A stretch of DNA of 64,000 nt from Candidatus Saccharimonadales bacterium. GTDB taxonomy: Bacteria > Patescibacteriota > UBA1384 > 2-12-FULL-50-11. Both the position numbers and the translations under genes were made by a program. The notes beneath the pieces are model-generated. The model worked only from the letters and a program-made list of their open reading frames with translations. It did not search any database and had not been told where the DNA came from. Below are positions 1 through 64,000 of this stretch, in pieces. How positions within the stretch are numbered: position 1 is the first letter of the stretch; the number at the start of each line of letters is the position of its first letter. The DNA is taken from assembly GCA_035480235.1 (NCBI GenBank), contig DATIHX010000011.1, positions 146-64,145 on the forward strand, in the 5' to 3' direction.

Positions 1-343
1 GAGCGGCGGAGTCGAGGGGTTTAGCTTCAGCGGTATCAAAAGCAACTGGGCCTTCGTCAACACGAACTTCGCCGCCGTCCGGCTCAACGATTTTGAGGTT
101 GATGCGGGCATCGGAGCGGGCCCCAAAAACACGCAGCAGCGAACGGACAGCTTTAGCGGTCCGGCCTTCGCGACCGATCACCTTACCCATATCGGCCGGG
201 TTAACGGTGAGGGCGATTAAAACGCCGCGCTCGTCCAGGGTACGGGTTGTCACGACGTCGTCGGGATTATCAACGATCGGCTTAACCATACTTTCCACGT
301 ATTCTTGGTCGGTCATTTCGGTAGTTGCTGCGGCTTTGGCCAT
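1..343 (-). CDS. KH-domain RNA-binding protein (YlqC/UPF0109-like); C-terminus runs off the window
   Basis: Manual minus-strand translation from ATG at 343-341: MAKAAATTEMTDQEYVESMVKPIVDNPDDVVTTRTLDERGVLIALTVNPADMGKVIGREGRTAKAVRSLLRVFG... with the KH GxxG loop (IGREGRTA). It is absent from the ORF track because no stop lies in the window. The + ORF 93..383 is its antisense shadow. Confidence 0.7.
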   Translation of the reverse strand, partial: MAKAAATTEMTDQEYVESMVKPIVDNPDDVVTTRTLDERGVLIALTVNPADMGKVIGREGRTAKAVRSLLRVFGARSDARINLKIVEPDGGEVRVDEGPVAFDTAEAKPLDSAA

Positions 344-410
344 AAGTGGTCCTTTTCTAGATTTACAATGGGAGCGCTGTTGAAATAGTTGTAACACAAT
401 AGAGAAATGA

Positions 411-444
411 AAGTAAAGAAAAGCCGCTGAGAAAACTCAGCGGC
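411..444 (-). terminator. Rho-independent terminator after the 450..851 gene
   Basis: 9-bp stem GCCGCTGAG (423-431) / CTCAGCGGC (436-444) with loop AAAA. On the minus strand it is followed by TTTTCTTTACTT. Confidence 0.55.
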
Positions 445-449
445 GATGG

Positions 450-851
450 TCACTGCGGGACCACGTGGTATTTGCCGTCGTTCCAAACGAGGGTTTGGCC
501 GTTTTTCAGCCCACCGGGCGGAATTTCAACGTCTTGATTGTTAATCGCCGCGGCGTAAGTCCCTATACTCGGATTAGCCATAGTGTTTTCCCAATGAATG
601 ATTGTAATCTTAGGCTCCACTGAAACAACGATTACCTTGCCACTTCTGGGGGGTAGGTAGGCAAACAGATCGATCACCAGGCCTATTCCGATCAAGAAAG
701 TTACTCCGCAGGCAGCTATTATGGACGCTACCAACGAGTCTGGTAGTTTGGTTACTCGCCTGGCACACTTTCTGGCAGTAATGGAAGCTAATACGATGCC
801 CACGATCAGTAACACTGCTGCCAGTAATACTCCAATTGTTTCAAAATACAT
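450..851 (-). CDS. hypothetical small membrane protein
   Basis: ORF track, 133 aa. Two hydrophobic segments by eye (IGVLLAAVLLIVGIVLA, IIAACGVTFLIGIGLVIDLF). No recognisable motif. Confidence 0.5.
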   Translation of the reverse strand: MYFETIGVLLAAVLLIVGIVLASITARKCARRVTKLPDSLVASIIAACGVTFLIGIGLVIDLFAYLPPRSGKVIVVSVEPKITIIHWENTMANPSIGTYAAAINNQDVEIPPGGLKNGQTLVWNDGKYHVVPQ

Positions 852-902
852 CTTAACCTCCCGTTAAGTCTGCCGTGATAATACTAGAAATTTAGGAGAA
901 AT

Positions 903-3308
903 TCAAGAGAGAGTGTTGATCGTTAGCACGCTGCCGGGTTTGGGATCTTCCGTAATTATCTGCTTGGCGATCGCGGTTTCCAGATCGTTTTTAATCACCC
1001 GTTCTAAGGCCCGCGCGCCGAAAACCGGGTCGTAACCTTTGAGCGCTAACTGCTGCAAAACGGCGGGTGCAATTTGCAAATCAATTCCTTTGTCTTTTTT
1101 GACTTGAGCTTGGAGAAGAGTAATTTGGAGGCCAACAACTTGGGTGATTTCGCTTGGGCTTAACGGCGCAAAAACGATCGTCCCGTCGAAGCGGTTCAAC
1201 AGCTCCGGCGAAAAAGTTTTGTCGGCGATCAATTTGTCGATTAGCGGTTTTTCGAAGCCTTCAATCGGCGTTTTATTTTCAATTTGGGTTTTGATGTAAT
1301 CGCTGCCGGCGTTACTCGTCGCGATAATAATGGCATTGGTGAAGTCCAAAACCTTACCGTAGTTAGTGGTCAAGCGGCCTTCGTCGAGCAATTGCAAAAG
1401 GACATTTTTCACCGCTGGAGCGGCCTTTTCAAACTCATCAAACAGAACCACGGCCGACGGATTCTCTTGAATCATTACCGTTAACGCCCCCGGCAGGGTG
1501 GTTGGATCGGTACCGAGCAGCTTTTGGAGGCCTGCCGCGTCGGCGTATTCGGTCATATCCAGCCGGATGAGTTTTTTATCGGAGCCAAAATAAATCGCTG
1601 CTAGGGCTTTGGCCGTTTCGGTTTTACCAACGCCGGTTGGGCCCAAAAAGAGGAACGTCCCGACCGGCCTGTTGCCGGTAGAAAGCCCAGCCCGAGCTCG
1701 CAGGAGCGCGTCGCTGACTAATTTAATCGCTCGGTTTTGGCCGATCACCCTCTTATGCAACTCCGCTTCCAAATTCAGTAACGTTTTTTGTTCCGTTGCT
1801 TTCACTTGCAGCGGCACTTGGGCTTTTTGCTCGATCGCCACTTCCACGTCTTCCGGCATGACGAGTAATTTATTGTGGGCGTGGTTGGCCGCGGCGATGG
1901 TTTCTAATAAATCCAGTTCTCGGAGAGGCGAGGCTTGATCTTTGACGTAACGGGCCGCCAGTTTAATTAATTCCGAGAGCGCTTCAATGGTGAAAAAGAC
2001 GTTGTAGCGATTCTCTAATTGGTTGAGGTGCGAAAGGAGGATCGGCAGCAAGTCGGTTTCCATGGGAGCGGAAACTTCCAAAACGCTGAACTGTTCGGCC
2101 AGCCCAGCATTCGGTTTGACGATTTTAGTGTAGTTTTCCGGCGTCATTGTTCCAATAATATGGACCCGCTGGTTTTGCAAATGGGCCGCCAAAACGTTAC
2201 TGACGTCGGCCTCACCGAGTTGGCCGCTACTTAAAAGCTGGTCGATTTGGTTAATAGACAAAATAACGTTGCCGGCTCGCGATAGCTCAGCAAATAAGGC
2301 GTCGAGAAGCTGTTGTGAGGCTGAGGAACTCGAAGCCTGGGCGAGCAACTGCTGAACATCCAGTATCCGGACCGTCGCACCGTCGAGCGCGGTTTTAGTT
2401 TGGTAAAACATTACTTTGGCGGCGAAATTCAAGAAGATTTCTTGTTTACCGCTGCCCGGTTCGCCAACGAGTAACAGATTTTGGCCGCCGCCCTTGTTGA
2501 GATTTTGGGAGATTTGATCAGCTAATTTTTGGCGGGAGAAAAGTGGCCAAATTAACGCGCGCTGCCGAACGCTTGGCGGCACAGTGGTGGTGAGCGAATC
2601 GGTAATCTGGGTGTAGCTGACCGCCCAATCTTTGCCGATGCCGCCGGTCCGGGTGGTGTGGTTCAGCCAAAAAGCTTTTTGCTGGTAGCGGAGTTGGTGC
2701 TGCGCATCGTAAAAACCGAGAACTTGGTTGAGAGTTACTTCGTCCAGTTCGTTTTCGGCTAGTAGCCGTTGGAGGACGGGTAGGCTAAAAATGATATCTA
2801 AAAATTGGTGGATAGAAATTATTTTTTTGGGTGGCGCGGCGGTGAGCAGTTGCTTGAGGGCCGCTTCAGTGAAAGGCTGGTTTTGGAGCGGTGTAAAGTG
2901 GCCTTCGCTTAAGCCGAGCCGCAGCAAGATGATTTTAGTCTCGTCAACTTGGGCAAAGGCGGTTAATAAGCCACCCAGGGTCTGGTCGCGCCACTTCGCC
3001 AACACATTTTGAGCTTCAAAATCGAGCCGGTTGAACGGGTTAGCTAATAAGCCCTCGGCGAGCATAAAGCCCGGGTGATGCCGAAGATACGAAACAAACA
3101 AATTGACCGATTCGGCGACAAACAGCGGCGCAAGTAAGAAGATCGCTATGGCTCCGACCGCACCTGTAATAGTAATAAAAGAATTAATCACCAGTAATAA
3201 TAAGCTGGCCAAGCCAAGAGTGATGAATAAATATCGAAAGATTGTAACGAAACTGCTATCCCAAAGGCGGATAAAACGTGCCCTGCCAAATTGGAAACTC
3301 TTTTTCAT
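903..3308 (-). CDS. Clp/Hsp100-family double AAA+ ATPase with an N-terminal transmembrane region; first ATPase module degenerate
   Basis: D2 has Walker A GPTGVGKTETAKALA and Walker B VVLFDEFEKA. D1 has GEPGSGKQ and ILSINQIDQL in place of GKT and DE. The N-terminus has two hydrophobic helices instead of a Clp N-domain. Start placed at MKKSFQ (ATG 3308), which overlaps the upstream stop as ATGA. Confidence 0.85.
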   Translation of the reverse strand: MKKSFQFGRARFIRLWDSSFVTIFRYLFITLGLASLLLLVINSFITITGAVGAIAIFLLAPLFVAESVNLFVSYLRHHPGFMLAEGLLANPFNRLDFEAQNVLAKWRDQTLGGLLTAFAQVDETKIILLRLGLSEGHFTPLQNQPFTEAALKQLLTAAPPKKIISIHQFLDIIFSLPVLQRLLAENELDEVTLNQVLGFYDAQHQLRYQQKAFWLNHTTRTGGIGKDWAVSYTQITDSLTTTVPPSVRQRALIWPLFSRQKLADQISQNLNKGGGQNLLLVGEPGSGKQEIFLNFAAKVMFYQTKTALDGATVRILDVQQLLAQASSSSASQQLLDALFAELSRAGNVILSINQIDQLLSSGQLGEADVSNVLAAHLQNQRVHIIGTMTPENYTKIVKPNAGLAEQFSVLEVSAPMETDLLPILLSHLNQLENRYNVFFTIEALSELIKLAARYVKDQASPLRELDLLETIAAANHAHNKLLVMPEDVEVAIEQKAQVPLQVKATEQKTLLNLEAELHKRVIGQNRAIKLVSDALLRARAGLSTGNRPVGTFLFLGPTGVGKTETAKALAAIYFGSDKKLIRLDMTEYADAAGLQKLLGTDPTTLPGALTVMIQENPSAVVLFDEFEKAAPAVKNVLLQLLDEGRLTTNYGKVLDFTNAIIIATSNAGSDYIKTQIENKTPIEGFEKPLIDKLIADKTFSPELLNRFDGTIVFAPLSPSEITQVVGLQITLLQAQVKKDKGIDLQIAPAVLQQLALKGYDPVFGARALERVIKNDLETAIAKQIITEDPKPGSVLTINTLS

Positions 3309-3676
3309 CGGGTGACGATCCAAACTGCTAATACTGGCAAAATAAAGATTAAAGCCGGCACGACGGACCACAGCACTAAACCAACACCAAGCAAAATTGT
3401 TAGGAAGGCCAAACTAATGACGGCGACAAAAATAACAATCGAGCGCAACACAATGCCGATAAAACGACTGGCCAAATTTTGCTCCCACAGTTTGACGGTG
3501 TCGCTCAAGGCGGCGTTTTGGGCTGATAAAACATCGTTTTTCCATGGCGCAAACCAACTTTTGACCAAAATTTCCAGCGAAAAAAAGTCGGCTACTTCGT
3601 ATAAAACCGCCGCTGCCACTTGCCAACTTTGCTTATAGCCCTCGCCGTACCACCAATAAAAATATCCGGTTAACAT
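3305..3676 (-). CDS. hypothetical membrane protein, translationally coupled to the Clp-like gene
   Basis: ORF track, 123 aa. C-terminal hydrophobic segments. Its stop overlaps the next start (ATGA at 3305-3308). Confidence 0.55.
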   Translation of the reverse strand: MLTGYFYWWYGEGYKQSWQVAAAVLYEVADFFSLEILVKSWFAPWKNDVLSAQNAALSDTVKLWEQNLASRFIGIVLRSIVIFVAVISLAFLTILLGVGLVLWSVVPALIFILPVLAVWIVTR

Positions 3677-3769
3677 CCCCTCTTCTGCAGTATGGCAGAA
3701 AACGAAGCCACTTTCCCTTGATTAGTTAGCTAAACTTATCTATACTACAGCTACCAAACGGAGGAAAAA

Positions 3770-4213
3770 ATGGTTCAGAATACTGCGCCTTCGCTGGACG
3801 CTCTTTATAAGGAGATCAGAGTGGCCGAAGAAAATTACAACCAACTCGTCACTACCGCCGAAGTCATTGCTCAAGCAATCACTAGAAATCTCGACGTTTT
3901 CAAACGCTGCCTGCCTACTCACTCGAACAAAACAGGGTTCCAGCAGCTTTCGTCAGATGGGGGCAATTCGTTTTACGCACCGCTTCATTCCAGAGACAGA
4001 TTGGCAGTTTACGCTGATGGGCAATTTGAGGGGGCCAAACTAAATTTTAGTTTTAGGCATGGCGTTCTACGATTAAGCTTTCTAGGTGATGAAAAGTGGT
4101 TAGGAGGTTTCATCGAGAAAGTCTATCCGTTCCTCGTCAAGCAGCTCGACGAACACAATGAGCAGCAGGCAGAGTATTTCGCAAAGCTACGACAGCTTTA
4201 TGCCGAAGCGTAG
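3770..4213 (+). CDS. hypothetical protein
   Basis: ORF track, 147 aa. Strong SD (AGGAGGAAAAAATG). No recognisable motif. Confidence 0.5.
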   Translation: MVQNTAPSLDALYKEIRVAEENYNQLVTTAEVIAQAITRNLDVFKRCLPTHSNKTGFQQLSSDGGNSFYAPLHSRDRLAVYADGQFEGAKLNFSFRHGVLRLSFLGDEKWLGGFIEKVYPFLVKQLDEHNEQQAEYFAKLRQLYAEA

Positions 4214-4217
4214 TATC

Positions 4218-4243
4218 AGCGGGACAAAAGTCCCGCTTTTTTT
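4218..4243. terminator. bidirectional terminator between convergent genes
   Basis: AGCGGGAC-AAAA-GTCCCGCT hairpin followed by a T7 run. On the other strand A/T-rich flanks serve rpsP. Confidence 0.6.
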
Positions 4244-4254
4244 ATGAATTAAGC

Positions 4255-4686
4255 CTATTCAGCTACTGGTTCTTCAGCGGGGGCAGCGTCGTCGGCAGCC
4301 GGAACTTCTTCGGTAACAACTTCAGCCGTAGGCTCTGGAGCGGCGTTTTCGGCTTGTGTTTCGGCAGCGGCTTCAGGAGCTGGCGCGGCCTTAGCGGCTT
4401 CTTCTACGGCTTTCTTCGGGTTGCGTTTTTTCTTAATCACAACAACGGAGCCGTGTTTAATTTTCTCTTTTTCAAACAAGCGAGCAACAGAATTGGACGG
4501 CTTGGCGCCTTTGTTCAGCCAGTTCATCGCTTCGTCTTTATTAATAGTGGTGGCTTTGGAGTGCGGGTTGTAGGAGCCTAAATCAGCCACAAAACGGCCG
4601 TCGATCGGCATGGTGTGTTCGGCCACCACAACCCGGTAGGTTGGGCTATTTTTCTTGCCGATGCGGCGATAACGGATAATTAACAT
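4255..4686 (-). CDS. rpsP: 30S ribosomal protein S16 with an Ala/Glu/Pro-rich C-terminal extension
   Basis: MLIIRYRRIGKKNSPTYRVVVAEH... is the canonical S16 N-terminus. Confidence 0.95.
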   Translation of the reverse strand: MLIIRYRRIGKKNSPTYRVVVAEHTMPIDGRFVADLGSYNPHSKATTINKDEAMNWLNKGAKPSNSVARLFEKEKIKHGSVVVIKKKRNPKKAVEEAAKAAPAPEAAAETQAENAAPEPTAEVVTEEVPAADDAAPAEEPVAE

Positions 4687-4709
4687 ATTTGTTTTTGAAT
4701 TGGTTGGCC

Positions 4710-4863
4710 GTGAGGAAATATATTTCTAGCTAAACGCAACTCGGCTCGAAGAAGGATCTTCCAGGTTCCACTATATCGGCATTTCAACCGATTATTGCCT
4801 TGTTCATCGGCAATATTGGAATTGAGCCGAGCTTACTTAAACGCTGCGAAAAACATTTCCTCA
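4710..4863 (-). repeat. structured intergenic element, copy 1 (fills the fmt-rpsP spacer)
   Basis: Shares the cores GCTAAACGCAACTCGGCTCG..GAAGGATCTTCCAGGTTCCACTAT and GGAAT.GAGCCGAGCTT.CTTAAACGCT with 51135..51256. The outer 10-bp helix GTGAGGAAAT (4710-4719) / ATTTCCTCAC (4854-4863) is unique to this copy. It also has an extra ~42-nt hairpin insert. Confidence 0.6.
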
Positions 4864-4873
4864 CTGCCAGGTC

Positions 4874-6229
4874 TTAGGCAATTATACTAAACCAGGACTC
4901 TTTGGTCAACTGGTTGGCGTAGCCCCGCTTGAAGTCGGCCCAGTTGGCCGGTTGTTTGCCCTCCAGTTGGACGGTATCCAAGACTAACTTGCCGTTCTCT
5001 AGGTGGGCGGCAATAATTTTCAGCCGCTGACCGTTAAGAACGGTAAACGTCCCCGGCCAGGGAGTAAACGCCCGGATTTGGCGGTCGATCTGCTCCGGCG
5101 AAAGCGACCAGTCGATCTCACCCATTTCTTTAGTAAGTTTAGTAGTGCCAGTTACTGCTTGTTCGTTTTGCGGCTGGATTTTGGCTTGGCCGCTCAAATA
5201 AACGGGCAAATTTTTCAGGAGTAATTTAGCACCGAGCTCGGCGGCTTTGTTTTTGAGCGTTGGAAAATCGTCGGTTTCGGCGATTACCAGCTTTTCTTGC
5301 GCCACTACGCCGCCGGCGTCAACTTTTGGCTCCATCGTCATAATGGTGACACCAGTTTCTTTATCGCCGCTCAAAATGGCGGTTTGGATCGGCGTCGCGC
5401 CGCGATATTTGGGTAAAAGCGAAGGATGAATGTTCAACGAGCCGTATTTTGGCACCACCAAGGCTTCAGCTGGCAGAATTTTGCCGTAAGAAGCTAAAAC
5501 TAGCAAATCTGGCTTGAGTTGCTGGATAATTTTTGTCAATTCCGGCTTATCGTCGGGCTGAAAAACGGCGATGCCGGCCTGCTCGGCGTTAGTTTTAACA
5601 ACTGGCTCGGTGGTTTCGTTGCCCCGGCCGGCCCGCTTGGCCGTTTCGGTGATGGCGGCCATCACCGTCTGCTTGGCGTCGATAAGAGCGTTAAAAATAA
5701 CGTTACTGAAATCGTCCGAGCCCAAGAAAACAATTTTGGCGAATTGATAATTTTCTAGTTTGTTCAGTTCAAGCGCATAGTCAGTAAATAAAATACCGTT
5801 AATATGGTCGATTTCGTGCTGCAAAATCCGAGCAAAAATGCCCTTAGCTTTGATGGTCACCGGCTTGCCGTCGAGGTTTTGGGCCGCTACCGTAACGCCG
5901 GCGCTACGCTCCACCGGCAGTTCCAGCCCCGGCAAACTCAAGCAGCCTTCCGTCATCGTCTCTTTTTCTTTGGAAAATTTGAGAACTTTTGGGTTAACAA
6001 GCGCTTGTTCGGGGATTCGCGGTAATTCGTCATGAGCGTCTTTAGGCTCGTAACCCATCACAATTAAGCGTTTATCGAGGCCTACTTGAACACCGGCCAA
6101 ACCGAGACCGTCGTGCGATTTCATGGCTTTGAGCATCTCGGCCGCCTCTTTTTTGAGCTCTTCGTCAAAAACCGTCACGGCCTTGGCAGTGCGGCGCAAA
6201 AACGGGTCGTAAATTACTTTAACTTCCAT
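4874..6229 (-). CDS. def/fmt: peptide deformylase fused to methionyl-tRNA formyltransferase (single ORF)
   Basis: The N-terminal ~165 aa carry the Def motifs GVQVG, EGCLSLPG and HEIDHINGILF. The ORF continues without a stop into Fmt (AKIVFLGSDDFS ... LNIHPSLLPKYRGATPIQ). Start taken at MEVKVIYDP (ATG 6229). The longer track ORF to 6448 overlaps the upstream gene. Confidence 0.85.
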   Translation of the reverse strand: MEVKVIYDPFLRRTAKAVTVFDEELKKEAAEMLKAMKSHDGLGLAGVQVGLDKRLIVMGYEPKDAHDELPRIPEQALVNPKVLKFSKEKETMTEGCLSLPGLELPVERSAGVTVAAQNLDGKPVTIKAKGIFARILQHEIDHINGILFTDYALELNKLENYQFAKIVFLGSDDFSNVIFNALIDAKQTVMAAITETAKRAGRGNETTEPVVKTNAEQAGIAVFQPDDKPELTKIIQQLKPDLLVLASYGKILPAEALVVPKYGSLNIHPSLLPKYRGATPIQTAILSGDKETGVTIMTMEPKVDAGGVVAQEKLVIAETDDFPTLKNKAAELGAKLLLKNLPVYLSGQAKIQPQNEQAVTGTTKLTKEMGEIDWSLSPEQIDRQIRAFTPWPGTFTVLNGQRLKIIAAHLENGKLVLDTVQLEGKQPANWADFKRGYANQLTKESWFSIIA

Positions 6230-6272
6230 GCGCTGTAAGTTTATCTTATCAGGCGTAAAAAATCCAGGCGAG

Positions 6273-6307
6273 GGGTAAAGAAAAGCCGCCCAGACTAGCT
6301 GGGCGGC
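6273..6307 (-). terminator. Rho-independent terminator overlapping the stop of the 6295..6978 gene
   Basis: GCCGCCCAG (6285-6293) / CTGGGCGGC (6299-6307). The minus strand continues TTTTCTTTACC. Confidence 0.55.
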
Positions 6308-6978
6308 TTCAAACCAAAAGGCAGTGGACCGATATATCCGCCTTTCATGGGTTGAATGTCGAATTTCGTTGGCGTCTGATGAGCTTGGCGTAAGAACTTT
6401 GTTGCAAGCGCCAAGTGCTGAACGTCGATTAGCGTCCCTAGACCACAAAAGTACTTGACTAGATTCTCCAGAGAATTAGCGTCTTTGGCGGAGTTGGGGT
6501 GTTTTTCTGGAACAATCCGACCCTCGCCAACAAAAAGCCTTGCAGAGTCAACAGTCTCGCCTGTTTCCCAATTGAGGACTACGGGGGAAAAGAAAAACAT
6601 GCCATCCTGTTGAAACTTCGGGTCGAGGAGTATCTTGAGAACTTGCGGCCGTTCCAGCTCGAGCCACGTCCCTAACGCCAAGTAATCAGCAAATCCTTTC
6701 CGAATCATGATTGTATAAATTCTTTCGGCCGGTGTACCGACATGAACGGCGAACCGGTGCCAGTCATGATGATTCGTAAAACCAAACTCGCACCGATAAT
6801 TGTCGATGAGGCCCTTGACATGAAACCCCTCAGGACCACCACATATACCCCGAAGGCTCACGATTGGACAACGCCACAGCTCCTCATCGCGCCAAATTTG
6901 ATGATAGGAAAGATAGACCGCGACGTCCCTTTCTAGCATTTTCGCCAGCTCCTGAATTGCTCCCATATTCCACCCCAC
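6295..6978 (-). CDS. hypothetical protein (orphan gene between priA-like and def/fmt)
   Basis: ORF track, 227 aa. No recognisable motif. Looks AT-richer than its neighbours by eye. Confidence 0.5.
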   Translation of the reverse strand: MGWNMGAIQELAKMLERDVAVYLSYHQIWRDEELWRCPIVSLRGICGGPEGFHVKGLIDNYRCEFGFTNHHDWHRFAVHVGTPAERIYTIMIRKGFADYLALGTWLELERPQVLKILLDPKFQQDGMFFFSPVVLNWETGETVDSARLFVGEGRIVPEKHPNSAKDANSLENLVKYFCGLGTLIDVQHLALATKFLRQAHQTPTKFDIQPMKGGYIGPLPFGLKPPS

Positions 6979-7015
6979 TAAAATGTGCTGGTTTCAGTAT
7001 AACTAAACAGACCCG

Positions 7016-8812
7016 TCAATCAAGAACAATTGCCCACGATGGTGGAAAGATGGCCCGGAGAGAGTGTTTTTCAGCTGGAGAAAAATGGGTGGCGCGGTAG
7101 AGCTGGAGAGTTAATTCAAACTGCTGGCCGGGAATTCGGCGGGGCTGGGCAGCTGAAAAGGTAGCGCTGGGAAATTCTTTTTCCAGCTTTTCGGCGATCT
7201 CATCGGCCTGTTTTTGCAAACGCTCCAGGTTTTTATCACGACCGACCAATTTTAACTCTTGGCCGAACGGCGGCAGGCGGTATTTTTTCCGCTCCTCAAG
7301 TTCGCGTTGGTAAAATTCGTCGAGTTTACCAGTACCAACGGCCAACCAGACCCAGTGATCGGGAAACCGGGTTTGAATATAAATATTTTTAACCCGCGAG
7401 CGCAAGGCTAACAATATCGACAACAGATGCCACGAGCCGTCTTGGCTGGAACCGGCGAGTAGTTGATCGGCCGCGGCGATAAAAAGTGAATTATATTGAG
7501 CTGGGGGCCTTTCGACTTCGCCCTTTAGGGCTTCGCTCAAGACATCTGTGCCAGATGGAAAACTGAGGATTTTTTCGGTGGTCACTAAAATTTGAGCGAC
7601 TGGTAAATTTATTATTTCGCCAGACACTTCAGCGACTGCCGCGGTTGGCAATATTTTTTTAACGACGGCGGTGATTTGGGCAACGCCTTCGCCCAAACTC
7701 ACCAATTTTTCGTGGCCGTTACTGCAGAAAACCGGTCGCGCTCCGGTAAAGCCGCAGTACAAACAAATTAGTTCGCGTTCGTTTTTGAGACCAATCGGCC
7801 GGCCGCAGTTCGGGCAATCTTGGACTTGGCTGCACTCGCGGCAGTAAAGCGCGCTTGCCCAACCGCGGCTGGCCGCAAAAACCAGGACTTTTTCTTTTTT
7901 CTCGGCCGCTTGGCGCAATTCCGCTACAAAATTTGGCAACAATAAATCGGCTGAACGAGTTTTGTCAAAAATCACTAACTCCCGCGCCGGCAGTTTTTGC
8001 CGTAAAAATTGCCAACTGCTATTTTGTTGGTGCAGGTAATCAGCGACGCTTGGCGCGTCGGCGCCCAAAACTAGTTGAACGCCTTCGGTGGCGGCCCGAG
8101 CCAGGCCGATTTGTTTAGCGCTCATGTACGGCCGTCGCTGGCTGGTCAGACCAACGTGATCCGGCTGGTCGATGACAATCACATCGCCGGCTTGGAGCGG
8201 AAAAAACGCCCATTTCTGACCGCCGATAATAATGACCGGCTTTTGAGTGGCGATGAGAGCGTTCAAATTTTTGGTTTGAGCGGCGTTGAGGTCGTCAAAG
8301 AATACGTTGGCCGAAGAACCGACGGTTTTGGCAAATTCCGCAGCAAAACTTTCAACAGCGAACAAAAAGACCAAGCGTTTCTTGCCAGCATGTTTTTTAA
8401 TAATTCGCTGGTAAAATTTTAGCCGATCTGGCCAGGGCGCTTGCACAAACAGCGGTTTTTGGGGCGAAGGCTTGGCTTTTTCAGCAGCAAGCGGCGATGG
8501 GAAACTCAGCGCGTGATAGGCAATCTCAGAAAGTGAGGCGCCGTAATAATCGGCCAGTTTTTCGATCGTCGCAATTTGAAGGAAAGAAAAACCCAGCGCA
8601 TTTTTATCAACGTTTTGAATGTCTTTGAGCTTTGAGCGCAACTCCCGTGGCACGACCCGGGTAATTTTTAGAACCACGCCCTTAACGATTTGGCGGCCGA
8701 CCGACACCACCACCTGCGAACCAACCCGAATATAAGGTATAATAGCGGCAGGTATCGCATAAGTTAGTGTTTCTACTCGCGTCCGGCGGCGCACTAAAAC
8801 TTCTGCAAACAT
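7016..8812 (-). CDS. priA: primosomal protein N' (PriA)-like, without recognisable helicase ATPase motifs
   Basis: PriA-type zinc-binding region CRECSQVQDCPNCGRPIGLKNERELICLYCGF, N-terminal 3'-DNA-binding-like region and a conserved C-terminal region. No GxGKT; the DEEH position reads VIVIDQPDH. Start chosen at MFAEVLV (8812); uncertain. Confidence 0.7.
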   Translation of the reverse strand: MFAEVLVRRRTRVETLTYAIPAAIIPYIRVGSQVVVSVGRQIVKGVVLKITRVVPRELRSKLKDIQNVDKNALGFSFLQIATIEKLADYYGASLSEIAYHALSFPSPLAAEKAKPSPQKPLFVQAPWPDRLKFYQRIIKKHAGKKRLVFLFAVESFAAEFAKTVGSSANVFFDDLNAAQTKNLNALIATQKPVIIIGGQKWAFFPLQAGDVIVIDQPDHVGLTSQRRPYMSAKQIGLARAATEGVQLVLGADAPSVADYLHQQNSSWQFLRQKLPARELVIFDKTRSADLLLPNFVAELRQAAEKKEKVLVFAASRGWASALYCRECSQVQDCPNCGRPIGLKNERELICLYCGFTGARPVFCSNGHEKLVSLGEGVAQITAVVKKILPTAAVAEVSGEIINLPVAQILVTTEKILSFPSGTDVLSEALKGEVERPPAQYNSLFIAAADQLLAGSSQDGSWHLLSILLALRSRVKNIYIQTRFPDHWVWLAVGTGKLDEFYQRELEERKKYRLPPFGQELKLVGRDKNLERLQKQADEIAEKLEKEFPSATFSAAQPRRIPGQQFELTLQLYRATHFSPAEKHSLRAIFPPSWAIVLD

Positions 8813-8826
8813 TACCGCCATTAAAG

Positions 8827-9870
8827 ATGGAAAACACCAACCAAGCAATCTCAGAACCGTTAGATCAACCGCTTGTCGCCCTGATTGGGCCGACGAATGC
8901 CGGTAAATCCACGCTTTTTAACCGCTTAACCGGCTCGTGGCAGGCGATTACGGCTCGCGAAGAATCGACCACCCGCGACCGCGTCTACGGCGAAGTGGAG
9001 TGGCAAGGGCACAACTTTACTGTCGTTGACACCGGCGGTTTTGCGGACGATGACAGTGATTTATACAAAAAAATTCATGACCAAACGATCGCGGCCGTTA
9101 ACGAAGCCGATTTGATTTTATTCGTCTACGACGCCGCCGCCGGTTTAAACGAGCGCGACCGCGTTTTCTTAAATTCCCTCCGTGGCCGAACGCCAATTTG
9201 GCTGGTTGGTAATAAAGTGGATTCCGTCACCCGCGAGGCCAAAGTGGAAAAGCTCGACAACCTGGGCCTGCCGTACCACGAAGTTTCAGCGATCTCCGGC
9301 CGCGGTTCGGGTGATTTGTTGGAAGCGGTCTGCCAATTCTTACCAAAGAGCGAAAAAGCGGCCGGGCACAAAGAACCGCTAATCGCCTTAGTCGGCCGGC
9401 CGAATGTGGGTAAATCCACCCTTTTAAACGCCCTGGTTGAAGAAGAGCGAGCGGTCGTTAGCCCCGTTGCCGGGACAACGCGAGACGTGGTGACGGCCGA
9501 ACTCGAACTCGACGGCGCCAAGTTTCTGCTGGCCGACACCGCTGGCGTTCGCCGCCGCGGTTCGATCGAAGCCGGCGCCGAAAAATTTAGCGTTAAACGG
9601 ACGCTTTCGGCGATAGAACAAGCCGACGCGGTGATTGTGCTCGTCAGCGCCCCCGAAGGAACGACGCGCGGTGACTTACATTTAATTTATTTTGCCCATC
9701 AACTCGAAAAGCCACTCTTGGTGATCTTTAACAAAATCGACTTAACTAGCGACGACCGACTGCGTTTTCATCACCACCTAGCCAAGTTCGACCAGCTGGC
9801 GATTTCGGCGTTGAAAAAAGAGAATATTACGAAAGTTGCCGAGTGGCTGAAAAACCTGCCGGTGACTTGA
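8827..9870 (+). CDS. der: GTPase Der/EngA (two G domains, no C-terminal KH-like domain)
   Basis: Two P-loops (GPTNAGKSTLFN, GRPNVGKSTLLN), DTGG/DTAG and NKVD/NKID motifs. 347 aa from MENTNQ. Ends with TGA. Confidence 0.9.
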   Translation: MENTNQAISEPLDQPLVALIGPTNAGKSTLFNRLTGSWQAITAREESTTRDRVYGEVEWQGHNFTVVDTGGFADDDSDLYKKIHDQTIAAVNEADLILFVYDAAAGLNERDRVFLNSLRGRTPIWLVGNKVDSVTREAKVEKLDNLGLPYHEVSAISGRGSGDLLEAVCQFLPKSEKAAGHKEPLIALVGRPNVGKSTLLNALVEEERAVVSPVAGTTRDVVTAELELDGAKFLLADTAGVRRRGSIEAGAEKFSVKRTLSAIEQADAVIVLVSAPEGTTRGDLHLIYFAHQLEKPLLVIFNKIDLTSDDRLRFHHHLAKFDQLAISALKKENITKVAEWLKNLPVT

Positions 9871-9929
9871 CAGGCGAAAAAAGACCAGCTAGACTTAGCC
9901 GAGACAGCTTGTTACCTCCCTCCCCAAGA

Positions 9930-9957
9930 CCCCGTGGCGCAACCCTCGCGCCCGGGG
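9930..9957 (+). terminator. GC-rich hairpin after der (weak U-tract)
   Basis: CCCCG-T-GGCGC / GCGCC-CGGGG stem, followed by TTAATCTT. Confidence 0.4.
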
Positions 9958-10080
9958 TTAATCTTACATAATTATATTTAATATTTCGGCGAAGCAGTGG
10001 CGTGAAATTGGCTAGCCGGCAGCAGACTAAGCCGTTTTCGATAACGAGATTTTGAAAAAAAGCGAGTTTCCGGAAGGTGC

Positions 10081-10626
10081 TTAGTACTTCGGTGCAGTGA
10101 TAGCATGAAACTGGTTGGCCGGGAAAAGTACCAAAGCCGTCTTGCCGATAATGTCTTTTTTGGGTAGTAACCAGCCTTCGCGCGAATCGGCCGAGTGATC
10201 CCGGTTATCGCCCATCATAAAGTATTCGCCGGCCGGCACGGTAACGCTGTAACTAGCCTCCGTGCCGCTCAAGAGAATGGTTTTTTGGCCCGGCGCCAGG
10301 TAGGTTTCCGTGAGCGGTTGGTTATTAACAAACACCTGACCGCTTTTAATAGTCACGGTGTCACCAGGCAAGCCAATTACCCGCTTTATGTAATCCACGG
10401 TGGTGTCGAGTGGGTATTTGAATACAACGACGTCGCCACGCTTGGGGCGATGAAAATCATACGATAGTTTTTCCACAAACAAATACTGGCCGTTATGGAA
10501 ATTCGGCTCCATACTCGAGCCCTCCACTACAAACGGTTGGAAGAGAAAATAACGGATGAATAAAGCGGCCACGAAAACCCCTGCCCCCACCTTGAGAATT
10601 TCCAAAATTATTTTTGCCGCCCGCAT
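10081..10626 (-). CDS. lepB: signal peptidase I
   Basis: S26 motifs GSSMEPN, RGDVVVF, KRVIGLPGD and GDNRDHSADSR. Confidence 0.9.
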   Translation of the reverse strand: MRAAKIILEILKVGAGVFVAALFIRYFLFQPFVVEGSSMEPNFHNGQYLFVEKLSYDFHRPKRGDVVVFKYPLDTTVDYIKRVIGLPGDTVTIKSGQVFVNNQPLTETYLAPGQKTILLSGTEASYSVTVPAGEYFMMGDNRDHSADSREGWLLPKKDIIGKTALVLFPANQFHAITAPKY

Positions 10627-10690
10627 TTGGTTAATTATAACTGAACCGATTTTGGACGGGTAGAGGCCGTACGCTGACTGAAAATTCTAG

Positions 10691-10762
10691 TGGGCAATGC
10701 TGGATTCGAACCAGCGACTTCTTCGATGTGAACGAAGCACTCTACCACTGAGTTAATTGCCC
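10691..10762 (-). tRNA. tRNA-Val (CAC)
   Basis: GGGCAATTAACTCAGTGGTAGAGTGCTTCGTTCACATCGAAGAAGTCGCTGGTTCGAATCCAGCATTGCCCA folds as a cloverleaf by eye, with anticodon loop TTCACAT. A TATAAT box sits 8 nt upstream (10771-10776, minus strand). Confidence 0.9.
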
Positions 10763-10849
10763 GTGAGGAAATTATAGCCGGTTGGGGCAGACTTTTCGAG
10801 GCTGGGGCGACGGCAAAGGAGCAATTTTTGTGCTAGAGTACAAGAGAAG

Positions 10850-11626
10850 ATGTTACCAATCCTGTTCTCGCTGGGGCGGTTTAAGTTTTATTCGTTTGGC
10901 TCTTTTATCGCAGTGGGCGCGATCGCGGCCGGTTATTTTTTGTTTTTTGCGGCCAAGAATCGGCGCCTCCACACCCATCACCTCTTTGATACTGTTTTGT
11001 ATACCCTGGTTTTTGCCCTGATCGGCGCTCGCCTTTCTTATTACTTTATTTACGCCAACCAATTCACTAATTTCGGCCAGATTTTCTTGTTTTGGCAGGG
11101 TGGCCTGATTGCTCTCGGCGGTCTGATCGCCGGCTTCTTGGCTTATATTTATTTTTCCCAAAAAGAAAACGACCCGATCTACCAAATGCTGGATATCGGC
11201 GCCTTGGCCCTGCTGGTCGGCTGGGCGATCGGTAAGACCGGCTGCTTCTTGTCTAGCTGCTCAATCGGCGCTTCAACGCAAACAATTTTTGGCATTCACG
11301 GCGCTTACCCGGTGGATTTATACAGCGCCATTTGGGCGGCACTCTTGTTTGGCTTGATGTTAGTCATCTGGCTCAAAAATCGTCTCAGCGACGGCGTGAC
11401 CTTCTTTTTGGTGTTGGAGGGGTTGTTTTTGGGTGAGCTGTTAATTAATACCTTAAAACTCGATTTTGACGCCGGCCTGGCCCGGGTGGAAGCGATCGTT
11501 TTGCTGGTTTTAATTGTGGGCGTTTACCTAATTTTTTGGAAACTCCACGGCCCGCGGTTCCAAAAAAACCGTTTCGGCATCGCCATCCGCAATTTCGTCT
11601 TTAAATACTTGCCGCACCGGCGGTAA
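10850..11626 (+). CDS. lgt: prolipoprotein diacylglyceryl transferase
   Basis: Polytopic membrane protein whose N-terminus and the blocks GARLSYYFIY, WQGGLIALGGLIAG and DIGALALLVGWAIGKTGCF parallel conserved Lgt blocks. Confidence 0.75.
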   Translation: MLPILFSLGRFKFYSFGSFIAVGAIAAGYFLFFAAKNRRLHTHHLFDTVLYTLVFALIGARLSYYFIYANQFTNFGQIFLFWQGGLIALGGLIAGFLAYIYFSQKENDPIYQMLDIGALALLVGWAIGKTGCFLSSCSIGASTQTIFGIHGAYPVDLYSAIWAALLFGLMLVIWLKNRLSDGVTFFLVLEGLFLGELLINTLKLDFDAGLARVEAIVLLVLIVGVYLIFWKLHGPRFQKNRFGIAIRNFVFKYLPHRR

Positions 11627-11643
11627 AAACACCCTCAAATCTC

Positions 11644-11672
11644 TTGACTTTTCAGGTTAGAAATGGTATCAT
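11644..11672 (+). promoter_or_regulatory. sigma70-type promoter (TTGACT-17-TATCAT)
   Basis: The -35 box is at 11644-11649 and the -10 box at 11667-11672. The ATG at 11679 lies 6 nt after the -10 box, implying a leaderless transcript. Confidence 0.5.
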
Positions 11673-11678
11673 TTTGCC

Positions 11679-11858
11679 ATGCTAACGCTCTTTAGAAAAC
11701 GCTCCGCCCCAAAAGAATCTCAGCCGTCTGTCTACGAGGTGGCCGCTGAGCGTGCGATCAGACAAAACAACAGGGTTAGGGCCTTATTAGCAGGTCTCGA
11801 TCAGATTGCTCAAGAAGATCCGCGCGTCAAACAGCTACTCGAAGACTATCGCTCTTAA
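11679..11858 (+). CDS. small hypothetical protein (59 aa), possibly leaderless
   Basis: Manual translation: MLTLFRKRSAPKESQPSVYEVAAERAIRQNNRVRALLAGLDQIAQEDPRVKQLLEDYRS. It is below the ORF-track cutoff and is bracketed by a promoter and a terminator. Confidence 0.35.
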   Translation: MLTLFRKRSAPKESQPSVYEVAAERAIRQNNRVRALLAGLDQIAQEDPRVKQLLEDYRS

Positions 11859-11873
11859 CGGAGCACGGTCAAG

Positions 11874-11898
11874 GCGGGATGAAATACTCCCGCTTTTT
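11874..11898. terminator. terminator between the small ORF and rplT
   Basis: GCGGGA (11874-11879) / TCCCGC (11888-11893) followed by TTTTT. Confidence 0.55.
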
Positions 11899-11899
11899 A

Positions 11900-12265
11900 T
11901 TACTTCGAAGCTTCTAAAGCCTTTTTGGCTTTTTCAACGATCGCGGCGAATTCAGCCGGCGCTTTAATGGAGAGTTCGGCTAAGACTTTGCGGTTAAAAG
12001 TTAGCTCGGCTTTTTCCAGGCCGTTAATAAATTGGCTGTAGTTGAGGCCGTGAGCGCGAACAGCAGCGTTCATCTGAACGATCCACAAGCGGCGGAAATC
12101 CCGTTTTTTATTGCGGCGGTCGCGGTAGGCGAAAGTACCGGCCTTCAGAACGGCTTGTTTGGCCTGGCGGAAGAGATTTTTCCGGCCAAGTTTATAGCCT
12201 TTGGTCAGCTTTAAGAGCTTTTTGTGACGTTTGTGGGTTTGGATACCGCGTTTAATTCGGGCCAT
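11900..12265 (-). CDS. rplT: 50S ribosomal protein L20
   Basis: [24 protein letters not shown]... is the canonical L20 N-terminus. Confidence 0.95.
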
Positions 12266-12270
12266 TAGCA

Positions 12271-12285
12271 AATTCCTCCGGAATT
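12271..12285 (-). promoter_or_regulatory. palindromic SD element in front of rplT
   Basis: Minus strand AATTCCGGAGGAATT: stem AATTCC/GGAATT encloses the GGAGG. The same 17-nt sequence precedes rpmI. Confidence 0.4.
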
Positions 12286-12390
12286 AATAGCCAATAAACA
12301 ATAATTAAGTTGCAAATAATTCTTAATGTTTAAATATTTAAGTGATTGACTATTAGTTGTAACTTGAGTATTGAATATTGGATATTTCAT

Positions 12391-12579
12391 TTAAATTATT
12401 ACTCCCAGTTTAGTGGCACCCAAATGGGTTAACACCTGTTTTTGGTTCGACTTTTGCTTCGACCGCTTACTTTTAAAACGGGCGCGGTGAGCGGTATTGG
12501 CGTGACGAGCCACGACCTTACCGGCGCCAGTTAATTTCAGGCGCTTGGAGGCAGATTTATGGGTTTTTAGTTTGGGCAT
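12391..12579 (-). CDS. rpmI: 50S ribosomal protein L35
   Basis: MPKLKTHKSASKRLKLTGAGKVVARH... is the canonical L35 N-terminus. Start at ATG 12579. Confidence 0.9.
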   Translation of the reverse strand: MPKLKTHKSASKRLKLTGAGKVVARHANTAHRARFKSKRSKQKSNQKQVLTHLGATKLGVII

Positions 12580-12584
12580 CAACA

Positions 12585-12599
12585 AATTCCTCCGGAATT
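12585..12599 (-). promoter_or_regulatory. palindromic SD element in front of rpmI
   Basis: Minus strand AATTCCGGAGGAATT, identical to the rplT copy. Confidence 0.4.
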
Positions 12600-12651
12600 T
12601 GTAAGTTCCAAGTGACAAGTCTCAATTTTCAAATAGTGGTCGGGTTTCATA

Positions 12652-13155
12652 TTATTTCTTTTTGGGTTTAACAATTAATTGAATTTTTTTACCGGCTTGG
12701 TTGACGGCTTGCTCCACTTCGCCGTCAACATGACTAACGAAATCCATCAGCGTCTGCTTGGCTTTGTCTGGGAAAACGTTCTCCCGGCCGCGCAGATTGA
12801 TGTAAACCCGGACGAAATCGCCAGCGTCCAGCCACTCCTTGGCCCGTTTGGCCTTGGTGGCGATATCGTGTGAGTTAATACGAAAACTCAGGCGCATCTC
12901 TTTCAGTTCGGTTTTGGTTTTGGTCGAACCCCGAGCGTGCTTCTCTTGCTGATACCGATATTTGTTGTAATCAAGCAATTTAGCGATCGGCGGGCTGGCG
13001 TTCGGGCCAATTTCCACTAAATCCAGCTCGTGTTGAGCGGCTAAATAGCGGGCCTGATCGAGTGAAACGGTGCCAGCCGAGCGGCCATCGTTCATAATTA
13101 AATGAACTCTGTTTGCCAGAACGGCTTCGTTAATTTTCAGCTCGCGGTCGCTAAT
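12652..13155 (-). CDS. infC: translation initiation factor IF-3, probable AUU start
   Basis: The conserved IF-3 N-domain sequence (ISDRELKINEAVLANRVHLIMNDGRSAGTVSLDQARYLAAQHELDLVEIGPNASPPIAKLLDY) lies upstream of the first ATG. The frame is open back to a TGA at ~13235 and contains no ATG/GTG/TTG; the first ATT is at 13155. Confidence 0.8.
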   Translation of the reverse strand: MSDRELKINEAVLANRVHLIMNDGRSAGTVSLDQARYLAAQHELDLVEIGPNASPPIAKLLDYNKYRYQQEKHARGSTKTKTELKEMRLSFRINSHDIATKAKRAKEWLDAGDFVRVYINLRGRENVFPDKAKQTLMDFVSHVDGEVEQAVNQAGKKIQLIVKPKKK

Positions 13156-13229
13156 TTTTTGGTCCTCGAAAAACCGGGTCTTGGGAACGGTTAACGTGCA
13201 TACACTGTCTGTAAAACGCTGTTTGGCAT

Positions 13230-13958
13230 TTACTCAAGAACTGTACCACGTTTGGTGATAACTTTCAAGGACTCTGGCACCAACCGCAGCGTTAACGGGC
13301 TATCGGCCATCTTATTTTCGCCTACCATCAAGGGCATTGGCGGGTCGGTGATAATTTTTATCTGCTTGCCGTGAAACGACGATTCGGAAGCGATTTGCTC
13401 GCCGCCGACGCTAAACAAACCGAGAATTTTCCGTTTTTCGGCCACATAGGTGCTGCGGATTTTCACTTCCAGCGAACGAGTGACCACCAGCTCGTTAAAA
13501 TAAGCGTGGGCACGGACTTTGTTGTCGATGACCAGGCTAACCTTAGCGAGCTTGCTGGTTTGAATGGCGGCGTTCAAAAATAGCGGCAAATCGGGATCGA
13601 TTAACACGGTGTCTTGAAGGCTGATTCGCCGATGTTTCAAGGCTTCGGCCGCGCTTTTCATATCGCTGGCGCCAATTAACTCGGTGACTTGCCGGCTGGC
13701 GTCAATGGGGATAATACCCAAAACCGCCCGGCCGATGGTGGCCATCGCCACTTCATTAATGTGGGCGTCGCCACCCACCGCCACAATCGTGGAATAGCCT
13801 TTGGTGGTACCGATATAAGCCTGCTCGGCCGGGGTGCGGGCCGGGCTGGAAGTCACGATTTCGCCGGCGATGCCTAAGTGGGTTAAAATATCGCGCAGTC
13901 GCTGATAGTTCTGGCGAACCCCCCTGGTGGACGGGGATTCGAGGACGTAATAGTACAT
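13230..13958 (-). CDS. diacylglycerol/lipid kinase catalytic-domain family protein (GGDGT motif degenerate)
   Basis: N-terminal Rossmann-like segment and VAVGGDAHINEV in place of GGDGT..EV. Confidence 0.55.
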   Translation of the reverse strand: MYYYVLESPSTRGVRQNYQRLRDILTHLGIAGEIVTSSPARTPAEQAYIGTTKGYSTIVAVGGDAHINEVAMATIGRAVLGIIPIDASRQVTELIGASDMKSAAEALKHRRISLQDTVLIDPDLPLFLNAAIQTSKLAKVSLVIDNKVRAHAYFNELVVTRSLEVKIRSTYVAEKRKILGLFSVGGEQIASESSFHGKQIKIITDPPMPLMVGENKMADSPLTLRLVPESLKVITKRGTVLE

Positions 13959-13960
13959 CC

Positions 13961-14437
13961 CTACTCTTCGTCAGGTGTCAGTTCGGGGGTGGTCTCGGCT
14001 TTGGTTTCCGAAGCCGGTTCGTCGGCCGGCTCCGCTGCCTCGGCAATTTTCTCTTCTTTGAATTCTGGTTCTGGTGTTTCTGCGGCCGGTTCGTCGGTGC
14101 CCATCGTGACCTTACCGCTCAAGAGCGCACCCGAGCGAACAATTAAATCTTTCGTTTCAATCGAGCCGTAGATCTTGCCGGTTTCCAGAACTTCCAACTT
14201 TTCGTGGGCGGTGATTTCGCCGTGAACAGTGCCGGCCACGGTAATGAGTTGGCCCTTGACCGGGCCTTTCACTTGGGCGCTTTGACCAACAGTCACCGAG
14301 CGCTCGCTCTCCACTTGGCCGTCTACCATACCGTAGACCGCGATATCGTTTTGATCTTTGAGCGTGCCGCTTAAGGCCACGTTGACGCCCACAATCGTCC
14401 CTGGGCCGCTGGCGCCGTCATTCGGGTTCGGTTTCAT
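13961..14437 (-). CDS. bactofilin-family cytoskeletal protein
   Basis: Repetitive beta-helix pattern (G.V.G...S.....V.G.V.G) across the core, with an acidic Pro/Glu-rich tail. Confidence 0.8.
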   Translation of the reverse strand: MKPNPNDGASGPGTIVGVNVALSGTLKDQNDIAVYGMVDGQVESERSVTVGQSAQVKGPVKGQLITVAGTVHGEITAHEKLEVLETGKIYGSIETKDLIVRSGALLSGKVTMGTDEPAAETPEPEFKEEKIAEAAEPADEPASETKAETTPELTPDEE

Positions 14438-14637
14438 AGGTTACTCCTCCTTTTCTTAGGTATTTCTTCATTTGTTGTAGCTCACCCACGGCACAATGCA
14501 AGGGCTGGGGGGTTGCTATGCCTTGACAATCTGTGCTACACTGGCTCGCAGCAGAGCTCGTTAGAAATAATTACAGAATAACTAAATTACTGCTCGTTGG
14601 TATTACCAATGTTGGAGTGAAGCGGAGAAATTACTAA

Positions 14638-17568
14638 ATGAAAGCCAGCGAAACAATTAAAGTGGTGGGCGCCCGAACCCATAATTTGAAGAACGTCTCG
14701 GTAGAGATTCCGAAAAACCAGGTGACGGTGATCACCGGCCTGTCTGGCTCGGGTAAATCGAGCCTGGCTTTTGATACGATTTTTGCCGAAGGCCAACGCC
14801 GCTATGTGGAGAGTTTGTCCAGTTTTGTCCGGCAATTTTTGAGCGAAATCGAAAAACCGGATTTCGACTACATCGAAGGTCTGGCCCCGGCGATCGCCAT
14901 CGACCAAAAAACCGCCGCCCGCAACCCGCGCTCAACCGTCGCTACCACCACCGAAATTTACGACTTTTTGCGGCTCTTATTTTCGCGGGTCGGCACGCCG
15001 TACTGCCCGAAAGACGGCACCGAAATCAAAGCTCAAACCACCGAGACGATCACTAAAAACGTTTTGCACGACTTCACCGTTGACGGCCACTTGAACGTCA
15101 AATTATTTTCCTTAATTATTCAAAACCGCAAAGGCGAGCACAAATACCACCTCAAACAAGGTAAAAAAAGCGGGGTCTTGAAAGTCCGTTTTGACGGCGT
15201 GGTGATGGATATCGAAGAAGCGATTGGCCTGGAAATCGACAAAAACAAACGTCACACGTTGGAATACTTGGTCGGGGCGATCGATTTTCCGGTCTCTAAC
15301 GACCAATCCAAACAAGTTGCCTACATTGATTTACTTAAATTGGTTGAAAAAGGGCTGAAACTTTCGAACGGTTTAATTACCGCTACTTCGCCCAAACACG
15401 AAAAAGAGCGCTTTTACTCGCAAAAACTCGCCTGTACCGTCTGCGGCTGGCAGTTTCCTGATATCGAACCGCGCCTGTTCAGCTTCAATAACCCGGAAGG
15501 CGCCTGCCAAGCCTGCCAAGGTTTGGGCTTACGCTTAATCGCCGACCCAGGGCTCGTCATCCCTAACCCGCGCCTGACGATCGCTGAAGGCGCGATCCGC
15601 CCCTGGAGCCGAACGACATCTCAGACCAGCTGGTACCAAAAAGCGCTCTCCGATTTAGCCGCCAAATACGAATTTAGCTTGGACACGGCAGTGGAAAAAC
15701 TGCCGAAAGAGATCGTCAAGGTTGTGCTTTATGGTGAAAAAGACGCTGGTATTACTGAGACAACGGCCAGCCAAACGCCCGACGAAGCCCCGGAAGAAGG
15801 TAGGTTTGAAGGTGTTATCCCGAATTTAGAACGTCGCTACCGCGAGACCGACTCGGACTACCTGAAAAACGAGATTGAAAAATACATGGTGGAAAAAATC
15901 TGCCAAATTTGCCACGGCCAGCGGCTGCGGCCGGAAGTGTTGTCGATCAAGATTGACGGCAAAAACATTATCGACGTGACGAGTATGACCATCGAAACTG
16001 GCGTTAAATACTTTAGCGGTCTCGAGAAAAGTATCGCCACCCACGACCAGGTAATCGCCGGGCCGATCGCCAAAGAAGTCTTAAATCGCCTTAATTACCT
16101 CCTGGAAGTTGGTTTGGGCTATCTAACCCTGAACCGAACCAGCTCTACTTTGGCCGGCGGCGAAGCCCAACGGATTCGGTTAGCCAATCAGTTGGGCAGC
16201 GGCTTAACCGGCGTTGTTTACATTTTGGACGAACCGTCGATCGGCTTGCACGCCCGCGACCACGAAAAACTCTTGAAAACCATCGAGGAGCTGAAAAACC
16301 GCGGCAATACCGTGATTGTAGTGGAGCACGACAAGGAAACGATGCTCCGAGCCGATTACTTGATCGATATGGGCCCAGGCGCTGGCGAACAAGGCGGCGA
16401 AATTATCGCCGAAGGGACGCCCAAAGAAGTGATCGCTAACAAAAAATCGATTACCGGGGCGTATTTGTCTGGCCTCAAACAATTGGAACAGCCGGAACAC
16501 CGCCACGAGCACGACCAAGAGTTCTTGGAAGTAGTGGGCGCTACCGCAAATAACCTGAAGAATGTTTCAGTGAGATTCCCTTTGAACAAATTAATTTGTG
16601 TCACCGGCGTTTCCGGCTCGGGTAAATCGACGCTGGTTTCCGATACTTTAGCCGCCGCTTTGGAGCGCCATTTCCACGGCACCCAAGTTGAGCCCGCCCC
16701 GCACCAAGAGATTAAAGGGCTGGAGAATTTGGACAATATTATTAATATCGATCAGTCGCCGATCGGCCGAACCCCGCGCAGTAACCCCGCCACCTACACC
16801 GGCGCGCTGGGCCCGATTCGCGAACACTTCGCCAACACCACCGAAGCGCAATCGCGCGGTTATGATCCGTCGCGGTTTAGTTTTAACTTGCGCGGCGGCC
16901 GCTGTGAGAATTGCCGGGGCGACGGCCAAATTAAGATTGAGATGAACTTCTTGCCGGACGTCTACGTCACTTGTACCGAGTGCAAAGGCCACCGCTACAA
17001 CGCCGAAACGCTGGAGATTAAATACAAAGATAAAGACATCTCGGACGTTTTAGAGATGACCGTCGACCAAGCCTTGGAATTCTTCACCACCGAAGAAGAA
17101 GTCCGGGAAAAATTGCTGATTTTGCAAGCCGTTGGCTTGGGTTACGTCCGGTTGGGGCAACCAGCCACCACCCTTTCCGGCGGTGAAGCGCAGCGGATTA
17201 AGCTGGCGGCCGAACTTTCCAAGCGCGAGACCGGCAAAACCATCTATATTTTGGACGAGCCGACCACTGGGTTGCACTTCGAGGATATCAACCATCTGCT
17301 GAAAGTTTTGTATCAACTAGTTGACCGGGGTAATACCGTGATGATTATCGAACACAACATCGACGTGATTCGCTGCGCCGATTGGATTGTGGACCTGGGC
17401 CCAGACGGCGGCGACAAAGGCGGCGAGATCGTGGCTGAGGGCACACCGGAAATGGTGATGAAAGTGGCCAGCAGCGCCACCGGCCAGTTTTTGAAGGAGG
17501 GAATTGATGTTAAAACCAAAGCCGCTGCCCCAGCAACCCGCCAGCTGGCGGGCAAAGTCGGCACCTAA
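14638..17568 (+). CDS. uvrA: excinuclease ABC subunit A
   Basis: Two ABC modules (GLSGSGKSSLAFDT, GVSGSGKSTLV; LSGGEAQRI twice) and zinc modules. 976 aa. Confidence 0.97.
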   Translation: MKASETIKVVGARTHNLKNVSVEIPKNQVTVITGLSGSGKSSLAFDTIFAEGQRRYVESLSSFVRQFLSEIEKPDFDYIEGLAPAIAIDQKTAARNPRSTVATTTEIYDFLRLLFSRVGTPYCPKDGTEIKAQTTETITKNVLHDFTVDGHLNVKLFSLIIQNRKGEHKYHLKQGKKSGVLKVRFDGVVMDIEEAIGLEIDKNKRHTLEYLVGAIDFPVSNDQSKQVAYIDLLKLVEKGLKLSNGLITATSPKHEKERFYSQKLACTVCGWQFPDIEPRLFSFNNPEGACQACQGLGLRLIADPGLVIPNPRLTIAEGAIRPWSRTTSQTSWYQKALSDLAAKYEFSLDTAVEKLPKEIVKVVLYGEKDAGITETTASQTPDEAPEEGRFEGVIPNLERRYRETDSDYLKNEIEKYMVEKICQICHGQRLRPEVLSIKIDGKNIIDVTSMTIETGVKYFSGLEKSIATHDQVIAGPIAKEVLNRLNYLLEVGLGYLTLNRTSSTLAGGEAQRIRLANQLGSGLTGVVYILDEPSIGLHARDHEKLLKTIEELKNRGNTVIVVEHDKETMLRADYLIDMGPGAGEQGGEIIAEGTPKEVIANKKSITGAYLSGLKQLEQPEHRHEHDQEFLEVVGATANNLKNVSVRFPLNKLICVTGVSGSGKSTLVSDTLAAALERHFHGTQVEPAPHQEIKGLENLDNIINIDQSPIGRTPRSNPATYTGALGPIREHFANTTEAQSRGYDPSRFSFNLRGGRCENCRGDGQIKIEMNFLPDVYVTCTECKGHRYNAETLEIKYKDKDISDVLEMTVDQALEFFTTEEEVREKLLILQAVGLGYVRLGQPATTLSGGEAQRIKLAAELSKRETGKTIYILDEPTTGLHFEDINHLLKVLYQLVDRGNTVMIIEHNIDVIRCADWIVDLGPDGGDKGGEIVAEGTPEMVMKVASSATGQFLKEGIDVKTKAAAPATRQLAGKVGT

Positions 17569-18127
17569 CTTCGAGTTATTGGCCGAGCTCCAAGCTGCCG
17601 GCTATCAAAAAATTATCGGGATTGACGAAGTTGGCCGCGGCGCGCTGGCTGGGCCAGTTATCGTGGCGGCCGTGGAACTGAACCAGCGCGTCGACGGCAT
17701 TACCGACTCAAAACTACTACCGAAAGCCCAGCGTCAAACCCTGGCCGTCCAAATTCATGGTTTGGCTAGCCAAATTAGTTTTGGCAGCGCGTCGGTCGGA
17801 GAAATCTACGAGCTTGGGCTGTCGGCTGGCCTTAAATTAGCCTACGAACGAGCGCTTGAGCAGATTGAAACCGATTTAATTTTGACGGATTTTGTTCGGT
17901 TGCCGGGCCGTAAATTCATCGCCCAGCCCCAAGGCGACCGCTATTTTTACCCCACTGCGGCTGCTTCAATCGTCGCTAAAGTCTACCGCGACCAATTAAT
18001 GCGTGTCTATCACCAACTTCACCCTGACTACGGCTGGGACACGAACGTCGGTTACGGCACTAGTGGACACCAAAAAGCTCTCAGAGAATTTGGGCCGACG
18101 GCATTGCACCGAATAACGTTTCTCTAG
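17507..18127 (+). CDS. rnhB: ribonuclease HII
   Basis: IIGIDEVGRGALAGPVIVAAV motif. ATG 17507 is preceded by GGAGGG. Overlaps the uvrA 3' end. Confidence 0.9.
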   Translation: MLKPKPLPQQPASWRAKSAPNFELLAELQAAGYQKIIGIDEVGRGALAGPVIVAAVELNQRVDGITDSKLLPKAQRQTLAVQIHGLASQISFGSASVGEIYELGLSAGLKLAYERALEQIETDLILTDFVRLPGRKFIAQPQGDRYFYPTAAASIVAKVYRDQLMRVYHQLHPDYGWDTNVGYGTSGHQKALREFGPTALHRITFL

Positions 18128-18288
18128 AGCTCGGGGAAAATTAGGGGCGGCCGCTGATGGGCTCGAACCGCCCCTGGAGAGGAGAAGCGTTTAAAAAACG
18201 CTAAGGTTCCGGCCGCCTTGCTATTTAGTGGCGACTCTCTTGTGTTCGATTTAACTATACGCCTAGTTGTCAAGTTGAGTTTTTACCC

Positions 18289-18317
18289 TTGACTTTCGGC
18301 CGCAAATTAGGTAGTAT
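18289..18317 (+). promoter_or_regulatory. promoter of rnpB (TTGACT-17-TAGTAT)
   Basis: The -35 box is at 18289-18294 and the -10 box at 18312-18317, 7 nt before the P1 5' strand. Confidence 0.55.
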
Positions 18318-18446
18318 TTACCCTGAAACCAACGCAATCGCGGATTGTTTTTTAACAATTTGAGGAAAGTCCGGGCACCACAGAGACGCGCTCCAGCTAA
18401 CGGCTGGCTATCGCGAGGTAAGGGAAAGTGGCACAGAAACAAAACC

Positions 18447-18471
18447 GCCGATGCCCGGCTCAGTTAGGAGG
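18447..18471 (+). repeat. cassette junction repeat R1 (native J11/12-P12 5' strand + SD)
   Basis: GCCGATGCCCGGCTCAGTTAGGAGG. Confidence 0.85.
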
Positions 18472-18476
18472 GAAAT

Positions 18477-18740
18477 ATGAATAAGTATACGTATTCGGTC
18501 GGATTCGGCAAAGGCACTAATACCCTTGTTGACACACGGGAACATTCCCCTTTTAAGCACGGGGAGTTTGAAGCTGCAAATGACGATGAAGCCAAGGCCA
18601 AGCTAACAAATGAGCTTCTACCACCGCTCGTCGAGGCAGCGATGGGTGACGGCTACGAGTTTCGTCAGGCGCTGGACCCCTGGAACACGAGAACGAGGTC
18701 CAACCTCATTCACGACAATAGCCGACAGCGGCTCAGTTAG
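18477..18740 (+). CDS. small ORF A inside rnpB P12 (87 aa), hypothetical
   Basis: ORF track. ATG lies 5 nt after GGAGGG. Its TAG stop lies inside repeat R2. Confidence 0.45.
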   Translation: MNKYTYSVGFGKGTNTLVDTREHSPFKHGEFEAANDDEAKAKLTNELLPPLVEAAMGDGYEFRQALDPWNTRTRSNLIHDNSRQRLS

Positions 18741-18744
18741 GAGG
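18721..18744 (+). repeat. cassette junction repeat R2
   Basis: GCCGACAGCGGCTCAGTTAGGAGG. Confidence 0.85.
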
Positions 18745-18756
18745 AATGGAAAAGGA

Positions 18757-18942
18757 ATGCAAACTTTCTTTATTGAACTCACAATCACCAATGACAACAA
18801 GGAGGAGGGGGAAGCGATCGCCCTGAAAGCACTAGCGGCAGTGGCCGATCTTCCTGGCCTTGCAGGAGCGTTTGTGCGGAACGAGGGTCCAGACAAACTT
18901 AATAATGATAAAGCTGGTGCTAAGCCCATAACAGACTGTTAG
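18757..18942 (+). CDS. small ORF B inside rnpB P12 (61 aa), hypothetical
   Basis: MQTFFIELTITNDNKEEGEAIALKAL.... ATG lies 12 nt after the GGAGG of R2. It is part of track ORF 18610..18942. Confidence 0.4.
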   Translation: MQTFFIELTITNDNKEEGEAIALKALAAVADLPGLAGAFVRNEGPDKLNNDKAGAKPITDC

Positions 18943-18979
18943 CGGTTGAGCACCAGAACAAGCCCTTATGTACAAACTT

Positions 18980-19004
18980 GCCGATGACCAGCTCAGCTAG
19001 GAGG
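18980..19004 (+). repeat. cassette junction repeat R3
   Basis: GCCGATGACCAGCTCAGCTAGGAGG. Confidence 0.8.
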
Positions 19005-19010
19005 AAAAGA

Positions 19011-19259
19011 GTGCAATATTATTTCTATAAACTCGGTGGCAGCGACAACGGAGGACTGCTCACCTTTGCTCAGCAGGGCATTGCCCGATTGCCGGATGAT
19101 GTTCTCGATGACAGAGATGCCGCACGCCGAATTTGCCGAAAACTCAAAACGGAACTCGGTGAACCTCGAGTTAGAGACCGCGACATCTTCATCGTTAAGT
19201 GCGAGAATGAAGGCAATACCTTCAAGACTAACGATCTCGAAATGGCCGTGATCACGTAA
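19011..19259 (+). CDS. small ORF C inside rnpB P12 (82 aa), hypothetical
   Basis: GTG lies 6 nt after the GGAGG of R3: (V/M)QYYFYKLGGSDNGGLLTF.... It is part of track ORF 18978..19259. Confidence 0.4.
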   Translation: MQYYFYKLGGSDNGGLLTFAQQGIARLPDDVLDDRDAARRICRKLKTELGEPRVRDRDIFIVKCENEGNTFKTNDLEMAVIT

Positions 19260-19595
19260 CGAATCAACCAGGGCGAGCTTCGTCTCGCCCCTTTCTAACT
19301 GAGTCGGAACAGGTAAGGGTGAAAAGAGTGCGGTAAGAGCGCACAGCACTGCCAGCAATGGTATGTGAAGGCCAAACCCAGCGTGGTGCAAGTTGAGTGG
19401 ATCTTTATTCCAACAAGTTATTATTCCCCTAAAGGGAAAACTAGCTCCATTGTGTCTCACAATCGGAATAAAGAACTCGACGCACGAGCAGCGTTATGCT
19501 TTATAAAGCATAACGCTCCGAGTGACCGTATGTGTTTAAACGCATACGGGAATTAGATAGATGGTTGCATAAACAGAACCCGGCTTACTGGTTTC

Positions 19596-19626
19596 CGAAA
19601 AAGACTCCGCGAGGAGTTCTTTTTCG
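19596..19626 (+). terminator. terminator after rnpB
   Basis: CGAAAAAGACTCC-GCGA-GGAGTTCTTTTTCG hairpin. Confidence 0.6.
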
Positions 19627-19656
19627 TGAATCTGAACCGAAGGCGACTTTCCCAAC

Positions 19657-19680
19657 AAAAATCCCGCAAGGGATTTTTTT
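19657..19680 (+). terminator. second terminator-like hairpin
   Basis: AAAAATCCC-GCAA-GGGATTTTTTT. Confidence 0.55.
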
Positions 19681-19736
19681 GGTGAATTAGAAAACCGTAC
19701 ATAGTATATCTGTGATGTGACATATATTCTTAGTAC

Positions 19737-20432
19737 ATGATAGCCAAAAAGACCGAAAAAGAAATAGCACTGAAACTTCGCCTTGAAGGTAAAACTTACT
19801 CTGAAATTTTAAAGCTAGTAAAGGTTTCAAAGTCGTCTTTGTCGCTCTGGTTACAATCGGTTGGATTAGCACAGCCCCAAAAACAAAGAATTACCGAAAA
19901 ACGCATAGCAGCCAGGCTGAAGGCGCTTGATCGGGTGAGGCAAATACGTTCCGAAAGGACGGAAGTAGTGACCAAGAAAGCATTGAGCGAAATCCCGGCT
20001 CTAATCAATGATCCTTTTTGGGTGGCTGGCTTGATGCTTTACTGGGCAGAAGGGTCAAAGGCCAAACCCTGGGCACTAAGTGTTGGGGTTGAGTTCTCTA
20101 ATATGAACGCTGAAATGCTCCAGTTATTTTCGGCCTGGTGCCAAAAATACTTAGGAACAGTCAAGAGTGAGTTCAGCTACGAAATTTCTATTCATGAAAA
20201 TGCTGATTCAGGCATTGCAAGAGATTATTGGTCAAACGTTTTGAGTGTAAAACCGGAGGAATTTCGGGTTTACCTGAAACGACATAACCTTAGTCCGACA
20301 CGAAAAAACATCGGCGAACGGTATTTTGGAGTGATACGTATTCGTATAAATAAAAGTACAGATCTCAACAGAAGGATTGCTGCATGGACCCAAGGTGTAG
20401 TAAAATACTTAGGTCACTCCCGGGTCGTCTAA
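19737..20432 (+). CDS. hypothetical protein with an N-terminal HTH-like segment and a LAGLIDADG-like motif (possible homing-endonuclease fold)
   Basis: ORF track, 231 aa. The N-terminus KTYSEILKLVKVSKSSLSLWL is HTH-like. The central VAGLMLYWAEGSK resembles a LAGLIDADG-type block. Lies in AT-rich DNA, and its 3' end overlaps tRNA-Gln by 15 nt. The function call is weak. Confidence 0.45.
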   Translation: MIAKKTEKEIALKLRLEGKTYSEILKLVKVSKSSLSLWLQSVGLAQPQKQRITEKRIAARLKALDRVRQIRSERTEVVTKKALSEIPALINDPFWVAGLMLYWAEGSKAKPWALSVGVEFSNMNAEMLQLFSAWCQKYLGTVKSEFSYEISIHENADSGIARDYWSNVLSVKPEEFRVYLKRHNLSPTRKNIGERYFGVIRIRINKSTDLNRRIAAWTQGVVKYLGHSRVV

Positions 20433-20489
20433 TGGTAGCGACGCTGCCCTTTGGCGGCAGAGATCGGGGTTCGAGTCCCTGCCCGGGAA
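20418..20489 (+). tRNA. tRNA-Gln (UUG)
   Basis: TCCCGGGTCGTCTAATGGTAGCGACGCTGCCCTTTGGCGGCAGAGATCGGGGTTCGAGTCCCTGCCCGGGAA, with anticodon loop CTTTGGC. Confidence 0.9.
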
Positions 20490-20496
20490 CATTGAA

Positions 20497-20784
20497 ATGA
20501 AAAATGATAAATACCGCCAAGTTCGTGGCGGCTGGTCCAGAATGCTCAATATTGCCTGTGAAAATTGCAGTGAAAAAGTTTGTTCATACCAAAAAGACGG
20601 ACCCGGTCCCCTTAAACGACTATATCTTGACCGCATGAACGGCCCAATAACCAACAATGAAAGTCTGATATGCTCGAAATGCAAAGAAATATTAGGAATA
20701 AAAATGATTTATCAAAAAGAAAATCGACCCGCTTATCGCCTATTTGTTGGCGCGGTCCTAAAACGTACAACCAAGCAGGTATAA
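20497..20784 (+). CDS. hypothetical zinc-ribbon protein
   Basis: ORF track, 95 aa. CENC...CSKC pairs. ATG lies 7 nt after the tRNA-Gln 3' end. Confidence 0.5.
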   Translation: MKNDKYRQVRGGWSRMLNIACENCSEKVCSYQKDGPGPLKRLYLDRMNGPITNNESLICSKCKEILGIKMIYQKENRPAYRLFVGAVLKRTTKQV

Positions 20785-20806
20785 ACTACCACGTTAACAA
20801 CCCACG

Positions 20807-20835
20807 AAAAAACCGGGTTTTCACCCGGTTTTTTC
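20807..20835. terminator. bidirectional terminator
   Basis: AAAAAACCGGGT-TTTC-ACCCGGTTTTTT. Confidence 0.65.
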
Positions 20836-20855
20836 TTACTAAGCTATAAACTTAA

Positions 20856-21188
20856 TTAGTAACGCTTTTGGAAGCCGCCGTTAGACGGGCCGCGGTTACC
20901 TTGGTAACCACCGCCGAAGCCGCCACCAGCTGGGCGCTCTTCTTTTGGACGGGCGACGTTGACCAAGATGTTCCGGCCACCGACTTCGCTGCCGTCAAGC
21001 GCTTTGATCGCCGCTTGCGCTTCTTCGTCGTTTTCCATCTCCACAAAGCCGAAGCCTTTGGATTGGTTAGTGTCGCGGTCCATGATGATCGCTACGCTGA
21101 CCACTGTGCCGTGAGGCGCAAATAGGGCGCGCAATTCGTCTTCTGTGGTCGCATACGGGAGCTTACCTACATACAATTTCGTTGCCAT
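20856..21188 (-). CDS. RRM-type RNA-binding protein with a Gly-rich tail
   Basis: RNP-2 LYVGKL and RNP-1 KGFGFVEM motifs. Confidence 0.85.
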   Translation of the reverse strand: MATKLYVGKLPYATTEDELRALFAPHGTVVSVAIIMDRDTNQSKGFGFVEMENDEEAQAAIKALDGSEVGGRNILVNVARPKEERPAGGGFGGGYQGNRGPSNGGFQKRY

Positions 21189-21314
21189 TCTCGTTCGATT
21201 CTCTTTCTTTCAGTAAGCATTACTTATATTTCATCCCGGGCTTTCGTTCGACGAATACCGCGGCCAACTTACTTATGAATTCAGTATAGCAGAATTACCG
21301 ATATAATACTGCTG

Positions 21315-21737
21315 ATGGATGTAATTGAAGCCGACTTGCCAAAACTGGCCGAAAAAATTGCCGCTGTTGTTGAACCTGGCGACATCATCGCCTTATCCGG
21401 GCCGCTAGGGGCCGGTAAAACCGCTCTGACCAGAGAAGTCTTGCGGGCGATGGGCGAAAACAACGTTGTCAGCAGCCCGACGTTTGTGCTGGAGCACCGC
21501 TACCCCGTCAACTGGCGGGGCATTAAGACCGTTCTCCACTTGGACTTGTATCGCCTGAGCGAAAAAGATTTGCCGCAATTCGATTGGGCGGAATATCTTG
21601 AGGCTGACCACCAACTGACGATCATCGAGTGGCCGGAGATCGCTCAAAAGTATCTACCTAATCACACGAAAACCGTTAAAATTGAAGTTATCGATGCCAA
21701 AACCCGCCGCTTCCAACTTCCCGGTGCTTTGGCTTAA
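21315..21737 (+). CDS. tsaE: tRNA t6A biosynthesis ATPase TsaE
   Basis: ALSGPLGAGKTALTR P-loop and VSSPTFVLEHRY motif. Confidence 0.85.
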   Translation: MDVIEADLPKLAEKIAAVVEPGDIIALSGPLGAGKTALTREVLRAMGENNVVSSPTFVLEHRYPVNWRGIKTVLHLDLYRLSEKDLPQFDWAEYLEADHQLTIIEWPEIAQKYLPNHTKTVKIEVIDAKTRRFQLPGALA

Positions 21738-22083
21738 CGCCACCGAGCGCGAACGAGTGGAGTTGGCGATTATTACGCCAAAAGCCACCGTTATCATTCA
21801 GCGCGACGCCCGGGCCCAGGCGCTCGTCGGGTTGATAAACGAACTATTGGAAAAGGCCCAGTTGGATTTGGCTGCCGTTAACACCATCGCCGTCAGTAAC
21901 CGACCCGGTTCGTTAACCGGTACTCGGATCGGGGTGACTGTTGCCAACACACTGGGCTGGCTACAAAAGCTCCCACTAATTGAACTAGACGCCGATTCTT
22001 TGGCCGCTGCGGCTCGCTATTTGCGCCGCGGCCAAATAGCCACCAAACCCGTTGCTGCCGTCCAAGACGAGGTAGTGTATTAA
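21724..22083 (+). CDS. tsaB: TsaB (YeaZ)-like protein, N-terminal half only
   Basis: AVSNRPGSLTGTRIGVTVANTLGW is the TsaB/Kae1-family signature. Only ~120 aa. Start uncertain (GTG 21724 or ATG 21694). Confidence 0.55.
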   Translation: MLWLNATERERVELAIITPKATVIIQRDARAQALVGLINELLEKAQLDLAAVNTIAVSNRPGSLTGTRIGVTVANTLGWLQKLPLIELDADSLAAAARYLRRGQIATKPVAAVQDEVVY

Positions 22084-22114
22084 CCAAACCAACTTTGTTA
22101 CACTTATTGAACTG

Positions 22115-23485
22115 ATGGCATTTTTCTCCCAGCGCACCCCCAACCCCCAACCAACCGGCCAACCGCCGAGCGCTCGGCCCCGCCTTTTGACACTCAAATG
22201 GGTGTTATGGTTTGTGGTCGTCGCCGTGATCGGTGTGGTCGCCTGGATCGGCATCTCCGGCGCTATCGCCATCAAAAATATCGTCGCCACCAATAATAAC
22301 GACGGCGCGCCGGCCGCCGTCCTCCACGCCTCTTTGAAACCGACCGATGTTCAAACCGAGGGCGACAGCCGGGTGAATATTTTACTGGCTGGCATCGGCG
22401 GCCCCGGCCACTCCGGGCCGGATCTGTCCGATACGCTCGAGGTTTATTCGATTGATCCGGTCAATAAAACCGCAGCTATCCTGTCGATTCCCCGCGATTT
22501 GTATGTCCCGCTGCCCGACGGCTCCCACGGCCGGATTAACGTGGTGAATACCCTCGGCAGTACTTATTGCCGAAAAACCGTTTGCGCCGCCGGCGTCGAT
22601 CAAGGCGGCGCGGCGATGGAGGGCGCGATCGGCCAGTTACTGGGCATCAACATCAACTATTTTGTCCGGATTAACTTCAGCGGCTTTCAACAGTTGGTCG
22701 ATAGCTTGAACGGCATCGACTTGACCGTCCCCACCGAGTTGCGCGACCCGCTCTACCCGTGCCCGGACCCGAGCACGGCCTACTGCCCAATTGATATTAA
22801 AGCCGGCGTCCACCATTTCGACGGCGTCACGGCTTTGAAATACGCTCGCTCGCGCGAAACCACCAGCGACTTCGCCCGGGCCGCTCGCCAACAATTAGTG
22901 ATCGCGGCGATTCGCCAAAAAGCCCAAACAGCCGGCGTCTTAGCTAACCCGGCGAAAATCACCCAAGTTTTAAACCTGCTCGGCCGCAACGCCCGCACCG
23001 ACATTCAGCCCTCGGAACTCTCGACCTTAGTTGGGCTGTTACAGGGCTTGAACAACAGCCAGACCGTTACTACCGTCTTGGATACTTCGGCCACCGGCCC
23101 GCTGACCAGCGCCGTTATCGGCGGCGCCGATGTGCTGGTGCCGCGCTTGGGTTTGAACGATTTCACCGGCGTCAAATTATTCGTGGACGCCGCCTTGAAA
23201 GACCCGTATATTCTGAAGGAGCAAGCAACAATCGCGATTGTTAATGCCTCGGGTAAAGCTGCTACCGGCCTGGCGGTGGAGACGCAACTGAAAGCCCTTG
23301 GCTACAACGTGATTAGCCTGACCGAAGGCCAAACGCAGCTAATTAGCACCGTCACCAACGCCAAAGCCAAGCCGTACACCGCCTCGCTTTTGCAAAAACG
23401 CTTCGCCGGCTCGTTTGTTAGCGCCACGATCAGCCAAACCACCGATATTGTGGTGACCGTCGGTAGCCGCTACAGTACGAAGTAA
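22115..23485 (+). CDS. LytR-CpsA-Psr (LCP) family cell-envelope phosphotransferase
   Basis: N-terminal TM segment, then NILLAGIGGPGHSGPDLSDTLEVYSIDP...ILSIPRDLYV and YARSRE blocks. Confidence 0.85.
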   Translation: MAFFSQRTPNPQPTGQPPSARPRLLTLKWVLWFVVVAVIGVVAWIGISGAIAIKNIVATNNNDGAPAAVLHASLKPTDVQTEGDSRVNILLAGIGGPGHSGPDLSDTLEVYSIDPVNKTAAILSIPRDLYVPLPDGSHGRINVVNTLGSTYCRKTVCAAGVDQGGAAMEGAIGQLLGININYFVRINFSGFQQLVDSLNGIDLTVPTELRDPLYPCPDPSTAYCPIDIKAGVHHFDGVTALKYARSRETTSDFARAARQQLVIAAIRQKAQTAGVLANPAKITQVLNLLGRNARTDIQPSELSTLVGLLQGLNNSQTVTTVLDTSATGPLTSAVIGGADVLVPRLGLNDFTGVKLFVDAALKDPYILKEQATIAIVNASGKAATGLAVETQLKALGYNVISLTEGQTQLISTVTNAKAKPYTASLLQKRFAGSFVSATISQTTDIVVTVGSRYSTK

Positions 23486-23489
23486 GCAT

Positions 23490-24068
23490 ATGCTTTCTTT
23501 TCTGCGACGAACGCCTTCAGTAATAGTTTTTTGGGTAATTTCCGCGGTGGCCACCGCCGTTATTTGGAACTCGTTGCCGTCGCTGGGCGCCCAGATTGGC
23601 CTAATCCTCTTTTTCGGGGTGATTGTGCTGGCGACTTTGAATAAATTTATGGAACTGCCCTTGGTGGCGACGGTCTTTTTCTCGATTTTACTGGTTAACG
23701 ATTGGCTGGTGGGCAGCCGCGTCTCGCCGATTTTCGGCACCTTTATTATCGTGGCCATTTTACCGACCATCGGGCTATTAAGCGAAATTATCGGCTACGA
23801 AGAGCTGCAAATTCGCCGGGCTCACTGGGCGTTACTCGGTTTATTGGTGGCGGAAGCCAACAGCCTTTTTTACTACTGGCCGGTTTCGTTTTTCAACCGG
23901 ACGCTCTTAACGGGCGTGGTTTTTTACGCCCTCTGGCAGCTACTGCGAATTAACGAAGAGCGGGCCCATTTGTCGTACCTGGCTCATTTTGCCTTTGTGG
24001 CGCTGGCTGTTATCCTGGTAGTTGGATTTATCTTATGGGCCAACTTCCCGCAATTAACCGTGTTTTAG
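23490..24068 (+). CDS. hypothetical polytopic membrane protein
   Basis: ORF track, 192 aa. About 6 hydrophobic segments. Confidence 0.5.
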   Translation: MLSFLRRTPSVIVFWVISAVATAVIWNSLPSLGAQIGLILFFGVIVLATLNKFMELPLVATVFFSILLVNDWLVGSRVSPIFGTFIIVAILPTIGLLSEIIGYEELQIRRAHWALLGLLVAEANSLFYYWPVSFFNRTLLTGVVFYALWQLLRINEERAHLSYLAHFAFVALAVILVVGFILWANFPQLTVF

Positions 24069-25075
24069 ATTTCATTGAAGCGGCGGCGCTCTTGGTTTGG
24101 CAAGCGCTAAAAATTACCGCGGAAGTGTTTTGGCGCTTTGTTGGTTGGTTGTGGAGCGAGCTGAAAATTCGCCTCCCGTTTGCCCGGGCTTTGGCGGCTC
24201 GCCATCTCAATAACCCAGCGACCTTAATTGAAGACGTCGCCCTGTTGGTTTTGGGGCTCTACGTCTTATTCGGCCTGATCGGCTACGGACTAGTTTATCA
24301 AGCCCGCTCCGAGAGCCGTTTCGCTGAAAATTTGTCGATTCTCTACCCGTTGCCAGCCGCCCGGGTCAACCACGGCTACATTTGGGATCACCAGTATCTG
24401 GAGCGGTTGCGGTTCTTAACCACCTTCGCCAAACAAGCGCCGGCTAATGCCAAACCGCCGACCGACCACCAGCTGCGCACCCAACTAATGGACGAGTTAA
24501 TCCAAGAGAAGGTGATTGTGGCCGAGGCCGAAAAACTAAAGGTTAGTGTCACTAGCCAAGAACTGATGGCTGCCTACGCCGAGCAGAAAAAACAGACGCC
24601 GGATTTTGAGAAAAAATTGAAACAGCTTTACGGCATGAGCCCGAGCCAGTTCCAGGACATTTTAGCTAACCAACTTCTGAAAGCGAAAGTTGAAAATAAC
24701 CAAATTATCCGCGTTCACGTCCGCCATATTTTAGTCACAACGCCGCAAGCGGCCGCAGCGGCCGAAAGCGCGCTGAAGGGCGGGACGAGCTTTGCCGACG
24801 CCGCCAAGCAGTTTAGCCAAGACGCTCAAACGAAAGATAAGGGCGGCGACCTGGGCATCTGGGCTAAGGGTGAGTTAGCTGCCCAAATTGCTCAAAATTT
24901 TGAGGACGCGGCCTTTAGTTTGCCGGTCAATCAACTATCTGACCCGATTCAAACCAAATTCGGCTATCATATCATTCAAGTGACCGAAAAAACCGGTGAA
25001 AAACCGCTGTCGTTCAACGATTGGTACATCGCCGCGCTGAAAAGCTACTCGATCAAAACCTACATCCCGTTGTAG
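24035..25075 (+). CDS. membrane-anchored parvulin-type peptidyl-prolyl isomerase (PrsA/SurA-like)
   Basis: VRHILV...GGDLGIWAKGEL...FGYHIIQV PpiC motifs. Confidence 0.8.
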   Translation: MGQLPAINRVLDFIEAAALLVWQALKITAEVFWRFVGWLWSELKIRLPFARALAARHLNNPATLIEDVALLVLGLYVLFGLIGYGLVYQARSESRFAENLSILYPLPAARVNHGYIWDHQYLERLRFLTTFAKQAPANAKPPTDHQLRTQLMDELIQEKVIVAEAEKLKVSVTSQELMAAYAEQKKQTPDFEKKLKQLYGMSPSQFQDILANQLLKAKVENNQIIRVHVRHILVTTPQAAAAAESALKGGTSFADAAKQFSQDAQTKDKGGDLGIWAKGELAAQIAQNFEDAAFSLPVNQLSDPIQTKFGYHIIQVTEKTGEKPLSFNDWYIAALKSYSIKTYIPL

Positions 25076-25139
25076 CTCTGCCTAGATTTTCTCCCTGTTT
25101 TTTGAGAAAATATACCTTGTTCGCCCTTTTGTTTTGGAA

Positions 25140-25166
25140 TTTGCACTCGTAGCTTAGCCTGGCTTA
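25140..25166 (+). pseudogene. 5' fragment of tRNA-Asp (acceptor 5' strand to D-loop)
   Basis: 27/27 nt identical to 25217-25243 (TTTGCACTCGTAGCTTAGCCTGGCTTA). Sequence diverges afterwards. Confidence 0.8.
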
Positions 25167-25219
25167 CGACGAGCAGCACAGCTGCGAGGGGCAAGCCAGG
25201 ATTTTAACAGTTTTATTTT

Positions 25220-25295
25220 GCACTCGTAGCTTAGCCTGGCTTAAAGCGCCTCCCTGTCACGGAGGAGATCGCCGGTTCGAATCCGGTCGAGTGCG
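25220..25295 (+). tRNA. tRNA-Asp (GUC)
   Basis: GCACTCGTAGCTTAGCCTGGCTTAAAGCGCCTCCCTGTCACGGAGGAGATCGCCGGTTCGAATCCGGTCGAGTGCG, with anticodon loop CTGTCAC. Confidence 0.9.
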
Positions 25296-25304
25296 CAAAG
25301 CAGG

Positions 25305-25330
25305 AATCCGCTTTCGGCGGATTTTTGTTT
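25305..25330 (+). terminator. terminator after tRNA-Asp
   Basis: AATCCGC-TTTCG-GCGGATT followed by TTTGTTTT. Confidence 0.6.
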
Positions 25331-25377
25331 TGTGCGTTGACGGTTCGAAACCGTAGGTTCGGTAACGACAAAGTGCA

Positions 25378-25414
25378 ACGGAGGAGTTTCTAGCTCTTCC
25401 GGTCGAGTGCGCCA
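25378..25414 (+). pseudogene. degenerate 3' half of tRNA-Asp ending in CCA
   Basis: ACGGAGGAG (matches 25259-25267) plus TCCGGTCGAGTGCGC (matches 25282-25296) followed by CA. The T-arm is replaced by TTTCTAGCTCT. Confidence 0.7.
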
Positions 25415-25489
25415 ATTTGACATTTTCAGCCTTTCTCGGCAGGCTGGTTATAACGGTTCGGGAAAATAACTTTCAAACAAGGAGGAATA

Positions 25490-25744
25490 ATGGACGAGAA
25501 TAAAAACGAGATGCCAAAAATGGACGAAAAACCAGCGATGCCGGCCGCAGCGCCGATGACGAACGACAAACCGGCCGCGGGTTACGACGACAAGGGCGGT
25601 TACGGTAAAAAAGGTAGCTGGGGCAAATGGGTACTAATTTACGTGGTCATCGCGGTGGTCGTGTACGGCTTGATTTATTGGTGGTACAAGAGCGCTCATA
25701 AAACTACGACAACTGGTGGCACGACCAGCGGCAGCATCTACTAG
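25490..25744 (+). CDS. small membrane protein, hypothetical
   Basis: ORF track, 84 aa. SD AAGGAGG. One TM segment (WVLIYVVIAVVVYGLIYWW). Confidence 0.5.
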   Translation: MDENKNEMPKMDEKPAMPAAAPMTNDKPAAGYDDKGGYGKKGSWGKWVLIYVVIAVVVYGLIYWWYKSAHKTTTTGGTTSGSIY

Positions 25745-25776
25745 CTTGCAGCTCGGTTTTCTGGCATCGTTGACGG

Positions 25777-26454
25777 GTGACAGATTTCGAAATAAAAGTT
25801 AAGCGCTTACGAGCCGCTCGGCGGCTTCGTTTGCGAGTTTTAGATTCTGGTGAGGTCGTCGTCACCTGCCCAATCCGGGCGCCGCAGCGCTACATTGACG
25901 AATTTGTGGCCGACAATACCGATTGGATCGCTGAGCACCGAGCTAAAGCTCAAACCAAGCTAAATGCGCTGACCGCCCACCGCGACCGGTTATTTTTTCG
26001 CGGCGTTGAACACGATTTCCGGCTAACCGTTTCGTCCACCGGGAAAGAAGGCGTGGAAATTGCCGCCAACAAATTATTAGTAACGGCTCGGGCCGAAGAC
26101 CACTCTCACGTCCGGCAGGTGTTGGAAAAATGGTATCGCGCTCAGGCCGAAATTCATTTTAAAAAAAGGCTGCCGCTCTTGGCCGATCTCGTTAACCGTG
26201 ACGTCAAAACGGTGACGATCCGCTCGCAGCGAACCCGCTGGGGTTCGTGTTCCAGCCGCGATACTATCTCGCTCAACTGGCGGTTGATTATGGCGCCGGA
26301 TTCGGTGAGTGATTATGTTATTTACCACGAGCTGGCTCACCTCACCCACATGAACCACTCAACCCGCTTTTGGAAATTGGTGGCAGAATACTGCCCAAAT
26401 TACGAGGCAGCGGAAAAGTGGCTGAAAGACCATCATTCTCTGTTACAATTCTGA
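25777..26454 (+). CDS. YgjP-like (DUF45/M48-type) zinc metallohydrolase
   Basis: RWGSCS...ISLNWRL...VIYHELAHLTHMNHSTRFW (HExxH). Confidence 0.75.
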   Translation: MTDFEIKVKRLRAARRLRLRVLDSGEVVVTCPIRAPQRYIDEFVADNTDWIAEHRAKAQTKLNALTAHRDRLFFRGVEHDFRLTVSSTGKEGVEIAANKLLVTARAEDHSHVRQVLEKWYRAQAEIHFKKRLPLLADLVNRDVKTVTIRSQRTRWGSCSSRDTISLNWRLIMAPDSVSDYVIYHELAHLTHMNHSTRFWKLVAEYCPNYEAAEKWLKDHHSLLQF

Positions 26455-26455
26455 A

Positions 26456-26806
26456 ATGGCAATAATCACCCAGAAAGAGCCGTTTACTAAAGAGCAAGTT
26501 GAAAAACTCCTAGGCGAGTTTCCCGAATACATAAAAACCGTCATCGACATCGACAAAAAAATTTGTTCGGCCGGCGCTAACCGTCATTTTGAGTCAGAAG
26601 AAGCTTTAATTAAACAAGGTTCAAAACAAAATGATTTGTGGGGCGGCGGGGTTGACGTGGAAACTAAGGAGATCAATATCGATTCAATGATTAATATCCG
26701 GCCAGCCCTCGATAATAGAAGTAACCAAATCCAAGACCCGGCCATCCGTGAAAAGTTCGAGGAGTTAACTCGTTATTTTTTTCCAACTATTTTCAATGAA
26801 GCATGA
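26456..26806 (+). CDS. hypothetical protein
   Basis: ORF track, 116 aa. Tightly packed after the preceding gene. Confidence 0.45.
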   Translation: MAIITQKEPFTKEQVEKLLGEFPEYIKTVIDIDKKICSAGANRHFESEEALIKQGSKQNDLWGGGVDVETKEINIDSMINIRPALDNRSNQIQDPAIREKFEELTRYFFPTIFNEA

Positions 26807-27081
26807 CTAACCAAAATATCTTGGCGCTTGGCTCAACGGCCCAAGATTTGAAACGTGTCGCTACTTTCATCGCCCGTGGTTCTAACGATAACGCTAAACG
26901 TTTTTTGGATGAAGCAAAAAAGAACGCCCAACAAGCAAATTCCGGCTATCTTCGGTTTTACTTAATAAACCGGTTGAAAGAAGTCTCTGAGCTTGAATAT
27001 ATTCCTGGTAGCGACGAACTTGCTGAAAGAGCTTTAACAATTGGTGTCATTCTTCAAAACGCGGTTTTAGCTAACAGCTAG
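26803..27081 (+). CDS. hypothetical protein
   Basis: ORF track, 92 aa. 4-nt overlap with the previous ORF. Confidence 0.4.
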   Translation: MTNQNILALGSTAQDLKRVATFIARGSNDNAKRFLDEAKKNAQQANSGYLRFYLINRLKEVSELEYIPGSDELAERALTIGVILQNAVLANS

Positions 27082-27150
27082 CAATTGAATGACCACAGGT
27101 TGTTACAGTTTTAAAAAACCCGCCAATTGGCGGGTCTGGTCATCGGTCAT

Positions 27151-27708
27151 TTAGACCGGAACTGGTTGACGAGCTAACTCGTGTAAGGCCACGATGAGGT
27201 TGAGCATCTCCCAAGCGCCGTTGAATACGGAGAACTTAAGGAAGGCGGTGACGATCCCACGAGATAGATTGTCGGGATTGTCGGGGACGCTCTGGATCGA
27301 CACCTCCCAAAGCGTATAACCGTCGCTCCTCCGCCGACCGGTGCTGTCGTGTAGTCGACAGCTAACTCGGTGACCTCGGTGATACGAGCCAATCGAAGAA
27401 TATCGGTCAAATAACTTATCTTCGACCAAACTTCGGCCGCCCCATTCTGAGTAGTCGTCCAGAAGCGCTGAGAGGCGGCATAGAGCCATAGCGAGAGAGA
27501 GCGTAAAAGGCTCCGGACAGAACCACCAATATGTCTCCCTAAACTTCTGCGATTCTTTCGGCTCATTTACGAGGCGGGTAATCAAGGCCACGAACTCAAC
27601 GGCATCTATCGGTTCGTTCTCCGTGAAAGGCAATACTGTTAAAGCTTCCAACTGATCACCTCCATGATCTAGCGATAGTATAAGCGGAAATACCGAGATA
27701 TTCAACAA
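27151..27708 (-). CDS. hypothetical protein
   Basis: ORF track, 185 aa. No motif recognised. Confidence 0.45.
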   Translation of the reverse strand: MLNISVFPLILSLDHGGDQLEALTVLPFTENEPIDAVEFVALITRLVNEPKESQKFRETYWWFCPEPFTLSLAMALCRLSALLDDYSEWGGRSLVEDKLFDRYSSIGSYHRGHRVSCRLHDSTGRRRSDGYTLWEVSIQSVPDNPDNLSRGIVTAFLKFSVFNGAWEMLNLIVALHELARQPVPV

Positions 27709-27716
27709 GCCGAGAG

Positions 27717-28784
27717 CTAAACGTTGAAAAGAAATTCTATAACGTCGCCGTCTTTGACGACGTAGTCTTTGCCTTCAGAGCGGAGTTTGCCGGCATCACG
27801 GATAGCTTTTTCGCTGACGAGGGTTTGCAAATCGGTGACGTTAAAAACTTCGGCCCGGATGAAGCCGCGTTCAAAATCGGTGTGGATTTTGCCAGCCGCT
27901 TGGGGCGCCTTCGTCCCTTTTTCGATCGTCCACGCGTGCGCTTCGGTTGGGCCGGCGGTGAAAAATGTTTCTAAATTGAGCAGCTGGTAGCCGGCGGTAA
28001 TAACTTCCGCCAGGCCAGATTTAAGCCCCAATTCTTGGCGGTATTCGGCTTGGTCGGCGGCTGGCAGCGCCACAATTTCACTTTCAGCTTTAACGGAAAT
28101 TTCCACCACTTTGGCTTGTTCTTTCTCAGCGTGCGTCCGGATTTTTTGGACTAATTCTCCGTTCGGTTTTTCACCAACGTTGGCAACATAAAGCAGCGGT
28201 TTGGCGGTTAGAAAATTGTAGGATTTTAATTCGACGCATAATTCAGGATTGAGCCGTAGCGGCTGGTCGGCGTTCAACATCGCCACCGCTTTTTCCAAAA
28301 CCGGCTGAAGTTTCAGCGCTTCTTTGTCTTGGCGTTTCACTTTGTCGGCAATCAGTTGCAGGCTCTTGTTGACTTGTTCTAAGTCGGCGAGTAAAAGTTC
28401 GGTGTTGATCGTTAAAATATCGTCGCTGGGGTCAACTTTACCAGCGACGTGGATAATGTCGCCGTTTTCAAAGCAGCGGACGACTTCAGCGATGGCGTCA
28501 CAGCCGCGAATGTGGCTCAAGAATTTATTACCCAAGCCTTCGCCGGCCGAAGCGCCTTTCACCAGCCCAGCAATATCAACAAATTTAATCGTCGCTGGCA
28601 CCGTTTTGGCCGACTGGTAAGTTTTAGTGAGAAATTCCAAGCGCTCGTCTGGCACAGCCACAATCCCCACGTTCGGCTCGATGGTGGTAAACGGGAAATT
28701 CGACGCTGCAGCGTTGGACGCGGTTAAGGCGTTAAAAAGTGACGACTTGCCAACATTGGGCAGACCAACAATTGCAACTTCCAT
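27717..28784 (-). CDS. ychF: ribosome-binding ATPase YchF
   Basis: VAIVGLPNVGKSSLFNALT P-loop, with TGS-like C-terminus ...DYVVKDGDVIEFLFNV. Confidence 0.95.
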   Translation of the reverse strand: MEVAIVGLPNVGKSSLFNALTASNAAASNFPFTTIEPNVGIVAVPDERLEFLTKTYQSAKTVPATIKFVDIAGLVKGASAGEGLGNKFLSHIRGCDAIAEVVRCFENGDIIHVAGKVDPSDDILTINTELLLADLEQVNKSLQLIADKVKRQDKEALKLQPVLEKAVAMLNADQPLRLNPELCVELKSYNFLTAKPLLYVANVGEKPNGELVQKIRTHAEKEQAKVVEISVKAESEIVALPAADQAEYRQELGLKSGLAEVITAGYQLLNLETFFTAGPTEAHAWTIEKGTKAPQAAGKIHTDFERGFIRAEVFNVTDLQTLVSEKAIRDAGKLRSEGKDYVVKDGDVIEFLFNV

Positions 28785-28863
28785 GATAGGTTACATTGTA
28801 ACTCGTTTACTGCCGAGCGTCACGATGTTTGACGGCGAAAACTTTTTGGCGTACAAGAAATCT

Positions 28864-29352
28864 ATGCCTAAAACAAAGAAAACCGCCAAAAAAACGACTT
28901 CGCGTTCCACCGCTCGCACTACTAAAAGTATTTCCAAAAAGACTTCTCCACAAGCAAATACCGCCCGATCGACAACGCCGAAACTCACCCCGACCATCGA
29001 CCGAGCTCGCAGCTTTTTCCTAATTATCATATTGCTAGTGGCCGCGGCTGGCGTCTTTATGCTGGTGCCAAAACAAACTCACACCTCCGCCACTACCGCC
29101 GCCTTGCAACATGTGGTTACCTATCGCGGCGAAGACGGCAAAAATGCGCTGGATCTTTTGAAAGCCCATCACCAGGTCGCCGCCCAACAATTTAGTATCG
29201 GCGCGTTCGTAACATCAGTTGACGGCATCAGCGCCCCGCCTAATTATTTTTGGGCGTTTTCGGTCAACGGCAAACCATCAGACGTGGGCGCCGACACCTA
29301 CATTACGAAAAACTCGGATACGTTGAGTTGGCGCTTAGAGAAGATTCAGTAA
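28864..29352 (+). CDS. membrane-anchored DUF4430-like protein
   Basis: The C-terminus ALDLLKAHH...FVTSVDGISAPPNYFWAFSVNGKPSDVGADTYITKNSDTLSW resembles the DUF4430 pattern. Start uncertain (28825 or 28864). The track start at 28627 overlaps ychF antisense. Confidence 0.55.
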   Translation: MPKTKKTAKKTTSRSTARTTKSISKKTSPQANTARSTTPKLTPTIDRARSFFLIIILLVAAAGVFMLVPKQTHTSATTAALQHVVTYRGEDGKNALDLLKAHHQVAAQQFSIGAFVTSVDGISAPPNYFWAFSVNGKPSDVGADTYITKNSDTLSWRLEKIQ

Positions 29353-29390
29353 AAATCTTTAGCCGCCGAGCGGCAATTCTTCATTGGAAA

Positions 29391-29522
29391 GGACAGGGGC
29401 TCAGAGTTGCGAAGGCCGCCCCTATCCTCTCCACTCCAACCGGGCCACGCTTCCCACGGGGTGACGAGAAAACCAGCCCGCTCATCGGGAAGGGTCACCG
29501 TAATCCGGGCTGGTTTTCGAGA
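29391..29522 (+). other. unclassified structured region (hairpin + pseudoknot-capable terminator-like stem)
   Basis: GGAcAGGGGC/GCCCCTaTCC hairpin. GGTGAC...GTCACC is interleaved with the 12-bp stem AAAACCAGCCCG/CGGGCTGGTTTT. Confidence 0.35.
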
Positions 29523-29554
29523 CTATTTTATTGGCGGCAAATCAAGCCGACCGA

Positions 29555-29583
29555 TTGACTTTATTGCAGACAAGATATACAAT
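29555..29583 (+). promoter_or_regulatory. promoter (TTGACT-17-TACAAT) for the M23 peptidase gene
   Basis: The -35 box is at 29555-29560 and the -10 box at 29578-29583. The ATG at 29598 lies only ~8 nt from the predicted start site. Confidence 0.5.
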
Positions 29584-29597
29584 ATACTCCGTAATAG

Positions 29598-30203
29598 ATG
29601 ACTGGCTCAGATCAGGAAACTATTCGAGGGAGGTTTCGAAGCGTGGACTTTAAAAGCGTTCAGCAACAAGCAAATAACCCAATATGGGACAACGAGCCAA
29701 GCAAGCTCGTCTACGATCGGCCGGCTCCCAACGCCAATGCTCTGATCTTTGAGGACGACAAGTTGCTCGAAGGCATTCCAGACAAGGAGTTGGGAACTAA
29801 CGGATTGTTCATGACGGCAGCTAGCCCATTGTCACATATCGGTCCGTACAAAAACGCGATCGACTTCCTGATCTACGACGGCACACCGGTCTTGGCTGCA
29901 TATGACGGTGTGATCACCGAGGTTAAGGAGGACTCCCGTAAGTGGGGCGACGGTGAAAAATTTAGGGATCACCTGAACTACATCACCGTTCAGCACGGCG
30001 AGGAGTTCACGCAGTACTGCCATCTGGCCAAGAACTCAGTTCGCAAGTTAGGTCTCAAGGTCGGCGACCAAGTGACCAAGGGGCAACAGATTGCAACTGT
30101 CGGTAAAACCGGCTGGACCGACCGAGATCACCTGCACTTCATCGTTTTTCGAAGCGATAACAACCAATTTGGCTTCAAAAGCCTCGTACCACGGTTCTAC
30201 TAA
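29598..30203 (+). CDS. M23-family metallopeptidase
   Basis: YCHLAKNSV...VGDQVTKGQQIATVGKTGWTDRDHLHFIVF (the HxH block of the LytM/M23 family). Confidence 0.8.
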   Translation: MTGSDQETIRGRFRSVDFKSVQQQANNPIWDNEPSKLVYDRPAPNANALIFEDDKLLEGIPDKELGTNGLFMTAASPLSHIGPYKNAIDFLIYDGTPVLAAYDGVITEVKEDSRKWGDGEKFRDHLNYITVQHGEEFTQYCHLAKNSVRKLGLKVGDQVTKGQQIATVGKTGWTDRDHLHFIVFRSDNNQFGFKSLVPRFY

Positions 30204-30270
30204 ATATCGTGGACTTCCGCCACCGAGAAATCGGTGGCCATTTTTTATACAATTTTACCGACGGCGCCAA

Positions 30271-30714
30271 TTATCGTCTACGAAACAGTTCTTCGTTAAT
30301 CCGACGAGTAGTGTCTTTCTTTTTAATTATTTCGCGTTTGTCGTATTTCTTTTTGCGTTCGGCTAGGCCGATTTTGAGTTTGGCGAGACCGCGTTTTAAG
30401 TAGAGTTCTAGTGGTACAACGGTAAATTCGCCAACTGACAGTTTGCCGATAATCCGTTCAATTTCTTGGCGGTGCATCAAGATTTTTTTACTGCGGGTTT
30501 GGTCGCCGTTTTCAATGTTGAAATGCGAGCCGATCCACCACAGCTCGGTTTTGCCTTCGGGTGAAGTGAACGGCTTGACGTAGCTGCCGGTAATATTGAC
30601 CCGCTTGGCCCGAATGGCTTTAATCTCCAGACCGGTTAAGGCTACGCCCGCCTCCCAGTCTTCTAAAATCTGGTAGTCGAAAAAGGCCTTTTTGTTACCA
30701 GCGATCGGTTTCAT
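30271..30714 (-). CDS. smpB: SsrA-binding protein
   Basis: NKKAFFDYQILE...AGVALTGLEIKAIR...LKIGLAERKKKYDKRE. Confidence 0.95.
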   Translation of the reverse strand: MKPIAGNKKAFFDYQILEDWEAGVALTGLEIKAIRAKRVNITGSYVKPFTSPEGKTELWWIGSHFNIENGDQTRSKKILMHRQEIERIIGKLSVGEFTVVPLELYLKRGLAKLKIGLAERKKKYDKREIIKKKDTTRRINEELFRRR

Positions 30715-30755
30715 CTAGTTCTATTTTAGCCTATTTCTTGATAGAATTTGCTTAC

Positions 30756-31892
30756 ATGATTAAAGACCTCGTAAACGAAGAAACCGCTCGCCAAAAAGCG
30801 ACGATTAATTTAATTGCGTCGGAAAATTTTGTATCAGATGACGTTAAAGCCGCATTGGGTAGCGACTTAACGAACAAATACGCCGAAGGTCAACCGGGTT
30901 GGCGTTACTACGGCGGTGTGGAGGTAATGGATAAGCTGGAAAACGAAGTTAAAACCCTCGCCCAAAAAGTTTTCCACACTAACTACGCCGTCAACGTTCA
31001 GCCCTATTCCGGCTCGATCGCTAATTTGGCCGTTTATTTTGCCTTGCTGCAGCCCGGCGACCCGATTATGGGCCTAGAACTCTCGCACGGCGGCCATTTG
31101 ACCCACGGCCACCCGGTGACGATGAGCGGCAAACTTTATGACCGCTACGCCTATTTCGTCGACCAAGAAACCTTCTTGATCGATTACGATCAGCTGGAAG
31201 CGGAAGCCAAAGAAATTAAACCGAAATTAATTATCTCCGGCGCTTCGGCCTATTCCCGCCTCATTGATTTTGAACGAATTGGCAAAATTGCCAAAAAGGT
31301 TGGCGCCTACCACCTCGCCGATATCTCTCACATCAGCGGTTTAGTTGCCGCCGGCCTTCATCCGACGCCGTTCGGTCACGCCGATATCGTCATGACCACC
31401 ACCCACAAAATTCTGCGCGGGCCGCGCGGGGCGTTACTCTTCTGCAAACCCGAACTAGAAAAAGTCATTAATAAAGCCGTTTTCCCTGGCCTTCAGGGCG
31501 GGCCGCACATGAACACCATTGCGGCGATCGGCGTTTGCCTGGAAGAAGCCCTTCAGCCGACCTACAAAGAATATTGCGAAACGGTGGTGAAAAACGCGAT
31601 GACACTTGCCGCCGAATTGCAAAAAGGCGGCCTGGAAATTATCACCGGCGGCACCGACAACCATCTCTTTTTAGTTGATCTCCGGCCACTCAAAATTGAC
31701 GGCCACGTCGCACAGGAAAAGCTGGAAGCGACCGGGATTATTGTTAACATGAACGCCGTGCCGTACGACGACGCCCCACCGCTGAAGCCATCGGGTATTC
31801 GGATCGGCACCCCAGCCATTACCACGGCCGGAATGACGCCAAAGGATATGCCGGAATTGGCGGAAAAAATTATCAGTGCCCTCAATGGCTAA
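30756..31892 (+). CDS. glyA: serine hydroxymethyltransferase
   Basis: INLIASENF, YAEGQPGWRYYGG and TTTHKILRGPRG (PLP lysine) motifs. ATG at 30756. Confidence 0.95.
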   Translation: MIKDLVNEETARQKATINLIASENFVSDDVKAALGSDLTNKYAEGQPGWRYYGGVEVMDKLENEVKTLAQKVFHTNYAVNVQPYSGSIANLAVYFALLQPGDPIMGLELSHGGHLTHGHPVTMSGKLYDRYAYFVDQETFLIDYDQLEAEAKEIKPKLIISGASAYSRLIDFERIGKIAKKVGAYHLADISHISGLVAAGLHPTPFGHADIVMTTTHKILRGPRGALLFCKPELEKVINKAVFPGLQGGPHMNTIAAIGVCLEEALQPTYKEYCETVVKNAMTLAAELQKGGLEIITGGTDNHLFLVDLRPLKIDGHVAQEKLEATGIIVNMNAVPYDDAPPLKPSGIRIGTPAITTAGMTPKDMPELAEKIISALNG

Positions 31893-34800
31893 ATCAGTTG
31901 CGGCTCGAGGCTGATTTGTTTATTCAACCGATCGCCGCTCAAACTAGCTTGGGCGTTTTGATAGCCAGCTTTGGTAACAATTAATTGGTACTCTGCCGGC
32001 CGAACGGTGAACAAAAAGCGGCCGTGTTCATCGGTGATAGTTGAGTGAACGATGGCGTGATCATTGCCTGCCTGGGTGAGCTGAACAACGGCGTAAGAGA
32101 GCGGCCGACCGGTTCGGCGGTCGCTAACCACCCCGAACGGCCGATCCAGACGAAGCTGAAAAAGCTTAGCCACCCAGAAAAGTAAGTAAATGAGTGCCAA
32201 AACCAACCGACCAACGCTTAACTGCTCAAACAGGAGAATACCCGCCAAGGCGCTGCCTAATAGTAAAGTTGGCCAATATAAGTAACCCAGCCACTTGGCG
32301 ATCTTCACCCAGCTCAAAGCCTCGGCCAACCGGGCCGAGAGGCGGCTCGCAATTGGCAACAAGACGATGTCGTCCATTACCAACTGGACTCTCGGGTTAG
32401 TAACCGTGACCAGCGGGCTTAAATAGGTGCCGTACAGCGGGTTGGTGATACGAATTTGGTACGCGCCCGGCTGGCTGACCAGGAAGCCGTAGCGGCCGGT
32501 CTTGTCAGTGAGGTTCCGGCCGAGCGGTTGGCCGTGGCCGTTTAATAACTCCACGAAAACCCCAGCGATCGGCAGGCCGGTAATGGCTTGGCGCACCGTC
32601 CCCCATTTCGGCCGGCGGCGCGCCTGCAGCGGCAAAATGCCAGCAAAAAGCAGATACAACGCTGAGCTGCCTTGGGCAGCACCGGCGGCAAAGGCGCTGG
32701 CCAAAAGCGTGCCAATCGGGCCGAAACCCAGAAAGGCCGTTAGGCCGGCGCCGGCACTGACAACGGCAGTTGCCTGGTTTAAGCTCGGGCGGCCCCGGAA
32801 ATAACTTCGCACGGCTTGGCTAGATTGGTTAAGAGTACTCACGGCTCCCCCTGCCGGGCTATCGATTTTCAAACACAAGCCGAAAATACAGACCGTCGCC
32901 GGATTAACGATAATCGACGCTGAATGGCCGCTGACGCCAGCGCCGTCGGTAAGGCTAATAGTAATCGTCTCGGCTGCCTCGTCGCGCAGATAGAGTTTAA
33001 GCTGACCACCGCTAAAGACCACTCGACCGATCGGTGTTTGGTAACGAGAATCGGCGTAAAATTTCGCCTGACCGGAATTCTCTAAGGTAAGAGTTGTGGC
33101 CGCAACGTTGTTCGCTGGGTTACCAAACTGATCTTCGGCGCTGATTGTTTCGCTCCAACCGATGGTTGTTCGCTCTGGACTGGTGGCAGTAATGAGGTAT
33201 CGAGTGATCGTAGAAGCGTTAACGGTAATTACGGCGGTGGTTGCGAGTGCTGCAATTTGGCTGTCCTGAAACGCAATCGTTTGGCTACCGGCTGTTTTAA
33301 GGTTGAAGCCGGCAATTTTTTTACTGCCAGTGTCAGTTGAGCTGAAAATCGCCACAGCCGGTAGCCCGGCGGCGAGGTCGCTAGAGCTGAACGCAACAGT
33401 TCCCCGGTAACTGGTAGCGGTATTGCCGTAAGCATCGCGAGCTCGCAATTGAATCGTTATTGAACTTCCAGCCACTGCTGTGGCCGGGGCGATGGCGTTA
33501 AGAGCGCTGGCTGCCCCAGCACTAACACTCAACTTTAATCCACCAGTAGCTTGACCGCCCAACTCACCAACTATCAGGGTTTGGCTACCGGCGGTTTTGA
33601 AGGTCAATTGGCCGGCAAATGCCTTCACCCCCGCGTCCGTGCTTCGAAACTCGTAATCGACCGGGACGACGGCTTGAGCGTCGGAAGAGGTGAAGTGAAT
33701 TGTGTGATTATAATCTACGACCACATTACCGAAACGATCTTCAACCGTAACTGCCGGCGTCAGAGCCAGACCGGCTACTGCGCTACCAGCCGTTACAATT
33801 ACAAATTGGCTGGCAGTTGCGGCAGAGACAGTAATTTTTTCCGAGCCGCTAATCGTAGTGGTTTGCGTATCAGCACCGGTCAGCGTTATTGTCCCGGCCC
33901 TTTTGAGCGTCATCACAAAAACTTTCAGGCCTGCATCGCCCGCTTGAAAGATGTAATCGCTCGGCAAGTCTGCTTGCAGACTGGAGGCAGAAAAATGAAC
34001 GGTGCCGGTGTAGTCGGTAGCGGTAGCGCCGGAACCGTTGAGAGCACGAACGGTAATTTTACCTTGCTCTCCGGCGGTAATTTGAGAACTAAAGTTGTCG
34101 GTCACTGCTAGGCCAACGGCTGGGCGGCTCAACACGACCGTTCCGTCACCGGCGCCGCTGCCGCCATTGCCATGCGTCGCCGTGGGCGTAACGTCCGGAC
34201 TATCTAAATAATTGCAGCGCCGAAACACTCGGCCGCCGCCACCACCGGAGCCGTTGAGACTGCCGTTGCCACCATTAGCGCTAATAGTTCCGCTGCCGGC
34301 GCAATGGTTAGCTTCCAACCAGATGCTGCCACCGGAGCCACCGGAGCCGCTGGTGCTAGCGCCGTTCATTCCAACGGAACCGTTAACAGTTACCACGCCA
34401 CCGGCAATAATTTTAAGCGCCGCTGCACCAGCGCCGCCAGCCACCAGCGTGCCACTGTTATCGGCAAAACCGCCGCCGGAGCCAAGCTGGGTTGGGGCGT
34501 TGGCGCTGCCGTAAGTGGCCCCAGCCATAGCGCCACCGTTAGTTCCGCCCACACCGCCGTAACTGCCCCCGGCAGCAAAAACGTCTGGCGCCGTGCCGGC
34601 ACTGCCGCCGCCGCCCGGTCCGCTGCCCGTTAATATGCTCTTCGTACCGCCAGCAAAGCCGTTAGCATTCCCGGTAATTTCCGAGCTACCGTAAACGCTG
34701 ACGTTATTCGACACGTTCAAGACCGCCCCCACATTATTTAGGGTGTCCCCTTCAATTATTACCATGCCCTTACTTGAGAGATCGGCCGCGCCAACCGTTA

Positions 34801-35404
34801 GCGACTGAAGGGTCGCCACCGTGCCACCGGCGATCGTCAACACGCCGTTGCCGCTAACGGTAATGTCGCCGAAACAAACTGTGCCCGACCATGTTTCGGT
34901 GGTGGTAATCGTATGGCTTTCGCACTGTACTACCAGCCCATCATCGGCTAAGGTCCGGCGAACTGAACCAAAAATTGCTAGCACCGCCAAAACTAAAATG
35001 ATAACGTGAACGGAACCAGCAAACGGCCGGGTATGCCACCAACGGTAGATGGCTATTCGCAGACGCAACCAATCGTGCAGCGGCGTGAAAAACGGGAAGA
35101 GGGTGCGGGTAGAACGTTGTTCCAGCCACAAATAATACTCGTCTTCCGCCAAATGAACGGTTTTTTTGTAGGCCACAGCGCTACCAAGCAATATTAAACC
35201 CAGCAGCACCGTTAGCGCTGCGAGCCACTCCGGAGCGTGCCGGTTCAGCCAAAACCAGAGTTGGTTCCAATTAAACTGCCAGTGGAGTTGCCAATGGAGC
35301 CAAAAAATCAAACCGCCACCCACTACCAAGAGCAGTCCAAAGTAAAAGGTTAATGGGTAGCGGCCGAACAGCGCTGTGATTGTTGATTGGCGGTTAGTTT
35401 TCAT
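31889..35404 (-). CDS. very large membrane/surface protein: N-terminal TM segments, Gly-rich beta-helix-like region, ~4 Ig-like ~100-aa repeats, and C-terminal TM segments with two carboxypeptidase-regulatory-like domains
   Basis: ORF track. Repeats GTVHFSASSLQADLPSDYIF.., HTIHFTSSDAQAVVPVDYEF.., GTVAFSSSDLAAGLPAVAIF.. span roughly 32897-34114. GRYGFLVSQPGAYQIRI and HGRFLFTVRPAEYQLIVTKAGY motifs. Start at MKTNRQ (35404). Confidence 0.8.
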   Translation of the reverse strand: MKTNRQSTITALFGRYPLTFYFGLLLVVGGGLIFWLHWQLHWQFNWNQLWFWLNRHAPEWLAALTVLLGLILLGSAVAYKKTVHLAEDEYYLWLEQRSTRTLFPFFTPLHDWLRLRIAIYRWWHTRPFAGSVHVIILVLAVLAIFGSVRRTLADDGLVVQCESHTITTTETWSGTVCFGDITVSGNGVLTIAGGTVATLQSLTVGAADLSSKGMVIIEGDTLNNVGAVLNVSNNVSVYGSSEITGNANGFAGGTKSILTGSGPGGGGSAGTAPDVFAAGGSYGGVGGTNGGAMAGATYGSANAPTQLGSGGGFADNSGTLVAGGAGAAALKIIAGGVVTVNGSVGMNGASTSGSGGSGGSIWLEANHCAGSGTISANGGNGSLNGSGGGGGRVFRRCNYLDSPDVTPTATHGNGGSGAGDGTVVLSRPAVGLAVTDNFSSQITAGEQGKITVRALNGSGATATDYTGTVHFSASSLQADLPSDYIFQAGDAGLKVFVMTLKRAGTITLTGADTQTTTISGSEKITVSAATASQFVIVTAGSAVAGLALTPAVTVEDRFGNVVVDYNHTIHFTSSDAQAVVPVDYEFRSTDAGVKAFAGQLTFKTAGSQTLIVGELGGQATGGLKLSVSAGAASALNAIAPATAVAGSSITIQLRARDAYGNTATSYRGTVAFSSSDLAAGLPAVAIFSSTDTGSKKIAGFNLKTAGSQTIAFQDSQIAALATTAVITVNASTITRYLITATSPERTTIGWSETISAEDQFGNPANNVAATTLTLENSGQAKFYADSRYQTPIGRVVFSGGQLKLYLRDEAAETITISLTDGAGVSGHSASIIVNPATVCIFGLCLKIDSPAGGAVSTLNQSSQAVRSYFRGRPSLNQATAVVSAGAGLTAFLGFGPIGTLLASAFAAGAAQGSSALYLLFAGILPLQARRRPKWGTVRQAITGLPIAGVFVELLNGHGQPLGRNLTDKTGRYGFLVSQPGAYQIRITNPLYGTYLSPLVTVTNPRVQLVMDDIVLLPIASRLSARLAEALSWVKIAKWLGYLYWPTLLLGSALAGILLFEQLSVGRLVLALIYLLFWVAKLFQLRLDRPFGVVSDRRTGRPLSYAVVQLTQAGNDHAIVHSTITDEHGRFLFTVRPAEYQLIVTKAGYQNAQASLSGDRLNKQISLEPQLI

Positions 35405-35500
35405 CCCCTCGTCATTTAATGATGCCAGTTTGGCCTGGGAAAACAACCGAGGTATCCGCCGGTTGGGTTGGGGTAAATTTTCCGCTAAGATTAACCGGAG

Positions 35501-37246
35501 ATGGCAGCCGAGATTTATGAAAAAACCAACCTCTATAAATTACGCCACAGCGCCGCCCACGTTTTGGCGATGGCCGCGATTGAATTCGACCCAAAAGTAA
35601 AATTGGCGATCGGCCCGCCGATTGAGAGCGGCTTTTACTATGATTTTGAGTTTACCAAGCCGCTCGGGCCGGACGATTTGAAGACGCTCGAAAAAACAAT
35701 GCGGTCGATTATTAATAAAAACATCGTCGTCGAACATAAAACGATGAGCCATCAAGAAGCCGTTGGTTTTTACAAAAAAACTCACCAGCCGTTCAAGCAA
35801 GAGCTGGCCGAAAACCTAACCGACAAAGAATTGGGTTTTTACGGCATTGGGGAATTTTGGGATCTCTGCAAAGGCCCGCACGTCAAAAGCACCGGCGAAA
35901 TAAAGGCCTTCAAACTTTTAAGTATCGCCGGGGCGTATTGGCGCGGCGACGAACACCAACCGATGTTGACGCGCATTTACGGCACGGCTTTTGAAACGGT
36001 CAAAGAGCTGGACGCCTACATCGATATGTTGGAAGAAGCGAAAAAACGCGATCACCGCAAACTGGGCTCACAGCTTGATCTATTTACGTTTTCCGATTTG
36101 GTCGGCCCGGGCTTGCCGCTCTGGACACCGAAAGGCATGGCCCTGCGGGAAAGCTTGGACAATTTTATTTGGGAGCTCCGGCAAAAGTACGGCTACGAAA
36201 AAGTGGAGATCCCCCACATCACCAAAAAAGCCTTGTACGAAACTTCCGGCCATTGGGAGAAATTTAAAGACGAGCTGATGAAGATTGCCACTCGCGAAGG
36301 CCACGAGTACGCCTTGAAGCCGATGAACTGCCCGCACCACACTCAAATCTTCAATCGGAAAAAGTGGAGCTACCGCCAGCTGCCGCAGCGCTACGCCAAC
36401 ACGACGATGGTCTACCGCGATGAGCAATCGGGCGAACTCTCCGGCCTTTCGCGCGTTTTATCAATCACCCAAGACGACGCTCACGTATTTTGCCGCGCCG
36501 ACCAGGTGAAAGAAGAAATCGGCAACGTCTGGAATATTATCGAAGAGTTTTACGGCGCCCTTGGCTTCAAACCAACCCCCCGGCTGTCAACCCGTGATCC
36601 GCAAAAACCAGAGCAATATTTAGGCTCACCAGCGATTTGGGATCAGGCCGAAAAAGCCTTAGCCGACCTCGTCAAAAAACGCGGCGCTACCGCCACGACC
36701 GGCGTCGGTGACGCCACGTTCTACGGCCCGAAAATCGACTTTATGGCCAAAGATTCTTTAGGCCGCGAACACCAAGTAGCCACTATCCAGCTCGATATGA
36801 ATATGCCCGGCCGATTTGGCTTGACTTACACTAACGAGGAAGGCAAAGAGGCGCCGGTAGTGATGATTCACGTCGCCATCGCCGGCTCGCTGGAGCGCTG
36901 CATCGCTATTTTAATCGAACATTTCGCTGGCGAGTTCCCGCTGTGGCTGGCGCCAGTTCAAGCCGTGGTTTTGCCGATTAGCGAAAAATTTGTGGATTAC
37001 GCCCGCGAAGTTGGCGCCGAATTAAAGAAAAATAGTTGGCGAGTGGAAGTTGATGAATCGGACGAACGGCTGGGCAAACGGATCCGCAACGCCGAACTGC
37101 AAAAAATTCCGTTTGTGTTGGTCGTTGGCGAAAAGGAAGTAGCCGACCGAACGGTATCGGTGCGAATGCGCCACACCGCCGAGCAACCAACCGTGCCGCT
37201 CAACGAATTTGTGAAAAACTACCGCCCGAACGACCGCTCAAGCTAG
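35501..37246 (+). CDS. thrS: threonyl-tRNA synthetase lacking the N-terminal TGS domain
   Basis: HSAAHVLA and DLCKGPHV editing-domain motifs, class II core (FRDE-like YRDEQSGELSGLSRV) and an anticodon-binding domain. Confidence 0.95.
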   Translation: MAAEIYEKTNLYKLRHSAAHVLAMAAIEFDPKVKLAIGPPIESGFYYDFEFTKPLGPDDLKTLEKTMRSIINKNIVVEHKTMSHQEAVGFYKKTHQPFKQELAENLTDKELGFYGIGEFWDLCKGPHVKSTGEIKAFKLLSIAGAYWRGDEHQPMLTRIYGTAFETVKELDAYIDMLEEAKKRDHRKLGSQLDLFTFSDLVGPGLPLWTPKGMALRESLDNFIWELRQKYGYEKVEIPHITKKALYETSGHWEKFKDELMKIATREGHEYALKPMNCPHHTQIFNRKKWSYRQLPQRYANTTMVYRDEQSGELSGLSRVLSITQDDAHVFCRADQVKEEIGNVWNIIEEFYGALGFKPTPRLSTRDPQKPEQYLGSPAIWDQAEKALADLVKKRGATATTGVGDATFYGPKIDFMAKDSLGREHQVATIQLDMNMPGRFGLTYTNEEGKEAPVVMIHVAIAGSLERCIAILIEHFAGEFPLWLAPVQAVVLPISEKFVDYAREVGAELKKNSWRVEVDESDERLGKRIRNAELQKIPFVLVVGEKEVADRTVSVRMRHTAEQPTVPLNEFVKNYRPNDRSS

Positions 37247-37271
37247 CTTTTTCTGTGGCATACTATAACCA

Positions 37272-39227
37272 ATGCCCACTGAATCCGGCCCACAATTCTT
37301 AAAAGAAAAGTACGACCTTCATAATGCGCCAGAGGTACAAACAGCGGCCGAGCGAACCAATCGCCGCAACGAACGAGCCGCCCAAGACGGTGAAGAGTTT
37401 GAAACTATCGGCCAAGATCCGGCCGCCCGGATTGAAAATTACCTCCGACGTTTTACAGAAATAACAAAGCGCACGGATCCGGAAAAACGCGAACGCGGCC
37501 TAGAAGCCGTCAAGCAACTAATTTTTGATAAGTTTGTCACTAAGTACGAAGACGTGCCAGAATCGTTTAAGCAATTGCAGGAAAGATTAATCCGAGAGCG
37601 CGGCGCGGGCGGCGACTGGGCCGGAGCAACAGACGAGCAAAGAGAACAAGTTATCCGGCAAAACGCCGAGGCAATGATTGACGATCAGCAGGCTTCGCTT
37701 GAACAATGGATCGACTACTTGGCCTCGGCCGATTCCAGCTATATGCCTGATTATTTAAAATACTGGACCGTTCGGAGCGTTCTCGGCCTCCAGGAATACG
37801 ATAAAGAAAATCATAAATTCCCTAACCGTTCCCGTGGCACCCTCAAGCAATTCCCCGACATTAACCAGGAGGCGCTCGTCTATGTGACCGAAGCTCTCGA
37901 AAAACATTTTAACGGCCAAAAGCCGGAGTACGAATATGACATTCAACCGGAAGATCGGACTCGATTTGAACAATTTATTGAGCACCAAAGCTTCGCCAAA
38001 ATGTATGCTTGGGCCGTTGAGCAAATTAACCCGATTTCCGAAGAACTTCTTCAAGTTACTGAAGGGCAATGGCATAAATTCGAGCAAGGCTCCGATTCAC
38101 ACGCCTTATCCGATTCAATCCGCGGCCGAAGTACCGGCTGGTGTACTGCTGGCCAAAACACTGCTAAAACGCAACTTGAAGCCGGGGACTTTTATATTTA
38201 TTACTCCAATAACGAGGAGGGCAGCCCAACTATCCCCCGCATCGCCATTCGGTTGGAAACGGGTAAGATCGCCGAAGTTCGGGGGGTAGCCTATAAACAA
38301 AACCTTGACCCTTATATGGGGCCGATACTAGAAGAAAAACTTAATGAATTTCCCGACAAGCAGCAGTATCTGAAAAAGGAACACGATATGGCCACGCTCA
38401 CCGCCCTCGAGCAGCGAGCCAAAGCAGGCGAAGAACTAACAAAAATTGATCTAGCCTTCCTTTACGAAATAGATAGCCAAATAGAAGGCTTTGGCTATCA
38501 GCGCGATCCCCGTATTAAAGAGTTGCGCGTCGGACGGAATATGGAAGCCGACATGTTAACCATCTTTGAATGCGAACCAGCCCAAATCGCCCGGAGTGTT
38601 GCAGAAATAAACGCCGAAACGAAAGCTTTTGTTGGCAAGTTGGAACCCGGCATTTTCACTAAAATTGCCGAACATCCAGCTATTGAACACCTGTACACCA
38701 ACTTCCCCGAAGGCAAAATCGCCCGCTCAGAACTAACGATCGGCGGTAAAACAGTTGACCAGCTCAAAGCCGAAATGGCAGAAAAACAAATTAATACTTC
38801 CAGTTGGGCCGAAGATATGCTGGCTAAAATGCCGGTCTTACCAAACCCTGAGCAAATCACCCTTATTCGTTTAAAAGTCGGCGATCTTGGCTTAACCGGC
38901 CAGCCAACGACCGATGAAATTTACGCCCGGGCCGCCGAATTGGGACTAGAACTCTGCCCAGCCGAAGTCGGTCCGCACCAACGCCTCAAAGACACCGAAC
39001 AGCCGTTAGGCGATTGGTATCGGGTGGCGATGAAACAAATTGCTGACCGGTTCGGCAGCCCGGACGTCTTCCGCCTGGAACGCAACGACCACGGCTTGTG
39101 GCTGAGCGACAGTATTGCCGAGCCCGACCGCAGGTGGGATCTGGACGATCAGTTTGTCTTCGGTCTTCGCAATGTTTCTCCGGACTCTCAGGCTCCTGAA
39201 CCCTTTATTCCCCAATTTGAGTTTTAG
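37272..39227 (+). CDS. DGR target protein (651 aa) with a C-terminal variable region
   Basis: ORF track. The VR occupies codons encoding ...IADRFGSPDVFRLERNDHGLWLSDSIAEPDRRWDLDDQFVFGLR, near the C-terminus as in C-type-lectin-fold DGR targets. Confidence 0.8.
   Translation: MPTESGPQFLKEKYDLHNAPEVQTAAERTNRRNERAAQDGEEFETIGQDPAARIENYLRRFTEITKRTDPEKRERGLEAVKQLIFDKFVTKYEDVPESFKQLQERLIRERGAGGDWAGATDEQREQVIRQNAEAMIDDQQASLEQWIDYLASADSSYMPDYLKYWTVRSVLGLQEYDKENHKFPNRSRGTLKQFPDINQEALVYVTEALEKHFNGQKPEYEYDIQPEDRTRFEQFIEHQSFAKMYAWAVEQINPISEELLQVTEGQWHKFEQGSDSHALSDSIRGRSTGWCTAGQNTAKTQLEAGDFYIYYSNNEEGSPTIPRIAIRLETGKIAEVRGVAYKQNLDPYMGPILEEKLNEFPDKQQYLKKEHDMATLTALEQRAKAGEELTKIDLAFLYEIDSQIEGFGYQRDPRIKELRVGRNMEADMLTIFECEPAQIARSVAEINAETKAFVGKLEPGIFTKIAEHPAIEHLYTNFPEGKIARSELTIGGKTVDQLKAEMAEKQINTSSWAEDMLAKMPVLPNPEQITLIRLKVGDLGLTGQPTTDEIYARAAELGLELCPAEVGPHQRLKDTEQPLGDWYRVAMKQIADRFGSPDVFRLERNDHGLWLSDSIAEPDRRWDLDDQFVFGLRNVSPDSQAPEPFIPQFEF
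39040..39170 (+). repeat. DGR variable repeat (VR)
   Basis: 131-nt ungapped alignment with 39581-39711. 17 mismatches, every one at an A in the TR copy. Confidence 0.9.
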
Positions 39228-39257
39228 ACACTTTGCTTCTTCGGCCCTTGGAAATTT

Positions 39258-39288
39258 TTTGCGGCGTAGCCGCTCGCCGCAAATTTTT
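39258..39288 (+). terminator. hairpin/terminator after the target gene
   Basis: TTTGCGGCG-TAGCCGCT-CGCCGCAAA followed by TTTTT. Confidence 0.55.
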
Positions 39289-39580
39289 GCTAGGCTTTAA
39301 GTAGATTGGTTGTGTCGGACGGTTAGTTTCAAACCTCACAGGGGGTGAAGCGGCTTTTCGAAACCCTTCTGGCAACTATTAATTGAGGGTGCCAACGGTT
39401 AGCTTTACTACTTTAGTTAGGCGGCTTTTGGCAGTGGTTTAATAATCTGTCTACATATGTAATAAGAGAAACTTGGTGTGGCGGGCTGGTGGATTTTGGA
39501 TCCCAAATTAGATACAGCCTGAGGCCTTTTACGAATTGGTAAATTGTCTGGGCAGTGGCCAAGATGGCGCGTCGCATAAT

Positions 39581-39711
39581 TAACTGACCGGAACGGCAAC
39601 CCGAACGTCTTCAACCTGGAACGCAACGACAACGGCTTGTGGCTGAACAACAATATTGCCAAGCCCGACAACAGGTGGAATCTGGACAATCAGTTTGTCT
39701 TCGGTCTTCGC
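39581..39711 (+). repeat. DGR template repeat (TR)
   Basis: Same orientation as the VR. AAC/AAT-rich in the VR reading frame. The 3' flank (CAGTCTTTC...) diverges from the VR flank (AATGTTTCT...) right after the shared GC-rich TTCGGTCTTCGC. Confidence 0.9.
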
Positions 39712-39735
39712 CAGTCTTTCTTTTCCGCAGCCGAC

Positions 39736-40140
39736 CTAAGGGTTGCGGTTTTTCTTGTCCGGATTATCTAGGTTTTTCCGCCAGCCACCGAGCATTTTAC
39801 CGACTTCTTCTAACTTGAGAGCAATTTCTTGATAATGATTTTGAGAAAGAATCCGGCCTTCCCAGGCCACCGCGATCAAAAATTTCAAGGCGTCCAGGCG
39901 CAAAATACAATCCGAAACTTTAGCTGGCTTTTCTTCTTTGGGGCTAAAATAGGCTAAGTAAATTTGCTCTAATAAGTCGAGGAGATTATTCTCGACTCGA
40001 GTTCCTAGCGTATACCGGCTATTCTTAGGAAGATGGGCCGAAATTTTCACCCAGAGCAGATAGCCCTCTTTGATCCGGTTGACGACCGACGCATTATCGA
40101 GAGAGAGAGAGAGAGAGAGAGAGTTGGACGGCTTCGGCAT
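39736..40140 (-). CDS. avd: four-helix-bundle (Avd-like / 23S rRNA IVS-protein family) accessory protein, encoded opposite to TR and RT
   Basis: ORF track, 134 aa. ...HLPKNSRYTLGTRVENNLLDLLEQIYLAYF...LDALKFLIAVAWEGRILSQNHYQEIALKLEEVGKMLGGWRKNL matches the pattern of this family. Residues 7-14 (SLSLSLSL) are encoded by the (GA)12 tract. Confidence 0.75.
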   Translation of the reverse strand: MPKPSNSLSLSLSLDNASVVNRIKEGYLLWVKISAHLPKNSRYTLGTRVENNLLDLLEQIYLAYFSPKEEKPAKVSDCILRLDALKFLIAVAWEGRILSQNHYQEIALKLEEVGKMLGGWRKNLDNPDKKNRNP

Positions 40141-41127
40141 AGTTTTAACGACATTATATCATTCCCGAACTTACTGGCCGCTTGGTCAGAGTTTTTGACC
40201 AATAAGCGGCGCAGAAAAGACCTCACGGCGTTTTCGCTTCATTTGACCGATAATCTTGTTGGGCTTCAACGTGACTTAGCGGGAAAAATTTATCGACACG
40301 GGACGTATCAGCCGTTTAAAATCAGCGACCCGAAACCGAGAGATATTCACAAAGCGATTGTTCGTGATCGCCTGGTTCATCACGCTATCTATCGAATATT
40401 GTACCCGTATTTTGACCGCCAGTTTATTTTTGATTCGTACTCTTGCCGGTTAAATAAAGGAACCCATCGAGCCATCAACCGTTTTCGAGAATTTGATTAC
40501 AAAGTTTCCCGTAATCAGACCCAAACCACTTGGGTTTTAAAGTGTGACATCCGGAAATTTTTTGCCAGCGTCGACCATAACGTTTTGAAAGAAGTTTTAG
40601 CCAAGCATATTGGCGACGAGGCAACGCTTTGGCTTTTGGCGGCAGTGATAGACAGTTTCTCAAACGACGGTAAGACCAACACGGGTTTGCCGCTGGGCAA
40701 TTTAACCAGCCAGCTTTTGGTTAACGTCTATATGAATGAATGCGACCAATTTGTTAAACGTGTTCTGAAGGTAAAGTATTACATCCGCTACGCTGATGAT
40801 TTTGTTGTCTTATCGGAGGACCGAGAGTATTTGGAAAAGGCTCTGGTGTCGATGGGCGATTTCTTAGTCGCAAAATTAAAACTCCAGCTTCATCCCGATA
40901 AAGTTTATATTAAAGCGCTGGCATCCGGCGTTGATTTCTTGGGCTGGGTTCACTTTTCTGACCACCGGGTGTTGCGCCAGACTACCAAACGGCGGATGTA
41001 CGGCCGGATGGCGGCTAGCCAAAAAGAGGAAACATATCAATCTTACCGCGGACTTTTAAGCCATGGTAATAGCTGGAAAACTAAACAACAATTGAGAAAT
41101 ATTTTTAATGAAGGACCCAGTGAATAA
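40033..41127 (+). CDS. DGR-type reverse transcriptase
   Basis: SFPNLLAAWSEF N-terminal block, KPRDIHKAIVRDRLVHHAI, SYSCRLNKGTHRA, LPLGNLTSQLLVNVYM and YIRYADDFVVL. The only canonical start upstream of the conserved N-terminus is ATG 40033, so the 5' 108 nt overlap avd antisense. Confidence 0.85.
   Translation: MGRNFHPEQIALFDPVDDRRIIERERERERVGRLRHSFNDIISFPNLLAAWSEFLTNKRRRKDLTAFSLHLTDNLVGLQRDLAGKIYRHGTYQPFKISDPKPRDIHKAIVRDRLVHHAIYRILYPYFDRQFIFDSYSCRLNKGTHRAINRFREFDYKVSRNQTQTTWVLKCDIRKFFASVDHNVLKEVLAKHIGDEATLWLLAAVIDSFSNDGKTNTGLPLGNLTSQLLVNVYMNECDQFVKRVLKVKYYIRYADDFVVLSEDREYLEKALVSMGDFLVAKLKLQLHPDKVYIKALASGVDFLGWVHFSDHRVLRQTTKRRMYGRMAASQKEETYQSYRGLLSHGNSWKTKQQLRNIFNEGPSE
40099..40123. repeat. 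(GA)12G dinucleotide microsatellite
   Basis: GAGAGAGAGAGAGAGAGAGAGAGAG counted directly. It reads SLSLSLSL in avd (minus strand) and ERERERER in the RT ORF (plus strand). Confidence 0.95.
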
Positions 41128-41170
41128 AACGCCATTGCTAATCCAGCCATTGCGATGCTACTGTTACTTT

Positions 41171-41377
41171 ATGCTAACCAAAGACGATCTCAAGGCTATT
41201 GGCCAACTAGTCGAATTCCAAACCGCTCCGATTGTTAAATCAATTGAAGGCTTGAAAAATGATGTAGGCGACCTTAAAACTGATGTTGTTGGCTTGAAAA
41301 CTGATGTAGGAGACCTTAAAAGTGATGTTTTTGGCTTGAAAACTGATATGAAAACGGTCAAAAAGGACGTCAAATAG
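41171..41377 (+). CDS. coiled-coil heptad-repeat protein ending at an in-frame TAG inside the repeat array
   Basis: MLTKDDLKAIGQLVE... followed by (G/D)LK(T/N)DV(G/V) units. The repeat and the open frame continue after the TAG to 41497. Confidence 0.45.
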   Translation: MLTKDDLKAIGQLVEFQTAPIVKSIEGLKNDVGDLKTDVVGLKTDVGDLKSDVFGLKTDMKTVKKDVK

Positions 41378-41416
41378 GTTCAAAAAGATGTTCGGAAAAT
41401 CAAAAAGGATATTAAT
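41249..41416 (+). repeat. eight tandem 21-nt (7-codon) repeats
   Basis: GGCTTGAAAAATGATGTAGGC / GACCTTAAAACTGATGTTGTT / ... . The seventh unit begins with TAG (41375-41377). Confidence 0.8.
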
Positions 41417-41493
41417 GTTTTTATAGCTGTTTTTGACGATCAGGACATTAATCTCCGACAGCGAATTGAGCGGTTAGAGGAACAAGTTAGCAT

Positions 41494-42261
41494 CTAGCCA
41501 CTCGCTGCTTGGAGCAAATTGGCGAAAAGTTGAGTGACGGTCAGCGGGCCAACGGCGCCTTTGGTTGGCGTAATGGCGGTGACGAGTTTTTCGATGGCAG
41601 CAGCTTCAACGTCGACGCCGGAGCCGTCAACAACCACCATCGTTGAATTAACCATTTCGGCACTGACTAGTCCTGGGACGCCAGTGCAAGCGATCAGTAA
41701 ATCGTGCTGGCGGATCTTGTGAGCGTGTTTTTCGGCCTCGCTGCTGATCTGCTCAAACGACCAGCCGTTAGAGCGAAAAAGTTCAGCGAGCGGCGCCCCA
41801 ACCAACCGGCCCTCGCCTAAAATGATCGTCTGGCGGGTGGCTGGGTCGATATTATTTGCTCGAAGTAGGTCAATAATGCCTTGCGGCGTCGACCAAGGTT
41901 TTTGAATATGGTTTTGCAAATTATCGACGTCTTTGGCCGGTAAAATTGTATCGATTAGTTTTTGGGTGTCGATATGTTTGGGTAGCGGCAGTTGCAACAC
42001 AATACCGTGAATATCTTTGCGGGTGTTCAAACCTTTAATTAGGGCTGCCAGCTGCCGGGTTTCAACGGCCTCAAAATGGTGCAAGAAGAATTGGCAATCG
42101 AGTTTTTTACTCAAACGCTCTTTAGCCCGGATGAAGGCGGCGGTGGCCGGGTCGTCACCGACCCAAATTAAGGCTAGCCCTGGCTGAATAGTTATTTTTT
42201 TTCGGGCCGCTCGTAGTTCTAATTCGCGCTCGGCCAATAATTTTTTGGCATCGAGCAGCAT
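41494..42261 (-). CDS. folD: methylenetetrahydrofolate dehydrogenase/cyclohydrolase
   Basis: GLALIWVGDDPATAAFIRAK, GIVLQLPLPKHID and DVDNL motifs. Short form, 255 aa. Confidence 0.85.
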   Translation of the reverse strand: MLLDAKKLLAERELELRAARKKITIQPGLALIWVGDDPATAAFIRAKERLSKKLDCQFFLHHFEAVETRQLAALIKGLNTRKDIHGIVLQLPLPKHIDTQKLIDTILPAKDVDNLQNHIQKPWSTPQGIIDLLRANNIDPATRQTIILGEGRLVGAPLAELFRSNGWSFEQISSEAEKHAHKIRQHDLLIACTGVPGLVSAEMVNSTMVVVDGSGVDVEAAAIEKLVTAITPTKGAVGPLTVTQLFANLLQAASG

Positions 42262-42264
42262 CGG

Positions 42265-42915
42265 TTATTTACTCGCTTTGGCACTGTCAAAAAACGTCTG
42301 CCACTGCGCTACCGTTTGAACGCCGGTGACTTTTTTGCCGTTGACGTAAAATGTTGGTGTTTGATCGACGCCGATCGACGTGCCGTAATCGGCGTCGGTT
42401 TTAATGTAAGCCTTCACCGCGTCGGAGTTGTAATCGCTTTTGAATTTATTGCTATCAAGGCCTAGCTCGCGGGCGTAACCCAAGAAAACCCCGGCCGGTT
42501 CCGATACGTTTTCCCAGGCCGTCTGCCGGTCGTAAATAAGGTTGTGCATTTCAAAATATTTGCCCTGTTTACCGGCCGCTTCAGCGGCGTAAGCAGCGGC
42601 TAAGGCATTATTATGTTGCGGCAGTGGGAAATTGCGGAAAATAAATTGGACGGTGGTGGCGTTGTTCTTCAAGGCTTGGCGCAGGGCTGGTTCAGCCTGG
42701 GCGCAAAATGGGCACTGGAAATCGCCAAATTCCACAATCTTTACCGGCGCCGCGTCGCCCGCACCCTCCTTATGACCGACGCTGGTATTGATGTTTGTCA
42801 CATCGCCGCTGGTTGTTCTCGAACTCTTACCGCGGCTAGTGATTAAGACAATCCCGCCGATAATAATGATGGCCGCCGCCGCCACACCGATAAAAAATTT
42901 ACTGTCGCTAGTCAT
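42265..42915 (-). CDS. DsbA-family thiol:disulfide oxidoreductase (membrane-anchored)
   Basis: FGDFQCPFCAQ active site. N-terminal TM segment. Confidence 0.8.
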   Translation of the reverse strand: MTSDSKFFIGVAAAAIIIIGGIVLITSRGKSSRTTSGDVTNINTSVGHKEGAGDAAPVKIVEFGDFQCPFCAQAEPALRQALKNNATTVQFIFRNFPLPQHNNALAAAYAAEAAGKQGKYFEMHNLIYDRQTAWENVSEPAGVFLGYARELGLDSNKFKSDYNSDAVKAYIKTDADYGTSIGVDQTPTFYVNGKKVTGVQTVAQWQTFFDSAKASK

Positions 42916-43324
42916 TGGTAAGCTCCTTTCTGGAAGTTAACGTTAAGAGAAAAATAATCACCACCGCAGCGAGCGAGCTCAAACACCAAGTGCAATAAGC
43001 GTGGATTTTAAAGGCTTCCAAGCCCAATAAATATAAACTAAAAACCACACCGCCAACCGACCAGACCAAGAAATAAAACCAAGGGTAGGTCCGTTTGAAA
43101 AAGGCCAAATAAGCCAAAATCAGCCCAGCCGCGTACCAAATCAAACCCCAGACAGCCACTGAAACGCCGAATAACCAAGCGTAGCGGCTAGAGAGAACGG
43201 TTTCGCAGGCGCCGCCGATCGAGCAGGCGACGCTTTCCGGGTGGTGGGCTTTGAGCGTTAAGTAGAGCGAAACCAAAAACCCGAAAATAATTAAGACAAA
43301 TAGCGCTTTAGCTCGGGCCGACAT
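42908..43324 (-). CDS. vitamin K epoxide reductase (VKOR)-family protein
   Basis: CSIGGACETVLSSRYA loop cysteines and CTWC active site. Four TM segments. Start at MSARAK (43324). 8-nt overlap with the DsbA-like gene. Confidence 0.75.
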   Translation of the reverse strand: MSARAKALFVLIIFGFLVSLYLTLKAHHPESVACSIGGACETVLSSRYAWLFGVSVAVWGLIWYAAGLILAYLAFFKRTYPWFYFLVWSVGGVVFSLYLLGLEAFKIHAYCTWCLSSLAAVVIIFLLTLTSRKELTND

Positions 43325-43370
43325 CTGCTTGATACTAGCACCGAGCTGAAAAAAGTGAAAGGGTAAAACT

Positions 43371-44042
43371 ATGCGCCTCAACCACTTTTTAGCGGCTGCC
43401 GGCCTGGCCAGCCGGCGAGCCGCCGATAAATTGATCACCGGCGGGCAAGTGAAAGTGAACGACCAAACAGTGACAGAACTGGGCACAAAGGTTGATCCAG
43501 CTGCCGATAGGGTCGTCTACAACGGCAAAAAAATAACCCTCGAAGAAAAAATCGTGACGTATTTGTTGAATAAACCCCGCGGCGTGGTGACGACTGCTCA
43601 CGACCCGGATGGCAAACGAACGGTCCTTGATTTGGTGCCAAAATTACCGCGCGTTTTTCCCTGCGGCCGGCTGGACGAAGAAACGCAGGGCTTAGTGGTT
43701 TTAACCAACGACGGCAACCTTTGCTTCCAACTGACCCACCCGCGCTTCGAACATGAAAAGGAGTATGTAGTTCATGCCACCGCCAAAAACCCCGCCGCGG
43801 CGCTGGAGAAACTCCGAAGCGGCGTAACGCTCACCGACGGCCCAGCTAAAGCCGACCGCCTGACTGACGTCACAATCAAGGGCCAGAAAGTGATTTTTAC
43901 CATCATTATTCACGAAGGCCGCAACCGCATCGTCCGCCGGATGAGCGCCAAAGCCGGCCTGGAAGTTACTTCGCTCACCCGGATTCGGGTGGGTAAATAT
44001 CGCCTCGGCGAGCTAAAACCAGGCCAGTGGCGAACTATTTAA
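43371..44042 (+). CDS. RsuA/RluB-family pseudouridine synthase
   Basis: S4 domain (MRLNHFLAAAGLASRRAADKLI) and catalytic GRLDEETQGLVVLTNDG. Confidence 0.85.
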   Translation: MRLNHFLAAAGLASRRAADKLITGGQVKVNDQTVTELGTKVDPAADRVVYNGKKITLEEKIVTYLLNKPRGVVTTAHDPDGKRTVLDLVPKLPRVFPCGRLDEETQGLVVLTNDGNLCFQLTHPRFEHEKEYVVHATAKNPAAALEKLRSGVTLTDGPAKADRLTDVTIKGQKVIFTIIIHEGRNRIVRRMSAKAGLEVTSLTRIRVGKYRLGELKPGQWRTI

Positions 44043-44083
44043 CCTCGATTTACTCGGTGGAATTGGGTATAATTAGTCAATCC

Positions 44084-44155
44084 GGGCCAGTAGTTCAGTG
44101 GTAGAACAACGGACTCTTAATCCGTGTGTCGTGGGTTCAATCCCCACCTGGCCCA
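44084..44155 (+). tRNA. tRNA-Lys (CUU)
   Basis: GGGCCAGTAGTTCAGTGGTAGAACAACGGACTCTTAATCCGTGTGTCGTGGGTTCAATCCCCACCTGGCCCA, with anticodon loop CTCTTAA. TATAAT at 44068-44073. Confidence 0.9.
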
Positions 44156-44183
44156 CACCACAAAGTCGGTGTAGAGTGGGGGC

Positions 44184-44783
44184 ATGACCGTCTTCGGGAT
44201 CGACTTGAAAGCGCTAATTGTTAATTACGGGCCGCTGGCAGTTTTTGTAATTTTGTTTGCCGAAAGTTCGTTCGTTTTTTTCTTACCGGGCGACAGTCTG
44301 CTGTTTGTGGCCGGCATTTTAGTTAGCCAACACTTACTGGGTTTCTGGCCGACAATTTTGCTGGGCTTAGTCGGTGCCGTACTGGGCAATAATTTTGGCT
44401 ATTATTTAGGCAAACGCTTCGGCCCGCCGCTGTTTTCTTTAAACCGCTGGTTTTTGTTTAAACGCGAGCATGTTGATAAAGTCCAAAAATATTACGAACA
44501 TTACGGGCCGTTGACGGTGGTGTTGGCCCGCTTTATTCCGGCCGTTCGGACGATCGCCCCGATCGCCGCCGGCGTGGGTAATATGAATTACCGCAGTTTC
44601 TTTATTTATAACGTGGGTGGCGCGGCTTTGTGGCTGCTACTGGTCACTGCTGCTGGCTACTTTTTGGGTCGCACCGTGCCGAATATCGATCACTACATTC
44701 TGCCAATTATCGCCGCCGTAATTGTTGTGTCGTTTATTCCTGGGACTATCGCTTACGTCCGCCATCGGCTAAAAAACCGTTAG
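44184..44783 (+). CDS. DedA-family membrane protein
   Basis: FFLPGDSLLFVAGIL and RFIPAVRTIAPIAAG motifs. Confidence 0.85.
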   Translation: MTVFGIDLKALIVNYGPLAVFVILFAESSFVFFLPGDSLLFVAGILVSQHLLGFWPTILLGLVGAVLGNNFGYYLGKRFGPPLFSLNRWFLFKREHVDKVQKYYEHYGPLTVVLARFIPAVRTIAPIAAGVGNMNYRSFFIYNVGGAALWLLLVTAAGYFLGRTVPNIDHYILPIIAAVIVVSFIPGTIAYVRHRLKNR

Positions 44784-45031
44784 CGCTTGGCCGGCAAGAC
44801 CCGGCCAAGCTCACTCAACCAATTACCGATCACTGGCAAGCCGCCGAAATGGCGAACTAAATAGGCGATAAGGGCCAGCACAATCGCTACGCCGATGGTG
44901 GCGCCCAGCCCGGAAAGTAGACCGGCCAGAAAACTCCGCCAAAGCAAAGCTTTGGTAGTGCCGTAGGTATGCTGAATCGCGCTGGTTAAGGCTTGTAAGT
45001 GTTGTTCCAACTCTTTTTCTTCGTAGTCCAT
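44780..45031 (-). CDS. small membrane protein, hypothetical
   Basis: MDYEEKELEQHLQ... with one or two TM segments. The track ORF start at 45151 is unlikely. Confidence 0.45.
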   Translation of the reverse strand: MDYEEKELEQHLQALTSAIQHTYGTTKALLWRSFLAGLLSGLGATIGVAIVLALIAYLVRHFGGLPVIGNWLSELGRVLPAKR

Positions 45032-45066
45032 CTTAATTATCGTAACAAAATATCCGGTGATTAGCT

Positions 45067-45080
45067 GTGCGCCGGGCTGG
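45067..45080 (-). pseudogene. 3'-end fragment resembling tRNA-Arg(UCG)
   Basis: GTGCGCCGGGCTGG versus GTGCGCCCGGCTGG at 45196-45209 (13/14). Short, so weak on its own. Confidence 0.35.
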
Positions 45081-45196
45081 GGCGTCACTCGCTCGCGCTC
45101 GTTCACCTGGCTTCGCCAGCTACGCCAGGTCGAACCTGGTTCGAATCGCAATCAGACGAACAATAATTCCCCGAAGCGCGGGGGATTTTCATTCAG

Positions 45197-45270
45197 TGCG
45201 CCCGGCTGGATTCGAACCAGCGACCCTCTGTTCCGAAGACAGATACTCTAATCCGCTGAGCTACGGGCGC
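45197..45270 (-). tRNA. tRNA-Arg (UCG)
   Basis: GCGCCCGTAGCTCAGCGGATTAGAGTATCTGTCTTCGGAACAGAGGGTCGCTGGTTCGAATCCAGCCGGGCGCA, with anticodon loop CTTCGGA. Confidence 0.9.
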
Positions 45271-45333
45271 AAATTGTGAACGAAGCGAACAATGCGGCGA
45301 CCGGAGCAAGGGGGATAAGGATTATCAACTTGG

Positions 45334-45352
45334 TCCGCTGAGCTACGGGCGC
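45334..45352 (-). pseudogene. 5' fragment of tRNA-Arg(UCG) (acceptor strand to D-loop)
   Basis: 19/19 nt identical to 45252-45270 (GCGCCCGTAGCTCAGCGGA on the minus strand). Confidence 0.75.
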
Positions 45353-45385
45353 CTACTAGTATTTTACTTTTTTACCTGAAGATTG

Positions 45386-45421
45386 CCAGAAAAGGGCAGC
45401 GCCCGACATGAAGTCGGGCGC
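45386..45421 (-). terminator. terminator-like hairpin after the 45496..46092 gene
   Basis: GCGCCCGAC (45399-45407) / GTCGGGCGC (45413-45421). The minus strand continues TGCCCTTTTCTGG. Confidence 0.45.
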
Positions 45422-45495
45422 GAATTCGAATCGCCAAGACCATTTGGCGACGGGTGCTTCAATCACAAACCCTCGATTGAAGCGGGGCGGGGTGT

Positions 45496-46092
45496 TTAGG
45501 TGCTTAAAGCGTCCGGGGAAGTTGGGGGCTTTTTCACAAGATATTCCCTGCCGTTCCAAGGCGCTTGGATGAGCTGGTTGGGCAATGCCATTTCTAGCGG
45601 CGCCACCCGCTCATCCCCCCTCCCAAAGAAGTGCAGCTCTGCTCCCTCCAAGGTTTGAGCTGTCTCACCCCTTCTGGTTCTGGCCAATCGAGAGATGTTC
45701 TCATCGGGCAGAATCAGCACAAGGCACGGTGAATAGTCACCATCACCAGTCGGCTGAAGGCAAACGGCCGCAGTTCCCTCCGGCAGGCAAAACTTGCCTG
45801 ACGAGGCGGCCTCGATCATTTGCTCCAGCGTGTCAACGATGGGGCTAGAAGTTGCTCGTTTTTCTTTGAGCAGCCTCTCCCGATCTCTGATTTCTCGCTC
45901 CGGTATCCCCTCCCCCAATCTCATGAGGTCAATATATTGCTGGTCGGCACGACATTCGCTTTCGTTAGTCTTCACGACAGACTCTTTAAACGAACGGAGT
46001 GCTAGGGCGAAATTACCCAAAAATAATGGGTGTTCCAATAGTACCGCGGGTTTCGCGGCGAGTGACGACGATGCAGATAATGTACCATTCAT
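45496..46092 (-). CDS. hypothetical protein
   Basis: ORF track (start trimmed to MNGTLSAS). No motif recognised. Confidence 0.4.
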   Translation of the reverse strand: MNGTLSASSSLAAKPAVLLEHPLFLGNFALALRSFKESVVKTNESECRADQQYIDLMRLGEGIPEREIRDRERLLKEKRATSSPIVDTLEQMIEAASSGKFCLPEGTAAVCLQPTGDGDYSPCLVLILPDENISRLARTRRGETAQTLEGAELHFFGRGDERVAPLEMALPNQLIQAPWNGREYLVKKPPTSPDALST

Positions 46093-46250
46093 CCGTGTGG
46101 TACTCCTTTTTGTGTTGTGCACCAAGCCAATTCGCGCTAGGCAAACTGGTTTGGGCCTATAATTTAGCATTTTATTGGCCGTTTGTGAAGGCGATGCTGC
46201 CAACGGTTCAAATTAAGCCAAATTTCCAGTAAAATTAAGAAGTTCGTCAT

Positions 46251-46322
46251 GGTGCTTGTAGCTCAATGGTAGAGCGTCCGGTTGTGGTCCGGTTGACGGA
46301 GGTTCAATTCCTCTCAAGCACC
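46251..46322 (+). tRNA. tRNA-His (GUG) with encoded G-1
   Basis: G-GTGCTTGTAGCTCAATGGTAGAGCGTCCGGTTGTGGTCCGGTTGACGGAGGTTCAATTCCTCTCAAGCACC. The extra 5' G opposite discriminator C is the His identity feature. Confidence 0.9.
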
Positions 46323-46420
46323 CAGAATTCAGGTTAGTAGCATATGCTATTTTAATAATAGCGGGGGCATCGGCTACGGAAATTTTTAGAAAAGCCCCGG
46401 TGAAGGGGCGAAGCAAGGCG

Positions 46421-46732
46421 TTAAGCGTTTGGTTGGCGCTGGCAGTACCGGATGTACCACTCATCCACGTAGGCGCCAAATGAGTCGTTGATCCGGTACT
46501 CCTCCGGCTCGTCATTCCACTGGGCGTAAGCGCTGTCCGGTGAATGCGTCAGCGCTACCCGGTCGTCAACTGGATGATGCTCTTGGCAAAAAACCTGCCA
46601 AGCGGCCGGTGGCCAACTGGCTTCAGCGTTTTGAAGGGTCGCAGCTACATGATCCCAACCATCAACTATTGCACTCTGGTCAGTGTGGGCCGGCGCCGCC
46701 GTACCAAGCGAAGAAAGGCCGTTCGATAACAT
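46421..46732 (-). CDS. hypothetical protein
   Basis: ORF track (start trimmed to MLSNG). No motif recognised. Confidence 0.35.
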   Translation of the reverse strand: MLSNGLSSLGTAAPAHTDQSAIVDGWDHVAATLQNAEASWPPAAWQVFCQEHHPVDDRVALTHSPDSAYAQWNDEPEEYRINDSFGAYVDEWYIRYCQRQPNA

Positions 46733-46850
46733 AAAGTACCCCCGAACAAGTGATACCGCCAACCGTATCACTCTTCGGTCTATCTGTCAAGAGTTAACTG
46801 GTTGAAGTAGGGCCTTGCAGCCGCTTCGTAGAGCGGTTACGGTGGTACTA

Positions 46851-48251
46851 ATGGCTAGCCGTTCCAAGCTTTTAGGGTGGGGAGTAATTATCTGTCTGGT
46901 GATCATTGGAGGGGCTTTTTTGATTTACAAATTAGGAGCCAGTTCTCCGGCCACACCGGCCCCAAAACCGTTAACCACCACGACGACCACCGGAACTTGC
47001 GGAGTAGTCCCGCTCGACGTCTTGCTAGTTATCGACCGCTCGGAAAGTATGGTTAACCCGGCCAATAATACCGGCACGCCGCCCCAGACGCGGCTTTATT
47101 ACGCCGAACACGCTGCCGATGCGCTGGTTGACCAACTCGATCAAAATGGCGGCCTCGGCGGCCGGGATCATCCAGCCCACCAAATTGGGGTAATCAGCTT
47201 CGCTGGCACAGGCGCTAGTGGCGTTACTATTAACGTGCCGCTTGGCAACAGCAGCGCTGCCGCTGCCAAAAACGCCATTAATAATTTACAGCCCGGTAGT
47301 AGCACGCCGTTTAAACAAGCGCTTCAGATCGCAACCCAAGAGATGAGCGGTCATCATCGCAACTTGTATAACGCCAGACCGGTTGAACGGGTAGTAATTT
47401 TCCTTTCCGACGGTAGCCCCGTCCCAGCCGATACCGCCACCCCCGCGCTTAACGATATTACTAATTACGTCGCCAGCGCCGACGTTGCCTATGCCATTGC
47501 CATTGGCCAAAATAAAGATGGGCAAATTAGCCAAGGCCAAGGTGTCGACATTAACTTAATGGGCCGCTTAGCTAAGCCAGCGCCCGCCAATTTGCACCAG
47601 GTAACGACCGCCGACCAACTGCCTAGCCTTTTCAGTAACATTTTTACGCAAATTGCCTGCCAGTCGGCCGACTTATCGCTGAACCAAGCCGTTGATCAAG
47701 CCGCGCCAAAGCAAAACGACACGGTTACTTTTACCTTGACGGTTAACAACACTGGCCCCGACACGGCCAACAACATTACCGTTAAAGACGCGCTACCAAC
47801 TGGTTTAACGGCCACGACACCGCTGCCGGCCGGTTACGACGGCACCACCTGGACCGTGGGCACCATCGCCACCGGCGCCAAGGCCGCCCTAACAATTGCC
47901 GCCAAAGTGGGTGCCGTTGCCACCACCAAAATCACTAACACCGCCGAAATAATGAGTTCCAGCGTTGCCGACCCCGATTCCACGCCCGGTAACGGTGTGA
48001 CGACCGAAGACGACTACGCCACCACTGCCCTGACAGTGGCCGCCGCGGCTACCACCGTAACCCCGCCCGATACCACTGTTGCCACCCCGCCGGCCACGCC
48101 GACACCGACGCCGGCCGCCCCTGCAGCCACCCCGACGGCGGCACCGTCTAGCGGTTTCGGTGGGCTGGGCCAGCTGTTTTACGGCTTAATTTTATTAACG
48201 CTGGTTGGTTTTGGCTTGATTGCCCAGCAAATTCGCCGAGCCAAAGCTTAA
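46851..48251 (+). CDS. surface protein: signal anchor, vWA domain, DUF11-type repeat, Thr/Pro-rich stalk, C-terminal TM anchor
   Basis: MIDAS DVLLVIDRSESM. TVTFTLTVNNTGPDTANNITVKDALPTGL is typical of the conserved-repeat (DUF11) domain. The C-terminus is hydrophobic plus RRAKA, but no LPXTG was seen. Confidence 0.8.
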   Translation: MASRSKLLGWGVIICLVIIGGAFLIYKLGASSPATPAPKPLTTTTTTGTCGVVPLDVLLVIDRSESMVNPANNTGTPPQTRLYYAEHAADALVDQLDQNGGLGGRDHPAHQIGVISFAGTGASGVTINVPLGNSSAAAAKNAINNLQPGSSTPFKQALQIATQEMSGHHRNLYNARPVERVVIFLSDGSPVPADTATPALNDITNYVASADVAYAIAIGQNKDGQISQGQGVDINLMGRLAKPAPANLHQVTTADQLPSLFSNIFTQIACQSADLSLNQAVDQAAPKQNDTVTFTLTVNNTGPDTANNITVKDALPTGLTATTPLPAGYDGTTWTVGTIATGAKAALTIAAKVGAVATTKITNTAEIMSSSVADPDSTPGNGVTTEDDYATTALTVAAAATTVTPPDTTVATPPATPTPTPAAPAATPTAAPSSGFGGLGQLFYGLILLTLVGFGLIAQQIRRAKA

Positions 48252-48252
48252 A

Positions 48253-48918
48253 ATGCGCCGTCTCGACGGCCTCACCAATTTCCCCCGGGCTCGCCAGGCG
48301 GTCACGGCCGCAAAGGAAAATCCGGCTTTGACGATTGGCGGCCTGTTGCTGGCCTTAGCCGTCGTCGTTTTTTTGCTCTGGGTAAATTTATCCACCAAAA
48401 CCGTGGCCGGCCAGACCGAAGAACCGATCCCCCTCCGGCCGGCCGTGGTAAATTCCCCGGTGGCGCTGCCGACGCCGGCCTCGCCGGTGAGTTTGAGCGC
48501 TCCAGCAATTGGCCTGGCTGCCCAGATTGAAAAGGTTGGTCTGACGAAAAATGGCGCCATGGCGGTGCCAACCAACACTAATAACGTCGGTTGGTTTGAC
48601 CAAGGCTACCGACCAGGCGAAGTTGGTAACGCCGTATTAACCGGTCACGTCGACACCATTTGGCTGCAGCCGGCCGTTTTTGCCCGGCTGGACCAGCTAA
48701 AAATCGGTGACGAGATTACCGTCGCCGACCAAAATAACCATCAGTTTACCTTCAAAGTGCGAAAAATCGCCCACTATGATGTTAAGAATTTGCCGCTTCA
48801 AACAATTTTTGGCAGCGCGCCAGTGCCCCAACTCAATTTAATTACCTGCAGCGGGAAGTGGAGCTGGCGCATTGCTACTTACACCGAGCGAACGGTAGTC
48901 TACACGTCGTTAGAGTAA
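48253..48918 (+). CDS. sortase-family transpeptidase
   Basis: NAVLTGHVDT (His) and LNLITCSG (Cys) motifs. N-terminal TM segment. Confidence 0.8.
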   Translation: MRRLDGLTNFPRARQAVTAAKENPALTIGGLLLALAVVVFLLWVNLSTKTVAGQTEEPIPLRPAVVNSPVALPTPASPVSLSAPAIGLAAQIEKVGLTKNGAMAVPTNTNNVGWFDQGYRPGEVGNAVLTGHVDTIWLQPAVFARLDQLKIGDEITVADQNNHQFTFKVRKIAHYDVKNLPLQTIFGSAPVPQLNLITCSGKWSWRIATYTERTVVYTSLE

Positions 48919-48948
48919 GAAAAAGCCCCGCGGGAGGGGGCGGCGGGC

Positions 48949-49239
48949 TTATAAGGACCTGTGACCTATGGGAAAAGGAGCAGCAGTCGAAGGTCGGTGG
49001 GTGACAACGAAGATCGTTGAGCCGTATCGAGTGACGAGGGGAGAGATCCTCACAATATTGAGTGGGGCTAGCGGCTGAGCTTCATCGATGCAATTAGCGC
49101 ACCAATTCTCTTCCTTGACGATCTGCCAGCCTTTTTTGTGGCTCGGGGGGTGAAAAATGGGTTGGCGGTCGATAATGACCTTGGTTGGCTTGGTGCCATT
49201 GGGTTGCGGTTGGCCGCAATGCTGACAAATGTACGACAT
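48949..49239 (-). CDS. small zinc-ribbon protein, hypothetical
   Basis: MSYICQHCGQ...WCANC. SD GGAGGAAGTAT precedes the ATG at 49239. Confidence 0.45.
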   Translation of the reverse strand: MSYICQHCGQPQPNGTKPTKVIIDRQPIFHPPSHKKGWQIVKEENWCANCIDEAQPLAPLNIVRISPLVTRYGSTIFVVTHRPSTAAPFPIGHRSL

Positions 49240-49304
49240 ATACTTCCTCCGAAGCAATATGCCGGAATTGTAGCAGATGAGTGGCCGCTCCTCAACGGGC
49301 GAAC

Positions 49305-51122
49305 TTACTTCTGGCTTTTGGCCCGCGAATTGGCGTTGAGAATTTTTTTGCGCAGCCGCAGGGACTTTGGAGTCACTTCTAAAAGCTCGTCGTCCTCCAA
49401 AAAGTCGATACATTGCTCCAAGCTCATCGCGGTTGGTGGCGTCAGATTAATAGCGTCGTCGGAGCCGGAGGCCCGGACGTTGCTAAGTTTTTTCTCTTTA
49501 GTAACGTTAATCTCCAGGTCGTTCTCGCGACTATTGAGGCCGATAATCATCCCTTCGTAGACGGCTGTTTGGGGGCCGATAAAGGTGGTGCCGCGCTGTT
49601 GAGCGTTATTCAAGCCGTACGAAACAGCTTTACCGGTTTCGGAAGCGATCAAAACGCCGTTGCGGAGTTTAGGGATAGCGCTACCAAGCGGGGCGAAGCG
49701 GACAAAAATGGAGTTTAGCACGGCCGTGCCGCGGGAAAGAGTGAGCAGGATGTTCCGCAAACCCAGCAAACCCCGGGTGGGAATCTCGAAAGTTAAGCGG
49801 TTGGTGCTGTCGTCGTTAACGCTTTGGGCCATTAAGACGCCTTTGCGTTTGCCAACTTCACCGGTGATGGTGCTGGTGTAGTCGGCTGGAACGTCAACGG
49901 TTAGTTCTTCGATCGGCTCCATGGTGACGCCGTCGATTTGTTTGGTAATTACTTTCGGGGCGCCGATTTGGAGCTCAAAACCCTCGCGGCGGAGCGTTTC
50001 AATAAAAACAGAGAGGTGCAACTCGCCCCGGCCGCTTAAAATGTATTCGTTGTTCTCGCCTTTCTCCATTTTCAAAGAAACATTCACTTCCAGCTCCTGC
50101 AAAATCCGTTCATAAATTTTTTGGCTAGTCAGGTTTTTGCCCTCTTGGCCGACGAACGGCGAGGTGTTAGCCGAAACGGCCATCTTCAAGGTTGGTTCGG
50201 CAATTTCGATCGTCGGCAGCGCTTCTGGGGCGCTTTCAAGCGCGATCGTGTCACCGATCCGAGCCGCTTTCAAACCAGTTAAAGCGACGATATCGCCGGC
50301 GTTGGCGCTCTCCACTAGTGTCCGTTTCAGGCCTTGATTAGTATAAACGCGGTCGATTTTAGCGGTAGCGCGCCAGCCTTCGGGAGTGCCAATGACGACC
50401 GACAACCCTGGTTTGGCGATGCCCCGGCTAATTTTGCCGATAACGTATTTGCCCTGGAAACTATCCCAATCGAGCGCGGTGACGAGTAGCTGAAACGGCT
50501 CGTTAATCTCGCTTTTAGGCGACGGCACGTCGCTCAAAATCGCATCAAAAATTGCACTTAAGTCGCCGGGTTCGGCGATTTGGGCAACCGTGGGCTCGAA
50601 CGCCCAGGCTTTGCCGTCGCGGCCGATGGCGTAATAAATGGGGAAATCGAGCTGACTTGAATCGGTGGCTAAATCCAAAAATAAGTCTGATGTCGCTTGA
50701 ATAACTTTCTTAATTTGGGCGTCGGGTTTATCGATTTTGTTAATAATCACAATCGGCCGTAAGCCCAGCTCCAAAGCCTTTTTCAGCACAAATTTGGTTT
50801 GGGGCATCGGGCCTTCTTTGGCGTCGATAATTAATAGGGCGCCGTCGGTCATGTTGAGGGTGCGCTCAACTTCACCGCCAAAATCGGCGTGGCCGGGTGT
50901 GTCAACGATATTAATCTTTGTACCTTTGTAGGTAACGGCGGTGTTTTTGGCCAAAATGGTGATGCCGCGCTCTCGCTCTTGATCGTTTGAGTCCATAATC
51001 AGCGTTTGGCCCATCTCGGCTTCGTTATCGCGAAACGTATTCGATTGTTTGAGCAAACCGTCCACCAATGTGGTTTTACCGTGGTCGACGTGGGCAATGA
51101 CAGCGATATTACGGATACTCAT
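49305..51122 (-). CDS. typA: translational GTPase TypA/BipA
   Basis: [33 protein letters not shown] and NKIDKP motifs. 605 aa. Confidence 0.95.
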
Positions 51123-51134
51123 TATTATTGAATT

Positions 51135-51256
51135 GAATTCCCCGCAACATTGCCACTCGCTAAACGCAACTCGGCTCGTTGAAGGATCTTCCAGGTTCCA
51201 CTATGGGAATGGAGCCGAGCTTGCTTAAACGCTCGTAACAACATTCCGGGGAATTC
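51135..51256 (-). repeat. structured intergenic element, copy 2 (fills the helicase-typA spacer)
   Basis: Same cores as copy 1. The outer 10-bp helix here is GAATTCCCCG (51135-51144) / CGGGGAATTC (51247-51256). Confidence 0.6.
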
Positions 51257-51270
51257 TCGTTTATTCATAG

Positions 51271-52470
51271 TTATTTAACAAACGTTAAGGCGCTACCTTT
51301 TTTGTTGGCGCGGCCGGTCCGACCGATCCGATGAATATAGTCGGAATAATTCTCCGGCGCTTCGTAGTTAATAACGTGGGTAACGTCAGGGATATCCAAG
51401 CCGCGCGCCGCTACGTCGGTGGCGACCATAATTTGAGCCCGATCTTGCTTGAACTCTTGCAAGGCCCGTTGGCGCTGACCTTGGTTTTTGTTGCCGTGAA
51501 TGGCGACCGCCGAAAAACCGCGTTCGCTCAAAATATCGGCCAGTTTCTGGACACCGTGTTTGGTGCGGCCAAAAATCAGCACTTTTTTGAACTCTTCGCG
51601 AATCAACATTTCGTGAAGCAGCGTTAATTTATGAAACGGGTCGGTGTAGCGGACGACGTCTTGGTCGATGTTAGCCGAAGTGTCGCGTTTTTTAACCGAG
51701 ATCGTCTCGGGGTTATTCATAAAAGCGTCGATCAGGTGGCGAATTTCCGGGCCGATGGTGGCCGAGAAGAAAAACGACTGGCGATCTTTGGGTAGATAGC
51801 TAATCAAAAGCCTGGTATCGGTGATGAAGCCCATTTCAACTAGCCGGTCGGCTTCGTCAACCACCAAGTTACGAACGTCGTTTAAGCGTAAGCTGCCGCG
51901 GTTGATGTGGTCTTTCAAGCGACCGGGTGTACCGATAATAAATTGCGGCCGGCGCTCCAGTGCTCGGAGCTGGGTGAACATACTGCCGCCGCCAATGCAG
52001 AGGGCGCTATAAATCGGTAAACCAGCCGCAAAGGCGCGGAGCTCTTCTTCAATTTGAACCGCTAGTTCGCGGGTTGGGACGATAATTAAGGCTCGTTCAC
52101 CTCGGCTGGCGCTCATTTTTGTTAGAATCGGCAGCAAGAAAGCGGCCGTTTTGCCGGTGCCGGTTTCGGCGATACCGATAACGTCGCGGCCTTCGAGGGC
52201 AGCCGGAATCGCTTGGTCTTGAATCGGTGTTGGCTGAACGTAGCCGCGTCGAATGACCCGTTCTAAAATAGCCGGGTTGAGGGCGAAGTCGCTAAAGCTG
52301 TGAATCGGTTGGAAAGCCTCCTCGGCTACCGCTTCGGTCGCTTTATTGACGTAAACATTGGGGTTGATGTAGCTTGAACGCCCACCGCTCCGGCCGCCAC
52401 CATTGCCACCATTTCGGCGGCCGAAACCACTGACGCGACGATTGCCGCGAATTTTCCCATTACTATACAT
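51271..52470 (-). CDS. DEAD-box RNA helicase with an N-terminal Gly/Arg-rich segment
   Basis: AETGTGKTAAFLLP, VVDEADRL, FSAT and HRIGRTGRA motifs. Confidence 0.9.
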   Translation of the reverse strand: MYSNGKIRGNRRVSGFGRRNGGNGGGRSGGRSSYINPNVYVNKATEAVAEEAFQPIHSFSDFALNPAILERVIRRGYVQPTPIQDQAIPAALEGRDVIGIAETGTGKTAAFLLPILTKMSASRGERALIIVPTRELAVQIEEELRAFAAGLPIYSALCIGGGSMFTQLRALERRPQFIIGTPGRLKDHINRGSLRLNDVRNLVVDEADRLVEMGFITDTRLLISYLPKDRQSFFFSATIGPEIRHLIDAFMNNPETISVKKRDTSANIDQDVVRYTDPFHKLTLLHEMLIREEFKKVLIFGRTKHGVQKLADILSERGFSAVAIHGNKNQGQRQRALQEFKQDRAQIMVATDVAARGLDIPDVTHVINYEAPENYSDYIHRIGRTGRANKKGSALTFVK

Positions 52471-52871
52471 ACTGAAGATAACCTTTCTACTCTTAGTTAG
52501 GAGTGTTAGCCCCCGAAGAGTAGTGCCTTATTCGGCCACAATTCGAAAGCAATTAATTATTGCTCTGCTTGGTCTGACGAATTAGGACCAAGGAAAGTGA
52601 ACCAAGTATGACACGAAATCGGCCCGCTGTCTAGCCCCACACTGCAAATGCTTGGAAACAAGAGGGATTATGACAATACTCAACCAGCTCTCGGCCGTTG
52701 CGGGCTGTTGACAGCCCTTTTCAATGCGCTACACTAGATCTCGTCTCATCCGTAAGGAGGTAAATTTTACAACCACTTCGAACGAAAGCGACAGCCCACC
52801 GTCGCGCCGGGCGAAACTCTGTCCTCACTCTCAAAACTAAAACCCAACAACTAACCAAGAAAACTCGCGCT

Positions 52872-53849
52872 TTGGGGCTTTGGCTATGGCAGAAAAGCCA
52901 GCCAGCCGTGGAACGAACTCTCGCCGCCGCTGTGGCGTGGAGCCGCCGCCCGAGCGGCCGGAAAACCTTAAACTTTGCCCGCCGCTACAGCGCCCAACTA
53001 GGCTTTGCCGCGATGGTAGTGGTCTTCCTAATGGTGACCGTCGGCGAAGGCCAGGCCTACGACGTCGGCAGCCCGATGAAATTAGCTTCCAGCCTCCAAA
53101 ACGCTAACCAACAGAGCGGTTTCTTCGGTAAACCGCAGCTTTTGAGCGACCAAACCGTCACCACCGGCGATATTCAGCAACAGGCGGCGATTATTTACCA
53201 AGTCGCGCCGGGCGATAGTATTGTTTCCATCGCCAGCCGTTATAATTTAAGCCCCGGTTCGGTTTTAGACGCTAACAAGTTAAGCGCCACCGACGCCAAC
53301 AAAATTACGCCCGGGCAGCAGCTGCTGATTCCGGCCAACGATACCAATACCTCGCTAGCTTGGTTAAACGCTATTAACGCCGCCGAAGCCCAGCAGCGGG
53401 CCGAAGCCGCCAAAGCCGCGCAGCAACAATTGGCGCTGCAGCAGCAGAAAAGCCGCGTTAAAGCCGTCAAAAACAGCACCCTGCCGCTGCCGCCAAGTTC
53501 CGGCGACGTGATTGTGATCGGCCGGGAAGTAGGGCCGTATAACGGTGGCGTGACCGGTTACTGCACCTGGCTGGTTAATAAACTCCGCCCCGATTTGCCG
53601 AACGGTATGGGTAACGCCATTAACTATTTATCGAGTGCTCGGGCCAACGGTATGGCCACCGGCAGCGTCCCACGCGGCAACGCCGTGATGGTTTCAGCCG
53701 AAAGCCGGGTCGGCCACGTGGCAATCGTTCAGCAAGTCTACGCCGACGGCAGCTTCAAAATTATCGAGATGAACTACAAAGGCTGGGCGATCATCGATAC
53801 GCGGGTTGTTCATCCCGGCAGCGTGCCGGTGCTCGGCTTCGTTTACTAA
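52872..53849 (+). CDS. LysM + CHAP domain peptidoglycan hydrolase
   Basis: LysM: YQVAPGDSIVSIASRYNLSPGSVLDANKL...PGQQLLIP. CHAP-like C-terminus: GYCTWLV...VGHVAIVQQV...IIEMNY. TTG start in the track; the frame is open back to 52764. Confidence 0.75.
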   Translation: MGLWLWQKSQPAVERTLAAAVAWSRRPSGRKTLNFARRYSAQLGFAAMVVVFLMVTVGEGQAYDVGSPMKLASSLQNANQQSGFFGKPQLLSDQTVTTGDIQQQAAIIYQVAPGDSIVSIASRYNLSPGSVLDANKLSATDANKITPGQQLLIPANDTNTSLAWLNAINAAEAQQRAEAAKAAQQQLALQQQKSRVKAVKNSTLPLPPSSGDVIVIGREVGPYNGGVTGYCTWLVNKLRPDLPNGMGNAINYLSSARANGMATGSVPRGNAVMVSAESRVGHVAIVQQVYADGSFKIIEMNYKGWAIIDTRVVHPGSVPVLGFVY

Positions 53850-53920
53850 TCGGCAACTACTTGATTAGCGGTTGGGTATTAGCTACAATTACTCCAGTTT
53901 AACGCGCAGGAGGCGTTGTT

Positions 53921-54469
53921 ATGAAAACGTTTGTTCTTTTTATTCTTGTCTTTGCTTTGGCGTGGGTCTTGCCCAAACACCAAAACCCGCCTGCCGACCA
54001 AGCGGCCGCCGTTCAAGGCTTTTTGAACCAGGCTTGGCAGTTTTGTGCCACCCACCCGACGCCATCCGACAAGGAGATCGACGGCTTTCTGGTAACGGTG
54101 ATGGCGCCAAAACATGGCTCTCACGACCCGAAAGAGTGGCCGCGCCAGCTGATTCACCGCTTGGCTACTCGAAAGGCGACAGGCTATTACCTAACGCTCC
54201 CCAACGGCACCCCGCCGGACGACCCGAAAGGCGGCAGTTTCGGCTTGGATGAACCGAGTCACAGCGACAGCCGAAGCGGCCGAGCGATCGTTTGGCGGCT
54301 GACCTTTCCAAGCGACCCCAAGTCACCGCCGCCGCCCGACGACAACCAGGGGCCTAAGCTTCGGTTAATTGCCGAGGAGTGGCGGTTCATTCTGGTTCAG
54401 ACTCCGCAGGGCTGGCAATTGGAAGAAGCCAGCTACAACCCGACGACCCAAATCCTTAAGGCTTCTTAA
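53921..54469 (+). CDS. hypothetical secreted protein
   Basis: ORF track, 182 aa. N-terminal signal-like MKTFVLFILVFALAWVL. Confidence 0.5.
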   Translation: MKTFVLFILVFALAWVLPKHQNPPADQAAAVQGFLNQAWQFCATHPTPSDKEIDGFLVTVMAPKHGSHDPKEWPRQLIHRLATRKATGYYLTLPNGTPPDDPKGGSFGLDEPSHSDSRSGRAIVWRLTFPSDPKSPPPPDDNQGPKLRLIAEEWRFILVQTPQGWQLEEASYNPTTQILKAS

Positions 54470-54475
54470 AAGCCG

Positions 54476-54500
54476 CCCCAGCCACACTGGGGATTTTTTT
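54476..54500 (+). terminator. Rho-independent terminator
   Basis: CCCCAG-CCACA-CTGGGG followed by ATTTTTTT. Confidence 0.65.
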
Positions 54501-54646
54501 AAATCATATATTGCGCAGAATAGTCCCGATCCGCTTGAGTTGGCTATAGATTTAACGAAGCCTGAAGAAGCGACGCATCGCTTCCGTTTTGGTGCCTAAT
54601 TAAACCTCCGCCATCGGATTGAAGCGTACCGGTAGGGAAAATATTT

Positions 54647-54690
54647 GTACCCCGAGTAGGGTTCGAACCTACGACCTTGACGTTAGAACC
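54647..54690 (-). pseudogene. orphan tRNA 3' half (anticodon-loop remnant, T-arm, acceptor 3' strand)
   Basis: Minus strand TTCTAACGTCAAGGTCGTAGGTTCGAACCCTACTCGGGGTACA has a canonical T-arm GTAGG-TTCGAAC-CCTAC. No adjacent 5' half. Confidence 0.65.
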
Positions 54691-54697
54691 GAATGTG

Positions 54698-54771
54698 TGC
54701 CCTGAGTTGGATTTGAACCAACAACCTAGCGGATAGAAGCCGCTTGCGCTATCCAGTTGCGCCATCAGGGC
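54698..54771 (-). tRNA. tRNA-Arg (UCU)
   Basis: GCCCTGATGGCGCAACTGGATAGCGCAAGCGGCTTCTATCCGCTAGGTTGTTGGTTCAAATCCAACTCAGGGCA, with anticodon loop CTTCTAT. Confidence 0.9.
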
Positions 54772-54834
54772 AAAGTGCTAACTACTAACCGTGCCCATAC
54801 CCCAACTTCTGTTTTACTCGCTATCGCTTGTAAA

Positions 54835-54873
54835 ATAGAAGCCGCTTGCGTTATCCAGTTGCGCCATCAGGGC
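54835..54873 (-). pseudogene. 5' half of tRNA-Arg(UCU) (position 1 to anticodon loop)
   Basis: 38/39 identical to 54733-54771. Identity stops exactly at the 3' side of the anticodon loop. Confidence 0.85.
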
Positions 54874-54887
54874 ATTATTTTATTGCT

Positions 54888-54995
54888 CCTCCCGGGGTTT
54901 CGGCGTCCTAACGAACACGCCTCAACCCGCCAAACCGACTCGAAGCAAAGCAGTTTGCTTCTCGCTGCCGGTTTTGCCCACTGAGCTACCGGGGC
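54888..54995 (-). other. tRNA-like element: tRNA 5' end (GCCCCGGTAGCTCAGTGGG) followed by two long hairpins
   Basis: The minus strand starts like a tRNA but has no D-stem partner. It is followed by AAACCG..GAAGCAAA/TTTGCTTC..CGGTTT and GGGTT..GGCGT/ACGCC..AACCC hairpins, then CCCCGGG. Confidence 0.4.
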
Positions 54996-55058
54996 GATAC
55001 ACCGAATTCTACCGCAAAAGCGGTTGCTAATCCAGCCCGATCCTATATATTTTAGCTG

Positions 55059-55625
55059 ATGTTGACTCGCCAGGAAGCCTATAAAATTCTCACCAACCAC
55101 GTGGAGAGCCAAAGTTTGCGGCGGCACTGTTTGGCAGTCGAAGCGGCGATGCGCTCATTAGCCAGCTATTTCCACGAAGACGAAGAGAACTGGGGCATCG
55201 CCGGCTTGCTGCACGACGCCGACTGGGAGGAAACGCGCGACACGCCGGAAAACCACGCGGTGAAGGTGGCCGAGTGGTTGGAAGACTGGGACTTGGGCGA
55301 CGAAGGCATTAAAACCGCAATTTTAGCCCACAACCATTTCCATAACGGCCACGAACCGCCACAGACGCTGTTTGAGTGGGCGCTCTATTGCTGCGACGAG
55401 CTAACCGGCCTGATTGTGGCCTGCGCGCTGGTTCAGCCAAACAAAAACCTGGAAACTGTCACCGCCGATTCGGTCCTGAAAAAATTCCAGCAAAACGCCT
55501 TCGCCGCCAACATCGACCGAACTAAAATCCGCCAATGCGAGGAGCAGCTCGGCCTGAAGTTGGACGAGTTTATGGCGCTGGTGCTAGGCGGCATGCAAGA
55601 AATTTCTGCCGAACTCGGTTTGTAG
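55059..55625 (+). CDS. HD-domain phosphohydrolase
   Basis: LRRHCLAVEAAMRSLA and GLLHDADWE (H...HD) motifs. Confidence 0.8.
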   Translation: MLTRQEAYKILTNHVESQSLRRHCLAVEAAMRSLASYFHEDEENWGIAGLLHDADWEETRDTPENHAVKVAEWLEDWDLGDEGIKTAILAHNHFHNGHEPPQTLFEWALYCCDELTGLIVACALVQPNKNLETVTADSVLKKFQQNAFAANIDRTKIRQCEEQLGLKLDEFMALVLGGMQEISAELGL

Positions 55626-55775
55626 TTCGGCCGGCTACCAACGGCTTGGAATATTCTCCAAGTCTTGTTATTTTGTCTGAAATCTCTATACTGAATTTTG
55701 GAAGAATTGCTACTTTTTCGGAAGCTGGGCAAAACCTACAATTTTGTAAGAACTACTAAAAACTAGAAAGGGACT

Positions 55776-55892
55776 ATGTCTAATACATTACCAAAAGCTG
55801 GGCCGAGTTTGGTTGTTCATTTGGCCGTCTTACTGGCCGTCGGCACTTACGTACTGGCTAAGAAAGCCTTCAGTTATTTCAGCCGAGCTTAA
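55776..55892 (+). CDS. possible 38-aa membrane peptide
   Basis: Manual translation: MSNTLPKAGPSLVVHLAVLLAVGTYVLAKKAFSYFSRA. Immediately upstream of the GT2 gene. Below the track cutoff. Confidence 0.3.
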   Translation: MSNTLPKAGPSLVVHLAVLLAVGTYVLAKKAFSYFSRA

Positions 55893-55901
55893 CAGCGCCC
55901 C

Positions 55902-56978
55902 ATGAAAATCCGTGCTCGCCGAGTGGCTAGCAATCAGTTACAGATTCCTTTTGGGCGGCTGCTTATTGCCGTGGTCGTGCCCGCCTACAACGAGGCGGCG
56001 GTTTTGGCCGAATCGTTAAAATCGCTATCAACGGTGGTGAGCAGCGATCATATCTACGTTGTTAGCGACGGCTCCACCGACCAAACTGCTCGCATTGCCA
56101 AGGCCAGTGTGCCCAATGTGTTGGCCTTAAAGAAAAACCGTGGCAAAGCCGGCGCCTTAAAGGCTTTAATCACCAAATTCCGCTTGACTCGCCGCTACGA
56201 TTACATCTTCTTTTTCGACGCCGACACCCGAATTAGCCGGGAATTCCTAAAGCGCGTCCGCCGGATGCTGGTGGACGAAAAACCGGCGCTCTTGGTGGGA
56301 ACGGTCGGCAGCGGCCGGAACGGGCTGATTAGCGCTTACCGGGCCTACGAGTACGGCTTCAGCCACTTCTTTTATAAAAATGCCCAGAACGCCATGGGGA
56401 CGATTGTGGTAGCGCCGGGCTGCGCCTCGGTCTACCGCTCCGACGTTATCGACGCGTTGGATTTCACTAACCACACCCTCACCGAAGATTTGGATTTAAC
56501 GATGCAAATCCACCACCGCCGGCTCGGCCGAATCGTCTACTGCCCGCAAGCAACCGTCGCCACCCAAGACCCGGCGACTTTCAGCGATTACTGGAAGCAA
56601 ATTAACCGCTGGAACACCGGTTTCTGGCAGAATTTTTTCCTCCATAAACTCTACCAGCCCAACCGCAAAATTAACTTGGAAGTATTGCTGTTGGTCGCCG
56701 ATGTCGGGCTTTGGCTAGTGATTTTAGCGCTGGCGGCCGTTCATCCGCTGGTGATCTTGAAGCTTTACGGCCTGTCGCTCTTAATCTCGACCAGCTTGGG
56801 CGTTGCCACCGTCGCTTTGACCGGCCAGTTCTGGGCTTTGCCCTACGCGCCGCTTTTCGGCTTTTTCCACCTAATTAACTTGAGCTCGCTTATTTACTCG
56901 CTTTTTCGGGCGACTGTCCGGGGCCGCCAACCGCTCTCGTGGCAAAAAGTTAGCCGCTACGCCCTCTCCCAAAGTTAA
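55902..56978 (+). CDS. family 2 glycosyltransferase with C-terminal TM segments
   Basis: VVVPAYNEA, VVSDGSTDQT and FFFDADT motifs. Confidence 0.85.
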   Translation: MKIRARRVASNQLQIPFGRLLIAVVVPAYNEAAVLAESLKSLSTVVSSDHIYVVSDGSTDQTARIAKASVPNVLALKKNRGKAGALKALITKFRLTRRYDYIFFFDADTRISREFLKRVRRMLVDEKPALLVGTVGSGRNGLISAYRAYEYGFSHFFYKNAQNAMGTIVVAPGCASVYRSDVIDALDFTNHTLTEDLDLTMQIHHRRLGRIVYCPQATVATQDPATFSDYWKQINRWNTGFWQNFFLHKLYQPNRKINLEVLLLVADVGLWLVILALAAVHPLVILKLYGLSLLISTSLGVATVALTGQFWALPYAPLFGFFHLINLSSLIYSLFRATVRGRQPLSWQKVSRYALSQS

Positions 56979-57667
56979 TTGGGGTTGTTGGCTTTGAAAA
57001 AATTCTGGGTGCAACTGGCTTGTTGACTACTGCTGCTGCCTTGGTCGCAAAAAACCAGCGTTGAAGAGGGCCCGTAAATAATTTGCCCCCAATAACTGCT
57101 GCCAAATGAACCGGCTTGTAAGGCCGCGGCGCTGCCAGCCGGGCTCATGTTGCTAGTCCGTTCCAGGCGAGCCATCAAGTAATAGGCTTGGACGGCGGCG
57201 CTACTGCTGGGCGCATTGGTTATGTATAAATACTGGCCGAACGGGCTGGTGTTGCAATCGCTACCGCTGCCGCTGACGACCAGGTGGTGGAGCGGGTCTT
57301 CGGGAACGGTGGGCAAGTAGTGCGGCGCTAGGTAGCCTTTGCCGCTCGGTCCGCTTACGGCACAGCCCTCGATGGCTTCCAGTTGGTATTTGGCCACCAG
57401 CACGTTGTTGGCCGTCAGCCCGTCTTGCGGATAGGCGTGGTTATCGAGGTGGTACTGCTCCAAGGCGTTATCGATAGTGTCTAGGTTACTTAAGCGCTGT
57501 TGGTCGCGCGAGCGGGCCTCGGCGGCGCCGTAAATGCCAGCGGTGATCGCCATCAAAATGCCAATAATAGTGATCACTATCAAAACTTCAATGAGCGTGA
57601 AAGCCCGGTAACGAGAATAGCTAAACTTCGGAATTACTAATTTACGGAGTAATTTTGGCCGCTGCAT
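56975..57667 (-). CDS. type IV pilin-like / pseudopilin protein
   Basis: Prepilin N-terminal methylation motif ...RAFTLIEVLIVITIIGILMAI. Confidence 0.7.
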   Translation of the reverse strand: MQRPKLLRKLVIPKFSYSRYRAFTLIEVLIVITIIGILMAITAGIYGAAEARSRDQQRLSNLDTIDNALEQYHLDNHAYPQDGLTANNVLVAKYQLEAIEGCAVSGPSGKGYLAPHYLPTVPEDPLHHLVVSGSGSDCNTSPFGQYLYITNAPSSSAAVQAYYLMARLERTSNMSPAGSAAALQAGSFGSSYWGQIIYGPSSTLVFCDQGSSSSQQASCTQNFFKANNPN

Positions 57668-57719
57668 ATAATTAGCTTAGCCGAAATCTGCAATTTAGTA
57701 ATTGCGTAATTCTTTTTGG

Positions 57720-58436
57720 CTAGTAGCCGGAGAAGTCTTCGCTTTTGATTTGTTCTTCGGGCAAGCCGAGTTCTTCGGCAAGGTTAATCATGGCGCTGAC
57801 CATCGCCGGCGGGCCAGAACTGTAAAAAACGCATTGGGTCGGGTTCTTTACATGCTTTTTAATCATCGCGGCGTCAATCCGGGCCGTTTCGCCCTGCCAA
57901 TTGGCGGGTGGCGTGTCGGTAAAGATTGGGATAAAGTGAAAATTTTTGTCGGCTTCGCTCAAAGTTTTGAGTTCGTCGTAAAAGGCGGCGGCGGCTTGAG
58001 ACGGGTTCGAGTAAAAAAGGTAAAAAGTTCGCCTATCGCCGCTTTGTTTAATGCTCCGGATAATACTCATCACCGGCGTAATGCCGATGCCGCCGATCAA
58101 AAAGACCGCGGACTTCGAGGTGTCTTGGTGCAAGGTCATCCGGCCCATCGGCTCTTTGACTTTCACTTTGGTGCCCAGCGGAATCGTTTTCAGGCTGTTT
58201 TTGAAGGCGGTGTCGCGCATCCGGGTGGCGATCTGGATTTTCCCTTCGCCGGGCAAGTTAACGAAGCTAAATGTCCGGGTGTTGCCTTCGGCGTCGGTCT
58301 GCGGCGGGTCGATGAGCGTGTAATCGGTGTGCTGGCCGGGCTTGAATGTGTAATCGCTGCCAGTTGTGTCAAAAAAGAACGTCATCGTCCCTTCGGCCAC
58401 TTCTTGGCGATCGATCAGTGGAAATAAATACTCCAT
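57720..58436 (-). CDS. ferredoxin-NADP reductase-family FAD/NAD(P)-binding oxidoreductase
   Basis: RTFSFVN (FAD-binding RxYS-like), LIGGIGITPVMSI and C-terminal ...EDFSGY. Confidence 0.75.
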   Translation of the reverse strand: MEYLFPLIDRQEVAEGTMTFFFDTTGSDYTFKPGQHTDYTLIDPPQTDAEGNTRTFSFVNLPGEGKIQIATRMRDTAFKNSLKTIPLGTKVKVKEPMGRMTLHQDTSKSAVFLIGGIGITPVMSIIRSIKQSGDRRTFYLFYSNPSQAAAAFYDELKTLSEADKNFHFIPIFTDTPPANWQGETARIDAAMIKKHVKNPTQCVFYSSGPPAMVSAMINLAEELGLPEEQIKSEDFSGY

Positions 58437-58456
58437 TAATTTATGTATACTCCCAC

Positions 58457-59080
58457 TTACCGAGCAGTCCAAGTATAAGTAAAACACTCAAAAATAATCA
58501 AAGCCAGTAACAAGAAAACATTTAGATGTGCAATATTTCCCCATACAAGGCTAGTGAATATTAGAAAAAGTAAATGCGCCCACCCTACTCCCGACTTCAC
58601 GCCAAGAACGATTGGTAATGTGCGCATTTTCTCCGTTTCATCTTTTTTAACATCTCTTAAATCTCCGATAAAATTGCGAAGAGCGATTAATCCAAATGCA
58701 AGCCACGCTATACGGGAGCTGTATCCCGCACTGGCAGCGACCAAAAAAAGTACTTGAGCACCTCTGAAAATTGGCGAGAGCCAACCCCAGCGGGGGTCCT
58801 TCTTCAGAACGTATAGTTGCGACCATAAAATATAGAATAAGCCCTCGATATGGTAAAACGCGACTGACCCCAAAGCGTAAAGCGCTACGGCGAGGTATTT
58901 TGGCAATTTTTGACGATACGGATGTTGATGAAACATTTCCAGATGAGCCATGAAGCCAAAGTTGAGTAATAAAGCTCCGATAATAGCGACTGCCGGAGTA
59001 TGAGCAGCAATCAGTAATATCACTAAATCAATCGCCGAGTAGATCCTAAATTGGCCGATATAGTTCTTCAGCTTTTTCAA
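58457..59080 (-). CDS. UbiA-like prenyltransferase-family membrane protein (weak)
   Basis: Polytopic. NFIGDLRDVKKDETEKMRTLPIVLG resembles the second Asp-rich motif. Lies in AT-richer DNA. The TTG start is 1 nt after tRNA-Glu-CCA. Confidence 0.5.
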   Translation of the reverse strand: MKKLKNYIGQFRIYSAIDLVILLIAAHTPAVAIIGALLLNFGFMAHLEMFHQHPYRQKLPKYLAVALYALGSVAFYHIEGLFYILWSQLYVLKKDPRWGWLSPIFRGAQVLFLVAASAGYSSRIAWLAFGLIALRNFIGDLRDVKKDETEKMRTLPIVLGVKSGVGWAHLLFLIFTSLVWGNIAHLNVFLLLALIIFECFTYTWTAR

Positions 59081-59081
59081 T

Positions 59082-59158
59082 TGGCGCTCCCAAGGGGAGT
59101 CGAACCCCTGATCTTCGCCATGAAAAGGCGACGTCCTAGGCCACTAGACGATGGGAGC
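59082..59158 (-). tRNA. tRNA-Glu (UUC) with encoded CCA
   Basis: GCTCCCATCGTCTAGTGGCCTAGGACGTCGCCTTTTCATGGCGAAGATCAGGGGTTCGACTCCCCTTGGGAGCGCCA. Confidence 0.9.
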
Positions 59159-59250
59159 TAGTAACTCTCTAATTTTACCGTATTTTGCCTGAAAAACGAA
59201 GGAGTTACCTTTCCAAGTCAGCCTTGAATTGGTAAAATGAGCCTTGTATC

Positions 59251-59322
59251 GCGCGGTTAGCTCAGTGGTAGAGCACGATCTTGACGTGATCGGGGCCGTG
59301 GGTTCGATCCCCTCACCGCGCA
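59251..59322 (+). tRNA. tRNA-Val (GAC)
   Basis: GCGCGGTTAGCTCAGTGGTAGAGCACGATCTTGACGTGATCGGGGCCGTGGGTTCGATCCCCTCACCGCGCA. Confidence 0.9.
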
Positions 59323-59323
59323 C

Positions 59324-59926
59324 ATGAATAAAACTTTTTTAACCATCGGAATTATCGCCATATTGGCCGTGGGCGCTTTTTTCTTAATTCCCGGCTCAAA
59401 AAATAATGTAACTAAAAAGGAGTGCACCGTGACCAACCCCAACGCCAAAAAAGACCCGACCAGTTTTGAAAAAATCAGCGCCACCTCGGCCGTTATTAAA
59501 ACCGCCAAAGGTGACATCAGCGTTGCTCTTTACCCCAATGACGCGCCCAAAACTGTGACGAACTTTGTGACGCTGGCTAAAAACGGTTATTACGATTGTC
59601 TTACCTTTCACCGCGTCGAACCTAATTTCGTGATTCAAGGCGGCGACCCGAGCGGTAACGGCACCGGCGGCACGTCTATTTACGGGGCTAAATTCGCTGA
59701 CGAATTAAATCCGGCCACTCAATCGTATAAAGACGGCTATAAAGAAGGGGTTTTGGCGATGGCCAACGCTGGCCCCAACACCAACGGCTCGCAGTTCTTC
59801 ATTATGCTGGCCGACAATCCAACTTTGCCAAAAAGCTACAGCATTTTCGGCAAAGTCACCGCTGGTTTGGATGTTGTTCACAAGATCGCCGTCGGTGACA
59901 TGATCGATACGATTTCCGTGAAGTAA
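59324..59926 (+). CDS. ppiB: cyclophilin-type peptidyl-prolyl isomerase with an N-terminal membrane anchor
   Basis: FHRVEPNFVIQGGDP, GTGGTSIYG and MANAGPNTNGSQFFI motifs. The ATG starts 1 nt after the tRNA-Val discriminator. Confidence 0.9.
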   Translation: MNKTFLTIGIIAILAVGAFFLIPGSKNNVTKKECTVTNPNAKKDPTSFEKISATSAVIKTAKGDISVALYPNDAPKTVTNFVTLAKNGYYDCLTFHRVEPNFVIQGGDPSGNGTGGTSIYGAKFADELNPATQSYKDGYKEGVLAMANAGPNTNGSQFFIMLADNPTLPKSYSIFGKVTAGLDVVHKIAVGDMIDTISVK

Positions 59927-59965
59927 GTAGTTGACAGGCCGCCAGGGCTTGGGCAGTATAAAACT

Positions 59966-60709
59966 ATGCAGTGGAAGGGGCAGACTTTAACAATCGCCAA
60001 AGTAGCAATCGGCGGCTTACTGATCGGTGCCGGTTTATTTTTGGCGTTTCACACCAATAATCTTTCGACGAGCAAGGGCTACGCCGTCTCCATCGCCCAT
60101 GCCCAGCAGGGCAGCGGCAATCAGAGTACTTATTGTGCTAATTGGCAGGCGACGAAATTATTAGCGATTAATACCACTAATTTAGTAGTCGGTACCAGTA
60201 ACACCAGTACGAGAAAATTATTTGCCATCGGCCCAGCTGAGTGGCAAGTTACTTATAAAGACGGCGTCCTTGATCCAAATACTAAAATTTGTGGTGGCGT
60301 GACCCTTGCCACGGAAACATGGGACGCGCCCACCGTTCCCACCAATTGCTACCAAAATGACGGCACCGCCTGCTTCGCTACCAATAGCTACCTCTTTGGC
60401 TTGGTCGCCCCGGCTGGCACACCCGGGATCAATACCAACTACTCAACGATGGGTTTTTCAATTGTCGATTCTACAAATAGTGGCTTGTCTTACAAGGTTG
60501 GTGATAATCACCGTTTTGTTGGCCCTGGCGCTGTTGGCGACACGAACCAACAGGACAACATTGGGGGCTTTTATAGCAGCGGCGCTTACGGTTGGATTGC
60601 CGGCAACTTTGACGGCGATGCCCATAACGGCGGCAACGACTTCACTGAAGCGGCCGGGCTAATGATGCCACTGAAATGGAATGTGAGCGGTACTCTATAC
60701 GCTAATTAG
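59966..60709 (+). CDS. hypothetical secreted/anchored protein
   Basis: ORF track, 247 aa. N-terminal TM segment. Confidence 0.45.
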   Translation: MQWKGQTLTIAKVAIGGLLIGAGLFLAFHTNNLSTSKGYAVSIAHAQQGSGNQSTYCANWQATKLLAINTTNLVVGTSNTSTRKLFAIGPAEWQVTYKDGVLDPNTKICGGVTLATETWDAPTVPTNCYQNDGTACFATNSYLFGLVAPAGTPGINTNYSTMGFSIVDSTNSGLSYKVGDNHRFVGPGAVGDTNQQDNIGGFYSSGAYGWIAGNFDGDAHNGGNDFTEAAGLMMPLKWNVSGTLYAN

Positions 60710-60712
60710 CGT

Positions 60713-61057
60713 ATGCTTGCCGGGAAAATAAAGCCACAAAAATTCAACATCATTATTGATGGCGTTCTGCTCATTGGCTGCCTTTTTTCTCTGGCTGCGC
60801 TTTTTGCCTATATCCAAGTGAGAAATTCGCCGCTTCAGAGTACCAATCTAAGCGTTTTGGATACCTCGACATTAACTGAGCGAAGGCTGGCCATCGCTAG
60901 TGCTCTAAAAAATGGCCAGAAATCCTACACGTACAACTCGAATTATATTCCCGGCATTGGCCATGTGGCGGACTCCACTAACTACCTAAAAAGCTGGCAA
61001 ACTGCGGTGGCGAGCAAATTTCCGTCGCTTACTACGTTAATAAGCAACCCCAAGTAA
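60713..61057 (+). CDS. hypothetical membrane-anchored protein
   Basis: ORF track, 114 aa. N-terminal TM segment. Confidence 0.4.
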   Translation: MLAGKIKPQKFNIIIDGVLLIGCLFSLAALFAYIQVRNSPLQSTNLSVLDTSTLTERRLAIASALKNGQKSYTYNSNYIPGIGHVADSTNYLKSWQTAVASKFPSLTTLISNPK

Positions 61058-61104
61058 TTAAAACCGGACCTTGAAAGTCCGGTAGTAGATCGCAGGGCAG
61101 AGGA

Positions 61105-62019
61105 TTAGAGGCCGCAGTTTGGGTTGTACGACCAAGGCAGGCCATTGCCAACCAAATGATGATTCGAGCCGTCTTCGCGCATAACGAAAACTGCTTCCGG
61201 GTTGCCGCTTTCGTTGGACGAATAAGCAATCCAGTTACCATCCGAGCTGAAAGCTGGCTGGCCGTTTTCGTGGCCGTTATTGGTCAGCCGAGTTTCAATA
61301 AGGGTTTTTGAGTTGACAACGTAGATGTCTTTACCAACCGCCGTATCACGCTCAAAGGCGATAACGTTGCCCTGGCCGAAGGCAGGATTGGTAGTTGGGT
61401 GGGTATCGCCGCTGCTCGAATTTGTCAGGCGGATCGGGTTAGATCCGTCGACGTTCATAATGTAGATGTGGCTATTGCCGTCGCGCTGGGAAGCGAAAAC
61501 AATACTGAGGCCGTCAGAAGAGAAGACCGGACAGTCGTTGTCTGAATTTAGGTCGGTCAATGGGGTAGCCACCGAGCCGTCCGCGTTCATGGTGAAAATC
61601 TGGTCTCTCCCATTACGTGACGACATGAAAGCAATTTTCACTCCGTCAGGGCTAAAACAGGGGCTAGCGTTATCGCCGGATGAGTTGGTGAGTTGGGCTA
61701 AACCGGTTCCATCCTTATTCATCGTCCAGATTTGGGTGTTGCCGCTCATGGCCAAGGTAAAGACAACCTTTTGGCCATCTGGGCTAAGGGCCGGTGCGTC
61801 GGCGTTTGCCGAGCCATCGGTTAGGGCCGTCGGTTGGCCGACGCCATCGGCCCTCATCAGATAGATACGCTTGGAAGTGTGGCTAGTTTCGGACGAAACA
61901 AAAACGATGTGGCCTGTTGCGACAATGCCACCACCCCCTCCGCCGCCGCCGCAACCGGCGAGCAGAGAGCCGACGAAAACTGCGAGAATTGCGAAGAATT
62001 TCATCTTAGAACTCCTCAC
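61105..62019 (-). CDS. lipoprotein with TolB-like PD40/WD40 beta-propeller repeats
   Basis: Lipobox LLAGCGGGG. Repeated (F/A)SPDG..I(A/V)F...G...I(Y/W/F).MN.DGS units. Confidence 0.75.
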   Translation of the reverse strand: MRSSKMKFFAILAVFVGSLLAGCGGGGGGGGIVATGHIVFVSSETSHTSKRIYLMRADGVGQPTALTDGSANADAPALSPDGQKVVFTLAMSGNTQIWTMNKDGTGLAQLTNSSGDNASPCFSPDGVKIAFMSSRNGRDQIFTMNADGSVATPLTDLNSDNDCPVFSSDGLSIVFASQRDGNSHIYIMNVDGSNPIRLTNSSSGDTHPTTNPAFGQGNVIAFERDTAVGKDIYVVNSKTLIETRLTNNGHENGQPAFSSDGNWIAYSSNESGNPEAVFVMREDGSNHHLVGNGLPWSYNPNCGL

Positions 62020-62110
62020 CGATCACAAAATGTGAAAGATCGATGTGCTGCCCAAACTATAGCGATAAGCAGTTAAGAAGTCAACGGAGAACCCTGGAAA
62101 AACCCGAGAA

Positions 62111-62773
62111 TTACTTTTTCTTAACAATAATTCTTTTCGTTTTTGGTTGTGGCGGCTGGGCTTTCGGCGCGACCACCGTCAGTAAACCATTTTCTAATTT
62201 GGCTTCAACATGGCTGTCGTCGATAGGCGTCGTGAAGTTAATGGAGCGAGAAAATTCGCTGTTTTGCCATTCGCTATGGATGAGGCCAGTTGCGTCACTA
62301 ACGGCTTTTTTGTGGCCGGTCACTACCAGGGTGTTGTTAGTTAATTCGAGGGTGAGATCTTTCTCACTATAGCCAAGGGCTTGGATTTCTATTTGATAGC
62401 TGGTAGCGTCTTCACGAACATTCATCGCGCCGGCAGCAGCGGCGTAGCCCGGCTGCCAGCTGCCTAAGGCGGTGGTCGGTTCCGGGCCGTCGTCATCGGC
62501 CGCGGTTAACGGCAGGAAAGTTTCAGTGTTGTCGGCTTCGTCGCCGGGAATTAGCCGAATCATCCGCACGTTAATGCCGTCCACTAAATCGTGAATCGAG
62601 CAGTTGAAAAACTCCATCATGGCGAGCAGGACCGGTGAACTCGGCAGATATTCGCCGCGTTCGAGCGAGATAATTGACTGTCGCGATAGGTTCAAAGCCC
62701 GGGCCAATTCTTCTTGGCTCAGTTCGCGGGAAGTCCGTAAATCGCGTAACAGTAAACGAATCTTCATCGTCAT
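62111..62773 (-). CDS. XRE-family HTH domain fused to an Hsp20/alpha-crystallin domain
   Basis: N-terminus LRTSRELSQEELARALNLSRQSIISLERGEYLPS. C-terminus AMNVREDATSYQIEIQALGYSEKDLTLEL..LVVTGHKK...FSRSINFTTPIDDSHVEAKLENGLLTVVAPK. Confidence 0.8.
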   Translation of the reverse strand: MTMKIRLLLRDLRTSRELSQEELARALNLSRQSIISLERGEYLPSSPVLLAMMEFFNCSIHDLVDGINVRMIRLIPGDEADNTETFLPLTAADDDGPEPTTALGSWQPGYAAAAGAMNVREDATSYQIEIQALGYSEKDLTLELTNNTLVVTGHKKAVSDATGLIHSEWQNSEFSRSINFTTPIDDSHVEAKLENGLLTVVAPKAQPPQPKTKRIIVKKK

Positions 62774-62836
62774 AATCTAGCCGCAGTGTAAAGGAAGCTT
62801 TACACTAAAGTCAATGCTAATTTAGTCGTACCAGCC

Positions 62837-62865
62837 TTGACTTTATGCCCCGAGTCTGGTATAAA
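62837..62865 (+). promoter_or_regulatory. promoter of ssrA (TTGACT-17-TATAAA)
   Basis: The -35 box is at 62837-62842 and the -10 box at 62860-62865. Confidence 0.5.
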
Positions 62866-62874
62866 TGACCCATT

Positions 62875-63259
62875 GGGGCTGTCTTGGCTTCGACGGGAAC
62901 ATTGACACCTACATTGGCAAGCGGAAATCTCTGCCTTAGAGGATAAAATTATACGTGCAAACGCTATAAATAAAGTAAAAGCTCTAGCCGCGAACTTGTT
63001 CGCTGCTCCTGCTTTTGCGCCAGTCTACGCCTAAACCGTGTTAGACCGTCTTGAATCTTGACCCTACTAGATTTTCAAGGCGTCAAATTAGTGGGTAAGC
63101 CAGTTGTTGGCACCAACAATTAGTCGAAAATTTAGTGCTGCTTTTACCGGTATTTTGACTGTTTCAAGCCTGTAAATTAAGAAATTAATCAGCCTAAGCT
63201 TGTAGAAGATGTAGATCGTCGGTTTTCGGACCCGGGTTCAATTCCCGGCAGCTCCACCA
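62875..63259 (+). ncRNA. ssrA: tmRNA
   Basis: 5' GGGGCTG...TTCGACGGG and 3' GGACCCGGGTTCAATTCCCGGCAGCTCCACCA (tRNA-Ala-like end). Candidate tag frame GCA 62957 to TAA 63034: ANAINKVKALAANLFAAPAFAPVYA. Confidence 0.9.
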
Positions 63260-63261
63260 AG

Positions 63262-63293
63262 AAAAAGTCTGACTCTATCGGGTCAGGCTTTTT
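63262..63293. terminator. bidirectional terminator
   Basis: AAAAAGTCTGAC-TCTATCGG-GTCAGGCTTTTT. Confidence 0.65.
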
Positions 63294-63301
63294 GTTATTA
63301 C

Positions 63302-64000
63302 TTACAATTGCGCTTGCAGTTCGGTGAGGGCTTGGGCGACGGTTTTGACGGCCAAGCCGGAATTTTGAAGGGCTTGAAGTTGGGCGGTCAGCAGTGCGGG
63401 CGTAACTGAATAGGCGCTCCCGGAATTATCCACTTGATGGTACATCACCACCAACCAAGCGTTCTGATTTTTAGCTTGGTCCAGCCAGCCCTGGAAATCG
63501 GCCAAAGTCGTTTGCGGCGTCACGTACTCCGACTGAATTCGGTACGGATCAAAGCCGGTTTTGGTGTTCAACCCGACGTCAGAAGTTCGGGCCGAGCGGT
63601 AATATTTTTTAACTTCACGAGTGGTAACGGCGTTATAGGCGCCGTACGGGTAGGCAAAGTCGGCGACAACCGGTGTGACTTTAGTTTTTAAATAATTGAG
63701 CGATTGCGACAGCTCTTGGTCTAACCTTTTTAGTGAAAGGGTTGTTAGGTCGGGGTGGGTAACGGTATGCGAGCCGATCTCCTGGCCGGCTTGCGCCAAG
63801 GCTTTCGCTTGGTTAAGCGTCATATAGCCATCGGCAGCGTGGCCGACGACCCCGGTAATAATATAAAAGGTGGCTTTGTCGTTAAACTGGTTGAGAATCG
63901 GCGCTCCGGCCGAGGCTTGCGAGGCCCATCCGTCGTCAAACGTCAGGCTAACCATGCCACGATTGAAGGTGGAGCTGACGGCCGAGAGCGAGAAGTTGTC
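63302..64000 (-). CDS. polysaccharide deacetylase (NodB-homology domain); N-terminus probably outside the window
   Basis: LTFDDGW and HTVTHPDL motifs. The frame stays open upstream of the track start (63955) to the window edge. Confidence 0.85.
   Translation of the reverse strand, partial: DNFSLSAVSSTFNRGMVSLTFDDGWASQASAGAPILNQFNDKATFYIITGVVGHAADGYMTLNQAKALAQAGQEIGSHTVTHPDLTTLSLKRLDQELSQSLNYLKTKVTPVVADFAYPYGAYNAVTTREVKKYYRSARTSDVGLNTKTGFDPYRIQSEYVTPQTTLADFQGWLDQAKNQNAWLVVMYHQVDNSGSAYSVTPALLTAQLQALQNSGLAVKTVAQALTELQAQL

Follow-up and report, generated by a model that had tools for sequence, protein, structure and literature searches.

The locus analysed here lies on a contig of a Candidatus Saccharimonadales bacterium (DATIHX010000011.1), in a stretch of 64,000 nucleotides referred to below as the window. 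It occupies a 590-nt intergenic region between conserved syntenic genes and adjoins an HD-domain gene. No credible coding gene was found within these 590 nt, the short open reading frames listed there overlapping tRNA pieces and a structured segment that we call element E. The locus consists of the following pieces, where "native" denotes the tRNA-Arg(UCU) gene found at the same position in relatives (for example L005), "inner" a different tRNA-Arg(UCU) enclosed by it, L006 a genome locus that shares both insertions, and R1 a covariance model of element E.

54978..54995, minus strand: native tRNA-Arg(UCU) 5' piece, positions 1-19; 18/18 identical to the syntenic tRNA of L005
54892..54977, minus strand: element E, an 86-nt structured insertion; R1 match 54979-54892, 49.4 bits, E 7e-7
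54884..54891, minus strand: GAG junction nucleotides, then GAGCA (native positions 22-26); matches L005 ..ATTA GAGCA GGACG..
54874..54883, minus strand: filler ATAAAATAAT, left edge of the second insertion; counterpart in neither the native nor the inner tRNA
54835..54873, minus strand: truncated 5' half-copy of the inner tRNA, positions 1-39; 38/39 identical, BLAST E 3.8e-15 within the window
54772..54834, minus strand: 63-nt spacer; first 30 nt (54834-54805) 30/30 identical to the L006 spacer
54698..54771, minus strand: intact inner tRNA-Arg(UCU); ARAGORN; Rfam tRNA 66.8 bits, full model
54692..54697, minus strand: filler CACATT, right edge of the second insertion, between the inner tRNA discriminator base and native position 30
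54646..54691, minus strand: native tRNA-Arg(UCU) 3' piece, positions 30-73 plus CA; 89.7% identity over 58 nt to L005

A first-pass annotation had reported four items at this place: a tRNA-like start continuing into two hairpins, a half-copy of tRNA-Arg(UCU), the intact tRNA and an orphan 3' half. Together they are real and far above chance. The tRNA-like start, GCCCCGGTAGCTCAGTGG at 54995-54978, comprises the acceptor 5' strand, U8 and A9, the D-stem 5' strand and the D-loop up to G18G19, and is followed as described by a two-hairpin segment, which runs to CCCCGG at 54892. The GAGCA at 54888-54884, 3' of element E, corresponds to the D-stem 3' strand and A26 of the native gene. The orphan 3' piece carries the reported perfect T-arm (GTAGG TTCGAAC CCTAC, 54672-54656), followed by TCGGGGT-A-CA, but it starts further upstream than had been proposed, at 54691. 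It contains the anticodon loop GTTCTAA, the variable loop, the T-arm and the acceptor 3' strand, and since it includes this anticodon loop it is itself Arg(UCU). Its T-arm is the only perfect one in the window outside annotated tRNA and tmRNA genes, where 0.135 are expected from shuffled sequences. A simple scan of the locus returned neither promoter nor terminator on the minus strand; by eye, a TAnAAT box is conserved about 10 nt upstream in the window (55011-55006) and in L005, L001 and L002.

The second interruption is a segment of about 190 nt in the native anticodon stem, between positions 26 and 30, which holds in this order the 39-nt half-copy, the spacer and the complete, different tRNA-Arg(UCU). 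The latter was recovered by ARAGORN as tRNA-Arg(tct) at 54771-54697/8, in agreement with the earlier call, and shows the full cloverleaf, the UCU anticodon and the A20 position of a functional tRNA (ARAGORN, Rfam); on inspection, its D-loop AACTGGATA has an A after G18G19. It is presumably the working gene. Its identity to the native type is 66-70%, and to the gene at the same locus in L006, with a compensated 5:68 pair, 96%. The half-copy also proved to be as first described, its G22>A change disrupting one D-stem pair; L006 contains three such half-copies in tandem. At 54834-54805 the spacer pairs with that end of the half-copy which lies in the anticodon loop (CTTCTATTTTAC/GTAAAACAGAAG), and this hairpin is present in the folds. 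A phage source of the inner tRNA was considered on the basis of 83-85% identity over 54 nt to phage tRNA-Arg; these matches are uninformative, because the native type matches more phage records (523 versus 26). Neither the inner tRNA nor the core of element E had an exact match among viral contigs.

Two loci from other assemblies of the same organism, L003 and L004, are 100% identical over the native 5' piece, element E and the start of the half-copy, which have therefore been assembled independently. In L003 the identity continues through the spacer. Both contigs end inside the repeat, and the join across the inner tRNA comes from the window's own assembly alone.

The native gene and its intact relatives

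In three relatives (L005, L001 and L002) a single intact tRNA-Arg(UCU) is found at the syntenic position, directly upstream of the HD-domain gene. The intact L005 gene represents the empty orthologous site, without element E and without the segment holding the inner tRNA, both of which are present in the window and in L006. By comparison with these sites, the tRNA-like start and the orphan 3' half can be identified as the two ends of this lineage's native tRNA-Arg(UCU) gene. What had been taken for a tRNA-like RNA in its own right is, on the same comparison, the first 18 nt of the native tRNA joined to an insertion element with its own fold. It was also correctly noted that the 3' piece can pair with the GCCCCGG of the 5' end; of the two G:U pairs in this acceptor stem, G1:U72 already occurs in the L005 orthologue, and the other arises from a C66>T change in the relic.

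When 7 nt borrowed from L005 were added to the native pieces, ARAGORN reported a valid tRNA-Arg(tct) with 73/75 identity to the L005 gene. Direct joining of the pieces, with no such addition, gave no tRNA in ARAGORN, positions 20-21 and 27-29 being missing. Within the tRNA body the relics are 18/18, 5/5 and 44/46 identical to L005, the 3' piece carrying two substitutions, whereas the genes flanking the locus share only 72-80% of their nucleotides with L005. The event may therefore be recent, or the pieces may be constrained. Such preservation is surprising for putative pseudogenes.

Element E and its insertion sites

Element E sits in the window after G18G19 of the D-loop and before native position 22. 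In its predicted fold a 9-bp stem, P1, surrounds hairpin A, whose core GAGAAGCAAACTGCTTTGCTTC contains tandem G.A; hairpin B, with GGG/CCC as its closing pairs, comes next, and the 3' end is CCCCGG. The copy at the same locus in L006 is 92% identical. Scanning with the 22-nt core gave 16 metagenome loci. The R1 model gave 27 matches with E < 1e-3 in 15 loci (14 metagenome loci and L006), the window copy not counted, with scores of up to 110 bits in sense and up to about 15 in antisense; within the window R1 detected no further copy. Up to six copies occur per contig, and several contigs terminate in one. Across 30 distinct copies, 91.4% of cells were paired, against 68.6% in shuffles and 28-44% in slid controls, figures inflated by the fitting of the alignment to the model. 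Both sides had changed in 29 of the 32 pairs, and none of 500 shuffles equalled the observed values. The invariance of hairpin A is partly due to the retrieval of the loci by that exact 22-mer. These comparisons show E to be a multi-copy family with a conserved, covarying predicted fold.

A match to a known RNA family, named in the first-pass annotation as an outcome that would speak against its reading, was not obtained. At gathering score Rfam 15 assigned E to no family, the window and 14 related loci yielding only tRNA and tmRNA, and at E up to 10 nothing credible covered 54888-54995 in a search of 54500-55100. The element is undescribed in the databases searched, and our literature search found no description of it or of nested tRNA genes in Patescibacteria, the closest paper being one on group I introns (PMC13011429).

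Most copies of E lie directly after ..AGT(T)GG, usually in a tRNA copy adjoining an intact tRNA. A clean insertion is seen in L022, where one tRNA-Val copy reads ..CAGTTGG/TTAGAGC.. and the other ..CAGTTGG/E/TTAGAGC.., placing E exactly between G19 and U20. Copies of tRNA-Arg, -Ser, -Val and -Thr show the AGT(T)GG/E junction, as do similar-looking sites that are not part of a tRNA, and with other copies of E too the remainder of the D-arm is found 3' of the element. The alignments thus show E recurring, in some cases cleanly, right after this D-loop motif in several tRNA species, and it occupies the same D-loop position in tRNA gene copies of many other Patescibacteria. Copies of E nested within E were also found. 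One copy is inverted, abutting CCGAGTTGG on the opposite strand; L006 holds one E inverted relative to its tRNA array, and other loci carry both orientations. As in MITE-like elements, there are multiple copies with a conserved structure, and a defined target with an empty site for comparison. A clear target-site duplication is not seen, the ends showing at most a possible GG repeat (..TTGG/E..AGG/), with internal hairpins instead of terminal inverted repeats.

In the flanks examined, no copy of E was found to have a recombinase gene nearby, whether transposase, integrase or other, so that it is the distribution of the element that argues for its mobility. An inverted pair of E copies in L019 was considered as the borders of an autonomous element; it flanks only a ComF-like phosphoribosyltransferase gene and no transposase. 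Neither integrase nor transposase was present among the 30 window open reading frames surveyed, which comprised housekeeping genes and one reverse transcriptase. This reverse transcriptase is part of a diversity-generating retroelement, and no link between it and the tRNA loci was found.

Several E-bearing units are closed by a stem between the tRNA 5' fragment and a downstream complement, one of these pairings being compensated between genomes. Stem closure and compensated change look like the result of selection on RNA or single-strand structure rather than of simple decay.

Parallel tRNA loci

The first-pass annotation had remarked that two other tRNA genes of the window, tRNA-Asp and tRNA-Arg(UCG), are also flanked by tRNA fragments, too frequently for chance. 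Both parts of the remark hold.

25143..25415, plus strand: tRNA-Asp locus, native gene split by an insertion; from repeats and comparison with L024
45067..45352, minus strand: tRNA-Arg(UCG) locus; from repeats within the window

At the tRNA-Asp locus the ancestral 5' end lies at 25143-25166 (a 24/24 copy) and the ancestral 3' end with CCA at 25398-25415, of which 25398-25412 is a 15/15 copy of the tRNA-Asp 3' end. The insertion of 231 nt between them includes a complete tRNA-Asp (25220-25296) together with two hairpins, one of them terminator-like. In L024 one intact tRNA-Asp has the same upstream and downstream flanks, and L023 has the 5' arrangement in common with the window. By comparison with L024, the locus is a native gene split by an insertion that holds a full tRNA-Asp. 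The tRNA-Arg(UCG) locus looks the same. Positions 1-19 are copied 19/19 at 45352-45334, the intact gene lies at 45270-45196, and the 3' piece (45120-45067) comprises the T-stem strand GCTGG, a 35-nt insert replacing the T-loop, CCAGC and the acceptor strand, with a 13/14 copy of the 3' end at 45080-45067. No comparator genome was found for this locus, the neighbouring protein matching only itself in the database. Both loci carry other, smaller hairpin inserts instead of E. The same nested layout is seen for tRNA-Arg(GCG) in L013, where the outer pieces share C2:G71 and the inner gene has U2:A71, and for tRNA-Thr in L020.

Origin of the nested arrangement

We favour, with a probability of about 0.6, the reading that what remains here is a ruined native tRNA-Arg(UCU) gene, which has kept its ancestral location and was broken by element E and by the segment carrying the inner tRNA. 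The comparisons above show the identity and boundaries of all pieces and the intact ancestral state in relatives. They bear out nested disruption, one of the origins first suggested: the outer pieces match the gene that is intact at the syntenic position in three relatives, and these pieces enclose a tRNA-Arg(UCU) that is intact but of another sequence type. The remains of the native gene would thus lie beside the HD-domain gene, behind the ancestral promoter region. E would be a small non-autonomous mobile DNA element with a target preference for ..AGT(T)GG/, found only in redundant or already broken tRNA copies because disruption of a working tRNA present in one copy would kill a cell with so small a genome. 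The replacement gene may have arrived through recombination or through insertion of a foreign or duplicated tRNA cassette, and the half-copy arrays may have grown by tandem duplication or by recombination in the anticodon loop; recombination scars, also among the first suggestions, fit the 5' half-copy and its tandem array in L006. Transcription of the entire stretch probably starts at the native promoter, the inner tRNA being released by ordinary 5' and 3' tRNA processing. The inner gene would then now supply tRNA-Arg(UCU), the native pieces and the half-copy having no decoding role.

Like MITEs, REPINs, the IS200/IS605-derived PATEs and the Rickettsia palindromic elements, E is about 90 nt long, non-coding, hairpin-rich and multi-copy, and it likewise occurs in small genomes, with presence or absence at orthologous sites and nested copies. 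Elements of the IS200/IS605 type, to which E may be likened, prefer a short target, have a fixed orientation to it and leave no obvious target duplication. E differs from the small palindromic elements in having no demonstrated sequence relation to them and no partner transposase identified, in a fold (P1 around hairpin A, then hairpin B) that covaries like that of a functional RNA, and in its target, a conserved tRNA D-loop motif, so that it would mark tRNA gene copies specifically.

The covarying fold also leads to an alternative that we regard as unlikely, though less so than those taken up further below, namely that the tRNA pieces with E have a function, as leader or satellite RNAs built on a tRNA scaffold. 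The strong promoter of the working tRNA would then drive transcription of both, and RNase P together with 3' processing would cut the leader or satellite out; E would act as a module that binds protein or is active in some other way, and the tRNA 5' fragment would persist for the closing or acceptor-like stem that it forms. Several observations agree with this: compensatory changes maintain the fold while hairpin A is invariant in sequence, in L013 a perfect 10-bp stem (GGAGAGTTGG/CCAACTCTCC) with an A after it closes each unit upstream of tRNA-Ser, and in the Asp leader a D-loop segment pairs with a downstream arm, a T>C change being compensated in L023. Moreover, in each genome the allele of the inner tRNA recurs in the outer fragments, preservation of the native relics is good, and the promoter-like box of the native gene is kept upstream. 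Against such a role, E is inverted relative to the tRNA array in L006 and occurs in both orientations at other loci, lies nested within itself, is found at look-alike sites outside tRNAs and is absent from the same locus in close relatives. The window unit has no matching closing strand nearby, and the sequence 3' of E differs from case to case.

The remaining explanations give weight to the breakpoints or the repeats. The anticodon loop and the T-loop are classical sublocations of integrase crossover in tRNA genes, and the pieces might be att-site scars of tyrosine-integrase elements whose bodies have been almost completely deleted. The breakpoints do lie in loops: the half-copy ends at position 38/39, the orphan 3' halves in the window, L013 and L022 start at 30-33 and so overlap with the half-copy on the 7-nt anticodon loop, and the Asp and Arg(UCG) 3' fragments start at the edge of the T-loop or T-stem. 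An orphan 3' half from the anticodon loop next to an intact tRNA is likewise shared with the tRNA att sites of integrative elements, whose ends carry partial tRNA duplications. Here, however, the 590-nt region between syntenic genes contains no integrase, element gene or element body, and the inner tRNA departs from the native sequence in its 5' and 3' halves alike (66% identity), so it is not the native-plus-element hybrid expected from integration. Bodies of 6-63 nt would require repeated near-complete deletions at three loci, and the position of E at the D-loop and the 5' duplications would be left unexplained; we consider this origin improbable. Slightly more so is ordinary tandem duplication of tRNAs followed by deletional decay, with no mobile element at all. 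It accords with the three units of 5' half and spacer in L006, two near-identical units in L020, the inclusion of the upstream flank in the duplications of L007 and L016, and the second, nearly full tRNA-Val copy in tandem in L017 and L022. As a complete explanation it is already contradicted by the same structured sequence of about 88 nt occurring at the same D-loop position in at least five tRNA species of different lineages, by the identity of only 66% between inner and outer Arg(UCU) and by window spacers that are not copied from the upstream flank; array growth probably owes something to it.

We regard as very improbable both a split or intron-containing tRNA assembled from its pieces as RNA, a split arrangement having also been proposed for the halves in the first-pass annotation, and an assembly artefact. 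The outer pieces do have complementary acceptor strands, and short-read contigs break within the locus. Split, multi-intron and permuted tRNA genes processed at bulge-helix-bulge motifs are described in Archaea (PMC3218864, PMC4033280), and these resemble the present case in their non-canonical interruptions, including in the D-loop, and in the matching acceptor strands of their outer pieces. Patescibacteria are unusual in how often structured RNA elements, missed by standard annotation, interrupt their tRNA genes, and group I introns are common in these genes (PMC13011429). These introns are self-splicing ribozymes of more than 200 nt, located in the anticodon loop between 33/34 and 36/37 of otherwise complete genes (PMC13011429). 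Element E, by contrast, measures 86-88 nt, lies in the D-loop of broken or redundant copies and has no group I core, no group I, other ribozyme or intron match being obtained with Rfam at E up to 10. Unlike the archaeal genes, the present locus belongs to a bacterium, its exons are incomplete (positions 20-21 and 27-29 are absent, and the directly joined pieces are not a tRNA), and its outer pieces, apparently relics, enclose an intact gene with the same anticodon. By inspection there is no bulge-helix-bulge at E: the 5' end is taken up by internal pairing in P1 and the 3' end by the closing of hairpin B, so that the two are not paired with one another. An artefact is countered by the identical native 5' piece, E and half-copy in two other assemblies and by the homologous layouts of L006 and L013.

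Beyond this locus we put forward a broader proposal, tentatively and with less confidence than its breakage by insertion. Together with the smaller hairpin inserts of tRNA copies, which lie in the D-, anticodon or T-loop, E could represent a new class of loop-targeting mobile elements or tRNA-scaffolded RNAs in Patescibacteria that drives continual breakage and replacement of single-copy tRNA genes, with small protein-free replacement-tRNA cassettes spreading between lineages and becoming indispensable once the resident gene is destroyed. Patescibacteria have tiny genomes, usually with one gene per tRNA. Essential tRNA genes that are repeatedly broken, nested and replaced would add an unexpected cause of turnover to the core translation machinery, with a specific structured element homing to a universal D-loop motif. 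Nested repeats at tRNA loci would explain why short-read assemblies break there, and they call for caution, as tRNA annotation may report the wrong copy or overlook relics. With model R1, a defined RNA or DNA motif is available that may serve for a genome census, for a search for the mobilising enzyme, or as a candidate non-coding RNA.

The native tRNA-Arg(UCU) gene and its interruptions

The window is a piece of chromosome from a Saccharimonadales (Patescibacteria) MAG and carries the housekeeping genes UvrA, ClpB, TypA, ThrRS and SHMT. In it, a tRNA locus occupies the entire 590 nt that separate an HD-domain gene from a 182-aa ORF. Relatives were retrieved via the HD protein. In two of them (L001, L002) the corresponding position holds a single intact tRNA-Arg(tct), likewise oriented, with a terminator hairpin behind it. 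The same single gene and hairpin are found at the syntenic spot in the relative L005, which shares the gene order of the window (TypA, DEAD helicase, LysM/CHAP, 189-aa ORF, tRNA, HD, GT2). In the window, this native gene is present in pieces.

Pieces of the Arg(UCU) locus, compared with the L005 tRNA
54995-54978, minus: native 5' piece GCCCCGGTAGCTCAGTGG, positions 1-19 (18/18 identical)
54977-54892, minus: first interruption, the 86-nt element E, between G19 and the 3' strand of the D-stem; this hairpin-rich stretch runs down to 54892 and its 3' end is CCCCGG
54888-54884, minus: native positions 22-26, GAGCA (5/5)
54873-54835, minus: half-copy of the first 39 nt of the neighbouring tRNA (38/39, E-value 3.8e-15)
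54771-54698, minus: intact inner tRNA-Arg(tct) (ARAGORN; Rfam 66.8 bits)
54691-54648, minus: native positions 30-73 (two substitutions); this tRNA 3' portion begins six nt past the inner tRNA discriminator base
54672-54656, minus: perfect T-arm of the 3' portion, then TCGGGGT-A-CA, ending at 54646

In a scan of the window this T-arm was the sole perfect one outside annotated tRNA and tmRNA genes (0.135 expected from shuffles). When only ATTA and GGA were added from L005, the native pieces were recognized by ARAGORN as a tRNA-Arg(tct) 73/75 identical to the L005 gene; fused without filler, they gave no tRNA with this program. The L005 match and the reconstruction identify the tRNA-like 5' start and the orphan 3' half as the two ends of one native gene. 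The acceptor pairing proposed between them in the first-pass annotation is correct. Judged by its sequence, the native gene is itself an Arg(UCU) gene. Its relics are better preserved than the flanking genes, which are 72-80% identical between the two genomes.

The native gene is interrupted twice, separately. The second interruption, between positions 26 and 30, consists in order of ATAAAATAAT, the half-copy, a 63-nt spacer, the inner tRNA and CACATT. The inner tRNA shares only 66% identity with the native type; its counterpart at this locus in a third relative (L006) is 96% identical, with one compensated change in an acceptor pair. The first 30 nt of the spacer match one L006 spacer (30/30) and base-pair with the half-copy at its anticodon-loop end. 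The L006 locus is an expanded version of that of the window (3255-3890, minus), with three tandem Arg(UCU) 5' half-copies bracketed by two E in inverted orientation: a half-copy with E in its D-loop, two further half-copies split by two alternating spacers, an intact inner-type tRNA, the second, inverted E, and a 14-nt copy of the tRNA 3' end. The two arms formed by this inverted pair of E copies (3262-3329 and 3754-3821) are 76% complementary.

From the HD gene to the start of the half-copy, the window is 100% identical to two further assemblies of this organism (L003, L004), in L003 on through the spacer, and the left part of the locus is therefore independently assembled. Both contigs end within the repeat, and it is thus the repeat that interrupts short-read assembly.

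A structured element inserted in tRNA D-loops

E had no match in Rfam. Metagenome contigs were searched with the 22-nt core of its hairpin A, yielding 16 loci, and a covariance model (R1) was built from four clean aligned copies, with the structure written by hand. The R1 search gave 27 hits at E-value < 1e-3 across 15 loci (14 metagenome loci and L006), some without the exact core, in addition to the only copy in the window. Sense scores reach 110 bits as compared to about 15 bits in antisense, so that orientation calls are reliable. Among 30 distinct copies, in an alignment fitted to the model and thus biased towards it, 91.4% of the cells were paired versus 68.6% in shuffles, and 29/32 pairs were changed on both sides. 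No shuffle matched the observed pairing values, and slid partners gave 28-44%. The invariance of hairpin A is partly due to retrieval of the loci by its core.

Most copies are directly preceded by ..AGT(T)GG, the D-loop G18G19 motif, within a tRNA 5' fragment.

tRNA copies bearing E
Arg(UCU), native type: window
Arg(UCU), inner type: L006
Arg(GCG): L013
Ser(GCU): L016, L013, L007
Ser(CGA): L021
Val(GAC): L017, L022
Thr(GGU): L020

All E-bearing tRNA copies found are truncated or redundant, and each has an intact neighbour with the same tRNA identity. A clean insertion is seen in L022, where the intact tRNA-Val reads CAGTTGG/TTAGAGC and the adjacent second copy CAGTTGG/E/TTAGAGC. Beyond D-loops, E lies at look-alike sites: at tRNA-Ser position 10 directly after GGAGAGTTGG, within another module, and within another E after ACGGG. 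The sequence adjoining the inverted E of L006 is, on the opposite strand, CCGAGTTGG. None of the flanks examined showed a transposase or integrase.

Other arrangements were observed at these loci. Long non-coding arrays of tRNA-Ser-derived units occur in L013 (5290-6260, minus) and L012 (2950-3930, plus), each unit comprising GGAGAGTTGG, E, a second conserved hairpin module and CCAACTCTCCA; they include E nested in E, span about 1 kb without an ORF, and several contigs end in these repeats. In L018 (1990-2300, plus), 3' of tRNA-Pro, tandem 3' pieces are T-arms whose T-loop holds E or small hairpins (GTCGGGGG TT, insert, AGAGT CCCCC TAGCCCGA). In L020 (380-520, minus), the anticodon of an outer tRNA-Thr relic is replaced by a hairpin of about 40 nt, between CAACTCCAT and CAAGGAGT, which suggests a further insert class with the anticodon loop as target.

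Nested layouts at other tRNA loci and other features of the window

At the tRNA-Arg(GCG) locus of L013, the outer 5' fragment (GCGCCCA..) carries E; an intact inner gene (GUGCCCA...UGGGCAC) comes next, and then an orphan 3' half, which starts at the anticodon loop and ends with UGGGCGC. The outer pieces agree with each other, and the inner gene has a compensated pair. The tRNA-Thr locus of L020 has the same layout, and L022 holds three different tRNA-Val versions. Two further loci lie in the window, the first with the same nested logic without E.

25143-25415, plus: tRNA-Asp nested between the two ends of an ancestral tRNA-Asp
45067-45352, minus: tRNA-Arg(UCG) flanked by tRNA pieces

The comparator L024 has one intact tRNA-Asp with CCA, flanked upstream by tttggaattt, as at the outer 5' fragment of the window, and downstream by CCAATTTGACAT..TTTCTCGGCA, as at the outer 3' fragment; 25167-25397 is therefore an insertion containing a whole tRNA-Asp. 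The outer 3' end has kept its encoded CCA, and the inner gene has none. The segment 25332-25415 folds to a closed stem with the old tRNA-Asp 3' end (z -4.5 for 25297-25415). The 5' arrangement of the window is shared by L023, which belongs to the L006 genome and has a compensated change in the stem joining the D-loop fragment to a downstream arm. At the Arg(UCG) locus the 5' and 3' pieces match, the former being a 19-nt copy of the 5' end of the gene and the latter a T-arm with 35 nt in place of the T-loop. Additional GGTTCGA-like bits were seen at about 45150-45125. A comparator genome was looked for at this locus and none was found.

The window also contains a diversity-generating retroelement (37272-41127, plus) and a tmRNA gene.

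39043-39170, plus: variable repeat, at the 3' end of a 651-aa ORF (37272-39227)
39584-39711, plus: template repeat
40033-41127, plus: reverse transcriptase (Pfam RVT_1, 79 bits)
62875-63259, plus: tmRNA gene (Rfam 150 bits)

All mismatches in the 128-nt repeat (15/15) are adenines in the template copy. A 21-nt tandem periodicity lies directly 3' of the reverse transcriptase gene (41244-41348, plus), made up of four 42-nt copies that overlap and match the reference copy at 67-88% identity. The predicted tmRNA tag is unusually long (ANAINKVKALAANLFAAPAFAPVYA). With the tmRNA and nine tRNA genes in 64 kb, this is a very dense RNA-gene region.

Origin of the nested genes and relation to known elements

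We regard it as settled that the Arg(UCU) locus is a disrupted native gene, inside which lies its predicted working replacement, and that E is a structured insertion that recurs, in a specific orientation, at a tRNA D-loop motif. Split tRNA, group I intron and integrase scar were each rejected on at least one defining test, and the likeness of the inner tRNA to phage tRNAs was uninformative. On the best reading, E is a small mobile DNA element of the non-autonomous type. Its restriction to dispensable tRNA copies would follow from the lethality of insertions into single-copy genes in use. Such copies may arise by cassette insertion or recombination delivering a second tRNA gene, by tandem duplication, or possibly by site-specific recombination within the anticodon loop and the T-loop.

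The E-bearing tRNA pieces might instead be functional RNAs. Several points argue against pure junk: tRNA fragments contribute to closing stems, a change in the tRNA-Asp leader is compensated, outer fragments and inner genes show concerted identity, and the native relics are well preserved despite the divergence of the flanking genes. We therefore keep this explanation as an unlikely one.

A literature search found neither E nor nested tRNA genes described in Patescibacteria; the nearest published work concerns group I introns in tRNA anticodon loops of these bacteria (PMC13011429). We rate the Arg(UCU) finding as related to two known kinds, small insertion elements and disrupted tRNA genes, and a proper census has a fair chance of revealing something more distinctive.
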